From assembly GCA_902795275.1 (NCBI GenBank), contig CADBKQ010000003.1, forward strand, positions 69,912-133,911: a stretch of DNA of 64,000 bases, read 5' to 3'. Source of the DNA: an uncultured Eubacteriales bacterium. Lineage in GTDB: Bacteria > Bacillota > Clostridia > Christensenellales > Aristaeellaceae. A program made the translations under genes and the position numbers. The first letter of the stretch is position 1, and every line of letters begins with the position of its first letter. The notes below the pieces were generated by a model. The model was not told where the DNA came from and ran no database searches. It saw only the letters and a program-made list of their open reading frames with translations. This document shows positions 1-64,000 of the stretch, one piece after another.

Positions 1-791
1 GGGCTTTTCATGGCGCGCCCGTTCAGGAAGAAATGCTCGTGGCTGCGGTTGCCCCGGCCCGCGTCGCCCACGCCCACGTAGCCGGACAGCATGACCCCGT
101 TCATAGTACCCTCGATTTTGGTGAGCAGCTTTAAAGTGTCCGTGCCGTACACGCTCATGACCGCGCTTTCCAGCCGCCCGTCCCCCGCGCTGAAATACAC
201 CAGCTTGCCGTCCGCCATGAAGCGGAAGGAGACGGTGGGGTGACTGAGGATCAGCCGGGCCATCAGCTCGCTGACGGCGGCGGTTTCCGTGGCGGGCTTT
301 TTCAGGAACTTGCGGCGCACCGGCGCGTTGTAAAACAGCTCCTTCACCGTGAAGGTGGTGCCCTCGGGGCAGGCGGAGTCCTGAATGTCCAGGATGTCGC
401 CGCCCTCGTTGCGCACGGTCAGGCCCATGTCCTGGCCCCTGGCGCGGGTCTGGCAGGTGACTTTCGATACCGCCGCGATGGAGGCCAGCGCCTCGCCCCG
501 GAAGCCCAAAGACCGCACGCCGTATAAATCCTCGGCGGTGCGGATCTTGCTGGTGGCGTGGCGGGCGAAAGCCAGGCGGATGTCGCTGGGCTGGATGCCG
601 CTGCCGTTGTCCACCACCCGGAAGGAGGAAAGGCCACCTTCCTTGATGTCCACCGTGATGGCGGTCGCTCCCGCGTCCATGCTGTTTTCCACCAATTCCT
701 TGATCGCCGCCGCGGGCCGCTCCACGACCTCTCCCGCCGCGATCTGCCCGATCACTTCCGGGGGAAGCTGGCGGATGTGGTTTGTTTCCAT
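1..791 (-). CDS. mutL: DNA mismatch repair protein MutL, N-terminal ATPase part (gene continues past the window start)
   Basis: My translation of the minus strand from the ATG at 791 gives METNHIRQLPPEVIGQIAAGEVVERPAAAIKELVENSMDAGATA..., the canonical MutL GHKL N-terminus. An AGGAG RBS lies upstream and the gene sits just downstream of mutS. Confidence 0.9.
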   Translation of the reverse strand, partial: METNHIRQLPPEVIGQIAAGEVVERPAAAIKELVENSMDAGATAITVDIKEGGLSSFRVVDNGSGIQPSDIRLAFARHATSKIRTAEDLYGVRSLGFRGEALASIAAVSKVTCQTRARGQDMGLTVRNEGGDILDIQDSACPEGTTFTVKELFYNAPVRRKFLKKPATETAAVSELMARLILSHPTVSFRFMADGKLVYFSAGDGRLESAVMSVYGTDTLKLLTKIEGTMNGVMLSGYVGVGDAGRGNRSHEHFFLNGRAMKS

Positions 792-813
792 ATCTTGCTC
801 CTGTCGTATCAAA

Positions 814-922
814 GTGAGTGTGAGAGTGCAGAGTACAGATCATATAGTGTCGTCAAGTACCGGATTCCGTTTATTGTTCAGGTAAATGAATCTGAACTCT
901 GCACTCTGTACTCTGCACTCTC
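814..922. repeat. Heptad-arm palindromic element, copy A (AGAGTRC class)
   Basis: Perfect 18-bp inverted repeat: gagagtgcagagtacaga (822-839) pairs with tctgtactctgcactctc (905-922). The arms are 7-nt periodic and the loop is 65 nt and AT-rich. The right arm abuts the mutS stop codon (923-925). Confidence 0.9.
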
Positions 923-3520
923 TTATAATTTCATCGCCTTTTCTTTCAGCAAAAACAACTGATTCAGCGCATCAATGGGCGTCATGGCCATGACATCCAG
1001 CTTGCGGACTTCTTCGATGAATTCGGTTTTGGGGTATTCCATTAAATCGACCTGCTCGTTTTTCTTCTTGTGGCCCGCGCCCAGGATGTTCTGGCCGATC
1101 TTGTTGTTGGTCATGTCGTTGACTTCCAGGCGCGCCATGATCTCCTGCGCCCTTGCCACCACGGGCCGGGGGACGCCCGCTAAATGCGCTACGTAAATGC
1201 CGAAGCTCTTGTCCGCGCCGCCGGGGACGATCTTGCGCAGGAAGATGACCTCTTCCCCGTGCTCCTTGACGGACACACAGAAATTGGAAACGCCGTCCAA
1301 ATGTCCTTCCAGCTCGGACAGCTCGTGGTAGTGGGTGGCGAACAGGGTCTTGGCCCCGGACTTCTTTTTGTCGGCCAGGTATTCCACCGCCGCCCAGGCG
1401 ATGGACAGGCCGTCGAAGGTGGAGGTGCCGCGCCCGATTTCGTCCAGAATCACCAGGGACTTGCTGGTGGCGTTGCGCAGGATGTACGCCATTTCGCTCA
1501 TTTCCACCATGAAGGTGCTCTGCCCCGTGGCCAAATCGTCCGACGCGCCGACGCGGGTATACACCCCGTCCACCAGGGAAATGGAAGCGGACTTGGCGGG
1601 GACGAAGGAACCCATGTGCGCCATCAGCGTGATCAGCGCCACCTGGCGCATATAGGTGCTCTTGCCCGCCATGTTGGGGCCGGTGATGATCTGCACCCGC
1701 TTTTCATCGGCGTCCAGGTGGGTGTCGTTGGGGATGAAGCCCTGATCCGGCATGGCGGCTTCCACCACCGGATGCCGCCCGTCCTCGATGTCGATCACGC
1801 CGTCGTCGGTAATTTGAGGCCGCACATAGTGGTTGATCAGCGCCACCCGGGCCAGGCTCAGCAGCGCGTCCAGGGTCTTGTAGGCCAGGGCGGTGGACTG
1901 CAAGCGGGCCATGTTCCGCCCGATTTCCTCCCGGATGCCGTCGAACAGGCCGATTTCCAGCCGGGCGGCCTTGTCCTGGGCGCCGGTCACCTTGCGCTCG
2001 ATCTTTTGCAGCTCTTCGGTGGTGAAGCGCTCGGAATTGGCCAAAGTCTGCCGGGCGATATAGCGCAGGGGCACCTTGTCCCAATTGGACTTGGTGACTT
2101 CGATATAATAGCCGAACACCCGGTTATAGCTGATGCGCAGGTTCTTGATGCCGGTTTCTTCCCGCTCCTTGGCTTCCAGCTCGGCGATCCACGCCTTGCC
2201 GTCGGCGGCGGCTTCCCGGTATTCGTCCAGCTCCTGGCTGTACCCGGCGCGGATGAAATTGCCGTCGGACAGCAGCAGCGGCGCGTCGGGCGAAATGCCC
2301 CGGCGCAATAGGTCGGCCAGCTCGGGCAGCGGGTCCAGCAATTCTTTCAGGAAAGAAAGCGCATCGTCCTCCACGCCCGACAGCAGGTTCAGCACCTCCG
2401 GGGCCTTTTCCAGCGAGCGCAGCAGGCTCAGGCAGTCCCGGGCGTTCAGGGTGTGGTAGCTCACCTTGGAAAGCAGCCGCTCCATGTCGTAAACCTGGGA
2501 CAATTGATCCCGAAGGTTTTCCGACAGCACATGCTGCTTGTACAGCGCTTCCACGGCGGAGAGCCGGGCTTCGATTTTTTCTTTATTCACCAGCGGCTTT
2601 TCCACCCAGGAGCGCAGCAGCCGCCCGCCCATGGCGGTCACGGTCTGATCCAGGATGGACAGCAGCGACCCCTTCGCCGTCCGGCCCCGGATGGTTTCGG
2701 TCAATTCCAGGTTGCGGCGGGTGGAGGCGTCCAGGGGCATCATATCGTTCTTTTCCAGCACCCGGACGCGGGAAATATGCTGCAAGGCGTTTTTCTGGGT
2801 TTCGCTCAGATACCGCATCAGCGCGCCTGCGGCCTGGGCCGCCACGGAAAGGGAAGCGTCCAGGCCCAGGGCGGTGAGGGAATGCACCTGGAAATGGGAC
2901 AGCAGCGTTTCCTTGGCGTTCGCGTTCTGGTACGCGGCGGCGGCATAGCCCCGGCATTTCAGCTGCGTGCAGGGCTGCACAGCCTCCGGGCTGTTGGTGA
3001 TGATTTCGCCGGGGTTCAGGGCGTCCAGCGCGCTCTTGATGGCGGAAGGTGTATTCTCCACCTGCTGCACGTAAAACTCGCCGGTGCTCACGTCGCAGGC
3101 GGCGACGCCCGCCCGCCTGCCGTTGACGCACACAGAGCAGAGGAAGTTGTTCCGCTTTTCCCCGATGACGCTGGAATCCGTCAGCGTGCCGGCGGTAACG
3201 ATGCGGATAATGTCCCGCTCCACAAGCCCCTTGGCCAGCGCCGGGTCCTGCATCTGCTCGCCGATGGCCACCCGGTAGCCCCGCTCCACCAGCCGCGCCA
3301 CGTAGGCGTCCACCGCGTGGTAAGGAACGCCGCACATGGGCGCGCGCTCCTCCAGGCCGCAGTCCTTGCCGGTGAGGGTCAATTCCAGCTCCCGGCTGGC
3401 GGTGATGGCGTCGTCAAAGAACATCTCGTAAAAATCCCCGACCCGAAAAAAAAGCAGGGTGTCGGGGTTCTGTTCTTTCAGCTTCATATACTGCTGCATC
3501 ATCGGGGACAGCGTAGCCAT
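923..3520 (-). CDS. mutS: DNA mismatch repair protein MutS
   Basis: 865-aa ORF starting MATLSPMMQQYMKLKEQNPDTLLFFRVGDFYEMFFDDA, with Walker A GPNMAGKST and full MutS domain order. Confidence 0.97.
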   Translation of the reverse strand: MATLSPMMQQYMKLKEQNPDTLLFFRVGDFYEMFFDDAITASRELELTLTGKDCGLEERAPMCGVPYHAVDAYVARLVERGYRVAIGEQMQDPALAKGLVERDIIRIVTAGTLTDSSVIGEKRNNFLCSVCVNGRRAGVAACDVSTGEFYVQQVENTPSAIKSALDALNPGEIITNSPEAVQPCTQLKCRGYAAAAYQNANAKETLLSHFQVHSLTALGLDASLSVAAQAAGALMRYLSETQKNALQHISRVRVLEKNDMMPLDASTRRNLELTETIRGRTAKGSLLSILDQTVTAMGGRLLRSWVEKPLVNKEKIEARLSAVEALYKQHVLSENLRDQLSQVYDMERLLSKVSYHTLNARDCLSLLRSLEKAPEVLNLLSGVEDDALSFLKELLDPLPELADLLRRGISPDAPLLLSDGNFIRAGYSQELDEYREAAADGKAWIAELEAKEREETGIKNLRISYNRVFGYYIEVTKSNWDKVPLRYIARQTLANSERFTTEELQKIERKVTGAQDKAARLEIGLFDGIREEIGRNMARLQSTALAYKTLDALLSLARVALINHYVRPQITDDGVIDIEDGRHPVVEAAMPDQGFIPNDTHLDADEKRVQIITGPNMAGKSTYMRQVALITLMAHMGSFVPAKSASISLVDGVYTRVGASDDLATGQSTFMVEMSEMAYILRNATSKSLVILDEIGRGTSTFDGLSIAWAAVEYLADKKKSGAKTLFATHYHELSELEGHLDGVSNFCVSVKEHGEEVIFLRKIVPGGADKSFGIYVAHLAGVPRPVVARAQEIMARLEVNDMTNNKIGQNILGAGHKKKNEQVDLMEYPKTEFIEEVRKLDVMAMTPIDALNQLFLLKEKAMKL

Positions 3521-3581
3521 AACGCGCTTGCTCCTTTATGAATCGATTTGAGAAAAAAAGCAGGAAGGACGAGAGATCAGC

Positions 3582-3694
3582 GTACAGAGTGCAGAGTACA
3601 GATTTATATTGTGTACAAATGATGGCTTCTTTCACCGCAAACGCAAAAAAATCTGCGCTCTGACCTCTGTACTCTGTTCTCTATGCTCTGCACG
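3582..3694. repeat. Heptad-arm palindromic element, copy B (AGAGTRC class, degenerate)
   Basis: gtacagagtgcagagtacagat (3582-3603) pairs with atctgcgctctgacctctgtac (3651-3672) at 18/22 positions. The TCTGNNC heptads continue to 3694, directly abutting the stop codon of the ylbF-like gene (3695-3697). Loop is 47 nt. Confidence 0.8.
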
Positions 3695-4090
3695 TCAGCC
3701 GCACCCGGAGCACGCGGCGCAGTTGCCACTGCATCCGCCCTGGCTGCCGCCGGGATTGAGGGTGGCGGACAGTTCGGCGTTCACCTGGCCCATCATGTCG
3801 GAAAAGCCCTTCCGCGCCTGCTGCAGGGCCTGGTACATGGGCTGGGCTTTGATCTGCTGCTGCACCGTATCCAGGTCGCGGGTGAGGGTGCCGATGCGGT
3901 CAAAGTTGGGTTCTTTTTTCAGGGTCTCGTCCTCCACGTCCCGGTGGATGCTGTCGTACTGTTTCAAAAGCTCCTGCAATGTTTCGTCCTGTCCCGCGGC
4001 GTCCTCGGTGGCCCGCATGGTGATGTACTCCGGCGACTGGGCGATGATGCTTGCCAATTCCTTGGCTTTGTCGATCACGGCTTGGCTCAT
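3695..4090 (-). CDS. YlbF/YmcA-family (UPF0342) regulatory protein with a Cys-rich C-terminal tail
   Basis: 131-aa ORF MSQAVIDKAKELASIIAQSPEYITMRATEDA... with a YlbF-like helical pattern. The tail is GGCSGNCAACSGCG. It sits between miaB and mutS, as is common in Firmicutes. Confidence 0.7.
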   Translation of the reverse strand: MSQAVIDKAKELASIIAQSPEYITMRATEDAAGQDETLQELLKQYDSIHRDVEDETLKKEPNFDRIGTLTRDLDTVQQQIKAQPMYQALQQARKGFSDMMGQVNAELSATLNPGGSQGGCSGNCAACSGCG

Positions 4091-4114
4091 GGTGGTTGCT
4101 CCTTTTCTTCAATA

Positions 4115-4231
4115 AGTTCTAAGTTCTTAGTTACAAGTTCTAAGCTGTTTTGTTTCCAAGTTCATTGCGCGGCAATTGACGTATTTCATCATCCGTCTTG
4201 GCTTAGAACTTAGAACTTGGAACTTAGAACT
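4115..4231. repeat. Heptad-arm palindromic element, copy C (AAGTTCT class)
   Basis: The left arm agttctaagttcttagttacaagttctaagc (4115-4145) matches the reverse complement of gcttagaacttagaacttggaacttagaact (4201-4231) at 27/31 positions. Loop is 55 nt. Confidence 0.85.
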
Positions 4232-4248
4232 AAACACTTGCTTTAGGC

Positions 4249-5652
4249 TCAGATTTCACCCTTTAATGTTGTCTTGCTCGCCGCGGTGATCCTGACCGGC
4301 ACGATCTTACCGATCATGTCGGGATTGCCCGCGAAGTTGACGCTGATGTTCCGGGATGTTTTGCCGGTGAACTGGCTTTCGTCCCGCTTGCTCTGGCCCG
4401 TGACCAGCACGCTTTCGGTTCTTCCGATCATTTCCGCGAAGCGCTTCTGGGTCATTTCCTCCTGCAAGGCGATGAGGCGTTCGATGCGCTCGGTGGCCAG
4501 GGAGGGGTCGATGCGGCCCGGCATTTCGGCGGCGCGGGTGCCGACGCGGGGAGAGTAAATGAAGGTGAAGGCGCTGTCGTAGCCCACCTGCCGCACCAGA
4601 TCCATGGTGTCCTCAAAGTCCCGGTCTGTTTCGCCGGGGAAGGCCACGATGATGTCCGTGGTCAGGCCCACGTCCGGGGCGGCCTTGCGGATTTTTTCGA
4701 CCTTCTCCAGATAGCTTTCCCGGGTGTACTTCCGGTTCATGGCCTGCAAAATCTGGTTGCTGCCGCTTTGCACGGGCAGGTGCAAGTGGCGGCACAGGCT
4801 GGGGTTATTCGCCATTTCCTCAATCAGCTCGTCGGACAAATCCTTGGGATGGCTGGTCATGAAGCGGACTCTCGGGATGCCCGTTTCCGTGACGCGGCGC
4901 AGCAATTGCGGGAAAGTGACGCCGCCGGGCACGTCGTTGCCGTAGGAATTCACATTCTGCCCCAGCAGCATGATTTCCTGGACGCCCTGCTGCTGCAATT
5001 GTTCCACTTCGCGCACAATATCATCCGCCGCCCGGCTGCGCTCCCGGCCCCGCACGTAGGGCACGATGCAGTAGGAACAGAAGTTGTTGCAGCCGTACAT
5101 GATGGTGACGTAGGACTGGAAGGGACTTTCCCTGCGGATGGGCAGGCCCTCGGCGATGGTGCTCTGCTCCTCCGGCACCGCCACCACCCGGCGGCGGGTT
5201 TGAGCGGCGCGATACAAAAGCTCCGGCAGCTGGTGGATGTTCCCGGGGCCGAAGGCCACGTCCACGAAGGGATACTGCCGCAGCAGCTTGTCCGCCATGC
5301 CGGGCTCCTGCACCATGCAGCCGCACACGCCGATGAGCAGGTTAGGCCGTTCCTTCTTGATTTCTTTCAGCCAGGTCACATTACCAAGGGCCTTGCGTTC
5401 GGCGTTGTCCCGGATGCAGCAGGTGTTATGCAGCACGAAGTCCGCTTCTTCCTTCGCCGGGGCGGGCGTCATGCCCATGCCCTCCAGCATCCCCGCCAGC
5501 TTCTCCGAATCGTGGGCGTTCATCTGGCAGCCATAAGTGACGATGTAATAGGTCTGCGGATGGTCGGGCAGGGCTTTGAATTCCTCCGCGAAGCGCCGCT
5601 GGGAAAGCAGTTCTTCTTCTGATACGTGAATGATTTGGTCACGTTTGTTCAT
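4249..5652 (-). CDS. miaB: tRNA (N6-isopentenyl-A37) 2-methylthiotransferase MiaB (radical SAM MTTase)
   Basis: 467-aa ORF with the UPF0004 N-domain (YIVTYGCQMN), the radical SAM motif CNNFCSYCIVP and a C-terminal TRAM region. Confidence 0.9.
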   Translation of the reverse strand: MNKRDQIIHVSEEELLSQRRFAEEFKALPDHPQTYYIVTYGCQMNAHDSEKLAGMLEGMGMTPAPAKEEADFVLHNTCCIRDNAERKALGNVTWLKEIKKERPNLLIGVCGCMVQEPGMADKLLRQYPFVDVAFGPGNIHQLPELLYRAAQTRRRVVAVPEEQSTIAEGLPIRRESPFQSYVTIMYGCNNFCSYCIVPYVRGRERSRAADDIVREVEQLQQQGVQEIMLLGQNVNSYGNDVPGGVTFPQLLRRVTETGIPRVRFMTSHPKDLSDELIEEMANNPSLCRHLHLPVQSGSNQILQAMNRKYTRESYLEKVEKIRKAAPDVGLTTDIIVAFPGETDRDFEDTMDLVRQVGYDSAFTFIYSPRVGTRAAEMPGRIDPSLATERIERLIALQEEMTQKRFAEMIGRTESVLVTGQSKRDESQFTGKTSRNISVNFAGNPDMIGKIVPVRITAASKTTLKGEI

Positions 5653-5662
5653 TCATGATACC

Positions 5663-6742
5663 TCATTGTACTTTTTTTCTCGTCATTTCCACCAGCCCCA
5701 GGGACGTGAAGCCATGCACTACAGCCTTGACGGGATCGTCTTTCAGGGCCGCTTCCAGGGCTTCCCGGACGGCGGCGCGGCTTTCCTCGGTCTGCATGTC
5801 CACAAAGTCGATGATGACGATGCCCCCGATATTGCGAAGCCGGAGCAGCCTGGCGATTTCCTTTGCCGCTTCCAGGTTGAGCTTTAAGAAGGTGTTCTCG
5901 GCGCCGGTTTTGTTCCCGGTGAATTTGCCGCTGTTCACGTCGATGACGGTCATGGCCTCAGTGGGGTCGATGATGAGATACCCGCCGCAGTCCAGCCAGA
6001 CCTTGCGGGCCAGGGATTTTTCCAGCTTCGCGGGGACGCTGTACACATCAAACGGCGCGGGGCAGGCGCGAACGGAAACGCTCACCCCGGCGATTTCCTC
6101 CGGCCGGTCGGTGAGGATCTCTTCGATTTCCCCGTGCTCATCCCGAAGAAGCCGAACGAGCGCGTCCTCCCGGCCTTTCAGCAGGCAGGGTTCGGATACC
6201 TGAGAACGCTTTTCCAGCACGTCTTCCCAGGATGCTTGCAGTGCTTCCACGTCGGAGGCAATGGCTTCTTCCTCCGCGTCCGCGCTTTCCGTGCGCATCA
6301 CCAGCCCCATGTCCGCCGGGGCAACGCGGGAAGCTAAATCGGAAAGCCTGTTTCGCGTTGCTTCGTCCTGGATTTTCTTGGACACGGCGAAGCGCAGGGT
6401 GAAGGGCGTCAGCAAGGCGAACCGCCCGGCTAAAGCAATATCCGCAGTCAGGTACGCCGCCTTTTCCCCGATGGGCGGCTTCTTCACCTGGACGATCATC
6501 AGGTCTCCGGAACGCGGTTTTTCCCTGCATTCGCTGAACGGCAGGAAGCCCATGGCGTCCCCGCCCAAGCGAACAAACGCCGCTTCCATGCCCTTGACAA
6601 TGCGATCCACCTTGCCCAGATAAATCTGTTCGGCGGCAATGCCCCCGCCCGCGTCCCGGACAAAAGCCAGCAGCCGCTTCCCTTCCAGCAGGGCAATTTC
6701 ACGTTGGCCGTCGGTGTGTCGAAGTAAAACTGTTTTGCTCAC
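5663..6742 (-). CDS. rng: Rne/Rng-family ribonuclease (RNase G-like), short form ending before the Zn-link
   Basis: 359-aa ORF with an S1 domain (IYLGKVDRIVKGMEAAFVRLG) and catalytic motifs DVNSG and IIDFVDM. It ends at GLVEMTRKKVQ. Confidence 0.85.
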   Translation of the reverse strand: MSKTVLLRHTDGQREIALLEGKRLLAFVRDAGGGIAAEQIYLGKVDRIVKGMEAAFVRLGGDAMGFLPFSECREKPRSGDLMIVQVKKPPIGEKAAYLTADIALAGRFALLTPFTLRFAVSKKIQDEATRNRLSDLASRVAPADMGLVMRTESADAEEEAIASDVEALQASWEDVLEKRSQVSEPCLLKGREDALVRLLRDEHGEIEEILTDRPEEIAGVSVSVRACPAPFDVYSVPAKLEKSLARKVWLDCGGYLIIDPTEAMTVIDVNSGKFTGNKTGAENTFLKLNLEAAKEIARLLRLRNIGGIVIIDFVDMQTEESRAAVREALEAALKDDPVKAVVHGFTSLGLVEMTRKKVQ

Positions 6743-7401
6743 ATTTCCTCCAGCGGATAAAACACCCCGTCCTTTTCTCCGAACATCTGGGTGCGGGTCA
6801 CGATCATGTGGGGACGCTCCAGCTTGGCGAAGTCAAAGAGGGTGGACAGCAGCAGTTCCGGCTTGCAGGTGGCCTTTTCGCACAGGGCCAGGGTCATGCG
6901 CAGGGCGTCGCCATTCAGCGATAGGTCATAGATCATGGGCCGGATGTCGCAGGGCTTCATGCCGGTTTTGGTCTTGCGGATGGCGGGGATTTCGCTTTGG
7001 GCCAGGAACGCGGGGATGGCCTCGGCCAAGCCCTCCGGCACCTCGTCCAGCTTCGCTTCGTACATGGCGGCGGCAAGCTGGGCCATGGGCGCGGGATGGC
7101 GGTCGTCCACCGCCCGGGCGCTGATGCACGGCAATTCCGGCGGCAGGGCGGGCCGAAGCTTTCCCAGAAACGCTTCCCCCGTCATTTCCCCCTCGATGGG
7201 TACCTCCATAATTTCCCGCTTGCCCGGCATCCCCACCGACAGCGGCGCGGCGAAGGTCAACAGGATATGGGGGTTAAAGCCCTGGGAATATTTCAGCGGC
7301 AGCCCGCTCCGCCGCAGCGCCCGCTGCATGGCTCGCATCAAATCCAAATGCCCGATGTGGCGCAGGCGCGACGTTTTTTCAAAGACGACGATCAGCTTCA
7401 T
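6739..7401 (-). CDS. TIGR03936-family radical SAM-associated protein (DUF2344)
   Basis: 220-aa ORF MKLIVVFEKTSRLRHIGHLDLMRAMQRALRRSGLPLKYSQGFNPH, a typical DUF2344 N-terminus. It has a 4-nt overlap with the downstream RNase G gene. Confidence 0.8.
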   Translation of the reverse strand: MKLIVVFEKTSRLRHIGHLDLMRAMQRALRRSGLPLKYSQGFNPHILLTFAAPLSVGMPGKREIMEVPIEGEMTGEAFLGKLRPALPPELPCISARAVDDRHPAPMAQLAAAMYEAKLDEVPEGLAEAIPAFLAQSEIPAIRKTKTGMKPCDIRPMIYDLSLNGDALRMTLALCEKATCKPELLLSTLFDFAKLERPHMIVTRTQMFGEKDGVFYPLEEM

Positions 7402-7430
7402 GGGAAGATATATCCTTTCGGGAATCAGTC

Positions 7431-7555
7431 GAGTGAGGAGTTAGGAGTGAGGAGTGAGGAGTGAGGAGTTAAATCTTGCTCTACCATTACCGTTCGGTCT
7501 TGCGTTTTTGCATCCATCTAACCAACTCCTAACTCCTCACTCCTAACTCCTCACT
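7431..7555. repeat. Heptad-arm palindromic element, copy D (GGAGTKA class)
   Basis: The left arm gagtgaggagttaggagtgaggagtgaggagtgaggagtt (7431-7470) is the inverted repeat of aactcctaactcctcactcctaactcctcact (7524-7555). Loop is about 53 nt. It ends 7 nt from the stop of the upstream radical SAM gene. Confidence 0.9.
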
Positions 7556-7561
7556 AAAAAT

Positions 7562-9463
7562 TTACTCCGCCAGCGGCGCACTGGTCTTTGCCTTGCCTTT
7601 CAGCGGCGGGTCTTTCACCCAGTCGCATACGCCCCAGGTGTGCAGGCCGCAGCCGTTGCAGCCGTGGCGGCAGTCGGGGGTGGTCTGGGTCTGCTTGGCC
7701 TTTTCGTTCTCGCGTTTCAGATAGGCCATGCTCACGCCCGCGTCGATGAATTCCCAGGGCAAAAGCTCGTCGTAGGGCCTCTCCCGGTGGGCGTAGAACG
7801 CGGGGTCCAGGCCGCAGTCTTCAAAGGCGCCCATCCACTGGTCGAACTTGAAATGCTCGTTCCAGCTGTCTAAGCGGCAGCCCCGCTTCCAGGCGGCGTA
7901 AATCACCTCGCCGATGCGCCGGTCGCCCCGGGAAATGCAGGCCTCCAGCATGGACAGCTCGCTTTCGTGCCAGTTGAAATGCACGTTTTTCAGCTTCAGA
8001 TACTGCCGCAGGGCCGCCTGCTTTTCGTGGACGGTGTCGATGGTGTCCTGGGCAGCCCATTGGAAAGGCGTGAAAGGCTTGGGCACGAACACGGACGCGC
8101 TGGCCGTCACCCGCACGCCGCTCTTGGCCCGCTGTTCCTTGGGCACGCGGTAGAAGGCGTCCACCACCTTCTTGGCCAAATCGCCGATGCCCCGCAAATC
8201 CTCGTCAGTTTCGGTGGGCAGGCCCATCATGAAGTACAGCTTCACGCTGCTCCACCCGCACTCAAAGGCGTCGGTGACGGAGCGGATCAAGTCTTCCTCC
8301 GTCACGCCCTTGTTGATGACATCGCGCAGCCGCTGTGTCCCCGCTTCGGGCGCCAGGGTGAGGCCGGACTTTTTCACCTGCTGAGTTTCTTCCAGGGATT
8401 GCTTCACGATGTTGTCGATGCGCATGCTGGGCAGGGACACGCTCACCCGCTTGTCCCGGTAGCGGTCCATCAATGCCTGAATCAATTGCGGCAGGCAGGT
8501 GTAATCCCCGCTGGACAGGGAGGACAGGCTCATTTCCTCATAGCCCGTGGACTGCTGCAATTTGTCCGCCAGCTCCAAAAGCCGTTCCATGCTGCGCTCC
8601 CGCACGGGCCGGTACAGCATTCCCGCCTGGCAGAAGCGGCAGCCCCGGGTGCAGCCCCGCATGATTTCCAGCACCATGCGGTCATGGACGATTTCGGTGT
8701 AGGGGACGGGGATGGACTCGGGATAAATCGCGTTGGACAAGTCCTTGACCACCCGCTTTTTCACCTTCGCGGGGGCCGCCGGGTCGTTGGGCTTGAAGGA
8801 TTTCAGGGTGCCGTCCCCGTTGTAGCTGACGTCGTAGAAAGCCGGAACATAAACCCCTTCCAGCTTCGCCAGGTTCCGCAGAATGTCGATGCGTTTCAGC
8901 CCTGCCACCCTGCCGTCCCGGATCACGTCGATCAGCTCGTGCATCACGTCCTCGCCGTCGCCGATCATAAAGGCGTCGATGAAGGGGGCCAGGGGTTCGG
9001 GGTTAAAGGCGCAGGGCCCGCCCGCCACCACGATGGGGTCGGCCTCGGCCCTCTCCTCCCTGCGAATCGGTACCCGGCCCAAATCCATCATTTCCAGGAT
9101 GTTGGTATAGCTCATTTCGTATTGCAGGGTGAAGCCGATGATGTCAAATTCATTCAGCGCCGCCCGGCTTTCCAGAGAGAACAGCGGCACGCCGGCCTCC
9201 CGCATCTTGTCCGCCATGTCGGCGTCGGGCATGAACAGCCGCTCGCACAGGGCGTCGGGGCGTTCGTTGATGAGATAATACAGAATCTTCATGCCCAGGT
9301 GGCTCATGCCGATTTCGTAGGTGTCCGCGAAGCAGAAGCCGAAGGTGCACTTCACGCTGTTCCAGTCCTTGCGCACCGCGTTCATTTCGCCGCCGGTATA
9401 GCGGGCGGGCCGCTGCACCGTTTCCAGCAGTTCTTCCAGCTTCCTGTTTTCCAGGTCGTTCAA
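7562..9463 (-). CDS. TIGR03960-family B12-binding-domain radical SAM protein
   Basis: The body matches this family (ARYTGGEMNAV..., radical SAM motif RGCTRGCRFCQAG). The 720-aa track ORF has an implausible N-terminus. I place the start at the TTG at 9463, preceded by a GGGGGA RBS, so the start is uncertain. Confidence 0.8.
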   Translation of the reverse strand: MNDLENRKLEELLETVQRPARYTGGEMNAVRKDWNSVKCTFGFCFADTYEIGMSHLGMKILYYLINERPDALCERLFMPDADMADKMREAGVPLFSLESRAALNEFDIIGFTLQYEMSYTNILEMMDLGRVPIRREERAEADPIVVAGGPCAFNPEPLAPFIDAFMIGDGEDVMHELIDVIRDGRVAGLKRIDILRNLAKLEGVYVPAFYDVSYNGDGTLKSFKPNDPAAPAKVKKRVVKDLSNAIYPESIPVPYTEIVHDRMVLEIMRGCTRGCRFCQAGMLYRPVRERSMERLLELADKLQQSTGYEEMSLSSLSSGDYTCLPQLIQALMDRYRDKRVSVSLPSMRIDNIVKQSLEETQQVKKSGLTLAPEAGTQRLRDVINKGVTEEDLIRSVTDAFECGWSSVKLYFMMGLPTETDEDLRGIGDLAKKVVDAFYRVPKEQRAKSGVRVTASASVFVPKPFTPFQWAAQDTIDTVHEKQAALRQYLKLKNVHFNWHESELSMLEACISRGDRRIGEVIYAAWKRGCRLDSWNEHFKFDQWMGAFEDCGLDPAFYAHRERPYDELLPWEFIDAGVSMAYLKRENEKAKQTQTTPDCRHGCNGCGLHTWGVCDWVKDPPLKGKAKTSAPLAE

Positions 9464-9639
9464 AAGGTCGTCCCCCCAACAATCAATCCATATAGAACCA
9501 ATGTATATTGTATCATTCTTTCCGCCGTTTGTCCATGTTTTCAGCGGAAAAACGAAGGCGGTTTTGGCTGTTGAACATTTGCTGCGGGGATGGTATACTG
9601 TATCCGTATCCACGCAAAGAAAAGATGTGAGGTTGACCC

Positions 9640-11046
9640 ATGGCGAAAGCAGCGGTAAACAAGAAAGAAATGTTTGAAACCATGCCTGTGCCCCAGGCGC
9701 TGGCGGCCATGGCGGTGCCGACAATCATCAGCCAATTGATCACGCTGATCTACAACATGGTGGACGCCTTCTTTATCGGCCAGACGGGCAATTCCTTCAT
9801 GGTGGCGGCGATCTCCCTGACGCTGACGCTGGTGATCATGCTCACCTCCCTGTCCAACCTGTTCGGCGTGGGCGGCGGCAGCCTGACCGCCCGGCTGATG
9901 GGCGTGAGCCAGGACGAGGAAGCCCGGCGCGTGAGCGCGTTCAGCGTGTATGGAGCTATCGCCGTGGCGCTGGCGTATTCCCTGCTCATCGGCTTGTTCA
10001 TGAATCCGCTGCTGTATTTCCTGGGCGCGTCGGAAGCGACCATTGCCTACGCCCGGCAGTATACCTTCCTGGTGATCGTGCTGGGCGGCGGGTTCAGCAT
10101 GGTGAGCATGACGGTTGCCCACCTGCTGCGAAACGCGGGATATTCTTCCCAGGCCAGCATGGGCCTGAGCCTGGGCGGCGTGCTGAACATGGCGCTGGAC
10201 CCGCTGTTCATGTTCGTGCTTTTGCCCCGGGGCAGCGAAGTGATCGGCGCGGCGCTGGCGACGCTGCTTTCCAATATGGTCTCCTGCGGCTATCTGCTGT
10301 TTTCCTATCGCAAAGCCGCCCGAACCGCGGCGCTCAGCCTGAGCCTGAACCAGGCGCGGAAGGTGAAGAAAGACAGTATAAAAAAGGTGTTCGCCGTGGG
10401 CGTGCCTTCCGCCATTCTGACGGGGCTGTTCGACCTGGCGAACGTATGCGTGAACATGCTGGCCTCCGCCCACAGCGACATGGCGCTGGCGGGCATGGGC
10501 ATCGTCATGAAGGTGGAGCGGGTGCCCAACGCCGTCAACATCGGCATCTGCCAGGGGGCCATGCCGATCATCTCCTACAACTATTCCTCCGGCAACCATG
10601 AGCGCATGAAAAAGACGATCCGCACCGCGCGGCTCTGGGGTCTGATCGTTTCCTTCGCGTCCATCGCCCTGTTCCAGCTTTTCGCCGGGCAGGTGACGCG
10701 GCTGTTCATGAGCACCAGCCGGGGCGACCTGGACAACGCCCTGCGCACCATCGCCTACGCCACCCTGTTCCTGCGCATCCGCTGCTGCGCGTCGCCCTTC
10801 CAGTTCCTCAACTACCACACCTCCTTCTCCATGCAGGCCATGGGCAACGGCAAGGCCACCATGCTGCACGCCTTCGTGCGGGAATTGGTGTTCTACATTC
10901 CCTTCATGTTTCTGCTGGATCGGCTGTTCGGCGAAACGGGCCTGGCCTGCGCCCTGATCGCGGGCGAGTTCTGCGGGGCCATGTTCGCCCTGTGGCTGAT
11001 GCGAAGGGCCATGAAGCAGGCAGGGGAACGGGGTGCGGGCGTATGA
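9640..11046 (+). CDS. MATE-family efflux transporter
   Basis: 468-aa polytopic ORF whose N-terminus (MPVPQALAAMAVPTIISQLITLIYNMVDAFFIGQ) is the MatE signature. Confidence 0.9.
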   Translation: MAKAAVNKKEMFETMPVPQALAAMAVPTIISQLITLIYNMVDAFFIGQTGNSFMVAAISLTLTLVIMLTSLSNLFGVGGGSLTARLMGVSQDEEARRVSAFSVYGAIAVALAYSLLIGLFMNPLLYFLGASEATIAYARQYTFLVIVLGGGFSMVSMTVAHLLRNAGYSSQASMGLSLGGVLNMALDPLFMFVLLPRGSEVIGAALATLLSNMVSCGYLLFSYRKAARTAALSLSLNQARKVKKDSIKKVFAVGVPSAILTGLFDLANVCVNMLASAHSDMALAGMGIVMKVERVPNAVNIGICQGAMPIISYNYSSGNHERMKKTIRTARLWGLIVSFASIALFQLFAGQVTRLFMSTSRGDLDNALRTIAYATLFLRIRCCASPFQFLNYHTSFSMQAMGNGKATMLHAFVRELVFYIPFMFLLDRLFGETGLACALIAGEFCGAMFALWLMRRAMKQAGERGAGV

Positions 11047-11960
11047 AAAAGCGCGTGATCGGCATCGTCGGGCCGACTGCCAGCGGGAAAACCGCCCTGT
11101 CGCTGCTGGCAGGGCAAAGGCTGGGCGGGGACATTCTGTGCATGGATTCCATGCAGATTTACAAAGGCATGGACATCGGCACCGCCAAGCCCACGAAGGA
11201 GGAGCAGGCGCTTGTTCCCCATCACCTGCACAGCTTCCTGGAACCGGCGGAGAGCTTTTCCGTGTCCCAGTACGCGGAGAAGGCGAGGGCCCTTATCGAG
11301 CAGGTCAACACGCCCATCCTGGTGGGCGGCACGGGCATGTACCTGCAATCCCTGTCCTTGCCGATGGATTACGGCGCGGTGGGTGGGGATGAAGAAATCC
11401 GCCGCAAGTATCACGAAATCGCCAACACCCGGGGCGTGGACGAACTGCATGCGATTTTAGAGCGGGTCGACCCGGTTTCCGCCGCCCGGCTGCATCCCAA
11501 CGACGTACGGCGGGTGGTGCGGGCGCTGGAGGTGTATGACCTGACCGGCGCGCCGCTATCCGCCCAGAAGATGCCAGGGCCGGAGGATTCGCCCTATAAT
11601 TTCCGGCTGTACGCCCTGGACCTGCCGAGGGACATCCTCTATCAGCGGGTCGATCAGCGGGTGGATGACATGATGAAAATGGGCCTGCTGGAGGAAGTGA
11701 AGCGACTAAAGGACAGCGGGATTCCCGCCGATGCCCAGTCCATGCAGGGCCTGGGGTACAAGGAACTGCTGCCCGTGCTGGACGGAGCGATGCCGCTCGC
11801 CGACGCGGTTTCGCTCATCAAGCTCCGCACCCGGCACTACGCCAAACGCCAGCTTACCTGGTTCAAGCGGGACGACAGGATCCGCTGGATTCCGTTCCTG
11901 CCGGGGCAGCGTTTGGAACCCATTGCTGATATGATTTGTGAAAACGATTGGAAGGAATGA
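11043..11960 (+). CDS. miaA: tRNA dimethylallyltransferase MiaA
   Basis: MKKRVIGIVGPTASGKTALS P-loop start at 11043, in an ATGA overlap with the MATE stop codon. IPPT-family body. The track ORF start at 10992 is an upstream extension. Confidence 0.9.
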   Translation: MKKRVIGIVGPTASGKTALSLLAGQRLGGDILCMDSMQIYKGMDIGTAKPTKEEQALVPHHLHSFLEPAESFSVSQYAEKARALIEQVNTPILVGGTGMYLQSLSLPMDYGAVGGDEEIRRKYHEIANTRGVDELHAILERVDPVSAARLHPNDVRRVVRALEVYDLTGAPLSAQKMPGPEDSPYNFRLYALDLPRDILYQRVDQRVDDMMKMGLLEEVKRLKDSGIPADAQSMQGLGYKELLPVLDGAMPLADAVSLIKLRTRHYAKRQLTWFKRDDRIRWIPFLPGQRLEPIADMICENDWKE

Positions 11961-11965
11961 TTCCC

Positions 11966-13198
11966 ATGAACATCGACGCTTTGATGGCCCAGGCCGAAAA
12001 GGACTGCCGGCCCGTATTCGCCGCGCTGGAAGAAAACGAAATCGTGAACACCCAGCGGGTGCTGGCCGCGTTCCAGGCGGAGGACATCGCCACCCGCCAC
12101 TTCTCCCCCACCACCGGCTACGGCTACGACGATATTGGCCGGGACGCCCTGGAACGGGTCTTTGCCCGGCTGTTCGGGGCAGAAAGCGCCATCGTACGGC
12201 CCGCCGTCGCCTGCGGCACCGCCGCACTTTCCCTGTGCCTGTTCGGGCTGCTGCTGCCCGGCGACCATCTGCTGTCCGCCACCGGCGCGCCCTACGACAC
12301 CATGGAAACGGTGATCGGGCTGAGCGGCAGCGCTCCGGGGAACCTGAAGGAAATGGGCGTGACCTATTCCCAGGTGGAAATGTGCGACGATCAAAAAAAG
12401 ATCGACGTGCCCGCCGTCCTGAAAGCGATTCAGCCCAGCACGAAGGTGGTGCTCATCCAGCGCAGCCGGGGCTATGCCTGGCGGGCGTCCCTGCGGCCCG
12501 AGGAAATGCGGGACGTGATCGAAGCCGTCCACGCGGCCCGGCCCGACATTTTCATCATGGTGGACAATTGCTACGGCGAGTTCATCACCGACAAGGAGCC
12601 GACCCACTTCGGCGCGGACGTGTGCGTGGGGTCGCTGATCAAGAATCCCGGCGGCGGGCTGGCCCCCACCGGGGCGTATCTGGTGGGCGCGAACCGGGCG
12701 ATTGAACGCATCGAAGCCCGGCTCACCGCGCCGGGTTTGGGCCGGGAGGTGGGCAGCTACGCGGCCAGCTACCAGCCCTTCTACCAGGGCTTGTTTATGG
12801 CCCCGCATACCGTGACCCAGGCGCTGAAAACGTCGATCTTGGCGGCAAGAACCTTTGAACTGCTGGGCATGAAAACCACCCCGGCCTTTGACGCGCCCCG
12901 GGCCGACATCATCCAGGCCATCGAAATGGGCGACCCGGACAAGCTGATCGCCTTCGTCCAGGGCATCCAGGCCGCCTCCCCCATCGACGGCAGCGCCGTG
13001 CCCGAGCCCTGGGACATGCCCGGCTATACCGACCAGGTGATCATGGCGGCGGGCACCTTCGTGGCGGGGGCCAGCATCGAGCTGTCCGCCGACGCGCCCA
13101 TGCGCGCCCCGTACACCGTGTATTTGCAGGGCGGGCTGACCTACGCCCACGGAAAGATCGCGCTGAAAACAGCGCTGGAAAAGATGGAAAAGCAATAA
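11966..13198 (+). CDS. PLP-dependent YnbB / 'aluminium resistance' family protein (Cys/Met-metabolism fold)
   Basis: MNIDALMAQAEKDCRPVFAALEENEIVNTQRVLAAFQ...TGYGYDDIGRD is typical of the family. Alternative starts are at 11948 and 11957. 11966 has the best RBS spacing (GGAAGGA). Confidence 0.75.
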   Translation: MNIDALMAQAEKDCRPVFAALEENEIVNTQRVLAAFQAEDIATRHFSPTTGYGYDDIGRDALERVFARLFGAESAIVRPAVACGTAALSLCLFGLLLPGDHLLSATGAPYDTMETVIGLSGSAPGNLKEMGVTYSQVEMCDDQKKIDVPAVLKAIQPSTKVVLIQRSRGYAWRASLRPEEMRDVIEAVHAARPDIFIMVDNCYGEFITDKEPTHFGADVCVGSLIKNPGGGLAPTGAYLVGANRAIERIEARLTAPGLGREVGSYAASYQPFYQGLFMAPHTVTQALKTSILAARTFELLGMKTTPAFDAPRADIIQAIEMGDPDKLIAFVQGIQAASPIDGSAVPEPWDMPGYTDQVIMAAGTFVAGASIELSADAPMRAPYTVYLQGGLTYAHGKIALKTALEKMEKQ

Positions 13199-13210
13199 AG
13201 GAGGCAAACC

Positions 13211-14227
13211 ATGAAAGCATTATTCATCGGCGGGACGGGCGTAATCAGCACGTCCATTTCCCAGCTGCTGGTCTCCCAGGGCTGGGACCTGACCCTGCTC
13301 AACCGGGGCAATCGGCAAAGCGACGTACCCGGCGCGAAGCAATTGATCCTGAACGTGAACGACGAAGCGGCGGTGGCAAAGGCCATCGAAAACGAACATT
13401 TCGACGTGGTAGCGGACTTCATCTGCTTCGTGCCCGCCCAGGCGGAGCGGGATATTCGGCTGTTCAAAGGAAAGACCGACCAGTACATTTTCATCAGCTC
13501 GGCCAGCGCCTACCAAAAGCCCTTGGCCCATCCCGTCATCCGGGAATCCACGCCGCTTTCCAACCCCTACTGGGAATACTCCCGGAATAAAATCGCCATT
13601 GAAGAGCTGCTCATGCGGGAATACCGGCAAAACGGCTTCCCCATCACCATCGTGCGCCCCAGCCACACCTTCTCCTGGCGCTCGCTGCCGGTTGCCATCC
13701 ACGGGGACAAAGGCCCCTGGCAGGTGGTAAAGCGCATGCGGGAAGGCAAGAAAGTGCTCATGCCCGGCGACGGCAGCAGCCTGTGGGCGGTGATGAACAG
13801 CGAAGACTTTGCCCCGGCGTTCGTGGGCCTAATGGGCAACATCCACGCCATCGGCCAGGCGGTGCAGATCACCGGCGAAGAGCTGCTTACCTGGAACCAG
13901 ATCATGGAAAGCATCGCCCGGGCCGCGGGCGGGGAATACAGGCCCTGCTATGTGCCCACCGATGTGCTCATGCAAACCAAGAAATACGACTTCACCGGCG
14001 CGCTGCTGGGCGACAAATCCAACACCGTAATTTTCGACAACTCCCTGCTGCATCGCCTGGTGCCGACGTTCCAACAGCGGCGCACCTTTGACCAGTGCGC
14101 GAGGGAGAGCGTTGCCTACTTCCTCTCCCATCCCGAAATGCAAACGGAAGACCCGGACTTTGACGCCTTCTCCGACGCCCTTGTGGACATCATGGAAGAC
14201 GCGGCGGAAAAGGTCAGGAGAATATAA
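13211..14227 (+). CDS. NAD-dependent epimerase/dehydratase-family (extended SDR) protein
   Basis: 338-aa ORF with the Rossmann motif MKALFIGGTGVIS. Confidence 0.75.
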   Translation: MKALFIGGTGVISTSISQLLVSQGWDLTLLNRGNRQSDVPGAKQLILNVNDEAAVAKAIENEHFDVVADFICFVPAQAERDIRLFKGKTDQYIFISSASAYQKPLAHPVIRESTPLSNPYWEYSRNKIAIEELLMREYRQNGFPITIVRPSHTFSWRSLPVAIHGDKGPWQVVKRMREGKKVLMPGDGSSLWAVMNSEDFAPAFVGLMGNIHAIGQAVQITGEELLTWNQIMESIARAAGGEYRPCYVPTDVLMQTKKYDFTGALLGDKSNTVIFDNSLLHRLVPTFQQRRTFDQCARESVAYFLSHPEMQTEDPDFDAFSDALVDIMEDAAEKVRRI

Positions 14228-14232
14228 GGGCA

Positions 14233-14279
14233 CGCCGGCAGACAGGCGTTTTGAATTTTCAAACGCCTGTCTGCCGGCG
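14233..14279. terminator. Bidirectional hairpin between convergent genes
   Basis: 19-bp perfect stem: cgccggcagacaggcgttt (14233-14251) pairs with aaacgcctgtctgccggcg (14261-14279). Confidence 0.75.
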
Positions 14280-14289
14280 ATTTCTTGGT

Positions 14290-15726
14290 TTAGCACACGC
14301 CTTCATTTTCCTTTGGCTCCGTCACATGCGTCAGGTTCTGAATCCACCTGCCGGATCTGACGAAGAAATAGCCGATTACGCATTTGATCAGGTTGGCCGC
14401 CTCCACAACGGCAAAGGTGACCACGATATCCGCCTGAACCACCTTGACCATCAGCAGCGCCAGAGGCACGGAAATCGCCCAGGTGTAGCCGCTGTCAAAC
14501 AGGAAGGTGATGATGGTCTTGCCGCCGGAGCGCAGGGTGAAATAAGAGCAGTGGGCGAAGGCGTAGAGCGGCATGGCGCAGGCGGTGACGATGAGCAGCC
14601 GGGACGCCATGTCGCGTACGTCCTGGGTGACGCCGCTGTAAGCGTTGGGAATCAGGGGCGCGAAGAGGATCAGCGGAATGCCCATGGCGATGGCGCCCGC
14701 CACGCCGAAGGCAATCAGCTTCCATACGTCGCCCCTGGCCTTCTCAAAGTCCCCCGCGCCCAGGGCCTGGCCCACCATGACCGCCACCGCCGTGCCCATG
14801 GACATGTACACGGAATTGAACAGGTTGGAGATGGTGAACGTGATGCTGAGCGCCGACACCACCACCAGCCCGCAGAGCGAATACACGGCGGTCAGCGCAC
14901 TCATGCCCACGGACCAGAGCACTTCGTTCAGCAGCAGCGGCGAGCCCATGCGCAGCACCTTCCTGAACAGCGCGGCGGGCACCTTCAGCGTGCGGTACGC
15001 TCCTTCGATAAAGACGAAGCGCTTGTGATGCTTATGCGTGAAGCCCATCACGATGCCCAGCTCCACATAGCGGCTGATCACCGTGGCCATCGCCGCGCCC
15101 ACCACTTCCAGGCGCGGAAAGCCGAATTTGCCGAAAATCAGCAGGTAGTTGAACACCGCGTTGGTGCAGACCGCCGCCACGCTGGCCAACATGGGCAGCC
15201 GGGTCTCCCCCATTTCCCTGAGCGTGCCGGCGTAGCACTGGCTGAGGGCGAAGGCGGGCAGGCCGAACAGCATCACCAGCAGGTAATCCCGCCCGTTCTT
15301 CAGCATCTGCTCCGCCAGCGCCGGGTCGCCGTCGCCCTGCAAGAACAGGGAAATCAGCGGCCGGTTGAACCCGATGAACGCCACAAACGCCACCGCCAGC
15401 AGCGCCAGCGATTCCAGCAGCTTGATGCGGAAGGTGTGCCGCACGCCCTCAATATTCCCGGCGCCGAAATACTGCGCGCCGAAAATGCCCGGCCCCGCCA
15501 GGCCGCCGAAGATGGCCAGGCTGAACACAAAATTCAATTGGTTGGCAATGGACACGCCGCTCATCTGCGCGTCGCCCAGCGCGCCGACCATCAGGTTGTC
15601 CAGAAAGTTGACGAAATTGGAAATACTGCTTTGGATGATCACGGGAATAATGATCGCCAGCACCGCGCGGTAAAAAGCGCGGTCGCCGATCAGGGTGCGC
15701 TTGGCCTTGGCAAGCATGGAAGCCAT
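14290..15726 (-). CDS. MATE-family efflux transporter
   Basis: 478-aa polytopic ORF. The motif VIIQSSISNFVNFLDNLMVGALG is MatE-like. Confidence 0.9.
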   Translation of the reverse strand: MASMLAKAKRTLIGDRAFYRAVLAIIIPVIIQSSISNFVNFLDNLMVGALGDAQMSGVSIANQLNFVFSLAIFGGLAGPGIFGAQYFGAGNIEGVRHTFRIKLLESLALLAVAFVAFIGFNRPLISLFLQGDGDPALAEQMLKNGRDYLLVMLFGLPAFALSQCYAGTLREMGETRLPMLASVAAVCTNAVFNYLLIFGKFGFPRLEVVGAAMATVISRYVELGIVMGFTHKHHKRFVFIEGAYRTLKVPAALFRKVLRMGSPLLLNEVLWSVGMSALTAVYSLCGLVVVSALSITFTISNLFNSVYMSMGTAVAVMVGQALGAGDFEKARGDVWKLIAFGVAGAIAMGIPLILFAPLIPNAYSGVTQDVRDMASRLLIVTACAMPLYAFAHCSYFTLRSGGKTIITFLFDSGYTWAISVPLALLMVKVVQADIVVTFAVVEAANLIKCVIGYFFVRSGRWIQNLTHVTEPKENEGVC

Positions 15727-15965
15727 CCGGGTTTCACCTCGTTGAATTCAGAAATCTTCATTTCCATTATAGGGCAAGTGAAGCGCTTGTCAAGCAGGGC
15801 GCGCTTCCAAATATTAAGATTGTTGGAAATTTTGCGGTTTTTGTTTGAAAAGGCTTTATTTTCGCGCCTTTTGTGGTATAATAGGAACGATATGTGTCCA
15901 TTGAGAAAGCGTATGATTCTATTTGTTTTTCTGTGATTTTACCATGCGGTTGCAGGAGTAGAACG

Positions 15966-17849
15966 ATGATCAAGTATCGCATCGCATTCTTTACGGCGGA
16001 CTGGAATTTTGAGCTGGTGGAAAGCACGCTGCACGGGCTGAAGCAGTACGTGGACGAGCATGAGGACATTCAGCTGTGTGTGTTTGACTGCTTCGGGAAA
16101 GACCTGGACAACGAAAAAGACAAAAGCGAGTACGCCATTTATCAGCTGGCCGACCTCAGCCAGTTCGACGGCCTGCTCATCCAGGGCAACCAAATCGTGC
16201 TCAAGCGCGTGCGGCAGGAGCTTGGCGAGCGGCTCAAGAACGCCGGTATGCCCGTGGTGGCCATCGACTGTCCCCTGCCGGGATGCTCCCTGGCGGGCGT
16301 CGACAACAAGAAAGCGCAGCACGACGTCACGGAGCACCTGATCCTCCGCCACGGCGCGCGGCGCATGGTGTACCTGACGGGCCTGCTGGACAACGGCTGT
16401 CCGGAGGCCCAGCAGCGCCTGGAGGGCTTCCGGCAGGCCTGCCGGGAAAACAACATCCCTCCGGAAAACACGGAAGTCATCGAATGCACCTGGCGCACCG
16501 CCGACGGCATCACAGTGGCCACCCAATGGGTGGAAAGCGGAAAGCCCCTGCCCGACGCTTTCGTCTGCGCCAACGACGATATGGCCCTGGGATTGATGGA
16601 AGCGCTGGAGGAGAAAGGCTTCCACGTTCCCCAGGAAGTGATGGTCACCGGCTTTGACGGGCTGACCAGCGCCGAGCTGTCCAGCCCCAGCCTGTCCACC
16701 GTGTTCCGGGACAACAAAATGCTGAATTACCGCGCCCTGGATTTTCTGATCCGCAAGATCAAAGGGACGGAACACGCGGATTCCATGGTCTTCCCCTTCG
16801 GCCTGTCCTTCACCGAATCCTGCGGCTGCGAAGAAACCGGCGTGCATTCCTTCCTCCGGAAAAAATACTTCAAGCAGGTGCGCTTCCTGAAAAACTTCTA
16901 CATCTTACAGGACGAGCTGGCGGAAGAACTGTTTGAAGCCAACGACCTGATGGATCTGATGGAGATCGTGGAGGACAACAAGGAAATCTTCGGCTGCGAC
17001 AACGCCTATATGTGCATCAACGATTACTACTTTGACAACTACGATAAAAAGAACTGGCACCGGGATTCCAAATCCTTCGGCGAAAATATGGTGCTGGCCT
17101 CCTGCGGACGCAGCTGGATCTCCAACGGGCAGGCCTACGCCCGCTTTCCCCGGAAAGACCTGCTGCCCAAGGATCTGATGGAGCGGGAGCGCTTTCTCAT
17201 TTTCTATCCGCTGCACTACAACACCTATTCCATCGGCTACCTGGCGCTGGACGGCATCAGCGAGGCAGCCAAGCTGAACCTGCATATGAGCATTTTCAGC
17301 TTCCTGGAAATCGCCATTGAAAACGTGCGCAAGAAGTGCCTGCTGCGGCAGTTCAACGATTTCCTGGATAACCTCTACGTCCACGACGCGCTGACCGGGC
17401 TGTACAACCGCTTCGGCTACGAGCGCTACGGCCAGCACACCTTCGACACCTTTCTTTTGCAGGACGGCGGCGCGCAGATTCTGTTCATCGACCTGGACTA
17501 CCTCAAGCAGATCAACGACCGGTTCGGCCACGAGATCGGCGACGAGGCCATCCGCGGCGCGGCAAAAACGATTCAGGCGGCGTGCGACGACCGCGATTTC
17601 ATGATGCGCTACGGCGGCGACGAATTCCTGGTGATCGCCTCGGTGCGGGAAAGCAGCCTGGAGGCCGGCATCCAGCAGGCTGTGGGCGCTTATAACGCGA
17701 CGAACAACGAGAACCCCTTCACCCTCAGCCTCAGCGTGGGCATCATCCGCGCCGACATCCGCGAAAACCGTTCGCTGGAGGAATACGTGCAGGCCGCCGA
17801 CGTGCTGATGTACGAGCAGAAAAGCAAGCGGAAGGCGCGGAAAAACTGA
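15966..17849 (+). CDS. Diguanylate cyclase (GGDEF) with an N-terminal LacI/PBP-type-I sugar-binding-like domain
   Basis: Starts MIKYRIAFFTADWN. The N-terminal ~280 aa resemble periplasmic-binding-protein type I, with no signal peptide. The C-terminus has DALTGLYNRF...RYGGDEFLV (GGDEF). Confidence 0.85.
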   Translation: MIKYRIAFFTADWNFELVESTLHGLKQYVDEHEDIQLCVFDCFGKDLDNEKDKSEYAIYQLADLSQFDGLLIQGNQIVLKRVRQELGERLKNAGMPVVAIDCPLPGCSLAGVDNKKAQHDVTEHLILRHGARRMVYLTGLLDNGCPEAQQRLEGFRQACRENNIPPENTEVIECTWRTADGITVATQWVESGKPLPDAFVCANDDMALGLMEALEEKGFHVPQEVMVTGFDGLTSAELSSPSLSTVFRDNKMLNYRALDFLIRKIKGTEHADSMVFPFGLSFTESCGCEETGVHSFLRKKYFKQVRFLKNFYILQDELAEELFEANDLMDLMEIVEDNKEIFGCDNAYMCINDYYFDNYDKKNWHRDSKSFGENMVLASCGRSWISNGQAYARFPRKDLLPKDLMERERFLIFYPLHYNTYSIGYLALDGISEAAKLNLHMSIFSFLEIAIENVRKKCLLRQFNDFLDNLYVHDALTGLYNRFGYERYGQHTFDTFLLQDGGAQILFIDLDYLKQINDRFGHEIGDEAIRGAAKTIQAACDDRDFMMRYGGDEFLVIASVRESSLEAGIQQAVGAYNATNNENPFTLSLSVGIIRADIRENRSLEEYVQAADVLMYEQKSKRKARKN

Positions 17850-17872
17850 TTGCATTGATCATGGTTTATACG

Positions 17873-17905
17873 AAAATGACCGTCCCTGAAAAGGGCGGTC
17901 ATTTT
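17873..17905. terminator. Bidirectional hairpin
   Basis: aaaatgaccgtccc...gggcggtcatttt has an A-run before and a T-run after. It lies between convergent genes and overlaps the stop of the M23 gene. Confidence 0.7.
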
Positions 17906-18474
17906 ATTGTGGATTCAGGCCAATCCATCGGGCGGGGAACGCCGTTTTCCAGCAGGGTCACGCAGATGTGCCCGGCGCCTTCATAGGGTACGCGCCCTCC
18001 GGCCCTTCCCAGCACAGCGCCTTTGCGCACCGTCTGGTCGGGCGACACATCGATTTGTTTCAAGCCCCGGTACAGGGTTTCCAGCCCATCCCCGTGATCG
18101 AGGCGCACGCAGCCTTCTTCGCAGGACACCACCATTCCCGCCAGCATGGCGTACACCCTGTCTCCCGCCACCGCCTCAAAGTCTGCGGCAGGATGAACGC
18201 GCCACATGCGGGAGGCGGGAAAGAACACGGGCGCATCACTGTACCCGCGAAGCAGCTTGCCTTCCGCCGGTCTGCCATAGTCTTTCTCCTCCGGCGGCGG
18301 CGTAACCTGGGAAAGCCTCTGGCTCTGGTCGGACAGCGCCTGACGCCCGCTGATTTCCCCGGCCCGCTGCTCCCGCGTCCAGGCCGCCGACAGCAGAATC
18401 ACCCCCGCGCACAGCAGCGCCAGCAAATAATGTCCCCAGCCCTCAAAGCCGCGGCGAAGACGTTTTAGCATCAT
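17899..18474 (-). CDS. M23/LytM-family peptidoglycan metalloendopeptidase, N-terminal membrane anchor
   Basis: 191-aa ORF with a TM helix (HYLLALLCAGVILLSAAW) and a LytM-like C-terminal domain (HPAADF...DHGDGLETLY...G...H). Confidence 0.75.
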   Translation of the reverse strand: MMLKRLRRGFEGWGHYLLALLCAGVILLSAAWTREQRAGEISGRQALSDQSQRLSQVTPPPEEKDYGRPAEGKLLRGYSDAPVFFPASRMWRVHPAADFEAVAGDRVYAMLAGMVVSCEEGCVRLDHGDGLETLYRGLKQIDVSPDQTVRKGAVLGRAGGRVPYEGAGHICVTLLENGVPRPMDWPESTIK

Positions 18475-18504
18475 GATACTCCTGGATTGGACACTATCAG
18501 TAAC

Positions 18505-18618
18505 GGAGGGATTAGGGAATAGGGATTAGGGATTAGTTATTTTGTTTTGCTATTTCGTTAGTTTCCAATCGTGTTGCACACGATCTTTACAAATCCCTAT
18601 TCCCTAATCCCTAATCCC
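18505..18618. repeat. Heptad-arm palindromic element, copy E (TAGGGAT class)
   Basis: The left arm ggagggattagggaatagggattagggattag (18505-18536) is the inverted repeat of aatccctattccctaatccctaatccc (18592-18618). Loop is about 55 nt. Confidence 0.9.
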
Positions 18619-18662
18619 TTTTTAACTTAAAGGTTCCTCTCAGCAACAAATCATTCCCCGTC

Positions 18663-19901
18663 TTACTGGTAAATCCTCCCCAGCGTGGTATTGTCCAGCG
18701 TGCGGTTCTGCAATCCGGGAATGGGGCTGGGGGCGACCTCGGCGCGGTAGTCCTTCCCGCGGCGGCGGATGGCCCGATCGATCACCTGATGGCTGGGCAC
18801 CGTGTCCACGTTGGCGTTCACCGCCTTCTGATACACAAAGAAATCATAGTCCTTGGGCAGCATGTTCACGGGCTTGAAGATTTCCTTTTCCGCCGTGAAA
18901 TCCACCATGTTCAGCGCGGCGCGGATATAGTCGATGTTGGATTCAAAATGGAAGGGCTCGGGGAATTCCCCGCCGGGAATCACCTGCTGCCAGTCCTTCT
19001 TTTCGTACTGCCTGAGCAGGTCGGCGGCCTTGTGCAGGTGGCTGACTTCCATCTGGAAGAAGTCCTCCCATACTTTCCGCACGTTCTGGTCGGTCTCGTC
19101 CTCCATGCAGGAGTAATAGAGATACGCCTCCACATACTGGTGCATCAGCAGCCCTTCCAGCCAGGAGCAGTTGGGGTCCAGGAGGCTTCCGTACTGGGTC
19201 ACGTGCTGCTCCTCGATCATGCCGATTTCCTGGTACAGCTTGCGGCCCAGGTCAGAGGTGTAGAAGCCGCACACGTTCATGTAATAGTTCATGGTCTGCT
19301 GCTCGGCGGCGGTAATGATCTGCACCGCCATCTTGTCAAACAGCGCGGCGTCGGGCTTGCCGGGCATGCACAGGGCGTCCATGGGGCAGCGGTGCTCGGA
19401 GATGGTGGGGCGGCCCGGCATGATTTCCGTGTATTCGCCCACGAACTTTTCCGCGTACTGGCCATGCTCCATTTCCATCAGGTCGGCGTAGCGGTACAGG
19501 TGGTCGAAGTCCTCCAGCAGCGCAAAGTCCAGGGCGGATTTCACGTTGGCGCAGGTGACGCGCTTCGCCAGCCCGGCGGTCAGATCGACAGCCAATTGCT
19601 CATAGCCGATGGTGTGCTCCAGCACGGTTTCGTCCATAGGCTTTAAGCACGCGATTTTCTTTTGCTGCTGCTGTTCCTGGCGGCGCATCATGGCCAGCTC
19701 CCGGCGCAGGTCGTTGTTGCTTTCGTGGCGGTGGAACTGGTGGGAATACCCGGCGGACTCAAACTCCGTGCCGTTCATCAGGATGACGCGCACCCGGGTG
19801 TAAGGGTCTGTTTCCATCTTGTCATAAGGGGCGGGATAGAGGCGCTGCCAGTCCATGAACTGGTCGGCTGTCTTTTCGGGTTTCAATTGAAACGGATTCA
19901 T
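18663..19901 (-). CDS. Ferritin-like/di-iron-carboxylate-like protein of unknown function
   Basis: The start MNPFQLKPEK at 19901 has an AGGAGG RBS. EXXH motifs are present (MEMEHGQ, IEEQHVTQ). No closer family recognised. The track ORF start at 20078 is an extension. Confidence 0.55.
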   Translation of the reverse strand: MNPFQLKPEKTADQFMDWQRLYPAPYDKMETDPYTRVRVILMNGTEFESAGYSHQFHRHESNNDLRRELAMMRRQEQQQQKKIACLKPMDETVLEHTIGYEQLAVDLTAGLAKRVTCANVKSALDFALLEDFDHLYRYADLMEMEHGQYAEKFVGEYTEIMPGRPTISEHRCPMDALCMPGKPDAALFDKMAVQIITAAEQQTMNYYMNVCGFYTSDLGRKLYQEIGMIEEQHVTQYGSLLDPNCSWLEGLLMHQYVEAYLYYSCMEDETDQNVRKVWEDFFQMEVSHLHKAADLLRQYEKKDWQQVIPGGEFPEPFHFESNIDYIRAALNMVDFTAEKEIFKPVNMLPKDYDFFVYQKAVNANVDTVPSHQVIDRAIRRRGKDYRAEVAPSPIPGLQNRTLDNTTLGRIYQ

Positions 19902-20083
19902 GCTTTTTCCTCCTTGCGGTTTCTCGCTGTTGTTATTCCCAGAAATGGGTAAAAGCATGCAGCCCTCGAGTTGTTTTTTTGTTCTTTCCGGCGGCGGGCG
20001 CATTTTCCCCTTGTTCCATCGGGTTTTGTCTGGTATAATGCTTTTCGTACCGCGGGGATACCAAACCACAGGGAGCACAACGA

Positions 20084-21214
20084 ATGAACACCACCATCCG
20101 GCGCGTTTCGCTGCCAGACCACCGGCGCATTCTGATGATCAGCGACATTCACGGCCATGCGGACGGACTGCGGGTCATCCTGGACAAAGCCCGGTTCACC
20201 CAGGACGACGTGCTGATCATCCTGGGCGACCTGATTGAGAAAGGCCCCCAAAGCCTGGACACCGTTCGCCTGGTGATGCGCCTGTGCGAGACGCACACAG
20301 TCTATCCGCTGATGGGCAACGTGGATCTGTGGCGCTGGGAGTTCTTCACCGAACAGCGCAGCGCCGACTGGCCCCGGATGGCGAACTACGCCTTCAACGC
20401 CAAGGGCTGGTGGGGCAGCAGCCTGCTCCACGAAATGTGCGACGAGATGGGCGAACCGCTGACAAGGGAAACCAATATCGACCAACTGCTACCCAGAATC
20501 CGGGAACGCTTCCAGGCGGAAATCAGCTTTCTGGGAACCCTGCCCACCATCCTGGAAACCCAGCGGATGATCTTCGTCCACGGCGGCATCCCCCACGAAC
20601 GGCTGGACGAACTGGAAGGGACGGACGCCTTTCCGATCCTGAAGTATGACGACTTCTACAGCGCGGGGCTGTCCTTCCAAAAGTATGTGGTGACCGGCCA
20701 CTGGCCCACCGTGCTGTACAGCAGAACCTATCCCGTCTATGAACCGATCATCGACCGGGCGCGGCACATCATCTGCCTGGACGGGGCCTGCGGGGTCAAG
20801 ACGGAGGGCCAGCTGAACCTGCTGATCCTGCCCGATTGGAGAAGCGATGATTATTCCCTGCTCACCTGGGACGATCTGCCGCTCATCACCGCCCTGGACA
20901 GCCAGGAAGGTTCGCCCAAAGAGGACGCCCGCTACATCCCCTGGAACGACCATGCGGTGGAACTGATCGAACGGGGCGAAGAAGTGAGCAGCGTGCTGTA
21001 CCACGGCAGGCCCATGACCGTGCCGACGAATTACATCTTTACCCATAACGGAGTGCTGAGCTGCATTGACACCACGGATTATGTGCTGCCCGTGTCGCCC
21101 GGCGACCGGCTTTCCCTGATCCTGAAACTGAATTACGGCTGCTTTGTGAAGAAGGACAGCATTTCCGGCTGGTACTTTGGACGATATAAAACGAACGAGG
21201 TGAACGAACCATGA
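20084..21214 (+). CDS. Calcineurin-like metallophosphoesterase (PPP-type) with a C-terminal extra domain
   Basis: Motifs ISDIHGH, GDLIEKG, GNVD and VHGG. The stop overlaps the argH start (ATGA). Confidence 0.8.
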   Translation: MNTTIRRVSLPDHRRILMISDIHGHADGLRVILDKARFTQDDVLIILGDLIEKGPQSLDTVRLVMRLCETHTVYPLMGNVDLWRWEFFTEQRSADWPRMANYAFNAKGWWGSSLLHEMCDEMGEPLTRETNIDQLLPRIRERFQAEISFLGTLPTILETQRMIFVHGGIPHERLDELEGTDAFPILKYDDFYSAGLSFQKYVVTGHWPTVLYSRTYPVYEPIIDRARHIICLDGACGVKTEGQLNLLILPDWRSDDYSLLTWDDLPLITALDSQEGSPKEDARYIPWNDHAVELIERGEEVSSVLYHGRPMTVPTNYIFTHNGVLSCIDTTDYVLPVSPGDRLSLILKLNYGCFVKKDSISGWYFGRYKTNEVNEP

Positions 21215-22590
21215 AGCTGTGGGGCGGACGATTCGAGAAAGAAACCAATCAGATGGTGGACGATTTCCATTCCTCCATTTCCTTTGACAAGCGGCTGTAT
21301 CCCCAGGACATCCGGGGCAGCATGGCCCACGCGAAAATGCTCTGCAAGCAGGGCATCATCAGCCAGGAGGACGAGGCCGCCATCCAGCAGGGCCTGGCGG
21401 GCATATTGGCCGACATGCAGGCGGGTAAGGTGGATTTCCCCGCCGAGAGCGAGGACATCCACATGCTGGTGGAGCAGATCTTGACGGCGCGCATCGGCGA
21501 CGCGGGCAAGAGATTGCACACCGGGCGCAGCCGCAACGACCAGGTGGCCACCGACATGCACCTGTACGCCATGGATACCTGCGGCCAGACAATGGCCATG
21601 CTGCTGGATCTGGAAAAGGTGATTCTTGACCTGGCGGAACAGCACGCCAGCGACGTGATGCCGGGCTACACCCATTTGCAGCGGGCGCAGCCCATCACCC
21701 TGGGCCACCATTTGATGGCGTACTTTGAGATGTTCAAGCGCGATTACCGCCGGGTAATGAACGCCAAACAGTCCGCCGACTGCTGCCCCCTGGGCTGCGG
21801 CGCGCTGGCGGGAACGACTTATCCCCTGGACCGGGAATTCACCGCGAAGGAGCTGGGCTTCTCCGCCGTGAGTCAGAACAGCCTGGACGGGGTATCCGAC
21901 CGGGATTTCCTGCTGGACTACCTCTCCGCCGCCTCCATCGGCATGATGCACCTTTCCCGTTTCTGCGAGGAACTGGTGCTGTGGAGCAGCCTGGAATTCG
22001 GTTTCCTGACCCTGGACGACGGCTTCGCCACCGGCTCCTCCATGATGCCGCAGAAGAAAAACCCCGACGTGGCCGAACTCATCCGTGGCAAGACGGGCCG
22101 GGTCTACGGCGACCTGACGGCGCTGCTGACGGTGATGAAGGGCCTGCCCCTGGCCTACAACAAGGACATGCAGGAGGACAAGGAAAACTATTTCGACGCC
22201 CGGGATACCTGGCTCAAGTGCATGCATGTATTCACCGAAATGCTGCGCACCGCCACGTTCCGGGTGGAGCGCATGGAAAAGAGCGCCAGCGCGGGCTTTG
22301 CCAATGCCACCGACTGCGCGGACTATCTGGTGAAGCGCGGCGTACCCTTCCGGGACGCCCACGCCGTGGCGGGCCGTTTGGTGGCCCACTGCCTGGAAAA
22401 GGGCTGCGCCCTGGACGACCTGAGCCTGGACGAGCTGCGCGCCTTCTCCCCTGCTTTCGCTGAAGATGTGTACGGCGCCATTTCCCTCCAATCTTGCGTC
22501 GCCGCCCGGAGCCTCATCGGCGGCCCGGCCCCGGAACGGGTGCTGGCGGCGGTCAAGGCCGGGAAAGAATGGCTGAAAGCCTGCGAATAA
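21211..22590 (+). CDS. argH: Argininosuccinate lyase
   Basis: MKLWGGRFEKETNQMVDDFHSSISFD start, with the fumarate-lyase signature GSSMMPQKKNPD. Confidence 0.97.
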   Translation: MKLWGGRFEKETNQMVDDFHSSISFDKRLYPQDIRGSMAHAKMLCKQGIISQEDEAAIQQGLAGILADMQAGKVDFPAESEDIHMLVEQILTARIGDAGKRLHTGRSRNDQVATDMHLYAMDTCGQTMAMLLDLEKVILDLAEQHASDVMPGYTHLQRAQPITLGHHLMAYFEMFKRDYRRVMNAKQSADCCPLGCGALAGTTYPLDREFTAKELGFSAVSQNSLDGVSDRDFLLDYLSAASIGMMHLSRFCEELVLWSSLEFGFLTLDDGFATGSSMMPQKKNPDVAELIRGKTGRVYGDLTALLTVMKGLPLAYNKDMQEDKENYFDARDTWLKCMHVFTEMLRTATFRVERMEKSASAGFANATDCADYLVKRGVPFRDAHAVAGRLVAHCLEKGCALDDLSLDELRAFSPAFAEDVYGAISLQSCVAARSLIGGPAPERVLAAVKAGKEWLKACE

Positions 22591-22623
22591 TCCCCCGTTC
22601 AGAGGAAGAGAGAGGGCAAAAAT

Positions 22624-23733
22624 ATGTTTGATTATCTGATTGTCGGGGCGGGGCTGTTCGGGGCCGTGTTCGCCCACGAAGCGAAGGCCGCGGGTAAAAC
22701 CGCGCTGGTCATCGACAAGCGGCCCCACGTGGCGGGCAATGTGTATACCCGGAACGTGGAAGGCATCAACGTGCACGAATACGGCGCGCATATCTTCCAC
22801 ACGAACAATAAAACCGTCTGGGACTATGTGCAGCGCTTCGCGGAATTCAACCGCTTCACCAACGCCCCCGTGGCGAATTACAGGGGCGAGCTGTTCAGCC
22901 TGCCCTTCAACATGTACACCTTCAACAAAATGTGGGGCGTGGTGACGCCGGAGCAGGCCGCGGCGAAGATCGCGGCGCAGCGGAAGGAAATCACCGGCGA
23001 ACCCCGCAACTTGGAGGAACAAGCCATTTCCCTGGTGGGCCGGGATATTTACGAAAAGCTCATCAAGGGCTACACCGAAAAGCAGTGGGGCCGCGACTGC
23101 CGCGACCTGCCCGCCTTCATCATCAAGCGCCTGCCGGTGCGCCTGACCTTTGATAACAATTATTTCAACGCGCTCTACCAGGGCATTCCCGTGGGCGGCT
23201 ATACCAGGATGGTGGAGAATATGCTTGCGGGCGCGGACGTGCGGCTGGGCGAGGATTATTTGGAAAACAAAGAGAAATGGGATGCCATGGCCCGCCGGGT
23301 CATTTACACCGGCCCCATCGACGCCTATTTCCATTATTCGCTGGGTACGCTGGCCTACCGTTCCGTGCGGTTTGAAACTGAGCTGCTGGACATGCCCAAC
23401 TTCCAGGGCAACGCCGCCGTCAACTACACCGACCGGGAAACGCCCTGGACGCGCATCATCGAGCACAAATGGTTTGAATTCGGCAAGGACGCGGAAGGCC
23501 GCGACCTGCCCAAGACCGTGATTTCCCGGGAGTATTCCTCGGAATGGAAGCCCGGCGACGAGCCCTATTATCCCGTCAACGACGAAAAGAACGGCAGCCT
23601 GTACGCCGCCTACAAAGCCCTGGCGGGCAAAGAGGAGCGCGTCGTTTTCGGCGGCCGCCTGGGCGAATACAAGTATTACGATATGGACCAGGTGATCGCC
23701 TCCGCCCTGCAATGCGCGAAGCGGGAACTGTAA
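22624..23733 (+). CDS. glf: UDP-galactopyranose mutase
   Basis: MFDYLIVGAGLFGAVFA FAD motif and a full-length Glf-like body (…IFHTNN…YTEKQWG…). Confidence 0.92.
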   Translation: MFDYLIVGAGLFGAVFAHEAKAAGKTALVIDKRPHVAGNVYTRNVEGINVHEYGAHIFHTNNKTVWDYVQRFAEFNRFTNAPVANYRGELFSLPFNMYTFNKMWGVVTPEQAAAKIAAQRKEITGEPRNLEEQAISLVGRDIYEKLIKGYTEKQWGRDCRDLPAFIIKRLPVRLTFDNNYFNALYQGIPVGGYTRMVENMLAGADVRLGEDYLENKEKWDAMARRVIYTGPIDAYFHYSLGTLAYRSVRFETELLDMPNFQGNAAVNYTDRETPWTRIIEHKWFEFGKDAEGRDLPKTVISREYSSEWKPGDEPYYPVNDEKNGSLYAAYKALAGKEERVVFGGRLGEYKYYDMDQVIASALQCAKREL

Positions 23734-23740
23734 TCCTCCC

Positions 23741-23787
23741 AAAAAACACGGGCGCTGCAGCATGTACCGCAGCGCCCGTGTTTTTTT
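23741..23787. terminator. Bidirectional intrinsic terminator
   Basis: aaaaaacacgggcgctgc...gcagcgcccgtgttttttt, between convergent glf and glyA. Confidence 0.85.
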
Positions 23788-23794
23788 CATTTAT

Positions 23795-25033
23795 TTATTG
23801 CTGATACAGCGGATAATGCTTCATCAGTTCTTCCACCTGGGCGCGCACCTGCGGCACGGCGGCTTCGCCTTCGCGGAGCACCTTGGCGATCCATCCGGCG
23901 ATCTTCACCATCTCCGGCTCTTTCAGGCCGCGGGTGGTGGCGGCGGGCGTGCCGACGCGGATGCCGCTGGTCACGAAGGGGCTGCGGGTCTCGTTGGGCA
24001 CGGTGTTTTTGTTGACCGTGATATTGGCGTCCTCCAGCAGCGCTTCCATCAGCTTGCCGGTCATCTCGGTGCCGGTAAAGTCCAGGAGCAGCAGGTGGTT
24101 GTCCGTGCCGCCGGACACCATGCGCACGCCCTCCGCCCGGAAAGCGTTCTCCAGCGCCTTGGCGTTTTTCACGATCTGCTTCTGGTAGGCCTTGAATTCG
24201 TCCTTCATCGCTTCGCCGAAGCACACCGCCTTGCCCGCGATGATATGCTCCAGCGGGCCGCCCTGGGTGCCGGGGAAGATGGCCTTGTCGATGGCCTTGG
24301 CGTACTGCTCGCGGCACAGGATCATGCCGCCCCGGGGCCCGCGCAGGGTCTTGTGGGTGGTGGTGGTCACGATATCGGCGTAAGGCACGGGGCTGGGATG
24401 CTCGCCCGCGGCCACCAGGCCCGCGATGTGCGCCATGTCCACCATCAGCAGGGAGCCCACTTCGTCGGCGATCTCCCGCAGCTTTTCAAAGTCGATCACC
24501 CGGGGATAGGCCGACGCGCCCGCCACGATCAGCTTGGGCTCGTGTTTGAGGGCCAGATGCCGCACCTCGTCGTAGTCGATGGTCTCGGTTTCCTTGTTCA
24601 CGCCGTAAGGCACAAAATTGAAATACGCCCCGCTCATGTTTACCGGGCTGCCGTGGGTCAGGTGGCCGCCGTTGCTCAGGCTCATGCCCATCACCGTGTC
24701 GCCGGGCTTGAGCAGCGCGAAATACACGGCCATGTTGGCCTGGGCGCCGCTGTGGGGCTGCACGTTGGCATGGTCGGCGCCGAAGAGCTCGCAGGCGCGC
24801 TTGCGGGCCAATTCTTCCACGATGTCCACATATTCGCAGCCGCCGTAATACCGCTTGCCCGGATAGCCCTCGGCATATTTGTTCGTCAGGCACGTGCCCA
24901 TCGCCGCCATCACCGCGGGGGAAACAAAGTTCTCGCTGGCAATCAGCTCAATGTGCGTGCGCTGGCGGTTCAGTTCCAGTTCTATCGCTTCCGCGACTTC
25001 GGGGTCCGCTGAGCGGATCAGTTCCAATTCCAT
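23795..25033 (-). CDS. glyA: Serine hydroxymethyltransferase
   Basis: The start [24 protein letters not shown] at 25033 has a GGAGGA RBS. PLP site [14 protein letters not shown]. The track ORF start at 25159 is an extension. Confidence 0.97.
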
Positions 25034-25238
25034 CTGGCGTGTCCTCCATGAAGTAGTATCGTTCACAGTATACCAGCACAGGAAAAGAACGGCAAGAGCG
25101 GATACAGAAAAAGTACCGTCCGGCCGTGCATCGCATTTCTGCCGGGGATTTCCCGCCATGCTTTACTTTTCGGGCGGCGTATGATATGATAGGAAAGAAA
25201 TCAACCGGTGAATACAAACGCGGAAAGGAGCAAAGCTC

Positions 25239-25910
25239 ATGAAAAAGAGTCTTTCCATCCTGCTGGCGGCGGTCCTTCTGTGCGCGGCGCTTCCCTGGGC
25301 GCAGGCGGAGACCTGGTACTGTCCCCAGTGCGGCAACAAGAATTTCTACAATTTCTGTCCCCAATGCGGCACGGCGAAGCCCGTCTACACCGCTCCCCAA
25401 TCCAGCGGATGGAGCGGATACTACACTGACTACGCTTACGTGCCTGCCACGCTCAACAGCCGCCTGGCTTCCCGCACCGGCCCCAGCACCACTTACGACG
25501 AGCCCGGCAGCTTCTTTTCTGCGGGAACCACCGTGAATGTGCTTTCCCGCGCTTATGACAACCGGAACAATATCTGGTGGGTGCAGGTGGAGTTTTTCTA
25601 CGGCGGCGCGGCGTACCGGGTGTATACGGGCGTGAAACGCTTTAGCAACCTGAACCTGAACGCCATTCCGGAAGAATACCAGATCGGTACGTGCACCCTG
25701 AGAGGCAGTGTGATCGGTCGTTATGGCCCCGGCAACGCCTATGCGGCGATCGGGCGCAGCCTGCCCGGCTACGCCGCCTGCAAGGTGTTTGCTTATGCGG
25801 ACGGCGGAAACGGCGACTATGTGCAGATCGAATGCTACGACAGCGGCCTGTCGCAATACCGCCGCGCCTGGGTGCCCGTTTCATCGGTCAGCGGCCTGAC
25901 CCTGTATTGA
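25239..25910 (+). CDS. Secreted or anchored protein: N-terminal hydrophobic segment, CxxC-x11-CxxC zinc-ribbon-like motif, SH3b-like repeats
   Basis: MKKSLSILLAAVLLCAALPWAQA|ETWYCPQCGNKNFYNFCPQCG, followed by two Trp/Tyr-rich beta-type modules. Confidence 0.6.
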   Translation: MKKSLSILLAAVLLCAALPWAQAETWYCPQCGNKNFYNFCPQCGTAKPVYTAPQSSGWSGYYTDYAYVPATLNSRLASRTGPSTTYDEPGSFFSAGTTVNVLSRAYDNRNNIWWVQVEFFYGGAAYRVYTGVKRFSNLNLNAIPEEYQIGTCTLRGSVIGRYGPGNAYAAIGRSLPGYAACKVFAYADGGNGDYVQIECYDSGLSQYRRAWVPVSSVSGLTLY

Positions 25911-26052
25911 ACGGAACAAATTTAGTACTTTTCTTTTGGACGGTTATTTGCTATACTTTTATTTTGAACCGGCGCAGGCGTCTGCCGGAAAAAACGATGA
26001 CAGGGAAATATTTCCCCGACATACAGAACAAGGATAAGCGAGGGAACCTTTC

Positions 26053-27768
26053 ATGAAGAAACTGATGATCGGCAACGAAGCGGTGGCCCGCGGGGCCTAC
26101 GAGGCCGGGGTGCGCGTGGTGTGCAGCTATCCCGGCACGCCCAGCACGGAGATCACCGAATTCTGCGCCAAGTATCCCGAAATGAACTGCCAGTGGGCTC
26201 CCAACGAAAAGGTGGCCGTGGAAACCAGCTTCGGCGCGTGCATGGTGGGCGCAAGGGCGCTTTCCTGTATGAAGCACGTGGGCGTGAACGTGGCGGCGGA
26301 TCCGCTGTTCACCGCGGCCTACACCGGCGTCAACGGCGGCCTGGTGATCGCGGCGGCGGACGACCCCTTCATGCACTCCAGCCAGAACGAGCAGGACACC
26401 CGCATGATCGCCCGCAGCAGCCACATCCCCACCCTGGAGCCGGCGGACAGCCAGGAATGCCTGGACTATACCAAGCTGGCCTATGAGATTTCCGAGCAGT
26501 ACGACACCCCGGTGTTCCTGCGCCTCACCACCCGTTTGGCCCATTCCCGGTCGCCGGTGGAAACGGGCGAGCGGGCCGACGTGCCGCTGAAAGATTACGA
26601 AAAGAACCCCGGCAAATACGTAATGATGCCCGGCATGGCCCGGAAGCGCCATCTGGTGGTGGAAAAACGGGAAAAGAAGCTGACGAAGGACGCCGACAGC
26701 CTGCCCATTAACCGCGTGGAAATGCGGGATACGAAGCTGGGCGTGGTCTGCGGCGGCGTGGTGTACCAGTACGTGCGGGAAGCGCTGCCCGACGCCAGCG
26801 TGCTGAAACTCGGCATGACCTATCCCCTGCCCGAAAACATGATCCGGGACTTCGCCGCGAAGGTGGAAAAGCTGGTTGTCATCGAGGAGCTTGAACCCGT
26901 GTTCGAGCGGGACATCCGCAACCTGGGCATCGAGGTTTCCGGCAAGGACAAGACCGGCCTGCAGGGCGAGCTGTCCGCCGCGAAGATTCGCCAATTGTTC
27001 GGCGACGGCGCGGAAGCGCCCCAGGAAGCCGCGCTGCCTGGACGGCCCCCGGTGCTGTGTCCCGGCTGTCCCCACCGGGCCACCTTCTTCGCTATGAAGA
27101 AGCTGGGCCTGACCGTGTTCGGCGACATCGGCTGCTACACCCTCTGCGCCCTGCCGCCCATCAACCTGATGGATTCCACCCTCTGCATGGGCGCGTCCGT
27201 CGGCATGGCCCACGGTGCTGAAAAGGCCCGGGGCAAGGAATTCTCTAAGAAAGCTGTGGCGGTGCTGGGCGATTCCACCTTCATCCACAGCGGCATCACG
27301 CCCCTGGTGGACGCGGTGTACGGCGGCGCTTCCACCACCACCGTGATCCTGGACAACCGCATCACCGGCATGACCGGCCACCAGCAGAACGCCGCTTCCG
27401 GCAAGAACATTTTAGGCGACCCCGCGCCGCAGCTGAACCTGGAAGCTCTGTGCGAAGCCATCGGGGCCACGGTGCGCGTGTGCGACCCGCATAATTTAAA
27501 GGAATTTACGCAAATATTAAAAGAAGAAACCGAAGCCGACCACGTGTCCGTGGTCATCGCCCGGCGTCCCTGCGCCCTGCTGGACAAGCGCAGGAAGGAG
27601 CCTTCCCACATTGAGAACTGCCGCAACTGCGGGGCTTGCATGAAGATCGGCTGCCCGGCGCTCATCAAGACCGACAAAGGCGTGGTCATCGACCATACCC
27701 TGTGCGTGGGCTGCGGCCTGTGCAAGCAGGTGTGTCCCTTCGGCGCCATTCAAGGAGGCGAGGAATGA
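26053..27768 (+). CDS. iorA: Indolepyruvate:ferredoxin oxidoreductase subunit alpha
   Basis: 571-aa ORF with a TPP-enzyme N-terminus (GNEAVARGAYEAGVRVVCSYPGTPSTEI) and a C-terminal 2x[4Fe-4S] motif (CRNCGACMKIGCP...CVGCGLCKQVCP). Confidence 0.9.
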   Translation: MKKLMIGNEAVARGAYEAGVRVVCSYPGTPSTEITEFCAKYPEMNCQWAPNEKVAVETSFGACMVGARALSCMKHVGVNVAADPLFTAAYTGVNGGLVIAAADDPFMHSSQNEQDTRMIARSSHIPTLEPADSQECLDYTKLAYEISEQYDTPVFLRLTTRLAHSRSPVETGERADVPLKDYEKNPGKYVMMPGMARKRHLVVEKREKKLTKDADSLPINRVEMRDTKLGVVCGGVVYQYVREALPDASVLKLGMTYPLPENMIRDFAAKVEKLVVIEELEPVFERDIRNLGIEVSGKDKTGLQGELSAAKIRQLFGDGAEAPQEAALPGRPPVLCPGCPHRATFFAMKKLGLTVFGDIGCYTLCALPPINLMDSTLCMGASVGMAHGAEKARGKEFSKKAVAVLGDSTFIHSGITPLVDAVYGGASTTTVILDNRITGMTGHQQNAASGKNILGDPAPQLNLEALCEAIGATVRVCDPHNLKEFTQILKEETEADHVSVVIARRPCALLDKRRKEPSHIENCRNCGACMKIGCPALIKTDKGVVIDHTLCVGCGLCKQVCPFGAIQGGEE

Positions 27769-28325
27769 TGAAGAACACCAATATCATCATCGTGGGCGTG
27801 GGCGGCCAGGGCATCCTGCTCACCAGCAAAATCCTGGGCTACCTGGCCCTGGACATGGGCGAGAACGTGAAGGTCAGCGAAGTCCACGGCATGAGCCAGC
27901 GGGGCGGCAGCGTGATCACCCACGTGCGCATCGGCCGGGACGTGCATTCCCCCCTGGTGGACCCGGGCGAAGCGGACTTCGTGCTGAGCTTTGAAAAGCT
28001 GGAAGCGCTGCGGGCGGAATATTTCCTGAAAAAGGACGGGGTGCTGATTTCCAACACGCAGGAGATCCTGCCCATGCCCGTGATCATGGGCAACACCCAA
28101 TACCCGCACATCGACCCCAAGCAGGAAAAGGCCGTGCTGCTGGACGCCCTGAAGCTGGCCGAGGACGCGGGCAGCGCCCGGGCCGTCAACATCGTGCTGC
28201 TTGGCGTGCTCTCCCGCTTCATGGACTGGCCCCGGGAAAAATGGGAATCCGCCATCGAAGCCTGCGTGCCGGCTAAGACGCTGGAGATCAATTTGAAAGC
28301 GTTCCGAGCTGGAGCAAAAGCGTGA
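27765..28325 (+). CDS. iorB: Indolepyruvate:ferredoxin oxidoreductase subunit beta
   Basis: MMKNTNIIIVGVGGQGILLTSKILG start, overlapping the iorA stop (ATGATG). The track ORF start at 27636 is an extension. Confidence 0.88.
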   Translation: MMKNTNIIIVGVGGQGILLTSKILGYLALDMGENVKVSEVHGMSQRGGSVITHVRIGRDVHSPLVDPGEADFVLSFEKLEALRAEYFLKKDGVLISNTQEILPMPVIMGNTQYPHIDPKQEKAVLLDALKLAEDAGSARAVNIVLLGVLSRFMDWPREKWESAIEACVPAKTLEINLKAFRAGAKA

Positions 28326-28367
28326 GGGCAAAACAAAGACGATTCAATGCAGCCAGTTTGGAAACGG

Positions 28368-28403
28368 GCCAAAAGCCTTCCACTTGAGGGGAAGGCTTTT
28401 GGC
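28368..28403 (+). terminator. Hairpin after iorB (no clear U-tract)
   Basis: gccaaaagccttcc (28368-28381) pairs with ggaaggcttttggc (28390-28403), a 14-bp stem. Confidence 0.5.
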
Positions 28404-28478
28404 TGGTTCCTCTCTCCTACCTGAAAAAACTTCTTTCCTCTTTTGTAATAATATGTTATAATGTTTATGGAGGCAGTT

Positions 28479-29591
28479 TTGCAGTATCGGGGAACGAACA
28501 TCCGGGTGGATTTGGGGGCAATCGCCGCGAACACGGCGGTTCTCCGGCGAGCGACCCTGCCCGCGCCCCACATGCTGGCGGTGGTGAAGGCCAACGCCTA
28601 CGGCCACGGGCTGGTACAAGTAGCGAAAACCGCGCTGCAAAACGGCGCGGACTGGCTGGGCGTGGCCATCCCCGAGGAAGGGGAGCGCCTGCGGGAAGCG
28701 GGCGTGGAAGCGCCCATCCTGGTGCTGGGCGCGGTGACGGAACGCGGCGCGGAAGCCAGCGTGCGGAACCGGCTGACCCAGGCGGTGTTCGACCCCGCGC
28801 GCGTGCGGATGCTGGAAGAAGCCGCGGCACGGCTGAATATGACTGCGGATATGCACCTCAAATGCGACACCGGCATGGGCCGCATCGGCGTGCGCACGGA
28901 ACATGAATTGCAAGCAGTGCTGGATGCGCTGAAAGCAGCGCCCCACGTGCGGCTCACCGGCGCGTTCACCCACTTCGCCGACGCGGACGGGGACAGCGAC
29001 GCCTATTCCCTCCGGCAGATCGACGCCTTCAACCGCCTGACCGCCCTGCTGCCCAAGGGCCTTCTCATTCACGCTGCGGCCAGCGCCGCCAGCCTGCGGT
29101 ATCCCCAGGCCCGGTACGGCATGACCCGGCAGGGCATTTCCCTCTACGGCTGCGCGCCGGTGCCGGAAGCGCCGGAGCTGAAACCCGCCCTTTCCTGGCA
29201 CACGGAAATCGTGTATGTGAAAGACCTGCCCGCCGGGGCCTGCGTCAGCTACGGCTGCACCTACAAAGCCGAAAAGGACATGCGGGTGGCGACCCTGCCC
29301 GTGGGCTACGGCGACGGCTACCACCGGGCCCTGTCCGGCAAGGCCTTCGTGCTCATCGGCGGGAAGCGCTGCCCGGTCATCGGCCGGGTGTGTATGGACC
29401 AGATCATGGCCGACGTGACCGACGTGCCGGAAGAAAAGCTATACTTAGGCGCGCCCGCGGTGCTGCTGGGGCGGCAGGAAAACGAGGAAATCACCGCCGA
29501 CGAGCTGGCCTCCTGGGCCGGCACCATCAGCTATGAAATGCTCCTGGCCGCCACGGCAAGAGTGCCGATCCTCTATGACGGAGATATTTAG
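28479..29591 (+). CDS. alr: Alanine racemase
   Basis: PLP-Lys motif AVVKANAYGHG. The -10 box TGtTATAAT (28454-28462) overlaps the track ATG at 28461, so I prefer the TTG at 28479, which follows GGAGG (28469-28473). Confidence 0.88.
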   Translation: MQYRGTNIRVDLGAIAANTAVLRRATLPAPHMLAVVKANAYGHGLVQVAKTALQNGADWLGVAIPEEGERLREAGVEAPILVLGAVTERGAEASVRNRLTQAVFDPARVRMLEEAAARLNMTADMHLKCDTGMGRIGVRTEHELQAVLDALKAAPHVRLTGAFTHFADADGDSDAYSLRQIDAFNRLTALLPKGLLIHAAASAASLRYPQARYGMTRQGISLYGCAPVPEAPELKPALSWHTEIVYVKDLPAGACVSYGCTYKAEKDMRVATLPVGYGDGYHRALSGKAFVLIGGKRCPVIGRVCMDQIMADVTDVPEEKLYLGAPAVLLGRQENEEITADELASWAGTISYEMLLAATARVPILYDGDI

Positions 29592-29606
29592 GAAAACCGC
29601 AGAAAC

Positions 29607-29720
29607 GAGAGTTCAGAGCACAGAGTTCAGAGTACAGATCATATCGCAATACCGCTTTGAATTCTTTGAATGAGCAGACCATATCAATCTGGACTCTGCA
29701 CTCTGTACTCTGTACTCTGA
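29607..29720. repeat. Heptad-arm palindromic element, copy G (AGAGTRC class)
   Basis: The left arm gagagttcagagcacagagttcagagtacagatc (29607-29640) is the inverted repeat of tctggactctgcactctgtactctgtactctga (29688-29720). Loop is 47 nt. It begins 16 nt after the alr stop. Confidence 0.9.
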
Positions 29721-29736
29721 CGAAAGGGTTTCGTTT

Positions 29737-30552
29737 ATGCAGACTCAATCCAAAAACGCGAAGAACAAAACGAAGCTGGTTTACAAGCCCTATCTGAAGG
29801 GCAACCTGATCGACGGCGCGGCGGTGAAGCGGGGCGTGCGCCTGATGGCGTATTACCTCATGTTCGTGTTTCTCTATCTCATCCTGGGCAGTGCCTTGCA
29901 GTTCGGTAACTTCGCGGTGCGTACGATCATGAATCTGCTGATCGTGCTCATCTGCGCTTTGATCGTGTACATGGACGGTTCCCGGCTGGGCGAAAACGAA
30001 GTGGCCTTCGGCGAAATCGCCTATTCCCGGCAGGAAACGGGAAAGCCCGTGGACGAAAAAGACCGGCAGCGCTGCTTCCATCCCGGCAAGGGCTGGATGA
30101 TCGCCCTGATCGGCGCCATCCCCGTGATCCTGATCACCCTTCCCCACGCCCTGACCGCCACGAAGCAGGTGTACATCCTGCAATCCCTGCCCCGCTGGGT
30201 GAGCGGCTACAGCAGCCAGGAGGAGATCACCGCGCCGCTGTCCTATTATACCCGGGATGCGGGCCTGGGCGCGATGGACGTGCTGCGCATGGTGTCCCGC
30301 GTGCTAATTTTCCCCTTCGCCAACATCGCCACCACCGACCGGCCCGACATGCTGCTGCTCTTTGACCGGCTCAGTCCCCTGCTGGCCGCCCTGCCGCTGC
30401 TGGGCTTCCCCATCGGCTATCTGACCGGCCCCCGCAGCCGCGCCATGATTCACGGCGGCATCTCCAGCAGCAACAAGCGCGCCCAGCGGAAAAGGAAGAA
30501 GGCCCTCAAGGCCCGCCAGGCGCGGACAGCCAAAAACAATCAGATCATTTAA
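29737..30552 (+). CDS. Integral membrane protein of unknown function with a basic C-terminal tail
   Basis: 271-aa ORF with 4-5 predicted TM helices and a KR-rich tail (NKRAQRKRKKALKARQARTAKNN). No family recognised. Confidence 0.5.
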   Translation: MQTQSKNAKNKTKLVYKPYLKGNLIDGAAVKRGVRLMAYYLMFVFLYLILGSALQFGNFAVRTIMNLLIVLICALIVYMDGSRLGENEVAFGEIAYSRQETGKPVDEKDRQRCFHPGKGWMIALIGAIPVILITLPHALTATKQVYILQSLPRWVSGYSSQEEITAPLSYYTRDAGLGAMDVLRMVSRVLIFPFANIATTDRPDMLLLFDRLSPLLAALPLLGFPIGYLTGPRSRAMIHGGISSSNKRAQRKRKKALKARQARTAKNNQII

Positions 30553-30555
30553 GCC

Positions 30556-31125
30556 ATGCGGATCATTGCAGGAGAGATGCGCTCCCGGAAGCTGAAAGCG
30601 CCCGAGGGCATGGACACCCGCCCCACCGCCGACCGGGTGAAGGAAGCGCTGTTTTCCATCCTGGGCAGCCGGGTATACGGCGCGCGGGTGCTGGACTTGT
30701 ACGGCGGCAGCGGCGCGCTGGCCCTGGAAGCTCTGAGCCGCGGCGCGGACAGCGCCGTGATCTGCGACCTGAGCGCCAAGGCCTGCGCGGTGATTCAGGA
30801 GAACATTGACACCTTGAACTGCGGCGACAGGGCGAAGCTCCTTCGCATGAAGGACACGGCGGCCCTCAGCGCCCTGCAAAAGAAGGGCGACAAATTCGAC
30901 CTGATTTTCCTTGACCCGCCCTACCGCTTGTCCACCATACCCATTTGCCAGGCTATTGTGGAAAGCGGCTTGCTGAAACCGGAAGGCATGATCGTCGTCG
31001 AGCATGACCGCAATACGCCGCCGGACATCCTGCCGCCGCTGGCCATGACCGATCATCGGGAGTATGGCGCGGCGGGCCTGAGCTTTTACCAGTTGCAGAA
31101 CGGGGAGGAGAGCCATGAGCTGTAA
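30556..31125 (+). CDS. rsmD: 16S rRNA (guanine966-N2)-methyltransferase RsmD
   Basis: MRIIAGEMRSRKLKAPEGMDTRPTADRVKEALFSIL...DLIFLDPPY is the classic RsmD pattern. Confidence 0.9.
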   Translation: MRIIAGEMRSRKLKAPEGMDTRPTADRVKEALFSILGSRVYGARVLDLYGGSGALALEALSRGADSAVICDLSAKACAVIQENIDTLNCGDRAKLLRMKDTAALSALQKKGDKFDLIFLDPPYRLSTIPICQAIVESGLLKPEGMIVVEHDRNTPPDILPPLAMTDHREYGAAGLSFYQLQNGEESHEL

Positions 31126-31615
31126 ATACGGCGACCATTGCTGCCTCTATCCCGGCAGCTTCGACCCCGTGACCCTGGGCCACCTGGACATCATCCGCCG
31201 GGCCGCCGCGATCTTTGACACCGTGGTGGTGGGCGTGCTGCACAACCCGGACAAGCAGGGCCTTTTCTCCGTGGGGCAGCGGGTGGACATGCTGGAAAGA
31301 GCCTGCGCGGAGATTCCCAACGTGAAGATCATCGCCTGGCCCGGCCTGCTGGCCGACCTCACCCGGGAAACCGGCATCCGCGCGGTGGTGCGGGGCGTGC
31401 GGAATGCCGCCGACCTGGACAGCGAAAGCACCATGGCCCACATCAACGGCCGGCTTGACCCCGGCCTGGAAACCCTGTTCCTGCCCGCGTCGCCCGAGCG
31501 CGCGGACGTGAGCGCCAGCATGGTGCGCCAATTAGCCTCCTTCGGTGCGGACATTTCATCCTTCGTTCCCTCTCAGGTTTTGCCGGATATTCTGGCAGCC
31601 TTTTCAAAATCATGA
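31115..31615 (+). CDS. coaD: Pantetheine-phosphate adenylyltransferase
   Basis: YPGSFDPVTLGHLDIIRRA (H/TxGH) motif. It follows rsmD in the conserved order. Confidence 0.93.
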   Translation: MSCKYGDHCCLYPGSFDPVTLGHLDIIRRAAAIFDTVVVGVLHNPDKQGLFSVGQRVDMLERACAEIPNVKIIAWPGLLADLTRETGIRAVVRGVRNAADLDSESTMAHINGRLDPGLETLFLPASPERADVSASMVRQLASFGADISSFVPSQVLPDILAAFSKS

Positions 31616-31639
31616 ACCATAAAAAAGGAGGATTTAACC

Positions 31640-32266
31640 ATGTCTACCAATCGCCTGATGACCTTTGAACTGCTGGACCGTATGGAGCAGCTCCTTTCGG
31701 AAGCCTGGGCCGTTCCCCTGACCAAGAAATTCATGCTGGACAAGGAAGAATTCTCCAGCCTGATGCGCCGCCTGGAAGAAAGCATTCCCGTGGACGTGCA
31801 GAACGCCAAGACCATCATCGACCAGGAAGAAAACATCATCAACGAAAGCAACCGCATCGCCGAGGAAACCACCCGCACCGCCAGCGCCGAAGCGCAGGCG
31901 ACGGTGGACAACGCCAAGCAGGAAGCCAACGCCATGGTGAACGACGCCCAGGCCCGCGCCGCCGAAACCCTGCGCACCTCCACCGACCAGGCCAACGCCA
32001 TGGTCGCCGACGCTCAGACCCGCGCCAACGCGCTGGTGGCTGACGCCCAGGCCCGCGCCGCCCAGATGGTGGCCGACAGCGAAATTGTGGCCCGCGCCCA
32101 GGCCCAGGCCCAGGAAATGCTGGAAAGCGCCCACCGGGACTGCGAAGCCTACACCGCCCGGGTGCACGACTCCATCAACCAGCTCATGGAGCAGCTGGAC
32201 ATCAGCGTGAACCAGCAGGCCGAGGCCGTCCGCGCCCTGCGGCAGCAGTACGCCAACCCGCAGTGA
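31640..32266 (+). CDS. Ala/Gln-rich coiled-coil protein, function unknown
   Basis: 208-aa ORF with internal repeats (ANAMVNDAQARAA / ANAMVADAQTRAN / ALVADAQARAA). GGAGG RBS at 31625-31629. Confidence 0.6.
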   Translation: MSTNRLMTFELLDRMEQLLSEAWAVPLTKKFMLDKEEFSSLMRRLEESIPVDVQNAKTIIDQEENIINESNRIAEETTRTASAEAQATVDNAKQEANAMVNDAQARAAETLRTSTDQANAMVADAQTRANALVADAQARAAQMVADSEIVARAQAQAQEMLESAHRDCEAYTARVHDSINQLMEQLDISVNQQAEAVRALRQQYANPQ

Positions 32267-32275
32267 GACAAGACA

Positions 32276-32603
32276 ATAGGGATTAGGGATTAGGGATTAG
32301 GGATTTGTTATAGAGTACAGAGTTATATGGTCGATCAATTCTGGATTCCGCAGCATGTTCACTCTATCATCTGATACTATTCTCAAATCAAACAAGCTAA
32401 TCAGAATCATTCAGGTAACGTTGTCATTCTTGTCATCCTGAGCGCGCTCGGCCGCGAAGGACCTCCCTCGTTTATGACCCCAGAAGCAGGGGAGGTCCTT
32501 CGACTCCGCTTCGCTCCGCTCAGGATGACAGCGAAGCGCGGATGACAGAACTGTTCCCTCGTATTTGCTGTATGAACTCTGCACTCTGTACTCTGTACTC
32601 TTC
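32276..32603. repeat. Composite repeat locus F: orphan TAGGGAT array plus an AGAGTRC-class element with an expanded loop
   Basis: aatagggattagggattagggattagggattt (32276-32306) has no inverted partner. It is followed by the short arm agagtacagagtt (32312-32324). The matching far arm is gaactctgcactctgtactctgtactcttc (32574-32603). Confidence 0.85.
32432..32529. repeat. Nested palindrome (GTCATCCTGAGCG...CGCTCAGGATGAC) inside the loop of locus F
   Basis: Outer 13-bp inverted repeat at 32432-32444 and 32517-32529. Inner 12-bp inverted repeat gaaggacctccc (32456-32467) pairs with gggaggtccttc (32490-32501). Confidence 0.85.
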
Positions 32604-32647
32604 TCTCCGCCATAGGCGCTGATGATTGATTTTTTTGTGAAAATCCC

Positions 32648-32676
32648 TTGACATCCGGCGGCCTGATGGATATACT
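32648..32676 (+). promoter_or_regulatory. Sigma-A-type promoter of rpmH
   Basis: TTGACA (32648-32653), a 17-nt spacer, then TATACT (32671-32676). Confidence 0.7.
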
Positions 32677-32763
32677 ATAATGGCTGTTTTGTGGTGTATT
32701 GCCTCATTACGCGCAGAATAATGCCATCTGGCATTTCGGATTTTAAAAGGAGTTGTTGTTGTC

Positions 32764-32898
32764 ATGAAACGTACCTATCAGCCCAAGAAACGCCAGCGCA
32801 ATAAGGTGCATGGTTTCCGTGCCCGCATGAGCACCAAAAACGGCCGCAAGGTGCTGGCCCGCCGCCGCAATCGTGGCCGCAAGGAGCTGACGGTCTGA
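32764..32898 (+). CDS. rpmH: 50S ribosomal protein L34
   Basis: My translation gives [44 protein letters not shown] (44 aa). It is below the ORF-track length cut-off. AAGGAG RBS. Confidence 0.97.
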
Positions 32899-33043
32899 TC
32901 CGCCGCTCCCCTCTTTCTTGCATGGCTTGGCCCGCCCCGCGCTTGCCAGAGAGCATGGATTCGTGGGGCGGGTTTGCTGTTATGCCCGGAAATCTCCGCG
33001 GCGCGGCGGCAAACGATTATTGATTCGATTCGGCTGGGCAGAT

Positions 33044-33382
33044 ATGGAAAAGCAGTATCGTCTGAGGAAGAACGGGCAGTTTCGCTACGTCTATAAAAAA
33101 GGCAAGGGCGGGGCGTGCCGCGAAATGTCGGTGGGATTTGCGAAGGGATCAAAGCTGCTGGTCGGCTTTTCCGTGAGCAAAAAGATCGGCAACGCCGTGA
33201 CCCGCAACAAGGTCAGGCGGCGGCTGCGGGAAGCGTTCCGGGCGGAATTGCCTTCTCTTCGGACGGGCCTGTACGTGGTCACGGCGCGGGAGCCGGCCGC
33301 GGAGGCTGATTTTGCCCGCATTTCCCAGTCGCTTCGCTATTTGCTGCGCAAGCAGGGCCTGTATCGGGATGGCATCAAATGA
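33044..33382 (+). CDS. rnpA: Ribonuclease P protein component
   Basis: [21 protein letters not shown]... with the RNR motif ([19 protein letters not shown]). The track start at 32918 is an extension. Confidence 0.9.
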
Positions 33383-33627
33383 AACGTGTCTTGCTTTCCG
33401 TCATCCGTTTTTACCGGCGCAGGGTGAGTCCCGGGCTTCCCCGCGCCTGCCGGTTCTATCCCACCTGTTCCGAATACGCCGAGGAAGCGATCCGGCGCTT
33501 CGGCGCGGTCCGGGGCGGACAGCTGGCCGCAAGGCGGATCCTTCGCTGCCATCCTTTCGCCAGAGGCGGGTATGACCCCGTGCCCGAGGCGCCCAGTGCT
33601 ATCATTAGGAGGGACGAAAATCCTTGA
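33379..33627 (+). CDS. yidD: Membrane protein insertion efficiency factor YidD
   Basis: [34 protein letters not shown] signature. Confidence 0.92.
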
Positions 33628-34676
33628 ACGCGATTGAGCAATTCCTGTACGACGTCCTGGCGGGCATCAACAGCCTGGTGGGAAATTATGGCGTATCCAT
33701 CATCATCTTCACGATGCTGATGCGTATCCTGATCATGCCCTTCGACTACAAGAGCCGCAAGGGGATGCGCAAAATGGCGCTGATCCAGCCCAAGATCAAC
33801 GAACTGCAGAAGAAGTACGCCAACGACCAGCAGAAGCTGCAGCAGAAGCAGGCCGAGCTGATGAAGAAGGAAGGGTACAATCCCCTGTCCGGCTGCCTGC
33901 CGCTGCTGCTCACCTGGCCCATTATGTTCGCCATGTTCGCCGCTATGCGCGGCATCGCCAACGAACAGATGGCCCTGCAGGCCTTCCGCTACCTGGCGGG
34001 AGAGACCAACATCATCGCCGCCGCCGATCGGTTCCTGTGGGTGAAAAACATCTGGATGCCGGACTCTCTGTTCGCTTCCATCGCCCCCAACGCCCAGGCG
34101 CTGAACATGATTCCCGCCAACATGTGGCAGCGCGCGCTTGAAACCCTGTCCGAAGGCCAGCTGGCGGCCGTCACCCAGAGCATCGCCGCCGTGAGTGAAA
34201 CCGCCCTGGATTTCAGCACCAACGACGCCGTGAAGACCAGCGTGGCCACCATCCTCACCGCCCTGGGCCAGATGCCCGGCTACGTGGAAGCCGTGGCCAC
34301 CGTACCCGGCTGGGCCAACATCAATTTCTTCCTGTTCTCCATCACCCTGTTCAAGCAGTACAACGGTCTGCTGATCCTGCCCGTGCTGGCGGGCGTGAGC
34401 CAGGTGCTCCAGTACAAGTTCAACCCGGCCATGAACGAGAACCAGCAGGCCCAGGCGAACGGCAGCAGCCAGGCAAACGGGATGAACACCTTCATGAAGT
34501 ACTTCTTCCCCGTCCTGTCCGTGTTCTGGTGCCTCACCTCCAACGCGGGCTTCGCCGTGTACTGGGTCACCTCCACCATCGCCATGTGGATTCAGAGCGT
34601 GATCATCACCAAAATCCTTGAGAAAAAAGACGCGCAGAAAGCGCAGATTGCATCCGGAGAGGGGTCCATCAAATAA
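33624..34676 (+). CDS. yidC: Membrane insertase YidC/Oxa1 family
   Basis: 350-aa polytopic ORF with a non-ATG (TTG) start. Motifs [18 protein letters not shown] and [11 protein letters not shown]. Confidence 0.88.
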
Positions 34677-35629
34677 TGAAAGTATATGAATACTCCGCCC
34701 GCACCATCCAGGAAGCCATCGACCAGGGACTGGAGGAGCTGGGCGTAGCGATCAGCGACGTCACTGTGGACGTGCTGGAAGAAGGCAGCAAGGGCCTGTT
34801 CGGGCTGTTCGGCTCCCGCCCCGCCAAAGTCCGCCTCACCATGAAAGAGGATGAGGCCTCCGGCGACGTGGCCCGCTCTATCCTGGCGGACGCCATGAAA
34901 CCCGCGGACGTCAAGGAATCCAAGCCCCGCAAGCAGGAAAAGGCCGCCGCGCCCAAGGCTGAAAAAACCGCGGCGGAACAGACGGTAAAAGAAGAAAAGG
35001 CAGAAAAGCCCGCGCCCAAGCCCCGCAAGCCCCGGACGCCCAAAGAGGACGCCAAGCCTGAAGCCGACAAGGAAGAGGCGCCCAAGAAGGAAAGCAAGCC
35101 CCGGGCTCCCCGCGCGCCCAAAGCGCCCAAGGAACCCAAAGAACCCAAAGTGATCGTTCCCGCTGAGCAGGCCGACCGCGCCACCGCCGCCGGCCGCGCC
35201 CAGGAATTCCTCCAGGAAGTGACCAAGCTGATGGGCGTGAACGTGTCCGTGGCCGTGGCCAACGACGAAGAAGGCAACGTGCGCGTGAACATGGAAGGCG
35301 ACACCCTGGGCATCCTCATCGGACGCCGGGGCGAAACCCTGGACGCCCTGCAATACCTCACCAGCCTGCAGGTCAACAAGGGCCAGGAGGATTACACCCG
35401 CGTCACCCTGGACACCGAGGGCTACCGCGCCAAGCGGGAAGAAGCGCTGGTGCGCCTGGCCAACCGCATGGCGAACCGCGCCCAGAAGACGGGCCGCAAG
35501 GTGAGCCTGGAGCCCATGAACCCCTACGAGCGCCGCATTCTGCACAGCGCCCTCCAGGATCATCCCGCCGTCACCACCCACTCCGAGGGCGAAGAACCCA
35601 ACCGGCACGTGGTCATTACCCTGAAATAA
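34676..35629 (+). CDS. khpB: RNA-binding protein Jag/KhpB (Jag_N, KH, R3H) with a long Lys/Pro/Glu-rich linker
   Basis: N-terminus [24 protein letters not shown]-terminal R3H motif (EPMNPYERRILHSALQD). Conserved position after yidC. Confidence 0.88.
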   Translation: MKVYEYSARTIQEAIDQGLEELGVAISDVTVDVLEEGSKGLFGLFGSRPAKVRLTMKEDEASGDVARSILADAMKPADVKESKPRKQEKAAAPKAEKTAAEQTVKEEKAEKPAPKPRKPRTPKEDAKPEADKEEAPKKESKPRAPRAPKAPKEPKEPKVIVPAEQADRATAAGRAQEFLQEVTKLMGVNVSVAVANDEEGNVRVNMEGDTLGILIGRRGETLDALQYLTSLQVNKGQEDYTRVTLDTEGYRAKREEALVRLANRMANRAQKTGRKVSLEPMNPYERRILHSALQDHPAVTTHSEGEEPNRHVVITLK

Positions 35630-35636
35630 TCAGATG

Positions 35637-35672
35637 AAAAGCAGCCTGAACCGGGCTGCTTTTTTTCTTTTT
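35637..35672 (+). terminator. Intrinsic terminator after jag
   Basis: gcagcc-tgaaccg-ggctgc followed by tttttttcttttt. Confidence 0.8.
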
Positions 35673-35705
35673 GATAAAACGTCAAAAAATCAGACAGAAA
35701 CCGCA

Positions 35706-35734
35706 TTGACAACGAACGAAAAAACGGTTATACT
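35706..35734 (+). promoter_or_regulatory. Sigma-A-type promoter of the uracil permease leader
   Basis: TTGACA (35706-35711), a 17-nt spacer, then TATACT (35729-35734). Confidence 0.7.
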
Positions 35735-35744
35735 CTCCACGGTT

Positions 35745-35851
35745 CATCTTTAAGGCGGTACAGAGAGACCGGCAAGAGACGATGGAACGCTTTTGCTTGC
35801 GCGGAGAAACGCGCGTTCATGGTCTGCCTGTGCCGGGCAGGCTTTTCTTTT
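35745..35851 (+). promoter_or_regulatory. PyrR-binding attenuator (PyrR binding loop plus terminator)
   Basis: cTTTAAGGCGGTACAGAGAGACCGGCAAGAG resembles the PyrR binding-loop consensus as I recall it (UUUAA..CAGAGAGGC..AAG). It is followed by gcctg-tgccggg-caggc plus ttttctttt (35826-35851) upstream of a uracil permease gene. Confidence 0.7.
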
Positions 35852-35927
35852 ATCCCGGAGATGGACAAGGGCTGCATATTAACGCGCACAGCGTTGATAT
35901 AAATTCTTGATAGGGGGATATAAACCA

Positions 35928-37256
35928 ATGAAACTGGTGTACGACATTGCCGACAAACCGCCCATCAGAAAAAACCTGATCTACGCCTTCCAGCAGCTGC
36001 TGGCGATCATGGCCGCCACCCTGCTGGTGCCCATCCTGGTGGACGGCACCGGGACATACATGAGCCAGCCTGCCGCCCTGTGCGGCGCGGGTTTCGGCAC
36101 GCTGTTCTATCTCTTTATCGCCACCAAGAAAAAGAGCCCCGTGTTCCTGGGTTCTTCCTTCGCCTTCATCAGCCCGCTGGCGGGCGCCGTGGCCTTCGGC
36201 TTCCTGGGCATCTTCCTGGGCGCCGTGTTCGCGGGCCTGGTGTACGTGATCATCGCGCTGATCATTAAAAAGACCGGCTCCGAATGGGTCAACAAGCTGC
36301 TGCCCCCCGTGGTCATCGGCCCCACCGTGGCCCTGATCGGATTGTCCCTGTGCGGTAGCGCGGTGAACAACATCAACAACACCGCCGCCGGCAGCTACAA
36401 CCTGGTGGCCATCCTGGTGGGCGTGATCGCCTTCATCATCACCGTGTTCGCCTCCACCAAGGGCGGCAAGGGCATGAAGATGATCCCCTTCATCATCGGT
36501 ATCCTGGGCGCTTACATCGTGGCCCTGACCTTCACCTTCATCGGCAACGCCGCCAACATCGACGCCCTGAAGCTGGTGAACCTGGCTGCCTTTGACAACA
36601 TGCAGATCTTCAAGGTGCCGCGCTTCACGTTCCTTGGCATCTTCGGCGCGTATCCCGAAGCCACCAACGCCATCGGCTCCTTCGCCGACGTGATCAGCAT
36701 CCTGGTGCTGTTCGCCCCCGTGGCCTTCGTCACCCTGGCCGAACACATCGCCGACCATAAGAACCTGAGCACCATCATCAACCGCGACCTGATCACCGAC
36801 CCGGGCCTGGACAAGACCCTCATCGGCGACGGCGTGGGCTCCATCGTGGGCTCCTTCTTCGGCGGCTGCCCCAACACCACCTACGGCGAATCCGTCGGCT
36901 GCGTGGCCATCACCGGCAACGCCTCCATCAGCACCATCGCCATCGCCGCGGTGTACTGCATCATCCTCAGCTTCTTCGATCCCTTCGTGTGCTTCGTGAA
37001 CTCCATTCCCTCCTGCATCGTGGGCGGCGTGTGCATCGCCCTGTACGGCTTCATCGCCGTGAGCGGCCTCAAGATGCTCCAGCCCGTTGACCTGAACGAC
37101 AACCGCAACCTGTTCGTCGTGGCGGCCATCCTGGTGCCCGGCATCGGCGGCCTGACGCTGAACTTCTCCCACATCACCATCTCCTCCATCGCCACCGGCC
37201 TCATCCTGGGCATCCTCATCAACGTGATCTTCAATAAACGCGAAGCCGCTAAATAA
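35928..37256 (+). CDS. pyrP: Uracil permease (NCS2/SLC23 family)
   Basis: MKLVYDIADKPPIRKNLIYAFQQLLAIMAATLLVP start with a GGGGGA RBS. Polytopic, xanthine/uracil permease-like, with a PyrR leader upstream. Confidence 0.85.
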   Translation: MKLVYDIADKPPIRKNLIYAFQQLLAIMAATLLVPILVDGTGTYMSQPAALCGAGFGTLFYLFIATKKKSPVFLGSSFAFISPLAGAVAFGFLGIFLGAVFAGLVYVIIALIIKKTGSEWVNKLLPPVVIGPTVALIGLSLCGSAVNNINNTAAGSYNLVAILVGVIAFIITVFASTKGGKGMKMIPFIIGILGAYIVALTFTFIGNAANIDALKLVNLAAFDNMQIFKVPRFTFLGIFGAYPEATNAIGSFADVISILVLFAPVAFVTLAEHIADHKNLSTIINRDLITDPGLDKTLIGDGVGSIVGSFFGGCPNTTYGESVGCVAITGNASISTIAIAAVYCIILSFFDPFVCFVNSIPSCIVGGVCIALYGFIAVSGLKMLQPVDLNDNRNLFVVAAILVPGIGGLTLNFSHITISSIATGLILGILINVIFNKREAAK

Positions 37257-37272
37257 TAGATTGTACAGTAGC

Positions 37273-37306
37273 AAGCCCGCCGGCTGACCCGGCGGGCTTG
37301 TTGTTG
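37273..37306 (+). terminator. Terminator after pyrP
   Basis: aagcccgccgg-ctgac-ccggcgggctt (an 11-bp stem) followed by gttgttgt. Confidence 0.7.
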
Positions 37307-37339
37307 TCTGGATGTGTTTACAGGCATTTTGTAAGCGTT

Positions 37340-37785
37340 TAATATTTTACAAAGGGTTACGTTGGGGCCTCCGCGGCCCCAAACCCGCGCCAGGACGGTG
37401 ACCGCCCTGGACCCACATTTGCGGATGTTGCTTGCATTGCTGACTGAGCATGGTTCCCGCTGCTGCGCGGAGGAACGAGGAAGATTGGATTGGTCGCGTT
37501 GTGCTTCTGGCCCGGCGGACGAACCGCCGATGACCGCCAGTGGCGGGAATCTCATCGGCGGTGAGATCAGGCGAAACGAGCAATGTCCGCTGTGCAGCAT
37601 CCGGGAAAGCCTGGGAATAATCCCCGGGGAAAAGCGAGCTTTTCCCCATGGGATTTTCCCGGCTTTCTTGGGCCAGAAGCCCTCAAACTTTCGTAAACCC
37701 CAGCGCGGCAGGCGGAGGCTGTCGGTTTCTTCCAACGGCGCAATATCGCCAGGTGCGGGTCCAGGGTACTCAGTACCCTGGTGGG
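37340..37785 (-). other. Heavily base-paired non-coding region, a candidate unclassified structured RNA (strand tentative)
   Basis: It lies between convergent genes and no frame is plausibly coding. Perfect local hairpins occur at 37364-37380, 37513-37529, 37525-37560 (nested), 37626-37647 and 37761-37781. A 10-bp long-range pair joins gcttctggcc (37503-37512) with ggccagaagc (37671-37680). The stem at 37390-37410 has a G-U pair only on the minus strand. Confidence 0.3.
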
Positions 37786-37827
37786 GTGCGGGGCAAAGCC
37801 CCGCCGGTCCCTTTACCCTTCACAGGA

Positions 37828-38904
37828 CTACATCACAACCTTGTCCCGGCCGGTGATCTTGCCCATATACAGCTTTTTATCGGCAAGAGCGAGGATATCC
37901 TCCATCGGGGAACGGAAATCGTTTTCCTCGATCCCGATGGTAATCGTAATGGAAAACTCATTTTCTTCATATTTGAGGGGCATTTTTTTCACGGCGCTGT
38001 TCAGGTCAAACATGACGTTCCAGGCCTGGTCGATATTTTTCCCCGGCAGGAAGAAGCAAAACTCCTCGCCGCCCCAGCGGCACACGATGTAATCCTGGCC
38101 CGCGTTTTTGCGGAACAGCTCGGCCAGGGTTTTCAGCGTATAGTCGCCGCAGTTGTGGCCGTAGGTATCATTGACTTTCTTGAAGAAGTCAATGTCCGCG
38201 ATGGCAACGCAGAAAGGCTCCTCCGGATTGGTTTTCCGAAACTGTTCTATCGTGTTGATCATGGCGCGGCGGTTCGGCAGCTGGGTCAGCGGATCGGTGC
38301 CCGCTTCCTTATGCAGTTCCTGATTATCCAGGCGCAGCTTGCGTTCCGTATCCTGAATGCTGGAGCTGAACAGGATGGCGTCTGCCGCCAGGATACCGAA
38401 CAGGGTGATGCTGTTGACCGTCTGGGCCACAATGCCCGCCGTATGCCCCAGAGTATAAACCGGCACGGCGTTCATCGAGCGCGAGAACAGCACCATCCGG
38501 AACGCGAAGAGCGCGGCGCACATGGCGATTTTGAACCAGGGCGGATTAAAGATATTGAAGAACACCAGCAGCACAACCGGCAGCAGCAGCAGATGGCCGC
38601 TGTAATGCCAGCCCAAAAACTCATTGTGCCACCAGCACCAGGCAATGCTGATTGCGGCGTAAGCGACGCTGTTGATCCGGGCGTTCATCTTGTGCCCGTT
38701 CAGCAGGACAACAATCGTGACCACGAAAAAGGCGACCGGCTCCCAATCCCACTGATGGGCCGAAATGCCGATCAGCGCAAAGCACACAACAAAATAAAAG
38801 CTCAGCAGCATTTCATTGAAAGCCAGCGCATTGCGGTAATACGCAGGCATTTCCGTGCCGGACGCAGGTGTCTTTTGATGTAAGAATGCAAGAAATTGCT
38901 TCAC
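37828..38904 (-). CDS. Membrane-anchored diguanylate cyclase (GGDEF)
   Basis: 358-aa ORF with an N-terminal block of about 6 TM helices, then DPLTQLPNRR...RWGGEEFCFF (GGEEF). Confidence 0.88.
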   Translation of the reverse strand: MKQFLAFLHQKTPASGTEMPAYYRNALAFNEMLLSFYFVVCFALIGISAHQWDWEPVAFFVVTIVVLLNGHKMNARINSVAYAAISIAWCWWHNEFLGWHYSGHLLLLPVVLLVFFNIFNPPWFKIAMCAALFAFRMVLFSRSMNAVPVYTLGHTAGIVAQTVNSITLFGILAADAILFSSSIQDTERKLRLDNQELHKEAGTDPLTQLPNRRAMINTIEQFRKTNPEEPFCVAIADIDFFKKVNDTYGHNCGDYTLKTLAELFRKNAGQDYIVCRWGGEEFCFFLPGKNIDQAWNVMFDLNSAVKKMPLKYEENEFSITITIGIEENDFRSPMEDILALADKKLYMGKITGRDKVVM

Positions 38905-39047
38905 GCCGTTCCCATCTTTCTGTTCAGCAAATCACGACTGTGGAGGATGCATTTCAATTCTTATCCATTATATCAAAAAAAGGCACGGGGGGCAAGTAGG
39001 AAATGCTTCCGCACGCCCGAAATCAAGCTGAAATCTGTAAAAATCAC

Positions 39048-39059
39048 TGAAACGTTTCA
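39048..39059. promoter_or_regulatory. Perfect LacI/CcpA-type palindromic operator
   Basis: TGAAACGTTTCA lies about 100 nt upstream of the LacI-family gene. Confidence 0.55.
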
Positions 39060-39157
39060 CCCGGTTCAACCTCGCGTAATGCTTGATTTGCAATCATGAA
39101 AAAAAGAATTGTTTTTCTTTCATACATCTGGTAATATACAGTGGAGGAGGCGATGGC

Positions 39158-40183
39158 ATGGCAGCCACGATGAAAGACATTGCCCGGGAAACGGGGCTGG
39201 GATTGGCGACCATTTCCAAATATTTTAACGGCGGCACGGTGAAAGAAAACAACCGCCTGCTGATCGAGGCGGCGGTGAAGAAGCTGCATTACGTGCCCAA
39301 CGAAATGGCCCGCAGCCTGAAAACCAAGCAATCCCGCGTGATCGGCGTGGTGATCCCGGAGCTGAGCAACGCCTTTATCACGTCCATCATTTCCGCCATG
39401 GAGGACATTCTTCGCAAGAAGGACTACGCCATCGTGGTCTGCGACTGCCGCAGCGACCCCAGGCACGAAAAGGAAGCGGTGGAATTTCTGCTGCACCGGC
39501 GGGTGGACGGCCTGATCAACATGGCCACCGACCCCACGGGCAGGCACCTGAAAGCCGCCCTGGACGCCGACATCCCCATCCTGCTGGTGGACAGGCTGAT
39601 CGACTCCCTGCGGGGCAGAACCAGCGCCGTGGTGATCGACAACGCCCACGCCGCGGGCCAGGCGGTCCGGAAGCTGACCGGCCTGGGCCACCGGAAAATC
39701 GGCCTGGTGCTGGGCAGCCCGCATTTGTATACCACGAACTGCCGCCTGACCGGGTACCTGGACGCGCTGAAGGAAGCGGGCATCGTGCCCTCCGAAGGCT
39801 TTATCCGCTACGGGGACTACACCCTGGACGGGGGCTACCAGGCCGTTCAAAGCCTGATGGCCATGGAGGATCGGCCCACGGCCCTGTTCGTGACCAACTT
39901 TGAAATGACCCTGGGCGCCATGCTGGCCCTGAACCAGGGCGGCGTCCGGGTGCCGGAGGATTTGTCGGTCATCGGCTTTGACAAGCTGGAGCTGTTCGGC
40001 GCCATCTTTCCCGACCTGACCCTCATCCGCCAGCCGCAATTGAGCATCGGCCGGGAGAGCGCCAACCTGATGCTGGATCTATTGAACAACCGGGACAGCG
40101 CCAGCCACCGCATCGTGACCCTGAGCACCGAGCTGACGGAAGGGAAATCCGTCCGCGCTTTCACGGAGCAGGCGACGGTGTGA
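39158..40183 (+). CDS. LacI-family transcriptional regulator
   Basis: MAATMKDIARETGLGLATISKYFNGG HTH with a GGAGGAGG RBS and a PBP-type-I effector domain. The track start at 39083 is an extension. Confidence 0.9.
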   Translation: MAATMKDIARETGLGLATISKYFNGGTVKENNRLLIEAAVKKLHYVPNEMARSLKTKQSRVIGVVIPELSNAFITSIISAMEDILRKKDYAIVVCDCRSDPRHEKEAVEFLLHRRVDGLINMATDPTGRHLKAALDADIPILLVDRLIDSLRGRTSAVVIDNAHAAGQAVRKLTGLGHRKIGLVLGSPHLYTTNCRLTGYLDALKEAGIVPSEGFIRYGDYTLDGGYQAVQSLMAMEDRPTALFVTNFEMTLGAMLALNQGGVRVPEDLSVIGFDKLELFGAIFPDLTLIRQPQLSIGRESANLMLDLLNNRDSASHRIVTLSTELTEGKSVRAFTEQATV

Positions 40184-40201
40184 CAAGCGCGCCCGCTGCT
40201 T

Positions 40202-40627
40202 TTATACGACGCCTTTCTTGATGATCACATTGGCATACAGCGCCTTTTCGCCGGTGGCGACGCAGGCGTAGCATTTCGCGCCGCGGGGATAGAATTCCGT
40301 CTTTTGCACGGCCATTTCCCGCAGGCCGTTTTTTTCGTGCTTTTGCCCGATCTCCCGGTAGGTGTCCCAGATTTCCGGCTTGTAGGGATCGTCCGGCAGC
40401 ACGGCCATCAGGATGGTGGGATGCTCCACATAAGGGTCCAGGGGGAAGAATTGCAGGATGGCGTCAAGGATTTCCGGGATGCCGTGGCCGTCCAGGCGCA
40501 CGCAGCGCTCCGGGCAGCCGAATTTGGGATAGTTGCCGTCGCAGAGAAGCAACTCGTCCCCGTGGCCCATTTCCATCAGGATTTTCAGCAGTTCGGGCGA
40601 CAGAACAGCGGGAATCCCTTTCAGCAT
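40202..40627 (-). CDS. RbsD/FucU-family sugar mutarotase
   Basis: MLKGIPAVLSPELLKILMEMGHGDELLLCDGNYP signature. The start at 40627 overlaps the end of the upstream AKR gene. Confidence 0.85.
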   Translation of the reverse strand: MLKGIPAVLSPELLKILMEMGHGDELLLCDGNYPKFGCPERCVRLDGHGIPEILDAILQFFPLDPYVEHPTILMAVLPDDPYKPEIWDTYREIGQKHEKNGLREMAVQKTEFYPRGAKCYACVATGEKALYANVIIKKGVV

Positions 40628-41643
40628 GTTTTGTTTCCTCCCTTCACGATCACGCCGTCCTCGTCCCACAGGTCATGCCAGGAAGCGGCCCCCGGCCACA
40701 GGAACACCTGGCCCTTGATGAGGCGGCAGTTCTTGTCCACGCCTTTTAAGATCGCCATTTCTTCCGGGGTTAGCGGGTCTTTCACCGTGCATTCCAGGTT
40801 CGCCGCGTAATTGTGGATGGAGAAGGGAATCGGCACCTGGCCCCGCTGCACGGCCCACTTGATGCAGACCACCGCGGGATGCACGCCGTGAGCCCGGGCG
40901 ATTTCCATCACCTCCGGCACCTGAGTGTCCGCGATGTCCTCGGGGGTGGTGTCGCGCTCGGGCCGGTTGGGGCTGCCCACGGGACAGTAGCCAATGGGCA
41001 GGATGCCGTGGGCCACCGCGTAGTCATACAGTTCCGGCTGCTGGAAGCAGGGATGCAGTTCGATTTCCAGCACGGCGGGCTGAATGCGGCACAGGGGCAG
41101 CACGGCTTCCAGCTTCGGGATGGTCATGTTGCTCATGCCCAAATTCCTTACCAGGCCCATGTCGTGCAGCCGTTCCATCTGCCGCCAGGTGGCCATGAAC
41201 TCGTCCACGGAGAAGGGCTTGCTGTCGGGGTTGCGGCTGTCGCCGTCGCAGCCCGGGGCGTGGTAGTTTGGGAAGGGCCAGTGGACGAAGTAGAAGTCCA
41301 GGTAGGAAAGCCGCAGGTCTTTCAGCGTCCTGGCGCAGGAGAGCAGCACGTCGCCTTCGCCGTGCATGTCGTTCCACACCTTGGACGTGACGAACAGCTC
41401 TTCCCGCTTGACCACGCCTTCCTTCATCGCCTGCTCAAACACTTCGCCGATCAGGTCTTCGTTGCCGTACACCGACGCGCAGTCGAACAGCCGGTAGCCG
41501 CACCGGATGGCCCCGGCCACCGCCCGGCTCACCTGCTCGGGGCTGAAATGGTCGCTGCCGAAGGTGCCCATGCCGATGCACGGGATCTCCTGCCCGTTCG
41601 CCAGCTTCCGCTTCGGCACCAGCTTCGGGTCAATGAATGCCAT
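40621..41643 (-). CDS. Aldo/keto reductase
   Basis: 340-aa ORF with AKR motifs (GMGTFGSD, DCASVYGNE, LDFYFVHWP). Confidence 0.88.
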   Translation of the reverse strand: MAFIDPKLVPKRKLANGQEIPCIGMGTFGSDHFSPEQVSRAVAGAIRCGYRLFDCASVYGNEDLIGEVFEQAMKEGVVKREELFVTSKVWNDMHGEGDVLLSCARTLKDLRLSYLDFYFVHWPFPNYHAPGCDGDSRNPDSKPFSVDEFMATWRQMERLHDMGLVRNLGMSNMTIPKLEAVLPLCRIQPAVLEIELHPCFQQPELYDYAVAHGILPIGYCPVGSPNRPERDTTPEDIADTQVPEVMEIARAHGVHPAVVCIKWAVQRGQVPIPFSIHNYAANLECTVKDPLTPEEMAILKGVDKNCRLIKGQVFLWPGAASWHDLWDEDGVIVKGGNKTC

Positions 41644-41679
41644 GTTCCTGCCTCCTTTTGTTTGAAATGGAAAAGCGTA

Positions 41680-42729
41680 TTATTCCTCATTGATCAGCAT
41701 AATCTTCCCATGCACGTCCCGGGGATGCTTATAGAGCGCAAAGGCTTCGGCGGCCCGGCTGAGGGGGAATTTGCGGAAGATCATGGAGGGGTCGAATTTC
41801 AGCTGGCCGGTGGCGAAGCAGTGGGCGGTCAGCTGCCATTCTTTGCCGGGGAAGGGCGCGGAATAGCTCATCCAGGAGCCGGTCAAATAAAACTCCTTGC
41901 GGTTCATGTTTTCCCACTGGGCGGGGGTAAAGGTGAGATCGGTGTGCGGCGTGCCGATGAAGCACACCCGCGCCTTGTTGGCGGCCAGGTCAAAGGCCAT
42001 GCGCATGGTGACGGGATTGCCCGCGGTTTCAAACACGTTCTCGTATCCCTTGCCGCCCGTCAGCGCCTTGGCGTCCCGCATGAAATCCTCTTTCAGGGTG
42101 TTCACCGTTTCGTCCGCGCCCAGCCTGCGGGCCAGGGCCAGGCGTCCGTCGTCGATGTCGAAGGCCACGATCTTCTTCGCCCCGAAGATTTTCGCCCATT
42201 GCAGGGTGAAGATGCCGATGGTGCCGCAGCCCAGGATGGCCACGGTCTCGCCGCCCCTGTAGCCCGCCTGTAATAAGCCGTGCACCGCCACGGTGGATGG
42301 CTCGAACATGGCAGCCTGCTCGTAGGGAATGGAAGGGTCGTATTGAATAGCGTTCTGTGCGGGGATGACCACGTACTGGGCGAAGCTGCCCTGCTCCCGG
42401 CTGCCGATAAAGCTGTAATGGCGGCAGAGGGAGAAGTTGCCCAGCTGGCAGTCGTCGCACTTCATGCAGGGCACCAGCGGCGCGCCGCTGACGGTGTCGC
42501 CGACCTTGACATTTTCCACGCCCTCGCCCACTTCCACCACGTCGCCGCTGAACTCATGGCCCAGCACGATGGGATAGAAGTGCGCCCCGTTGTGCAGCAC
42601 CCGCGGCACGTCGCTGCCGCAGATGCCGGTGGCCCGCACCCGCACCTTCACCGTGCCGGGCTTCACCGCGGGCGTTTCCCAGTCCGCGTAGCGGATGTCC
42701 TCATTGCCGTATAACACAGCCGCTTTCAT
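41680..42729 (-). CDS. Zn-dependent alcohol/polyol dehydrogenase (MDR family)
   Basis: GICGSDVP, GHEFSGDVVEVGEGV and the structural Zn Cys cluster CMKCDDCQLGNFSLC. Confidence 0.88.
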   Translation of the reverse strand: MKAAVLYGNEDIRYADWETPAVKPGTVKVRVRATGICGSDVPRVLHNGAHFYPIVLGHEFSGDVVEVGEGVENVKVGDTVSGAPLVPCMKCDDCQLGNFSLCRHYSFIGSREQGSFAQYVVIPAQNAIQYDPSIPYEQAAMFEPSTVAVHGLLQAGYRGGETVAILGCGTIGIFTLQWAKIFGAKKIVAFDIDDGRLALARRLGADETVNTLKEDFMRDAKALTGGKGYENVFETAGNPVTMRMAFDLAANKARVCFIGTPHTDLTFTPAQWENMNRKEFYLTGSWMSYSAPFPGKEWQLTAHCFATGQLKFDPSMIFRKFPLSRAAEAFALYKHPRDVHGKIMLINEE

Positions 42730-42745
42730 GATCGGTTCCTTCCTT

Positions 42746-44218
42746 TCACATCAGGTCTTTCAGATGTTCATATAACTGGCGATAGGTTCGATAACCCTGA
42801 TCGTAAATTTCTTTCTTAGCAATATCCGGTTCATACGTCCGCTTCACGCTGACGGTCTGCTTTGCCGCGTCCTCAAAGGAGGGATAGACGCCCGCGCCGA
42901 CCCCTGCCAGGATGGCCGCGCCTAAGGTCGTGGCCGTGTCGCTGGCGGGGACTTCGATGCCGCAGCCCGTCACGTCGGCCTTGATCTGCGTCCAGACCGG
43001 ACTGTTGGCGCTGCCGCCCATGGCGCGGAGGGTTCCGGCTTTGGCTCCGGCAGCTTCCGCCACTTCCAGATTGTGCCGCAGGGCGTAGGCCACGCCCTCC
43101 ATGCAGGCGCGAATCATCTGCGCCCGACTCACGCCGAACCGCATGCCGAAGAACACGCCACAGGCGTTGGGGTTCCAGATGGGGCTGCGCTCCCCGGCCA
43201 TGTAGGGCAGGAAAGCCACGCCGCCGCTGCCCGCGGGCACGGTGTCGGCCAGGGCGCTCATGTCCGCAAAGCTGAGTTCCGGGCAAATCGTTTCCCGCAG
43301 CCATTTCAGCGCGCCGCCGCCGCCGGTGGTGCCGCCCTGCAAAAGCCACCGGCCCGGCACCACATGGAAGCCCAAAATCAGCCGCGGATCGGCGGCGTAT
43401 TGGTCAACGCAGATGCTCATGCCGCCCGCCTGTCCGCCCTGCTCCTGGGTCTGGCCCGGGGATACCACGCCCGCGCCTAAGGTGCCGCAGGCCGCGTCCA
43501 GGCCGCCCGCGACCACGGGAATGCCGGGAATCAGGCCGCACTGTTCCGCCGCTTCCCGGGTCAGCTTCCCCACCACCTGATGGCAGGGAACGAGGGGCGG
43601 CAGCAGCTTGAAGGGGATGCCCAGGCGTTCACATATTTCCTTGTCCCACTGGCCCCGTCGCATATCGAAGCAGGCCAGGCCGTAACCCTGGGACAGATCC
43701 TGGGTGATTTCCCCTGTCATGCGGTACACGATGAAGCTGTTGGATTGCAGGATTTTTTCGGTCTTTGCGAATACCTCAGGCCGGTGTTTCTGATACCACA
43801 ATATTTTCGGCCAGGTGTAGCCAGGCTGCACCGGGTTGCCGCAAACGGCAAACAGTTCTTCTTCGGGAAGATGATCTTTTACGTCCCGGCAAATGTCCCC
43901 GCAGCGGGTGTCCGTCCAGATGGGCGTGGGGCAGAGGACGTTTCCCTGCCCGTCCAGGGTGATGGCGGACCAGCTCTGGCCGTCCACGCCGATGCCCGCA
44001 ATGTCCGCCGGGCTGACGCCGCTCTCCCCCATCATGTCCCGGATGGCCCTGCACACGCCGCTCCACCACTGATCCGGCGCCTGCTCGGCCCAGCCGCGCC
44101 GGGGATAAGCGACGGGATAATCGCTCCCGCCCCGGGCCAGTGCTTTGCCGCCCGCATCGAACAGCGCCGTCTTGCAGGAGGACGTGCCGATGTCCACCCC
44201 AAGCAAACAGGTCTTCAT
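42746..44218 (-). CDS. FGGY-family carbohydrate kinase (xylulokinase-like)
   Basis: MKTCLLGVDIGTSSCKTALFD N-terminus and a C-terminal FGGY domain (GGSANSPVWTQIKADV). Confidence 0.88.
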   Translation of the reverse strand: MKTCLLGVDIGTSSCKTALFDAGGKALARGGSDYPVAYPRRGWAEQAPDQWWSGVCRAIRDMMGESGVSPADIAGIGVDGQSWSAITLDGQGNVLCPTPIWTDTRCGDICRDVKDHLPEEELFAVCGNPVQPGYTWPKILWYQKHRPEVFAKTEKILQSNSFIVYRMTGEITQDLSQGYGLACFDMRRGQWDKEICERLGIPFKLLPPLVPCHQVVGKLTREAAEQCGLIPGIPVVAGGLDAACGTLGAGVVSPGQTQEQGGQAGGMSICVDQYAADPRLILGFHVVPGRWLLQGGTTGGGGALKWLRETICPELSFADMSALADTVPAGSGGVAFLPYMAGERSPIWNPNACGVFFGMRFGVSRAQMIRACMEGVAYALRHNLEVAEAAGAKAGTLRAMGGSANSPVWTQIKADVTGCGIEVPASDTATTLGAAILAGVGAGVYPSFEDAAKQTVSVKRTYEPDIAKKEIYDQGYRTYRQLYEHLKDLM

Positions 44219-44221
44219 GGC

Positions 44222-45061
44222 TTACGCCTTTCCGTCGCTGCCGCACAGGCGGATGAGCTCCCGCACCCGTTCCGTCACCGCCGCCCGGGCGGGAGCCAGG
44301 AATTTCTTGGGGTCATAGGCGCCGGGCTGGTCGGCGATGGCCTGCTTCACCGCGTTGGTGAAGGTGATGCGCAGGTCGGTGGCGTAGTTCACCTTGCAGA
44401 TGCCCCGGCGGATGCACTCCTTCACCTGCTCCACCGGTACGCCGGAGGTGCCGTGCAGCACCAGGGGAATATCCACCCGCGCCCGGACTCCGCTCAGGCG
44501 GTTCAAGTCCAGCTTGGGTTCGCCCTTGTACACGCCGTGGGCCGTACCGATGGCGACGGCGAAGCTGGAAATGCCCGTCAGCCGCACGAATTCCGCCGCC
44601 TCGTCGGGGTCGGTGTACTGGGCCTGGGCTTCGTGGGTGTCCTCTTTGCCGCCCACCGTGCCCAGCTCGGCTTCCACCGGCAGATCGCCCGCCATGTCCA
44701 CCACCTGCTTGGTAAGCGTAACGTTTCCGCCAAAAGGCAGCAGGGAGCCGTCGATCATCAGGGAGGTATAGCCCTCCCGCTTGCACTTTGCCGCCAGATC
44801 GAAGCTGTTGCCGTGATCCAGGTGCAGCGCCACCGGCACCTTCGCGTCCCGGGCCAGGCGGCTCACCAGTCCGGCGAAGCACTCCGGCCCGGCGTATTTC
44901 AGCGTTCCGGGCGTGGTCTGGATAATGACCGGCGCGTTTTCCGCTTCCGCCGCGGCCACGATTGCCTGGGCCATTTCCATGTTTTCGGCGTTGAACGCGC
45001 CGATGGCGTACACGCCCTCCTGGGCCTTCCTGAACATCTCCTTCGTGGTCACAAACGGCAT
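44222..45061 (-). CDS. Class II (metal-dependent) ketose-bisphosphate aldolase (FBA/tagatose-bisphosphate aldolase family)
   Basis: MPFVTTKEMFRKAQEGVYAIGAFNAENMEMAQAIV start with a GAAGGA RBS, plus HLDHG and HGTSGVP motifs. The track start at 45235 is an extension. Confidence 0.88.
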   Translation of the reverse strand: MPFVTTKEMFRKAQEGVYAIGAFNAENMEMAQAIVAAAEAENAPVIIQTTPGTLKYAGPECFAGLVSRLARDAKVPVALHLDHGNSFDLAAKCKREGYTSLMIDGSLLPFGGNVTLTKQVVDMAGDLPVEAELGTVGGKEDTHEAQAQYTDPDEAAEFVRLTGISSFAVAIGTAHGVYKGEPKLDLNRLSGVRARVDIPLVLHGTSGVPVEQVKECIRRGICKVNYATDLRITFTNAVKQAIADQPGAYDPKKFLAPARAAVTERVRELIRLCGSDGKA

Positions 45062-45088
45062 ATACATTTCCTTCTTTCTGTGAAGTAA

Positions 45089-45142
45089 AGCGAAACGATT
45101 CGCTTTTTTCTCATTATAATGCATCTGCCCCCGCTTTGTCAA
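45089..45142 (-). promoter_or_regulatory. Promoter and LacI-type operator of the aldolase operon
   Basis: On the minus strand: TTGACA (45142-45137), an 18-nt spacer, then TATAAT (45118-45113). The near-palindrome agcgaaacgattcgct (45089-45104) lies just downstream of the -10 box. Confidence 0.6.
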
Positions 45143-45229
45143 TGACCTCGTCAGAAAAAGGGAGCTCCTTCTTTCCGCAGCGAAGCGCAAAAGATTTTCT
45201 CCCATTGCCCGATTGATGAAAAATAAGGC

Positions 45230-45258
45230 TTGCATTTTTCGGGCGCTTATGCTATAAT
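45230..45258 (+). promoter_or_regulatory. Promoter of tRNA-Val
   Basis: TTGCAT (45230-45235), a 17-nt spacer, then TATAAT (45253-45258), 17 nt before the tRNA 5' end. Confidence 0.65.
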
Positions 45259-45275
45259 TATCCTGTTCCCTGTGA

Positions 45276-45349
45276 GGGATTATAGCTCAGTTGGTTAGAG
45301 CGCCACGTTGACATCGTGGAGGTCATAGGTTCGAGCCCTACTAATCCCA
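45276..45349 (+). tRNA. tRNA-Val (anticodon GAC), CCA not encoded
   Basis: Manual cloverleaf: acceptor gggatta/taatccc, D-arm gctc-agttggtta-gagc, anticodon stem ccacg/cgtgg with loop ttGACat, T-arm atagg-ttcgagc-cctac. Confidence 0.93.
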
Positions 45350-45354
45350 CTTTC

Positions 45355-45390
45355 CCGAAACCGTTGTGCGGCAATGGTTTCGGTTTTTTT
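45355..45390 (+). terminator. Intrinsic terminator after tRNA-Val
   Basis: ccgaaaccgttg-tgcgg-caatggtttcgg followed by ttttttt. Confidence 0.8.
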
Positions 45391-45553
45391 GTTTAGGAAT
45401 CAAAAAGAGTGATATGCAAGGCTGCGCGATCAATCGCGGCTTCGGGTTCTGTGATTCTTTCCTGGATGACGGATTCTTTTGCGGATTGCCTGGCGAAGCG
45501 ATTCAATTCTGGAAATAACGAACATAGCAAAATTCAGCGGAACCGGATGCAGC

Positions 45554-46546
45554 CTAAAACTTCAGCCTGCTTTGGAAAAAGACCATGCCCCAATAGGGCA
45601 GGTACGCGGTGCGGCGCATGAGGCGGAGAAGCGTTCCGGTATGTCCCGCGTTTTCGGAGAAGCGGTAGACATCCCCGGAAAGGGCGCGGATCGTTTTGTC
45701 CAGGTCTTTGATTTGCCGCAGGCTTTTCCGGCAGACGGGCAGGAGCAGCATGAAATGAACAGTGCCGGCGTGGTATTCGCTGACGCGCTTCCGGATGATG
45801 GGATAATTGGGATTGTTGATCTGGCCCGCGCAGTATTCCGCCAGGCGCACGTCCAGGCGGACCATCTCCGGGCAGTGCTTCGCGATGGACTGTCTGGACA
45901 TGCTCTGCCCGTCGCGGCCCATGCGGTAGCAGTACACGGAAAAATCAAAATACTGCATGGTTTTCGCCGCGGACAGGGGATAGGAAACCACCAGCGCGTC
46001 CGTGTACAAAGTATGCTCAGGCAGGTTCAGGCGGCAGGCCCGCAGCACTTCCGTGCGGAAGGTCATGGCCCACATGCCGAAATCGCTCTTCGCGGTGAAG
46101 CGGGACAGGTCTTTCACATCGCCGCCTTCCTCGGCGTAATAGTCGCGGAGGGTCAGGTGTTCCGGGTCGGGGCCGGTCTGGTAGTTGGTCATCACGATGT
46201 CCGCGCCGGTCTTTTCCAGGACTTCAACCAGCTTGACCAGTCCGTCGGAATCGAACCAGTCATCCCCGTCCAGCAGCTTGAAAAAAGCGCCGGTGGCGTG
46301 GGCCAGGCTGTAATTGACCGTAGAGCCGTAGCCGCCGTTTTCCTTGTGCACGGGAAACACGGAGGCCGGATAGCGCTCCGCGAACCGTCGCGCGATGTCC
46401 AGCGTGCCATCCGTGCCGCCGTCGTCCACCACGAAGATTTCCAGCCGGTCAATGATTTCCGGAACGCACACGGAAGAAAGCGCCTGTTCAATGAACGCTT
46501 CCACATTGTACGCGGCGATCGAGATCGTCAAAAGCTTGCCGGTCAC
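45554..46546 (-). CDS. Family 2 glycosyltransferase
   Basis: LTISIAAYNVEAFIEQALSSV...VVDDGGTDGT (GT-A DxD region). Confidence 0.85.
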   Translation of the reverse strand: MTGKLLTISIAAYNVEAFIEQALSSVCVPEIIDRLEIFVVDDGGTDGTLDIARRFAERYPASVFPVHKENGGYGSTVNYSLAHATGAFFKLLDGDDWFDSDGLVKLVEVLEKTGADIVMTNYQTGPDPEHLTLRDYYAEEGGDVKDLSRFTAKSDFGMWAMTFRTEVLRACRLNLPEHTLYTDALVVSYPLSAAKTMQYFDFSVYCYRMGRDGQSMSRQSIAKHCPEMVRLDVRLAEYCAGQINNPNYPIIRKRVSEYHAGTVHFMLLLPVCRKSLRQIKDLDKTIRALSGDVYRFSENAGHTGTLLRLMRRTAYLPYWGMVFFQSRLKF

Positions 46547-46565
46547 TGTCTCCCCCGCTTTCCGC

Positions 46566-47579
46566 TCAGCGAATCTTATTGTACAAAGCCCAGCTCTGAT
46601 AAAACGCGAAATATCCCAGCCCCAGCAGCCGGATGGCCAGCTTGTCGCGCTTCGGCGCGCGCGGGTCGGCGCAGACCGCCGGGCCGCTGTTCAGCACGGC
46701 TGTGCGTAGTTCGTCCCTCAGGCCCCGGTATGCCGACGGGCAATGCTCCATATATCGCAGCACGCTCAGCCGCGCGTGGGTCAGGCGGCGTTCGCAGGCG
46801 GGCTTCAGATCAGGATACGCCCGAAGGGCGGTATCCGCCAGCCGTTCCACGGCTTCAATAAATTGCGTGGTCTGGTCGGAAAAGCCCCGGTTCACAAGGG
46901 AGCCTTCCCGCTGCACATAATGGTATTGGGGCTGTCCGCCGTACACGTACACAGGCGTGGACAGCAGCACGTCCCCGAAAATCCAGGTATCCTCGTACAG
47001 CCTGCCTTTGGGATACCGCAGCGTATCGAACACGGAGCGATGGCAGAGCTTGCCCCACCCGCTCACGTCCACCCGGTCATGGTACAGCGCCGCTTCAAAG
47101 GCTTCACGGGTGGAAAACGCCCGGGTTTCTTCCGGGTATTCCGGGCGGCTTTTCCCGTTTCGCTCCACAAAGTGGTTCGCCTGGCTCACCTTGCAGCCCG
47201 GCGCGCTTTGCAGGAGGAACAAAAGATAACTGAGATAAGCCGGCTCCACGTAATCGTCCGCGTCAATGAAGGAAAGGTACTCGCCCCGCGCCGCGCCGAT
47301 GCCCGCGTTGCGCGCGTCGGACAGGCCGCCGTTTTCCTTGCGGATGTACCGAACGCGGCTGTCCGCTTCCGCATACTGTTGGCAAATCGCGCCGCAGCCG
47401 TCCGGGGAGCCGTCGTCCACCAGGATCAATTCATAATCCTCCATGTCCTGCGCCAGGATGGAATGCACGCACTTTTTCAGGTACGCTTCCACCCGGTAGA
47501 CCGGCACGATCACGGAAATCAGGGGCTTCTTTTCCTGCGTCAATTCTTTTTCCATTTTCTCAGCATGTTCTTCATCCAT
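46566..47579 (-). CDS. Family 2 glycosyltransferase
   Basis: ISVIVPVYRVEAYLKKCVHSIL...LVDDGSPDGCG. I place the start at MDEEH (47579), with 47555 as an alternative. The track start at 47795 runs into the flippase gene. Confidence 0.82.
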   Translation of the reverse strand: MDEEHAEKMEKELTQEKKPLISVIVPVYRVEAYLKKCVHSILAQDMEDYELILVDDGSPDGCGAICQQYAEADSRVRYIRKENGGLSDARNAGIGAARGEYLSFIDADDYVEPAYLSYLLFLLQSAPGCKVSQANHFVERNGKSRPEYPEETRAFSTREAFEAALYHDRVDVSGWGKLCHRSVFDTLRYPKGRLYEDTWIFGDVLLSTPVYVYGGQPQYHYVQREGSLVNRGFSDQTTQFIEAVERLADTALRAYPDLKPACERRLTHARLSVLRYMEHCPSAYRGLRDELRTAVLNSGPAVCADPRAPKRDKLAIRLLGLGYFAFYQSWALYNKIR

Positions 47580-49000
47580 GCGGCCACCTCCAGCGCCAGC
47601 GGTTCCCGCATCAGCAGCAGCGCGCCGCCGTAAGCGCCGAAGAACAGCGCCGCCGCCAGCGCCAGGATAACGACCGCATGCCAGCGAAGCAGGGTGAGCC
47701 AAAAAGAGCAAAGCGCCGCGGGGAGCAGGGCAAGCAGCATTTTCCCATACGGAATGCCGGAAAACACCTGCTGCGCCTCCTTTCGCAGAAACCACAATTG
47801 CATCAGCAGCACGGCGGCTTCCGCCGCCAGGGTGCCGACGGCGGCGCCCACCGCCGAATACGCCGGGATCAGCAGGGCGTTGAGAATGAGGTCCACCAGC
47901 GCTCCCGCCGCCACGGAATACAGCACGCAGCGCTCCCGGTCGGTGGGCACCATGATTTCAATGCCCAGGATGTTGGTGCAGCCGATCAGCAGCAGCGTGG
48001 GCATCAGCATGCGCATGGGCGCGACGGCAGGCAAAAATTCCGGGCCGGAGAGCAGCAGGATAGTCGGCCCGGCAAATATCAGGAAGAACGCCATGCAGGG
48101 CAGGGCGGCCAGGAACACAAAGCGCAGCGCCTTGCGGCTCATGCGCAGGAAATCGTCCATCCGCCCGTAATGGACGTAATAAGACGCCCGGGGCAGCATC
48201 ACCGTGCCCAGGGACGTGATCACGCCCACCAGCAGGGACTTGACCCGCACCGAGGCGTTGTAGATGCCCACATCCGCTTCGCTGCGCATGAAGCCCAGCA
48301 TCAGCACATCCAGGTTGGTATACACCGTGGTGGCGCAGGCCATGGCAAAAAAGACCAGCACCGGCTTCATATGGCGAAGCAGGCTGTACCCGCCCACGGG
48401 ACGGAAGCCGATGTATTTCCGGGCAAAAACCAGGTTGACCACGCTGGACGCGGAGGCCGCCGCGACGGACAGCGCGCCGTAAACCACGTAATCCGATTCT
48501 TCCTTCACCAGCAGGAACACCAGCGCCAGGGCAATGACCTTGCAGATCAGTGTCCGAACGGCGATATAGGCGTACTGCTCCAGGCCCTTGTACAGCCATT
48601 CCATGCCCAGGGAGGTGAGCAGGATGGAAACGCTCATGAGGATGTAGAGCTTCTTTTCCCCTTGCAGCCGCGGCACCGCCGACAGCGCCAGGAAGAAAAC
48701 CAGGTAAACGGCGGCGTTCATGATCAGGTTGATCATGAGCAATTCATGGGCCGTCCGCGTCAGTTCCTCCCGGCTGTCCCGCGCCTTGGCCGCGGCCCGC
48801 ACGCCGTACTCCGGAATGCCCAATTGCGCGAACATGGAAAACCAGGCGATCAGCGACGCGGCGAAGGTAAACTTTCCCATGCCCTTCGGCAGCAGGATGC
48901 GCGCGGCGTACAGATACGTGACCACCGGGAACAGCGCGTTGGACAGCGACACGAGGACATTCATGATGAAATTTTTCTTGATGGAAATCTGTTTCCTCAC
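47540..49000 (-). CDS. Wzx-like oligosaccharide flippase (MOP superfamily)
   Basis: 486-aa ORF with about 12-14 TM helices and a Polysacc_synt-type N-terminus (NFIMNVLVSLSNALFPVVTYLYAARIL). Confidence 0.85.
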   Translation of the reverse strand: MRKQISIKKNFIMNVLVSLSNALFPVVTYLYAARILLPKGMGKFTFAASLIAWFSMFAQLGIPEYGVRAAAKARDSREELTRTAHELLMINLIMNAAVYLVFFLALSAVPRLQGEKKLYILMSVSILLTSLGMEWLYKGLEQYAYIAVRTLICKVIALALVFLLVKEESDYVVYGALSVAAASASSVVNLVFARKYIGFRPVGGYSLLRHMKPVLVFFAMACATTVYTNLDVLMLGFMRSEADVGIYNASVRVKSLLVGVITSLGTVMLPRASYYVHYGRMDDFLRMSRKALRFVFLAALPCMAFFLIFAGPTILLLSGPEFLPAVAPMRMLMPTLLLIGCTNILGIEIMVPTDRERCVLYSVAAGALVDLILNALLIPAYSAVGAAVGTLAAEAAVLLMQLWFLRKEAQQVFSGIPYGKMLLALLPAALCSFWLTLLRWHAVVILALAAALFFGAYGGALLLMREPLALEVAAWMKNMLRKWKKN

Positions 49001-49728
49001 GTTTTCGACCCTCGTATTTTCCGAAGGAGAAAGCCGCCGCCCTTGACGAGCCAGTTTTCCTTTTCCGTGCGGTACACCTTGAGCTCCTTGTACGGCATGT
49101 TTTCCGTCTCGATCCAGGCGTCCAGCAGCCGCTCCGCCAGATACCCCATCATCCGCGGCGCGGGAGGGTTCAGGCGCTTTTCCGTTTCAAACAGGATGCT
49201 GAACAGCCAGGCGCAGTAAGCGTCCAGCTCCTTCCGCCGCATGATCATCATGTTGAAGCGGTGCCCGGCGGTTCTTCCCATGCTGCGGTCAAAGGCGGGC
49301 AGATACGCGGGATACAGATCGTTCAGCGCGCCGCGCAGGGCGTCCAGGCTTTCCCGCCCGTGGGCGTGGACAAACTGGCTTTCTCCCGTTTCGATATAAT
49401 AGTTCCGCTTTTCCGGCAGGATGACCGGCGTTTCGTTCAGCAGCCTTTGCAGCGTTTCTTCCCGCGCCGGTTCGTTTTTGCCCGGCTCCCGGAAATAACG
49501 GCGGTAGTGGCACAGGCCCAGGGCGTCCGCGTCCAGGTTTTTCCAGACCCAGTACAGCGCCGTCATCTCGCAGTAAACGCCGTTCTTTTCGCTGATGTTT
49601 TCGCCCGCGTCGTCCCCCTGGCAGGCCATGCGCTCATGGCACGCGGCCCCCGCCTGCACGGGCAGGTACATGGAGCCCCCGGGCATGGGATAGGGTTTGT
49701 GGGTGGCAACCACGATTTTGATGTTCAT
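48997..49728 (-). CDS. DUF4422-family polysaccharide biosynthesis protein (putative glycosyltransferase)
   Basis: MNIKIVVATHKPYPMP...ENISEKNGVYCEMTALYWVWKN...LCHYRRYF. The track N-terminus (MYTIFPNPYSLIPNPS) is a translation of repeat H. Confidence 0.8.
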   Translation of the reverse strand: MNIKIVVATHKPYPMPGGSMYLPVQAGAACHERMACQGDDAGENISEKNGVYCEMTALYWVWKNLDADALGLCHYRRYFREPGKNEPAREETLQRLLNETPVILPEKRNYYIETGESQFVHAHGRESLDALRGALNDLYPAYLPAFDRSMGRTAGHRFNMMIMRRKELDAYCAWLFSILFETEKRLNPPAPRMMGYLAERLLDAWIETENMPYKELKVYRTEKENWLVKGGGFLLRKIRGSKT

Positions 49729-49755
49729 TTCTTTTTCCAGCCCTTTCGGGTAACA

Positions 49756-49865
49756 GGAGGGATTAGGGATTAGGGAATAGGGATTAGGGAAGATAGTGTA
49801 CAATACGATTGGAAGTAAACGAAAGAGTAAAACAAAATGACTAATCCCTATTCCCTAATCCCTCC
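49756..49865. repeat. Heptad-arm palindromic element, copy H (TAGGGAT class)
   Basis: The left arm ggagggattagggattagggaatagggattaggga (49756-49790) is the inverted repeat of taatccctattccctaatccctcc (49842-49865). Loop is 51 nt and matches the reverse complement of the copy E loop. Confidence 0.9.
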
Positions 49866-49905
49866 TTCGTTACATAAATCGCCCCTCCAAGCCGTCCTCG
49901 CCCAA

Positions 49906-51096
49906 TCAAATCACTCGCAGATACTTCCGGTTCAGGCGTCCTTCTTTTCCCAGGGCGATGAGGCGGGCATAGCGCTCCACGGCCTTTTCCATGATGCCGT
50001 CCCAGGGGATGGGAATGGTTTCCCTGGCGCTGTCGCCCACAGCCTTCAACCGTTCCGGCTGATCAAGCGCGGCGGCAATGACCCGCGCCAGATCCAGCGC
50101 TTCATTTTCGCACAGGAATCCGTTCTGCCCGTCGCGGATGATTTCGGCGGCGGTGCTGCCCCGCACCATCACGGACGGCGTGCCCATCACGGCGGCCTCC
50201 CGCACCACCATGGGCGCGGCGTCGTACAGGGACGGGAAGCAGAACAGCGTCGCCCGGCTGTACAGGGCGTCCAGCAGGCTCATGTCCGTGATGTGGCCCG
50301 CCAGATGCGTGCGGTCATGCAGGTTCAGCCCGTTGATCTTCATTTCGATTTCCCGCATGTCCGGCCCCTGGCCCGCCAGCACCAATTGGAATTTCCGGCC
50401 TTGCGCTTTCAGGGCGGCGCAGGCCTCCAGCACGGTGAGGATATTCTTTTTCCAGTTCATCTGCCCGACGAACAGCAGTACCGGGTCCTTTTTCAGCCCC
50501 CAGCGGCGGTTGGCCTCCTCCACCGCTTTGGGGTCCACATCCCGCAGGGACACCCCGTTGGGCATCACCTGAATATCCCCGTCGTAGCCGTACTCATGCA
50601 GCACGTCAGCGGTGTTTTTCCCCACCGCCCACACTTCGTCGCAGCGGTTGTAGAAATCCACCACAAACTTGACCCCCGCTTTCGCCAGGGTTTCGGACTT
50701 GGTGACTTTCAGGAAGTCGTCGTAATACTTGGAATGGAACGTGGCTACCAGCGGAATCTTCCGCAGCACCGCCAGGCGCAGCGCTTCGCTGCCCGCGGTG
50801 AAGGGGCTGTGGGCGTGAACGATGTCCAGTGGAATCATGCGCATCCGCTTGCGATAATGGGGATCCCAGGGGGCTTCGCCGGTCTTGTACTGCCCCATGC
50901 CCGGCACCTTCCGGGCGGAAAAATCCACCAGCTCAAAGGGATACCCGCCCCGATACCCCGTGTCGTACATGGGCGCGACCACCGTCACCTGGTGGCCCAG
51001 CTTGCATAAGGTTTCCGAGTAAGCCAGCGCCACCCGGCCCACGCCGTCCACAATGGGCAGAAATGTATCTGTAAATTGACCGATCCTCAATGTCAT
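49906..51096 (-). CDS. Family 4 (GT-B) glycosyltransferase
   Basis: MTLRIGQFTDTFLPIVDGVGRV start with a C-terminal EAAVMGTPSVMV motif. The track start at 51153 is an extension. Confidence 0.85.
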   Translation of the reverse strand: MTLRIGQFTDTFLPIVDGVGRVALAYSETLCKLGHQVTVVAPMYDTGYRGGYPFELVDFSARKVPGMGQYKTGEAPWDPHYRKRMRMIPLDIVHAHSPFTAGSEALRLAVLRKIPLVATFHSKYYDDFLKVTKSETLAKAGVKFVVDFYNRCDEVWAVGKNTADVLHEYGYDGDIQVMPNGVSLRDVDPKAVEEANRRWGLKKDPVLLFVGQMNWKKNILTVLEACAALKAQGRKFQLVLAGQGPDMREIEMKINGLNLHDRTHLAGHITDMSLLDALYSRATLFCFPSLYDAAPMVVREAAVMGTPSVMVRGSTAAEIIRDGQNGFLCENEALDLARVIAAALDQPERLKAVGDSARETIPIPWDGIMEKAVERYARLIALGKEGRLNRKYLRVI

Positions 51097-51277
51097 TTTT
51101 CTTTCTCCAAGTAAATCATGGTTCAGGGATTGCGGTACGCTCGGCGGCTTCATTTCCGATTTTTCCAGCCGTCCTTGGACGTCCGTGTCCCATTATAGCA
51201 TAGAATCAGCTTTGAAGAAACAGTTTTTTCAAATCTTTCGATGATCGTGTTTTTCTTCAAAAAAATAGCATCACATC

Positions 51278-51318
51278 ACAAAAAGCCCGCAAGGCCGAAG
51301 AAGGGCCTTACGGGCTTT
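51278..51318 (-). terminator. Intrinsic terminator after the SH3b-domain gene
   Basis: On the minus strand: aaagcccgtaaggcc-cttcttc-ggccttgcgggcttt followed by ttttgtg. Confidence 0.75.
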
Positions 51319-51339
51319 GCTTTTCCCTTTGGAACAGGA

Positions 51340-52455
51340 TCACTTTTTCACAGGCACAAAATCAACGTCCGTCAGGAAGTCGACGCACATCTGAATCTGG
51401 GCTTCGGAAAGGGTCTGGTTCTTCGCTTTGGGATTGGGCGTCATGTTGAACTCGACGAAATACCCTTTATAGATTCCCAGAATATCCACGAAATCGGTAT
51501 CCGAACCGGTTTCTTTGGCAACGAGCAGCTTGGTGCCGTAACCGGTCTCCCGGTAGGAAATCTCGACTTCGTTCATATCCGTAAAGGTATTTTCCAGCAG
51601 CGCCAGTTCTTCATTCGACAAATCGTTCATCCGTTCCACGCTGCTGTACGTATCGTCATAGGCGATGCTCAGATAGAGCTGCGGCTTGTTCACATCGTCG
51701 GACAGGACGGAGGCGATGATCTTTTCCCCGCGCATATTCACCGTCTGGAGATTGTAGCCCTCAGGCAGCTTGCAAGTCAGGTCGAATTCCCCGTTCACGT
51801 TCAGTGTTCCTAGCTTCAGCACGCCGCCGTTCGTTTCCTTCTCGACAACATACTTTTTCTTCATCTTCGCCGCATAGGACTTGCTGAGATAGCCCACCTT
51901 GTTCGTTTCCGGATCCCGGGCCTTGTACCAGCTGGTGGTTTCGCCCAGCACGACCAGTTCTTTTCCGTCCGGGAAAGAGGTGATCCGTTCAGTGGATGCT
52001 GAAGGGCCGGTGCGGAAATTCACCCAGCCGGAAACGCGGGTGGGGCGGACGGCGATGTAATAGGGCTCCGCCACAGCCTTTTCGCTTTTCAGCTCTTTGT
52101 CCAGCTTTGCCTTCTCTGCCGTTTCTCCTTCCTTCTTTTCCTCTTTGTGGGGCGTCGGCGCGGGGCCGGGCTTGTAGTCCACCAGGAAGTTGCTCATGAC
52201 GTAGGCGCTGCCCCAGCTTCCCCAGAAAATCCTGGACCATCCGTCATTTCCCGCATAGGACCAGTCCACCACGACGCTGTCCCCGTAGGCCAGCGAGCCG
52301 ATGATGTTGTCGGCCTTTTCGGGCGAACTGCGCACGTTGAGCGATTTGCCGTTGCTGGTTTTGACATACATCACGCTGCTTCCATCAGCAAACGCTTCGC
52401 AAACGGAAGCCGTCAGCAGCAGGAGAATCAGCGCCGCCGCAAGAAATCTCTTCAT
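51340..52455 (-). CDS. Secreted protein with two SH3b-like domains and an uncharacterised C-terminal domain
   Basis: Signal peptide MKRFLAAALILLLLTASVCEAFA. SH3b-like segments (YVKTSNGKSLNVRSSP..., VSGWVNFRTGPSAS...). Lys/Glu-rich linker. Confidence 0.65.
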   Translation of the reverse strand: MKRFLAAALILLLLTASVCEAFADGSSVMYVKTSNGKSLNVRSSPEKADNIIGSLAYGDSVVVDWSYAGNDGWSRIFWGSWGSAYVMSNFLVDYKPGPAPTPHKEEKKEGETAEKAKLDKELKSEKAVAEPYYIAVRPTRVSGWVNFRTGPSASTERITSFPDGKELVVLGETTSWYKARDPETNKVGYLSKSYAAKMKKKYVVEKETNGGVLKLGTLNVNGEFDLTCKLPEGYNLQTVNMRGEKIIASVLSDDVNKPQLYLSIAYDDTYSSVERMNDLSNEELALLENTFTDMNEVEISYRETGYGTKLLVAKETGSDTDFVDILGIYKGYFVEFNMTPNPKAKNQTLSEAQIQMCVDFLTDVDFVPVKK

Positions 52456-52501
52456 ATTTTTCCCTCCGTTACAGCCGTTGTTTTTGTTTCAGGGACGGGC
52501 C

Positions 52502-53101
52502 TTATTTTTGAGGTTCCATCTTTTTGACGATAATCAGCTCCGCCTGCGTTCCGCGGATGGCGACCTTCACATCGTCCGCCACGTGGGTGACGACGGATTT
52601 TTCCAGCTCATCCCACATTTCCCGGGCCTTCTCGTCTCTGACGGCCTGGACGCGCAGTTCATCCTGGTACGACGCCATGGACCAATCCCAGTTCAGGGTG
52701 GTGCCGGTGGTTTCGGCCATCATTTCGCTGTGGTACAGCGGAAGCCCGGGCACGTCCGCGCCCTGGTCGAAGAAGTCCCGCAGCCGGCCCATCAGGCCCC
52801 GGGCCGCTTCATTCTTGCCGGAGGTAGACGCCGCCAGCAGGTGTTCCCGCTTGTCCACGTTCATCCGCGTGCTGACGCGCAGATGCAGCTGAAACACGCC
52901 GCCGTCGTCCTCAATCCAGAATTTACCTTCCTTTTCCCCGGTGATGGAGCGCATCATGCCCATCATTTCTTCCGTCAGCAGGCGCAGATGCAGCGCGTTC
53001 TTTCCGGTCAGGCCCTTGTAAGCCGCCACCTTCTCCGCCTGTGCCAGCGCCGTTTCAATCTGGTTTCCGTTGCTTGACACCACAATCACGTCTGTTTTCA
53101 T
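52502..53101 (-). CDS. Hypothetical protein co-transcribed with the STAS-domain protein
   Basis: 199-aa ORF from MKTDVIVVSS. An alternative GTG start at 53113 overlaps the STAS stop. No family recognised. Confidence 0.5.
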   Translation of the reverse strand: MKTDVIVVSSNGNQIETALAQAEKVAAYKGLTGKNALHLRLLTEEMMGMMRSITGEKEGKFWIEDDGGVFQLHLRVSTRMNVDKREHLLAASTSGKNEAARGLMGRLRDFFDQGADVPGLPLYHSEMMAETTGTTLNWDWSMASYQDELRVQAVRDEKAREMWDELEKSVVTHVADDVKVAIRGTQAELIIVKKMEPQK

Positions 53102-53109
53102 GCTGTCCC

Positions 53110-53406
53110 TCACGCAATATCAAGGATATCGGCGAAGCCCGTCACTTCAAACACTTCCGCCACAATTTCGTTGACGTTCGTCACCTTCATGCCGCCCTTG
53201 GCGACCATCATCTTGTGCGCGGACAGAAGCACCCGCAGCCCGGCGGAAGAAATGTAGTCCAGCTTGCTGAAATCCAGGATCAGGCGCTCCGCGCCGTCCA
53301 GGGATTCCTTCAGTTCTTTTTCAAGTTCGGGCGCCGTCACGGTGTCCAGCCGCCCTTCCAGGGCCAGGGTCAGTTCCGTTCCATTCACGGTTTTGCTGAT
53401 CGTCAT
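53110..53406 (-). CDS. STAS-domain anti-sigma-factor antagonist (SpoIIAA-like)
   Basis: 98-aa ORF MTISKTVNGTELTLALEGRLDTVTAPELEKEL...LDYISSAGLRVLL, which includes the conserved Ser-containing DxISSAGL motif. Confidence 0.85.
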   Translation of the reverse strand: MTISKTVNGTELTLALEGRLDTVTAPELEKELKESLDGAERLILDFSKLDYISSAGLRVLLSAHKMMVAKGGMKVTNVNEIVAEVFEVTGFADILDIA

Positions 53407-53611
53407 GATCGTTTCCTCCTGTCATCATTGTGTTTATTCAAGCGCAAAAGCGCATGTCAACCATGTACAAATGATTATACCACAGCCTGTCCAGCAGATG
53501 TCCAGCAAAAAGTTTTCCGTACGCTTATTTTGTGTCCATGATGATTATACCATTTTTTTACGCTCATGGCAAGTAAGAGATCAGCCCATTTGTCCGCCCC
53601 CCGCAATTTAT

Positions 53612-53685
53612 TTTTTCGACTTTCGGTCGAAAAACTCTTGACAGCCCTTCGCCGCTGTGATAGGATAATAACCGACCGATGGTCG
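53612..53685 (+). promoter_or_regulatory. Promoter of the TetR gene flanked by two related palindromic operators
   Basis: IR1: tttttcgac-tttcg-gtcgaaaaa (53612-53634). TTGACA lies at 53638-53643. IR2: cgacc-gat-ggtcg followed by aaaaa (53673-53690). Both share the GGTCGAAAAA half-site. Confidence 0.55.
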
Positions 53686-53702
53686 AAAAAAGGAGGCCGA
53701 GG

Positions 53703-54293
53703 ATGAAAAAAGGCGAGCGAAGAAAGCGGGAGCTGCTGGAAATCGCGTACAGGATGTTCATTGCCCGGGGATACGAAAACACCAGCGTGGACGACATTAT
53801 CGCGGAAGCGGGCATCGCCAAGGGCACGTATTACTATCACTTTGAGAGCAAGGAACAGACGCTGGAGGAAGTGATCGGCATGATGATCGAGCAGGAAACC
53901 GAAGCGGCAAAGCAGGTCTTGCAGGCGGACATCCCGGTGCCCCAGAAGATCGTTGGCATCATCGCGTCCCTCCGCCCCCGGCAGGAGGAGCAGCCCATCG
54001 AAGGCGCGCTGATGCGGCCCGAGAATCTCATCATGCACAGCAAAATCAAGCGCAGGCTGATAGAGACTGTGGTGCCGCTTTTGTCGGAAGCGGTGGAACA
54101 GGGCATCGCGCAGGGCATTTTTTCCTGCGACTGCATCCCGGAGCGGGTCAGGATGCTGATGACCGTCAGCAGCGAAACCTTCGACGAGGGGCGCTTTTCC
54201 CAGCGGGACGTGGCGGTGTTCATCGACATGACCGAAAAGCTGCTGGGCGCGAAGCCGGGTACCATGGGCTTTATCCGGGAACTGATTCGCTGA
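53703..54293 (+). CDS. TetR/AcrR-family transcriptional regulator
   Basis: MKKGERRKRELLEIAYRMFIARGYENTSVDDIIAEAGIAKGTYYYHF with an AGGAGG RBS. The track start at 53679 is an extension. Confidence 0.9.
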   Translation: MKKGERRKRELLEIAYRMFIARGYENTSVDDIIAEAGIAKGTYYYHFESKEQTLEEVIGMMIEQETEAAKQVLQADIPVPQKIVGIIASLRPRQEEQPIEGALMRPENLIMHSKIKRRLIETVVPLLSEAVEQGIAQGIFSCDCIPERVRMLMTVSSETFDEGRFSQRDVAVFIDMTEKLLGAKPGTMGFIRELIR

Positions 54294-54306
54294 AAGGAAA
54301 GGAACG

Positions 54307-55539
54307 ATGAAAAGCAACTTTAAAAAATTCCTGCTCCTGTGGACGGGGGAACTGATTTCCTCCATCGGCGGCGGGCTGACCAGCTTCGGGCTGGGCGTGT
54401 ACATCTTCCAGCAGACGGGCAGCGCGGCCAGCATGGCGCTGGTGACGCTGCTGGGCTTCCTGCCGACGCTGCTGCTGTCAGTGCCCGCCGGGGTGTTAGC
54501 CGACCGCTACGACCGGCGGCTGCTCATGATGATCGGGGACGGCTGCTCGGCCTTAGGCATCATCTACATCCTCATCTGCATGATGAACGGCGGCGCGTCC
54601 CTGGCGCAGATCTGCGTCGGCGTGTTCGTCAGCGCGGTGTTCTCGGCGCTGCTGGAGCCTTCCTTCCGCGCCACCATCACCGATTTGCTGACCAAGGAGG
54701 AATACTCCAAGGCCAGTGGCCTGGTGTCCCTGGCGGGCAGCGCCCGGTACCTATTCTCCCCCATCATCGCGGGCTTCCTGCTCACGGTCAGCGATGTAAA
54801 GCTGCTACTCCTCATCGACATCTGCACTTTCTTCCTGACCGTCATCAGCGCCGCCGTCGTTCGCAGGGGCATCGGGGCGAAAGCGGCGGAAAAGAAAGAA
54901 GCCTTCCTGCAGAGCATGAAGGAAGGCTGGAAGGTGCTTTGCGCAAAGAAGGGCGTGCTGATGCTCGTGGCGGTGTCCTCCGGCATCACGCTGTTTCTGG
55001 GCATGTTCCAAATCCTGGCGGAACCGCTGGTACTCTCCTTCGCGGACGCGAAAACCTTAGGCGTCACGGAAACGGTCTGCGCCTGCGGGATGCTGGTGAG
55101 CGGCCTCATTCTGGGCGTCAAAGGTCTGAAAGGGCATTACGTGGACATCATGGGCGCGGCGCTGATCGGGGCCGGGCTGTTCATGGCGGGCTTCGGGCTG
55201 TTTGAAAACATCGTGCCCATCTGCGTGTTCGGGCTGCTGTTCTTCGCGGCGCTGCCCTTCGCCAACAACTGCCTGGATTACCTGATCCGCACCAACATCC
55301 CCGATGAGGCCCAGGGCCGGGTCTGGGGCCTCATCGGCTTCCTGTCCCAGAGTGGATACGTAGTAGCCTACGCCGTTTCCGGCGCGGCGGCGGACGCGCT
55401 GGGCAAAATCAGCGGACGCGGCGTCGGGCGGGGCGCGGCCCTGGTGGTCATCATCGCGGGCCTGTGCCTTTCGGCGACGGCGCTGCTGATACTGGTTTCA
55501 AAGAGCATCAAAGCATTGGAATACAATCAGGAGGCGTGA
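54307..55539 (+). CDS. MFS transporter (drug/macrolide-efflux-like)
   Basis: 410-aa ORF with 12 TM helices and the motif GVLADRYDRRLLMMIGD. Confidence 0.85.
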   Translation: MKSNFKKFLLLWTGELISSIGGGLTSFGLGVYIFQQTGSAASMALVTLLGFLPTLLLSVPAGVLADRYDRRLLMMIGDGCSALGIIYILICMMNGGASLAQICVGVFVSAVFSALLEPSFRATITDLLTKEEYSKASGLVSLAGSARYLFSPIIAGFLLTVSDVKLLLLIDICTFFLTVISAAVVRRGIGAKAAEKKEAFLQSMKEGWKVLCAKKGVLMLVAVSSGITLFLGMFQILAEPLVLSFADAKTLGVTETVCACGMLVSGLILGVKGLKGHYVDIMGAALIGAGLFMAGFGLFENIVPICVFGLLFFAALPFANNCLDYLIRTNIPDEAQGRVWGLIGFLSQSGYVVAYAVSGAAADALGKISGRGVGRGAALVVIIAGLCLSATALLILVSKSIKALEYNQEA

Positions 55540-55579
55540 AAAAACGAGCAAGGCAAAAGAAACCTACAAATACAGGCCG

Positions 55580-56401
55580 GTGCTGTTCTTTGCCCTGGCG
55601 TATCTGTTCACCTGGATCTTCTGGGTCCCGGCGATCTTCGTATCGGAGGATGTGGGCGCGGGACTCATGGTCATCGGGCTCATCGCCCCGGCCGTCGTGT
55701 CCACGGTGTTTGTGCTGGTGTCCGGGTCGGATGTTTTAAAACAGGATCTGAAAAACAAGCTCATCGGGTTCTACAAGGTCAAATGGCGGAACGTTTTCTG
55801 GGCTGTGATCATCTTCGCGGGGATTGTTGTCTGCTCCATCCTGCTGTCCCTCGCCTTCGGCCAGTCGCTGGATCAGTTTTCCTTTGCCGAGGATTTCTCC
55901 TTCACCGGCGTGGGCGTCGGCAGCGCGCTGATCACCATCACGCTGGCCTCCATCATTGAGGAAGTCGGCTGGAAGGGCTACTGCGAGGACTCCATCGGCA
56001 ACTACATGAACTGGTTCTGGGAGTCCATGGTGTTCGGCACGCTGTGGTCGTTCTGGCATTTCCCGCTGATTTTCATCAAAGGCACCTACCAAGCCGGGCT
56101 GATGGTGAATTCCCTGTACGTGGTCAACTTCTTTATCAGCGGCATTCCCCTGGGCTTCATTATCACCTGGGTGTACCTGGTCAGCGACCGTTCCATCCTG
56201 GCCTGCATGATCTTCCATCTGTTCGTCAACTTCATGCAGGAGAAAATCGCCATGACGCCGGAAACGAAGTGCGTGGAAACCATCGTCGTGACCGTGGCTG
56301 CCGCGGTCATCGTGCTGGCCAACAAGGATCTGTTCTTTGAAACCCGGCACGTGGGCAGGCTGCTGGAAACGCTCTCCGGCGGGCAGGAAGAAAGAAGCTG
56401 A
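55580..56401 (+). CDS. CPBP-family intramembrane glutamic endopeptidase (CAAX protease/Abi-like); start uncertain
   Basis: Motifs EEVGWKGY and FHLFVNF. The frame is open from 55490 with no canonical start before the GTG at 55580 (see finding). Confidence 0.75.
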   Translation: MLFFALAYLFTWIFWVPAIFVSEDVGAGLMVIGLIAPAVVSTVFVLVSGSDVLKQDLKNKLIGFYKVKWRNVFWAVIIFAGIVVCSILLSLAFGQSLDQFSFAEDFSFTGVGVGSALITITLASIIEEVGWKGYCEDSIGNYMNWFWESMVFGTLWSFWHFPLIFIKGTYQAGLMVNSLYVVNFFISGIPLGFIITWVYLVSDRSILACMIFHLFVNFMQEKIAMTPETKCVETIVVTVAAAVIVLANKDLFFETRHVGRLLETLSGGQEERS

Positions 56402-56421
56402 TTCCCGAAAGCGTCCCGGCG

Positions 56422-57219
56422 TTACAGCACAAACGCCAGCATGTTCAGCACGTCCATATAGTCGTCCGCCTCATACGCGATCTCGTAAGGCCCCGTCTGC
56501 TTTACGCCGGGATAGGCGGCGGCGAGGCGGGCGGAGGGATGCTTTTTGAAGCTGATCTCCACCCGGAAATGGTCGGGCAGGGGGAACATGCAGTCCTTGG
56601 CGTCCTTGCGCATGGCGCGTTCGGCGGCTTCGCGGATGAGGCGCAGGGCTTTGTTGGGATGGATGGAAATGGAGCCTCTCCCCCGGCCTTCGCTGACGGC
56701 CACGGTTTCGATGTTGGGATTCATCCCTTTCATCCAGTCGCACAGCCCCTTGTCCCCTGTCACCAGGCGCACAGGCACGCCCATGTACGCGGCGGTCAGG
56801 CTGTTGATCATCAGCTCGGGCGCAATCACGCCATTGATGCGCACAAAATTGTTGTTTAAATTCATCGTGTGGGAAAGCGGATTGGTGTCCATGCCGGCGG
56901 CGGAGTGGTAGCCGGTGAAGAACACGCCGTCATACCCCGGCTCCAGCCCGCTCATCATGCTGAACACGTCGCTGCCCCAGCCCCGGAACAGGCGCGTTTC
57001 CTCCGGCAGCAGGGAGGGAATCAGGTTGCAGGCGCTGTCGTGCGCGTCTTTGATCAGGATGTCGTCAGCCCCCGCGGCCATGGCCCCTTCGCAGGCAGCC
57101 TTCACTTCTTTGGTCATCTGCTCGGCAAAGTAAGGATACCGGGAATGCCCGTTCTCCGTTTCGTCCCACAGGGTGATGCCCGTCGTGCCTTCGATGTCGG
57201 CGGAAATAAACAGCTTCAT
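56422..57219 (-). CDS. M55-family D-aminopeptidase (DppA-like)
   Basis: MKLFISADIEGTTGI start and length typical of peptidase M55. Confidence 0.85.
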   Translation of the reverse strand: MKLFISADIEGTTGITLWDETENGHSRYPYFAEQMTKEVKAACEGAMAAGADDILIKDAHDSACNLIPSLLPEETRLFRGWGSDVFSMMSGLEPGYDGVFFTGYHSAAGMDTNPLSHTMNLNNNFVRINGVIAPELMINSLTAAYMGVPVRLVTGDKGLCDWMKGMNPNIETVAVSEGRGRGSISIHPNKALRLIREAAERAMRKDAKDCMFPLPDHFRVEISFKKHPSARLAAAYPGVKQTGPYEIAYEADDYMDVLNMLAFVL

Positions 57220-57237
57220 AGCGTCCCTTCCTTTCTG

Positions 57238-57888
57238 TTACGCCAGAACCAATTCCACAATTTCATCCGGCTCAATGACCAGGCGCCTCGCTCCGTTGGC
57301 GATCAGTTCTTCCCGCGGGCGGTAGCCCCAGAGCACGCCGATGGTTTCCATCCCGGCGGCGTTGCCGCACTTCATATCCGTGCTGGTATCGCCCACGTAC
57401 CAGCAGCCGCCGGGCTCCATGCCCAGCTGCGCCGCAATCAGCAAGGCCGCAGCTGGGTCGGGCTTGAGGGGCACGCCCTCTGTGCGCCCGCGGATGACGG
57501 AAAAACGCACGTCCGGGAAATAATGCCCCAGCACCCGTTCGGCGTCGGCCTGGTCCTTGTTGGTGAGCACGCACACGTCCACGCCGTTTTCGCACAGGGT
57601 TTTCAGCATTTCCGGCACGCCCCGGAACACCCTGCTGTTCACCTGGTTGTTCACGGAATAATCAGCCTTGTACGCTTCCAGCACCTGCTGATAAAGCTCC
57701 GTATGTTCTCCGACGCAGCGCTCGGTCAGCTTCAATACGCCGTTTCCGACCTTGTATTTATACGCGCTTTCCTCAAACGTCGGCAGGCCGAACTTTTTCA
57801 GCGAACGGTTCATGGCCGCGGCAATGTCCGGCAAGGAATGAATCAGCGTACCGTCCAGATCAAAGATGACGCATCTTTTCATGTTCAT
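57238..57888 (-). CDS. HAD-superfamily hydrolase (phosphoglycolate phosphatase-like)
   Basis: MNMKRCVIFDLDGTLIHS with a GGAAGGAG RBS and a later VGDTSTDMKCGNAAG motif. The 430-aa track ORF is an extension. Confidence 0.85.
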   Translation of the reverse strand: MNMKRCVIFDLDGTLIHSLPDIAAAMNRSLKKFGLPTFEESAYKYKVGNGVLKLTERCVGEHTELYQQVLEAYKADYSVNNQVNSRVFRGVPEMLKTLCENGVDVCVLTNKDQADAERVLGHYFPDVRFSVIRGRTEGVPLKPDPAAALLIAAQLGMEPGGCWYVGDTSTDMKCGNAAGMETIGVLWGYRPREELIANGARRLVIEPDEIVELVLA

Positions 57889-57969
57889 TGCTCCTTCCTC
57901 TTCCCCTGAATTGTAGCACAGGAATGCTTTTTGCGCAAGGCGGGCATGATAGGCAGGGGAGGAATGAAC

Positions 57970-58533
57970 ATGAAAAGACTGAAAAAAACCGGTTCCCTGC
58001 ACGGCTTTCTGCTCACCGTCTGCGCCGTGGCGCTGGCGGTGGGCCTGATGACGGAAACCGCGAAAGCGCCGGAGCTGGAAGCGCCGACACTGAGCGCCAC
58101 ACAGCCGCCCGCTGTCGGCGCGGCGGAGCAGGGCGCGAAAGTCGCCGCGGCCTGCGAAATCATCCAGACCATGGCCTTTACCCGCTGCGGCCACAGCGTG
58201 ACCCGCCGCGTCCAAGCCCCGGAAGCCCTGGCCGGGGCGGACTTTGCGGCGGTGCAGGATTACTACAGCCTGTGGCAGATCGAAAGCTTCGCCCCGGAGC
58301 GCATCGATATGCGCCGGGAAATCCCGCTTTTCTGCCCCATCCATACGGTGGCGGGCGTGAACGAAGCGGGAGACGTGGTGCTGCTGCGCAACATGTACGG
58401 CGACGGCATGGCCGTGGTGAAGGATCTGGGGCGCTCCCTGGACGGCTTTGCCCCGGAAGCCCGCGAAGCGCTTCTGCTGGGCGTGGGCTTTGACACCGAA
58501 CAGGACGCGGAAGCCTGGCTGCGGGAGCATTGA
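57970..58533 (+). CDS. Secreted protein, possibly BofC C-terminal-domain-like
   Basis: MKRLKKTGSLHGFLLTVCAVALAVGL signal/anchor. The C-terminal part (GVNEAGDVVLLRNMYGDGMAVVKDLG...LLLGVGFDTEQDAEAWLREH) resembles the BofC_C pattern as I remember it. The functional call is tentative. Confidence 0.5.
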   Translation: MKRLKKTGSLHGFLLTVCAVALAVGLMTETAKAPELEAPTLSATQPPAVGAAEQGAKVAAACEIIQTMAFTRCGHSVTRRVQAPEALAGADFAAVQDYYSLWQIESFAPERIDMRREIPLFCPIHTVAGVNEAGDVVLLRNMYGDGMAVVKDLGRSLDGFAPEAREALLLGVGFDTEQDAEAWLREH

Positions 58534-58592
58534 CAGGAGCGGAAAAAGCCGATATAATTTCCCTGTGAATCATTGATCCCAGGGAGGCTGCC

Positions 58593-59681
58593 ATGCCGCA
58601 GAACCGAACTTACAGTCGGCGGAACCGCCGCTCTCCATACGTATTCATCGCGTTGCTGCTGATATTGCTCACCGCGGCGCTGATCCTCGGCGCACGGGCC
58701 ATGAACGCCTGGAAGGTGTATGAGGCGGAAGCCGCCGTGACCCCTGTCCCCACCGCCACCGTGGCGCCTATCAGCGTGACGCCCGACCCCTTCCGCGTAA
58801 CGCCCGCGCCCACGTCCCCGCCTACGCCCGCGCCCTCCCCCACGCCGGGGCTGCTGAACAGCGGCTCCAAGGGAGACGAGGTGCGGCGGCTGCAAGTGCG
58901 CTTGCAGGACCTGGGCTACTATCACGGCAGCATTGACGGGGATTACGGCACCGGCACCAAGACCGCCGTGCAGACCTTTCAGAAAATCAACGGCCTGGAT
59001 GCCGACGGCATCGCCGGGCAATTGACCCAGACCCTGCTGTTCTCCGACCAGGCGCTGCCCGCGCCCGGGCCGGTGGACGTGCTGGAAGGGGACATCCCGC
59101 TGCTGGTCAACAGCGCCAACGCCCTGCCCGACGGCTTTGAGCCCGCCGACCTGGTGAAGGTCAAGGACGTTGTCGGCAGCCTGATGACCTACGAAAGCAA
59201 CAGCGCCCAGGCTGTGCGGGAAGCCGCCGAAGCGCTGAAGGCCATGATCCAGGCCGCGGTCAACGACGGCTATAAGCCCTGGAAGCTGCGGGAAGCCTAC
59301 CGCACCATCGCCGACCAGAAGCGCATTTTCAACAACCGGGTGAACAAATACATGGACGAAAGCAATCTCACCCGCGCCCAGGCCACCGCCCGCGCCCGCC
59401 AGTCCGTGGCCGACCCCGGCTGCAGCGAGCACCACACCGGCCTGGCCTTCGACCTGAACGTGCCCGGGGAAGCCTTCGGCGATACCGCGCAATACCTCTG
59501 GCTCAAGCAGCACTGCTGGGACTACGGGTTCATCATGCGCTATACCGATGAAAAGTCCGACATCACCGGCATTACCGGCGAGGAATGGCACGTGCGCTAC
59601 GTGGGCGTGGAGCACAGCCGGAAGATGCGGGATCTGGACTACTGCCTGGAAGAATATGTGGAATGGCTGAAGAAGCAGTGA
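58593..59681 (+). CDS. M15B/VanY-family D-Ala-D-Ala carboxypeptidase with a PG_binding_1 domain
   Basis: N-terminal TM helix, Pro/Thr-rich linker, PG-binding repeat (GDEVRRLQVRLQDLGYYHGSIDGDYGTGTKTAVQTFQ) and VanY motifs SEHHTGLAFD and EEWHVRYVG. Confidence 0.85.
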   Translation: MPQNRTYSRRNRRSPYVFIALLLILLTAALILGARAMNAWKVYEAEAAVTPVPTATVAPISVTPDPFRVTPAPTSPPTPAPSPTPGLLNSGSKGDEVRRLQVRLQDLGYYHGSIDGDYGTGTKTAVQTFQKINGLDADGIAGQLTQTLLFSDQALPAPGPVDVLEGDIPLLVNSANALPDGFEPADLVKVKDVVGSLMTYESNSAQAVREAAEALKAMIQAAVNDGYKPWKLREAYRTIADQKRIFNNRVNKYMDESNLTRAQATARARQSVADPGCSEHHTGLAFDLNVPGEAFGDTAQYLWLKQHCWDYGFIMRYTDEKSDITGITGEEWHVRYVGVEHSRKMRDLDYCLEEYVEWLKKQ

Positions 59682-59694
59682 GCGGAGGTACGAA

Positions 59695-60969
59695 ATGGAT
59701 CAAAAAAAGTGGGCTTTGGACGCGCGGCAGGCGTCATATCAGTTAGCGGTCTTATCCCCGGAAGAGAGGAACGCGGCGCTGCGGGGAATAAAGGACGCCC
59801 TGAAAAAGCACAGGGAAACCATCTTCGCCCAGAACGCTCTGGACATGGCCCAGGCGGAAGAAGAACACCTGGCTATGCCGCTGCTCAAGCGCCTGAAATT
59901 TGACGAAGCGAAGCTGGCGGACGTGCTCTCCGGCTTAGATTCTTTGATCGCCCTGCCGGACCCGCTGGGCAGAATCACCCTGGCCCGGGAGCTGACGCCG
60001 GGGCTGAACCTGTACCGCGTCGCCTGCCCCATCGGGGTCATCGGCGTGGTGTTCGAGTCCCGGCCCGACGCGCTGGTGCAGATCGCCGGGCTGTGCCTGA
60101 AAAGCGGCAACGCCGCGCTGCTCAAGGGCGGGCGGGAAGCCCTGCGCACCAACCGGGCTTTGATGGCAGCCATGCAGGAGGGCGCGAAGGACATCCTGCC
60201 GCCCGGCTGGGCCGCGCTGCTGGAGACCCGGGACGACGTAAACGACATGCTGTCCCAGGACGAATCCATCGACCTGATCATTCCCCGGGGCAGCAACGCC
60301 TTTGTGAAGTACATCATGGAGCACACCGCCATCCCCGTGATGGGCCACGCGGAAGGCCTGTGCCACACCTACGTGGACGCCTCCGCCGACGTGGACATGG
60401 CGGTGAAGGTGGCCGTGGACGCCAAGACCCAGGCCCTGGCCGTCTGCAACGCCACGGAAACCCTGCTGGTGCATCAGGACATTGCCGCAGCCTTCCTGCC
60501 CCCATGCGCCGAGGCGCTCAAGGCCAGGGGCGTGGAGCTGCGCGGCGACGAACGGACGCGGGCCATCATTCCCTGCCAGCCCGCCACCGACGCGGACTGG
60601 GACACCGAATACCTGGATGCCATTCTGTCCATCAAGATTGTGGATTCTATCGAAGAAGCCATCGCCCACATCAACCGCCACGGCTCCCACCACACCGACG
60701 CGATTTTAGCCCAGGACGAACAGGCGCAGCGGCGCTTTCTCTCCGGCGTGGACAGCGCCGGGGTGTACGTGAACTGCTCCACCCGCTTTGCCGACGGCTT
60801 CCGCTACGGCTTCGGGGCCGAGGTGGGCATCGCCACCGGCAAGCTCCACGCCCGCGGCCCGGTGGGCGTGGAAGGGCTGTGCACCTATAAGTATCAGCTC
60901 ATCGGCTCCGGCCAGACCGTGGCGGAAACCGTCAACGGCACGATTACTTATACACACAAAGATTTATAA
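59695..60969 (+). CDS. proA: Glutamate-5-semialdehyde dehydrogenase
   Basis: 424-aa ORF, ALDH-type, with ESRPDALVQI, CNATETLLVH and GVYVNCSTRFADGF. Confidence 0.95.
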   Translation: MDQKKWALDARQASYQLAVLSPEERNAALRGIKDALKKHRETIFAQNALDMAQAEEEHLAMPLLKRLKFDEAKLADVLSGLDSLIALPDPLGRITLARELTPGLNLYRVACPIGVIGVVFESRPDALVQIAGLCLKSGNAALLKGGREALRTNRALMAAMQEGAKDILPPGWAALLETRDDVNDMLSQDESIDLIIPRGSNAFVKYIMEHTAIPVMGHAEGLCHTYVDASADVDMAVKVAVDAKTQALAVCNATETLLVHQDIAAAFLPPCAEALKARGVELRGDERTRAIIPCQPATDADWDTEYLDAILSIKIVDSIEEAIAHINRHGSHHTDAILAQDEQAQRRFLSGVDSAGVYVNCSTRFADGFRYGFGAEVGIATGKLHARGPVGVEGLCTYKYQLIGSGQTVAETVNGTITYTHKDL

Positions 60970-60975
60970 TTTCAT

Positions 60976-61012
60976 AAAAAAGCGGCTGCCCCAAAGCGGG
61001 ACAGCCGTTTTT
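60976..61012. terminator. Bidirectional terminator between proA and the PAP2 gene
   Basis: aaaaaagcggctgcc-ccaaagc-gggacagccgttttt. Confidence 0.75.
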
Positions 61013-61024
61013 GCATGTCATGGA

Positions 61025-61675
61025 TTACTTGCTGTCGCACTTCTCCAGCATCGCGGAGAAGGCCAGCAGCAGGGCGGAGCTGAGGAGCACGCCGCCGCAG
61101 ATGTCCGTCAGCCAATGCACGCCGGAGCCCAGGCGGAACGCCGTACCCAGGATGATGAGCACCGCGCACACCACGCGAACCAGCAGCGCCCGCTGGGGAT
61201 TCTTGATATACCGCCCGGCCATCATTGCCGCGCTGCCCAGGATGGTAAAGAACAGCAGGGTATGGGTGGAGGGGAACGAAGCCTCCGGCCCGGTTTTGTC
61301 GGGCAGGATGATGGGCCGGTAGTTCACGATGAATGTTTCAAACAGCACATACAGCACCGCCACCGCCGCGTACAGCCCGGCCAGCAGCAAGATGGCTTTA
61401 TCCACCTTTTTCAGGCTCCTGCGCTGAATCAGCTGCACAAGGCCGAACAGGCCGAAGCCCGCCGCCAGCAGCAGCGTCAAATATCCCAAATATTTTGTAA
61501 TTTTGTACAGCCCCATGTTCACGCCCACCGCATTATGCACGGCCTGGTTCAGATGGGACAAGCCGATCTTGGTTCCCTCCGGCCCGATGGCCGCCACGTC
61601 CACAGTGCTGACCACGACGATCAGCGCGATAAAAAGCATAAAGCACAGAGCGGATAACGCCAGTTTCTTTTTCAT
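61025..61675 (-). CDS. PAP2-family membrane phosphatase
   Basis: MKKKLALSALCFMLF start with motifs PSTHT and SGVHWLTD. The track start at 61750 is an extension. Confidence 0.8.
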   Translation of the reverse strand: MKKKLALSALCFMLFIALIVVVSTVDVAAIGPEGTKIGLSHLNQAVHNAVGVNMGLYKITKYLGYLTLLLAAGFGLFGLVQLIQRRSLKKVDKAILLLAGLYAAVAVLYVLFETFIVNYRPIILPDKTGPEASFPSTHTLLFFTILGSAAMMAGRYIKNPQRALLVRVVCAVLIILGTAFRLGSGVHWLTDICGGVLLSSALLLAFSAMLEKCDSK

Positions 61676-61754
61676 CCGGTTTTCTTCCTCGCTTTCCGTT
61701 TGCCGCGCCAGCGGCCCGTCTATTATACTACCAAACATTGCCAGATGCAAGAGG

Positions 61755-62624
61755 TCATTCTCCCGCCAGCGCGCTGAAGCCTTCGCCCAGGGTTTCGTGG
61801 GTGTCGGTGATGAACATGAACGCCTTTTCGTCCTCCTGCCGCACGATCTTTTTCAGCGGAATGACCTCCCGCTGGGACACGACGCTGATGAGCAGGGTGC
61901 GCTCCCGGCCGCTGTACGCGCCGGTGCCGTTGACGACGGTGGCGCCGCGGTCCAGTTCCGCCATGATGCGCCGGGCAATATCCACCGCCCGGTTGGTGAT
62001 GATGAAGCACGCCTTGGCCGATCCGAAGCCCGCCAGCACCAGGTCCACGGCTTTCGCGTTGACGAAAATGCAGATCAGCGCGTACAGGGCGGCCCGGGCG
62101 CTCATGGTGAACGCGGCGCAGAGGATCACCGCGCAGTCGATCATAAACAGGAAAGCGCCCACCGTCACAACGGGGAATTTCTTGTGCACCATCCGGGCCG
62201 CCATGTCCGACCCGCCGGTGGTGGCCCCGCCGCGCATGATCAGGCCCAGGCCCACGCCCAGCACCAGCGCGCCGTACACGGTGCCCAGCAGGATGTCGTC
62301 GGTCAGCGGCGGCAGCTGGATCAGGTCGATGCAGGCGGAGAAGAGCAGCGTCGCCACTAAGGAACGGAACGCGAACACCCGGCCCATGGCCTTATATCCG
62401 ATCACGAACAAAGGCAGGTTCAGCGCCATGCTGGTCACGCCCACGGGCCAGCCCCAGAGATAATTAAAAATCGTGGCAATGCCCGTCAGCCCGCCCGGGG
62501 CGATGTTGTTGGGCACCAGGAACAGCGGGTACGCCGCGCCGCCAATCACGCAGCCCAGCGCGATTTCAAGATATGCCACCAATCGCTCGTTTTTTAACCG
62601 CGCTCCGATCAAAGACAGCTTCAA
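61755..62624 (-). CDS. YitT-family membrane protein (DUF2179 C-terminal domain)
   Basis: 289-aa ORF with LFLVPNNIAPGGLTGIA, typical of YitT. Confidence 0.85.
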   Translation of the reverse strand: MKLSLIGARLKNERLVAYLEIALGCVIGGAAYPLFLVPNNIAPGGLTGIATIFNYLWGWPVGVTSMALNLPLFVIGYKAMGRVFAFRSLVATLLFSACIDLIQLPPLTDDILLGTVYGALVLGVGLGLIMRGGATTGGSDMAARMVHKKFPVVTVGAFLFMIDCAVILCAAFTMSARAALYALICIFVNAKAVDLVLAGFGSAKACFIITNRAVDIARRIMAELDRGATVVNGTGAYSGRERTLLISVVSQREVIPLKKIVRQEDEKAFMFITDTHETLGEGFSALAGE

Positions 62625-62706
62625 AAAAATTCCCCTCCAAAAAGTGTGGTTTCATTGTATTCTTCCAGGCCGGCCGAAATTCCTGCCTGCGGGCAGAAAA
62701 AGGGGG

Positions 62707-63099
62707 CTACTGCTCCTGTCTTGCTTTCAAATCTTCATAGGCCCGCAGCTTTTCGGAAAAGAAGTTCAGCTTCCAGGTGACCTTCTCTAAGTATTTCTGC
62801 ATTTCGTTCATCCGCTGGATCACGCTCTCCCGGTGCTCCCGCAAAAGTTCCACCCGCTCCCTGAGAGTTTCGTCGCCCTGGCGGGTCAGCCGCACGAAGC
62901 GGGTGATCTCCTGGAGCGACATGCCCGTGTTTTTCAGGCAGCAAATCAGTCCCAGGGCTTCCAGGTCCTCATCCGTATACTGGCGGAAGCCGCCGGGGGT
63001 GCGGCTCACGGGCGAAAGCAGGCCTTCCTTTTCATAGTACCGCAGCGTGTGGGTGGACAGGCCGGTTCTGCCGCTCACGTCCTGAATGGAATACATCAA
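62707..63099 (-). CDS. MerR-family transcriptional regulator
   Basis: MMYSIQDVSGRTGLSTHTLRYYEKEGLL HTH followed by a coiled-coil. Confidence 0.9.
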   Translation of the reverse strand: MMYSIQDVSGRTGLSTHTLRYYEKEGLLSPVSRTPGGFRQYTDEDLEALGLICCLKNTGMSLQEITRFVRLTRQGDETLRERVELLREHRESVIQRMNEMQKYLEKVTWKLNFFSEKLRAYEDLKARQEQ

Positions 63100-63118
63100 A
63101 TTTTCCTCCTGTCGACTA

Positions 63119-63149
63119 TTGACTTAGAGTAAACTTTAAGGTTTACAAT
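63119..63149 (+). promoter_or_regulatory. MerR-type promoter with a 19-bp spacer and internal dyad
   Basis: TTGACT (63119-63124), a 19-nt spacer containing gtaaacttt/aaggtttac, then TACAAT (63144-63149). It is divergent from the MerR gene. Confidence 0.65.
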
Positions 63150-63208
63150 GATTATACAAAAAAAGAAATCCCCTGTCAACCGGTATTTTACGATCAAGGG
63201 AGGAACAG

Positions 63209-64000
63209 ATGATGAGTGAACTGGAACACCGCCGCGGCACGGCAAGCCTGCGCATCCTGAACCCGGACGGCACGCCCGCGGCGCACCGCGCGGTGCGCGT
63301 CGACCAGGTATCCCACCGGTTTTTGTTCGGCTGCGGCGCGTTCGACGCCATCGCGATGAACTTCGTGAAGGAAGCGGACAAGAAAGCGGCGCTGGCCCGG
63401 CGCATGGAAAAATGGCTGGGCCTGTTCAACTACGGCACCCTTCCCTTCTACTGGGGCCGGTATGAGCCCGTGGAAGGGAAAACCGCCTACGCCGAAACCA
63501 TGGCAGCGGCGAAATGGCTGCGGGAAAAGGGCGTACAGGTGAAGGGCCATCCCCTGTGCTGGCACACGGTCTGCGCGCCCTGGCTGATGCAGTACAGCAA
63601 CGAAGAAATCCTGCGCCGTCAAATCGAGCGCATCCACCGGGACGTGAGCGCCTACAAAGGCGTGGTGGATATGTGGGACGTGATCAACGAAGTGGTGATC
63701 ATGCCGGTGTTCGATAAGTACGACAACGCGATCACCCGCATCTGCAAGGATGTGGGCCGCATCAAACTGGTCAGGGAAGTGTTCGCCGCGGCGAAGGAGA
63801 GCAACCCGGACGCCGTGCTGCTCATCAACGATTTCAACACCAGCGTGTCCTATGAAATTCTATTGGAAGGGCTGCTGGAAGCGGGCGTGCCCATCAGCGC
63901 CATCGGCATCCAGAGCCACCAGCACCAGGGCTATTGGGGCCTGGACAAGCTTAACGACGTGCTGGAACGCTTCTCCCGCTTCGGCCTGCCCCTCCACTTT
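63209..64000 (+). CDS. Glycoside hydrolase family 10 (xylanase-like), N-terminal part, no signal peptide; continues past the window end
   Basis: My translation gives MMSELEHRRGTASLRILNPDG...FGCGAFDA...GHPLCWH...WDVINEVV...INDFN..., a GH10-like pattern that includes the WDV(V/I)NE acid/base region. GGGAGGA RBS. Confidence 0.75.
   Translation, partial: MMSELEHRRGTASLRILNPDGTPAAHRAVRVDQVSHRFLFGCGAFDAIAMNFVKEADKKAALARRMEKWLGLFNYGTLPFYWGRYEPVEGKTAYAETMAAAKWLREKGVQVKGHPLCWHTVCAPWLMQYSNEEILRRQIERIHRDVSAYKGVVDMWDVINEVVIMPVFDKYDNAITRICKDVGRIKLVREVFAAAKESNPDAVLLINDFNTSVSYEILLEGLLEAGVPISAIGIQSHQHQGYWGLDKLNDVLERFSRFGLPLHF

Follow-up and report, generated by a model that had tools for sequence, protein, structure and literature searches.

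The convergent gene pair discussed here lies in the window, by which we mean the whole stretch of 64,000 nt that was analysed, taken from an uncultured Eubacteriales bacterium, and it raises a simple question: what is the densely base-paired sequence of several hundred nucleotides that separates its two genes? A preliminary description, made from the sequence alone, took it for a candidate large structured RNA. The genes themselves are as first described, since Pfam matches identify the plus-strand gene upstream of the gap, which ends at 37256, as a uracil/xanthine-type permease (pyrP; Xan_ur_permease, E 2.9e-65) and the minus-strand gene that borders the gap on its other side, with its stop codon at 37828-37830, as a gene with a GGDEF domain (E 3.1e-34). 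We propose, with a probability of about 80%, that the gap is occupied by one copy of a mobile repeat of the MITE/BIME kind, both non-coding and non-autonomous, which resembles MITEs in its inverted ends and BIMEs in its mosaic make-up.

That the gap is exceptionally base-paired holds on both strands. The plus strand of 37310-37827 folds at -267.3 kcal/mol against -208.7 +/- 7.5 for shuffled sequence (z -7.82) and the minus strand at -244.8 kcal/mol against -194.0 +/- 6.5 (z -7.85), and on neither strand did any shuffle match the observed energy. Every helix named in the preliminary description is present at its coordinates, and the inverted-repeat listing contains TTGGGGCC/GGCCCCAA (37362-37382), cggcgg/ccgccg (37513-37529), ACCGCCGATGA/TCATCGGCGGT around ccgcc-agt-ggcgg (37523-37562), GGGAATAATCCCCGGGGAAAAGC/GCTTTTCCCCATGGGATTTTCCC (37613-37660) and CCAGGGTACT/AGTACCCTGG (37761-37781). 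The long-range pair GCTTCTGGCCC/GGGCCAGAAGC, which joins 37503-37513 with 37670-37680, exists as well, with a length of 11 bp rather than the 10 bp originally given. Equally, the gap belongs to no Rfam family. At gathering thresholds the whole window yields nothing but one tRNA elsewhere, at E<=10 the gap yields only generic hairpin (miRNA-precursor) matches on both strands that lie far below threshold, and a copy with a full nested insert likewise gives only generic hairpin matches at gathering and permissive thresholds.

What did not survive is the notion of a discrete, one-off RNA gene, because the gap is one of many interspersed copies of a repeat that has inverted ends. A BLAST search of the bacterium's own genome (G000; 3.12 Mb in 58 contigs, 95% complete) with the gap returned 74 matches at ~42-45 loci, with ~14 near-full copies at 72-83% identity and many partial ones, and modules of the repeat are found alone and in both orientations. 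Copies within this genome are at most ~84% identical, yet short segments reach 93-98%, and there are several variants of the hairpin tips and ends, which are interchangeable and combined differently between copies; this low overall identity, taken together with the highly similar segments and the exchangeable variants, suggests frequent exchange between copies. A recent burst of copies is not evident from the sequences, and the copy on contig C5 looks lineage-specific. The comparison with related genomes that had been advised finds the family across the genus, in 21 of the 24 genomes sampled and often with dozens of matches. An exact core 21-mer occurs in more than 100 contigs from MAGs of uncultured rumen Clostridia/Clostridiales (RUG, RGIG and one labelled Christensenellaceae), and the core was absent from the 199 other genomes of the same order, representing 118 genera, that were searched and was not found in plasmid and phage collections. 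The repeat family is not described in the literature that we searched.

Possible longer or autonomous versions of the element were considered in two places. A 4.3-kb IMG/VR contig carries a copy between two open frames and is no autonomous element, and contig starts in the relative G013 that lie just inside a terminus proved to be ordinary copies cut by the assembler. Repeat copies do break MAG assemblies.

The architecture of the repeat is best seen in a clean canonical copy of 465 nt (G000:C11:25521-25985). Both ends of a copy have the same hairpin layout when read outside-in, and these terminal inverted repeats, TAACAG..TGTGAAGGG and CCCTTCACA..CTGTTA, align in inverse orientation over ~65-90 nt; the right end of the window copy (query 445-505) finds its matches, in inverse orientation, at the left ends of other copies. 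Each inverted end spans ~90 nt with two hairpins and runs, from outside to inside, through TAACAG-N6-TGTGAAGGG(TAACG), hairpin 1 (GGGGCC..GGCCCC or GGGGC..GCCCC), ACCCCGCACCAGG, hairpin 2 (CCAGG, a variable palindromic tip and CCTGG) and ACCCGCA. The termini TAACAG-N6-TGTGAAGGG are conserved in relatives, occurring 21 times in G013 and 14 times in G023, and all 75 paired ends in the bacterium's own genome and ~110 fetched loci lie 255-554 nt apart. Between the ends is a core in which the helix GCTTCTGGCCC/GGGCCAGAAGC closes three hairpins, namely GGCGGC-GAA-GCCGCC (a), CCGGATGC-NNN-GCATCCGG (b) and a 63-nt palindrome. Because inverted ends surround a near-invariant core, either strand of the element folds as a single long, branched hairpin, and this architecture accounts for the long-range helices first noticed in the gap, which are the inverted ends pairing with each other and the core-closing helix.

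The window copy, which measures ~511 nt with a nested insert, lies at 37317-37827, as delimited by BLAST coverage, the aligned terminal motifs and comparison with the relative G004. It spans from just after the T-run of the pyrP terminator to the base preceding the GGDEF stop codon, and its coverage by 25-35 other genomic copies goes up at ~37350-37364 and down at ~37814. The terminator, a plus-strand hairpin at 37265-37307 (inverted repeat I2), lies outside the repeat and marks its boundary, as the comparison with G004 also indicates. Within the copy a strand, in both cases plus, is assigned only to the left terminus and to the nested insert. The left terminus, TTTACAG..TGTAAGCG (37317-37361), is a degenerate version that fits the family consensus TAACAG-N6-TGTGAAGGG and aligns with the orthologous copy of the relative G017; it is partly duplicated, with a second partial copy of the motif, ACAAAGGGTTACG, after the first. 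It is followed by left-end hairpin 1, GGGGCC-TCCGC-GGCCCC (37364-37380; helix 1, with compensatory GC/AU changes), by the 5' arm ACCCGCGCCAGG (37383-37394) of the long-range helix of the inverted ends, whose 3' arm CCAGGTGCGGGT lies at 37749-37760 (I10), and by left-end hairpin 2, CCAGGACGG-TGA-CCGCCCTGG (37390-37410; helix 4), in which the CCAGG/CCTGG base is conserved, the palindromic tip is variable and six of nine pairs show both-sided changes. Copy alignments place a less conserved left internal arm with a GCGG...CCGC helix at 37411-37502.

The core of the window copy is framed by the 5' strand (37503-37513) and the 3' strand (37670-37680) of the near-invariant closing helix (I8, helix 6), in which seven of 11 pairs are invariant and pairing extends to 99% of cells among 36 copies from several species. 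Inside this frame stand the nested insert within hairpin a (37519-37595), the remaining 3' arm of hairpin b, GCATCCGGG (37597-37605), and the central 63-nt palindrome GAAAGCCTGGGAATAATCCCCGGGGAAAAGC-GA-GCTTTTCCCCATGGGATTTTCCCGGCTTTC (37605-37667; I1 and I9, helices 9-11), which BLAST matches to itself in reverse orientation. The right internal arm (37681-37748), with GGCG...CGCC and GCTGTCGG/CCAACGGC helices (helices 12-14), then leads through the long-range 3' arm to right-end hairpin 2, CCAGGGTAC-TCA-GTACCCTGG (37761-37781; I12, helix 15), whose three tip pairs have changed on both sides in 16-21 of the 36 copies, and to right-end hairpin 1, GCGGGGC-AAA-GCCCCGC (37788-37804; helix 16). The right terminus, ..CCCTTCACAGGA (37805-37827), abuts the GGDEF stop codon and is without the outermost ~12 nt (..CTGTTA) of complete copies; the C23 copy reads CCCTTCACACCATCGCTGTTA for comparison, and G004 has the identical CTACATCAC gene end and no repeat.

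The nested insert is a second repeat, unrelated to the main element and ~110 nt long at full length, which we call the B module. Without it, core hairpin a reads CCCGGCGGCGAAGCCGCC. The full 110-nt insert is present in the copies C11:40924, C33:4560 and C5:98672, and ~12 further B copies lie outside full main elements, of which some are located in another repeat family and others adjoin fragments of the main element. In the window copy the module is 3'-truncated, since ~60 nt comprising its 3' part and the 5' arm of hairpin b are deleted after the insert; the copy C26:64941 shows the same succession of insert and deletion. The mutually exclusive helices reported at 37513-37560 owe their existence to this insertion. 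Their overlap is real, in that bases at the 5' end of the insert (ACGAACCGCC) are shared between a pairing with the orphaned GGCGG arm and the module's own stem ACCGCCGATGA/TCATCGGCGGT, but they are a by-product of a B module having entered the core hairpin. The B module covaries. A hammerhead-like reading of it (CCGAUGA ... GAA, CGAAAC, CGAUUGAG) was rejected by inspection, given that GAUGA is engaged in base pairs, that one stem is absent and that the Rfam ribozyme models give no match.

Whether a copy of the main element is present at an orthologous site varies between relatives. In G004 (locus L132) the window site is empty, with 71 nt separating the convergent genes as against 571 nt in the window, and one hairpin, equivalent to the pyrP terminator, is the sole structure between them. 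In G017, the closest relative (95% identity in pyrP), this site is occupied by a copy with a different hairpin-1 variant, and the contig ends within that copy. Elsewhere, five relatives lack the C5 copy, among them G017, which shows ~92% identity over the joined flanks; G004 and G013 lack the C1 copy, G017 also lacks the C26:6344 copy, and two G013 copies have no counterpart in G023 or G017. Empty orthologous sites were found for at least six copies. In six pairs of filled and empty sites, the two differ on either side by a few extra bases, and no target duplication could be read from them. Complete copies have TA at each boundary (TA-ACAG...CTGT-TA) and show no direct repeat beyond it, and the flanking TA, being palindromic, is indistinguishable from the inverted repeat. 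The sequence of these termini suggests that TA may be the insertion target.

The strongest competing explanation is that the copies constitute a structured non-coding RNA family, either of sRNA genes or of cis-acting 3'-UTR elements, in which the three-hairpin core is the functional RNA and which spread because it is useful to its neighbours as an exonuclease barrier or a protein-binding platform. We consider this unlikely, although the very strong folding excess described above speaks for it, as does the conservation of pairing. In a set of 36 copies from several species, RNAalifold gives a consensus of 98 pairs whose cells form standard pairs in 97.6% of cases. Both-sided changes affect 26 pairs and 182 cells, well above both controls: column shuffles gave 16.5 +/- 1.9 pairs and 55 +/- 7 cells, with none of 500 shuffles reaching the observed values (the copies are related, so that these statistics overstate independence), and sliding the partners by 1-3 columns left only 6-9 pairs with both-sided changes. 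These counts indicate that pairing is evolutionarily maintained, and they do not separate RNA hairpins from DNA hairpins. The changes are concentrated in the hairpin tips and the terminal hairpins, whereas hardly any variation is seen in the 11-bp core helix or in hairpin b, and the near-invariance of the core helix and its junction across species is a further point in favor of a functional RNA. Compensatory changes would also fit a constraint at the level of RNA; palindrome self-templating or exchange between copies could produce apparent compensatory changes without selection at that level.

Gene context bears on the RNA family in both directions. According to gene calls by codon usage, which are approximate (2,401 genes, 85% coding), 43 of the 45 loci are intergenic, and four more overlap a called gene by more than 60 nt. 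The 43 loci that could be classified comprise 15 convergent, 26 tandem and 2 divergent contexts, against 14%, 72% and 14%, respectively, among all spacers. Copies therefore tend to sit at the 3' ends of genes, as an RNA family would have it, and several lie between a stop codon and a terminator, where they would have to be transcribed, or right after a terminator T-run. Orientation to the upstream gene, on the other hand, is mixed, with 11 copies in tandem contexts sharing the orientation of the genes and 15 opposing it, and no promoter or terminator belonging to the element itself was found to be conserved across copies.

Symmetry between the strands speaks against a large structured RNA. In a consensus fold of 56 copies, the alifold energies are -269 for the plus strand and -275 for the minus strand, with 450 and 461 G-U cells, so that the strand specificity expected of a non-coding RNA gene was found neither here nor in the orientation of the copies; the two strands give equally good consensus structures. 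When copies are folded singly, the plus strand is the more stable by a mean of 4 kcal/mol (36 of 56 copies), a slight advantage that would suit an RNA. Loop sequences occur alongside their exact reverse complements (TTT/AAA 24:13, GTTCAC/GTGAAC 9:4, GTAAAC/GTTTAC 4:4), as expected when a DNA palindrome flips, and each hairpin tip reads as a perfect palindrome about a single central base (GGTGACC, GATCATC, ACTCAGT, CCTCAGG), such tips occurring as alternative cassettes. A weak argument for a minus-strand RNA had been drawn from the stem at 37390-37410, which contains an A-C mismatch on the plus strand. The mismatch is there, yet the mutation on which the argument relies is common to only two copies of this genome, the window copy and the C5 copy, and the corresponding hairpin is a perfect palindrome in most copies. 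Symmetric strands, flipped loops and palindromic tips point, as far as sequence comparison goes, to palindromes at the DNA level rather than to a dedicated RNA. Together with the terminal inverted repeats, the presence/absence polymorphism, the occurrence in both gene orientations and the want of any Rfam relative, they lead us to set aside the large structured RNA gene of the preliminary description in favor of a mobile repeat.

The search for an enzyme that would move the repeat, made in MAG assemblies that may have lost autonomous copies, returned no autonomous element: no pair of ends lies 0.6-10 kb apart in the bacterium's own genome or in the ~110 fetched loci. All genomes compared are MAGs, in which repeats and insertion sequences often go unassembled. 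Three insertion-sequence partners were tried and rejected. IS630, which targets TA, is represented by DDE_3 genes in only six of 39 genomes of the genus, none of them flanked by repeat ends, and the IS630-like gene of the bacterium's own genome (C43) has ends unrelated to the repeat. IS66, considered on account of a GTAAGCG motif in the left end of the window copy, is present in this genome as a fragment (C13) with unrelated ends. The third, RAYT/IS200, is absent from the bacterium's own genome and unlinked to the repeat elsewhere in the genus.

The best-conserved part of the element is its internal core and not its ends, which is unusual for a MITE and suggests that the core has a function of its own. 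On one extension of this thought, to which we give only a small probability, the core is a single-stranded DNA or RNA recognition structure of a putative recombinase or host factor, and the family and the B module would represent a new, hairpin-guided class of mobile element rather than a MITE mobilised by a DDE enzyme. Another explanation, which we also consider unlikely, invokes transposition of single-stranded DNA by a hairpin-recognising enzyme of the REP/BIME-RAYT or IS200/IS605 (PATE) type, whose substrates are the hairpins and not the inverted ends. Palindromic units with covarying stems, a mosaic of modules in both orientations outside genes, and a B module without inverted ends, with a hairpin close to either end and always preceded by GG, are all features in keeping with such a mechanism, and Y1 transposase genes do occur in 15 of 39 genomes of the genus. 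Y1_Tnp (PF01797), however, has no match in the bacterium's own genome, which is 95% complete, or in other rich carriers such as G013, G017 and G023. Neither the repeat nor the B module flanks any of the 19 Y1 loci in the genus, the sole repeat match near them being one stray end fragment 1.1 kb from one gene. Moreover, no REP-type GTAG head was seen by eye in the aligned ends, and the main element has clear 90-nt inverted ends.

Finally, the possibility that the gap is what remains of a coding gene after decay, or that it contains a gene for a small protein, can be dismissed, since the open frames of 100 and 164 codons that overlap it have no Pfam match, several frames on both strands are open simultaneously across copies, the longest frame per copy (median 125 codons against 110 in dinucleotide shuffles) is about what composition gives, and indels between copies do not come in threes, all of which bears out the original impression of a non-coding gap.

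Among known systems, the mobile repeat that we favor comes closest to bacterial MITEs such as Correia/NEMIS of Neisseria, ERIC/IRU of enterobacteria and QMITE of Coxiella. Like these, it is short (less than ~800 bp), non-coding, multi-copy and intergenic, it has terminal inverted repeats that let a transcript fold as a long stem-loop, and its dispersed copies are variably present at orthologous sites; some of its variants carry internal inserts, as is the case in ERIC. Bacterial MITEs are described as small repeats that nest in one another, give stable stem-loop transcripts and have direct repeats that decay over time (PMC10969869; see also PMC3184786). The present repeat differs in being larger (~465 nt) and GC-rich, in having ~90-nt inverted ends built of two hairpins with exchangeable tips, in having a three-hairpin core that is better conserved than the ends, and in that no target duplication was identified for it, and no parent insertion sequence with the same ends was found in the bacterium's own genome and the fetched loci.

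With REP, BIME and REPIN elements (RAYT) the repeat shares extragenic palindromes that are combined as mosaics in both orientations, enrichment downstream of genes and covarying stems. It departs from them in that its genome has no RAYT (Y1) gene and its ends have no visible GTAG head; a RAYT gene flanked by repeats was found neither in this genome nor at the 19 Y1 loci of the genus. Its units are also far more complex than the 20-40-nt REP, and the element in its entirety is bounded by defined inverted ends. Pneumococcal BOX, RUP and SPRITE are likewise modular, insert into one another and cluster between genes (PMC10969869; see also PMC3049150), but their sequences and hosts are unrelated, and the BOX modules do not form one large branched palindrome. 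Large structured RNAs such as OLE, ROOL, GOLLD, raiA and HEARO/IS605 omega RNA resemble the repeat in their length of several hundred nucleotides and their many conserved helices, and HEARO, which is linked to mobile DNA as well, resembles it further in being multi-copy. Unlike these RNAs, the repeat has no Rfam match even at permissive thresholds and no strand asymmetry, lies in both gene orientations and has flipped loops, and unlike HEARO/IS605 omega RNA it adjoins no gene of the TnpB/IscB type.

We can outline how the locus might have come about. The repeat would have inserted into an AT-rich spacer, between the terminator that the two genes shared, as they do in G004, and the GGDEF stop codon, and it probably did so before the split from G017; target spacers in general appear to be AT-rich. 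A second small repeat, the B module, would later have hit the inserted copy, and part of the core would have been deleted beside it. Movement was presumably catalysed in trans by a putative transposase, hairpin variants are likely to have been exchanged between copies, and the structure may be maintained as DNA palindromes or as single-stranded hairpins. Judging from its position, the minus-strand version of the copy is probably carried as a structured 3' UTR of ~0.5 kb on the GGDEF mRNA. This 3' UTR is predicted because the GGDEF gene now has its nearest canonical terminator ~520 nt downstream, and the interior of the element yielded no minus-strand terminator-like site. By analogy with REP-like elements, such a putative 3' UTR may act at most as a barrier or a stabiliser.

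Once recognised as a repeat, the gap drops out as a false lead towards a new large structured RNA, and much of the excess of structure in this and similar gaps is seen to arise from repeats, through pairing inverted ends, nested palindromes and repeats that have entered other repeats. An internal junction that does not vary, tips that resemble cassettes and the failure to find any partner enzyme are unusual traits that make the family useful for studying how repeats move and persist. The family is limited to one genus of uncultured rumen Clostridia, in which its annotation would improve gene calling and, because copies break MAG assemblies, the interpretation of the assembled genomes. At the locus considered here, the window copy separates the GGDEF gene from the terminator that this gene shares with pyrP in a relative, and it may thereby alter the 3' end of the GGDEF gene.

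The window copy of the main element, a non-coding palindromic repeat with inverted ends, contains in one of its core hairpins a 3'-truncated copy (window 37519-37595) of the B module, a repeat of its own that is about 110 nt long and separate from the main element. Full copies in the same genome, G000, include C2:67040-67150, C11:41090-41230 (L004) and C31:5651-5760, and the module has the layout GGACGAACCGCCGATGA..TCATCGGCGGTGAGATCAGCCGAAAC..GTCCGC-TGT-GCGGAC..CGATTGAGGCTGCGGAA. Copy-to-copy comparison revealed compensatory changes in all four of its stems (CAGCC/GGCTG, CAGGC/GCCTG, CATCC/GGATG and CGACC/GGTCG), and the unpaired stretches CGAAAC and CGATTGAG are conserved. Inverted ends are absent from the module, and GG lies directly 5' of it at every insertion. 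Other species of the genus carry sequences with 96-97% identity to parts of the module; it has no match in Rfam, and none of the Y1 transposase loci of the genus is linked to it.

Outside main elements, copies of the B module often lie inside a further family of palindromic repeats, ..TTTCTCGGAAGGGG .. GGGGAACCGCTCTTTGG-N-CCAAAGAGCGGTTCCCCCC.., as at G000:C2:67000-67200, C26:94150-94330 and C31:5620-5800, and also at G000:C3:35050-35140, outside the window. Therefore, at least three mutually inserting repeat families are present in G000.

Main elements with paired ends range from 255 to 554 nt, and a minimal element of 100 nt (G000:C4:214374-214473) consists of only the two termini and one hairpin. 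At the left terminus (window 37317-37380), the variant of hairpin 1 differs between the window, GGGGCCTCCGCGGCCCC, and the corresponding site of the closest relative (L130, G017:C136), where the copy has GGCGGGGCGTTGCCCCGC. Either cassettes were swapped after insertion or independent insertions occurred at one site. A sigma-70-like match, TTTACA-17-TAATAT, is directed inward from this terminus (37317-37346, + strand); because its -10 part sits in a window-specific duplicated stretch, it is not a feature of the family.

G000 also has an IS630-like (DDE_3) transposase gene of lower G+C at a contig start (C43:1-1500; L155), the ends of which are unrelated to the main element, and a partial IS66 transposase at the end of C13 (L167). 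A 350-nt copy of the main element lies between two long open frames on a single 4.3-kb contig classed as viral (L212; IMGVR_UViG_3300028591_007245:1793-2143). This contig may be either a phage vehicle or a piece of bacterial DNA that was misclassified.

Many MAG contigs start or stop 60-300 nt inside a copy of the main element, including contig starts in the congener G013 (L187-L192), G023:C53 and G017:C194, and the family often causes assemblies of these genomes to break. More than 15 copies in G013 share the identical terminus AACAGTCATGTTGTGAAGGG, which suggests that the main element was recently active in that genome.
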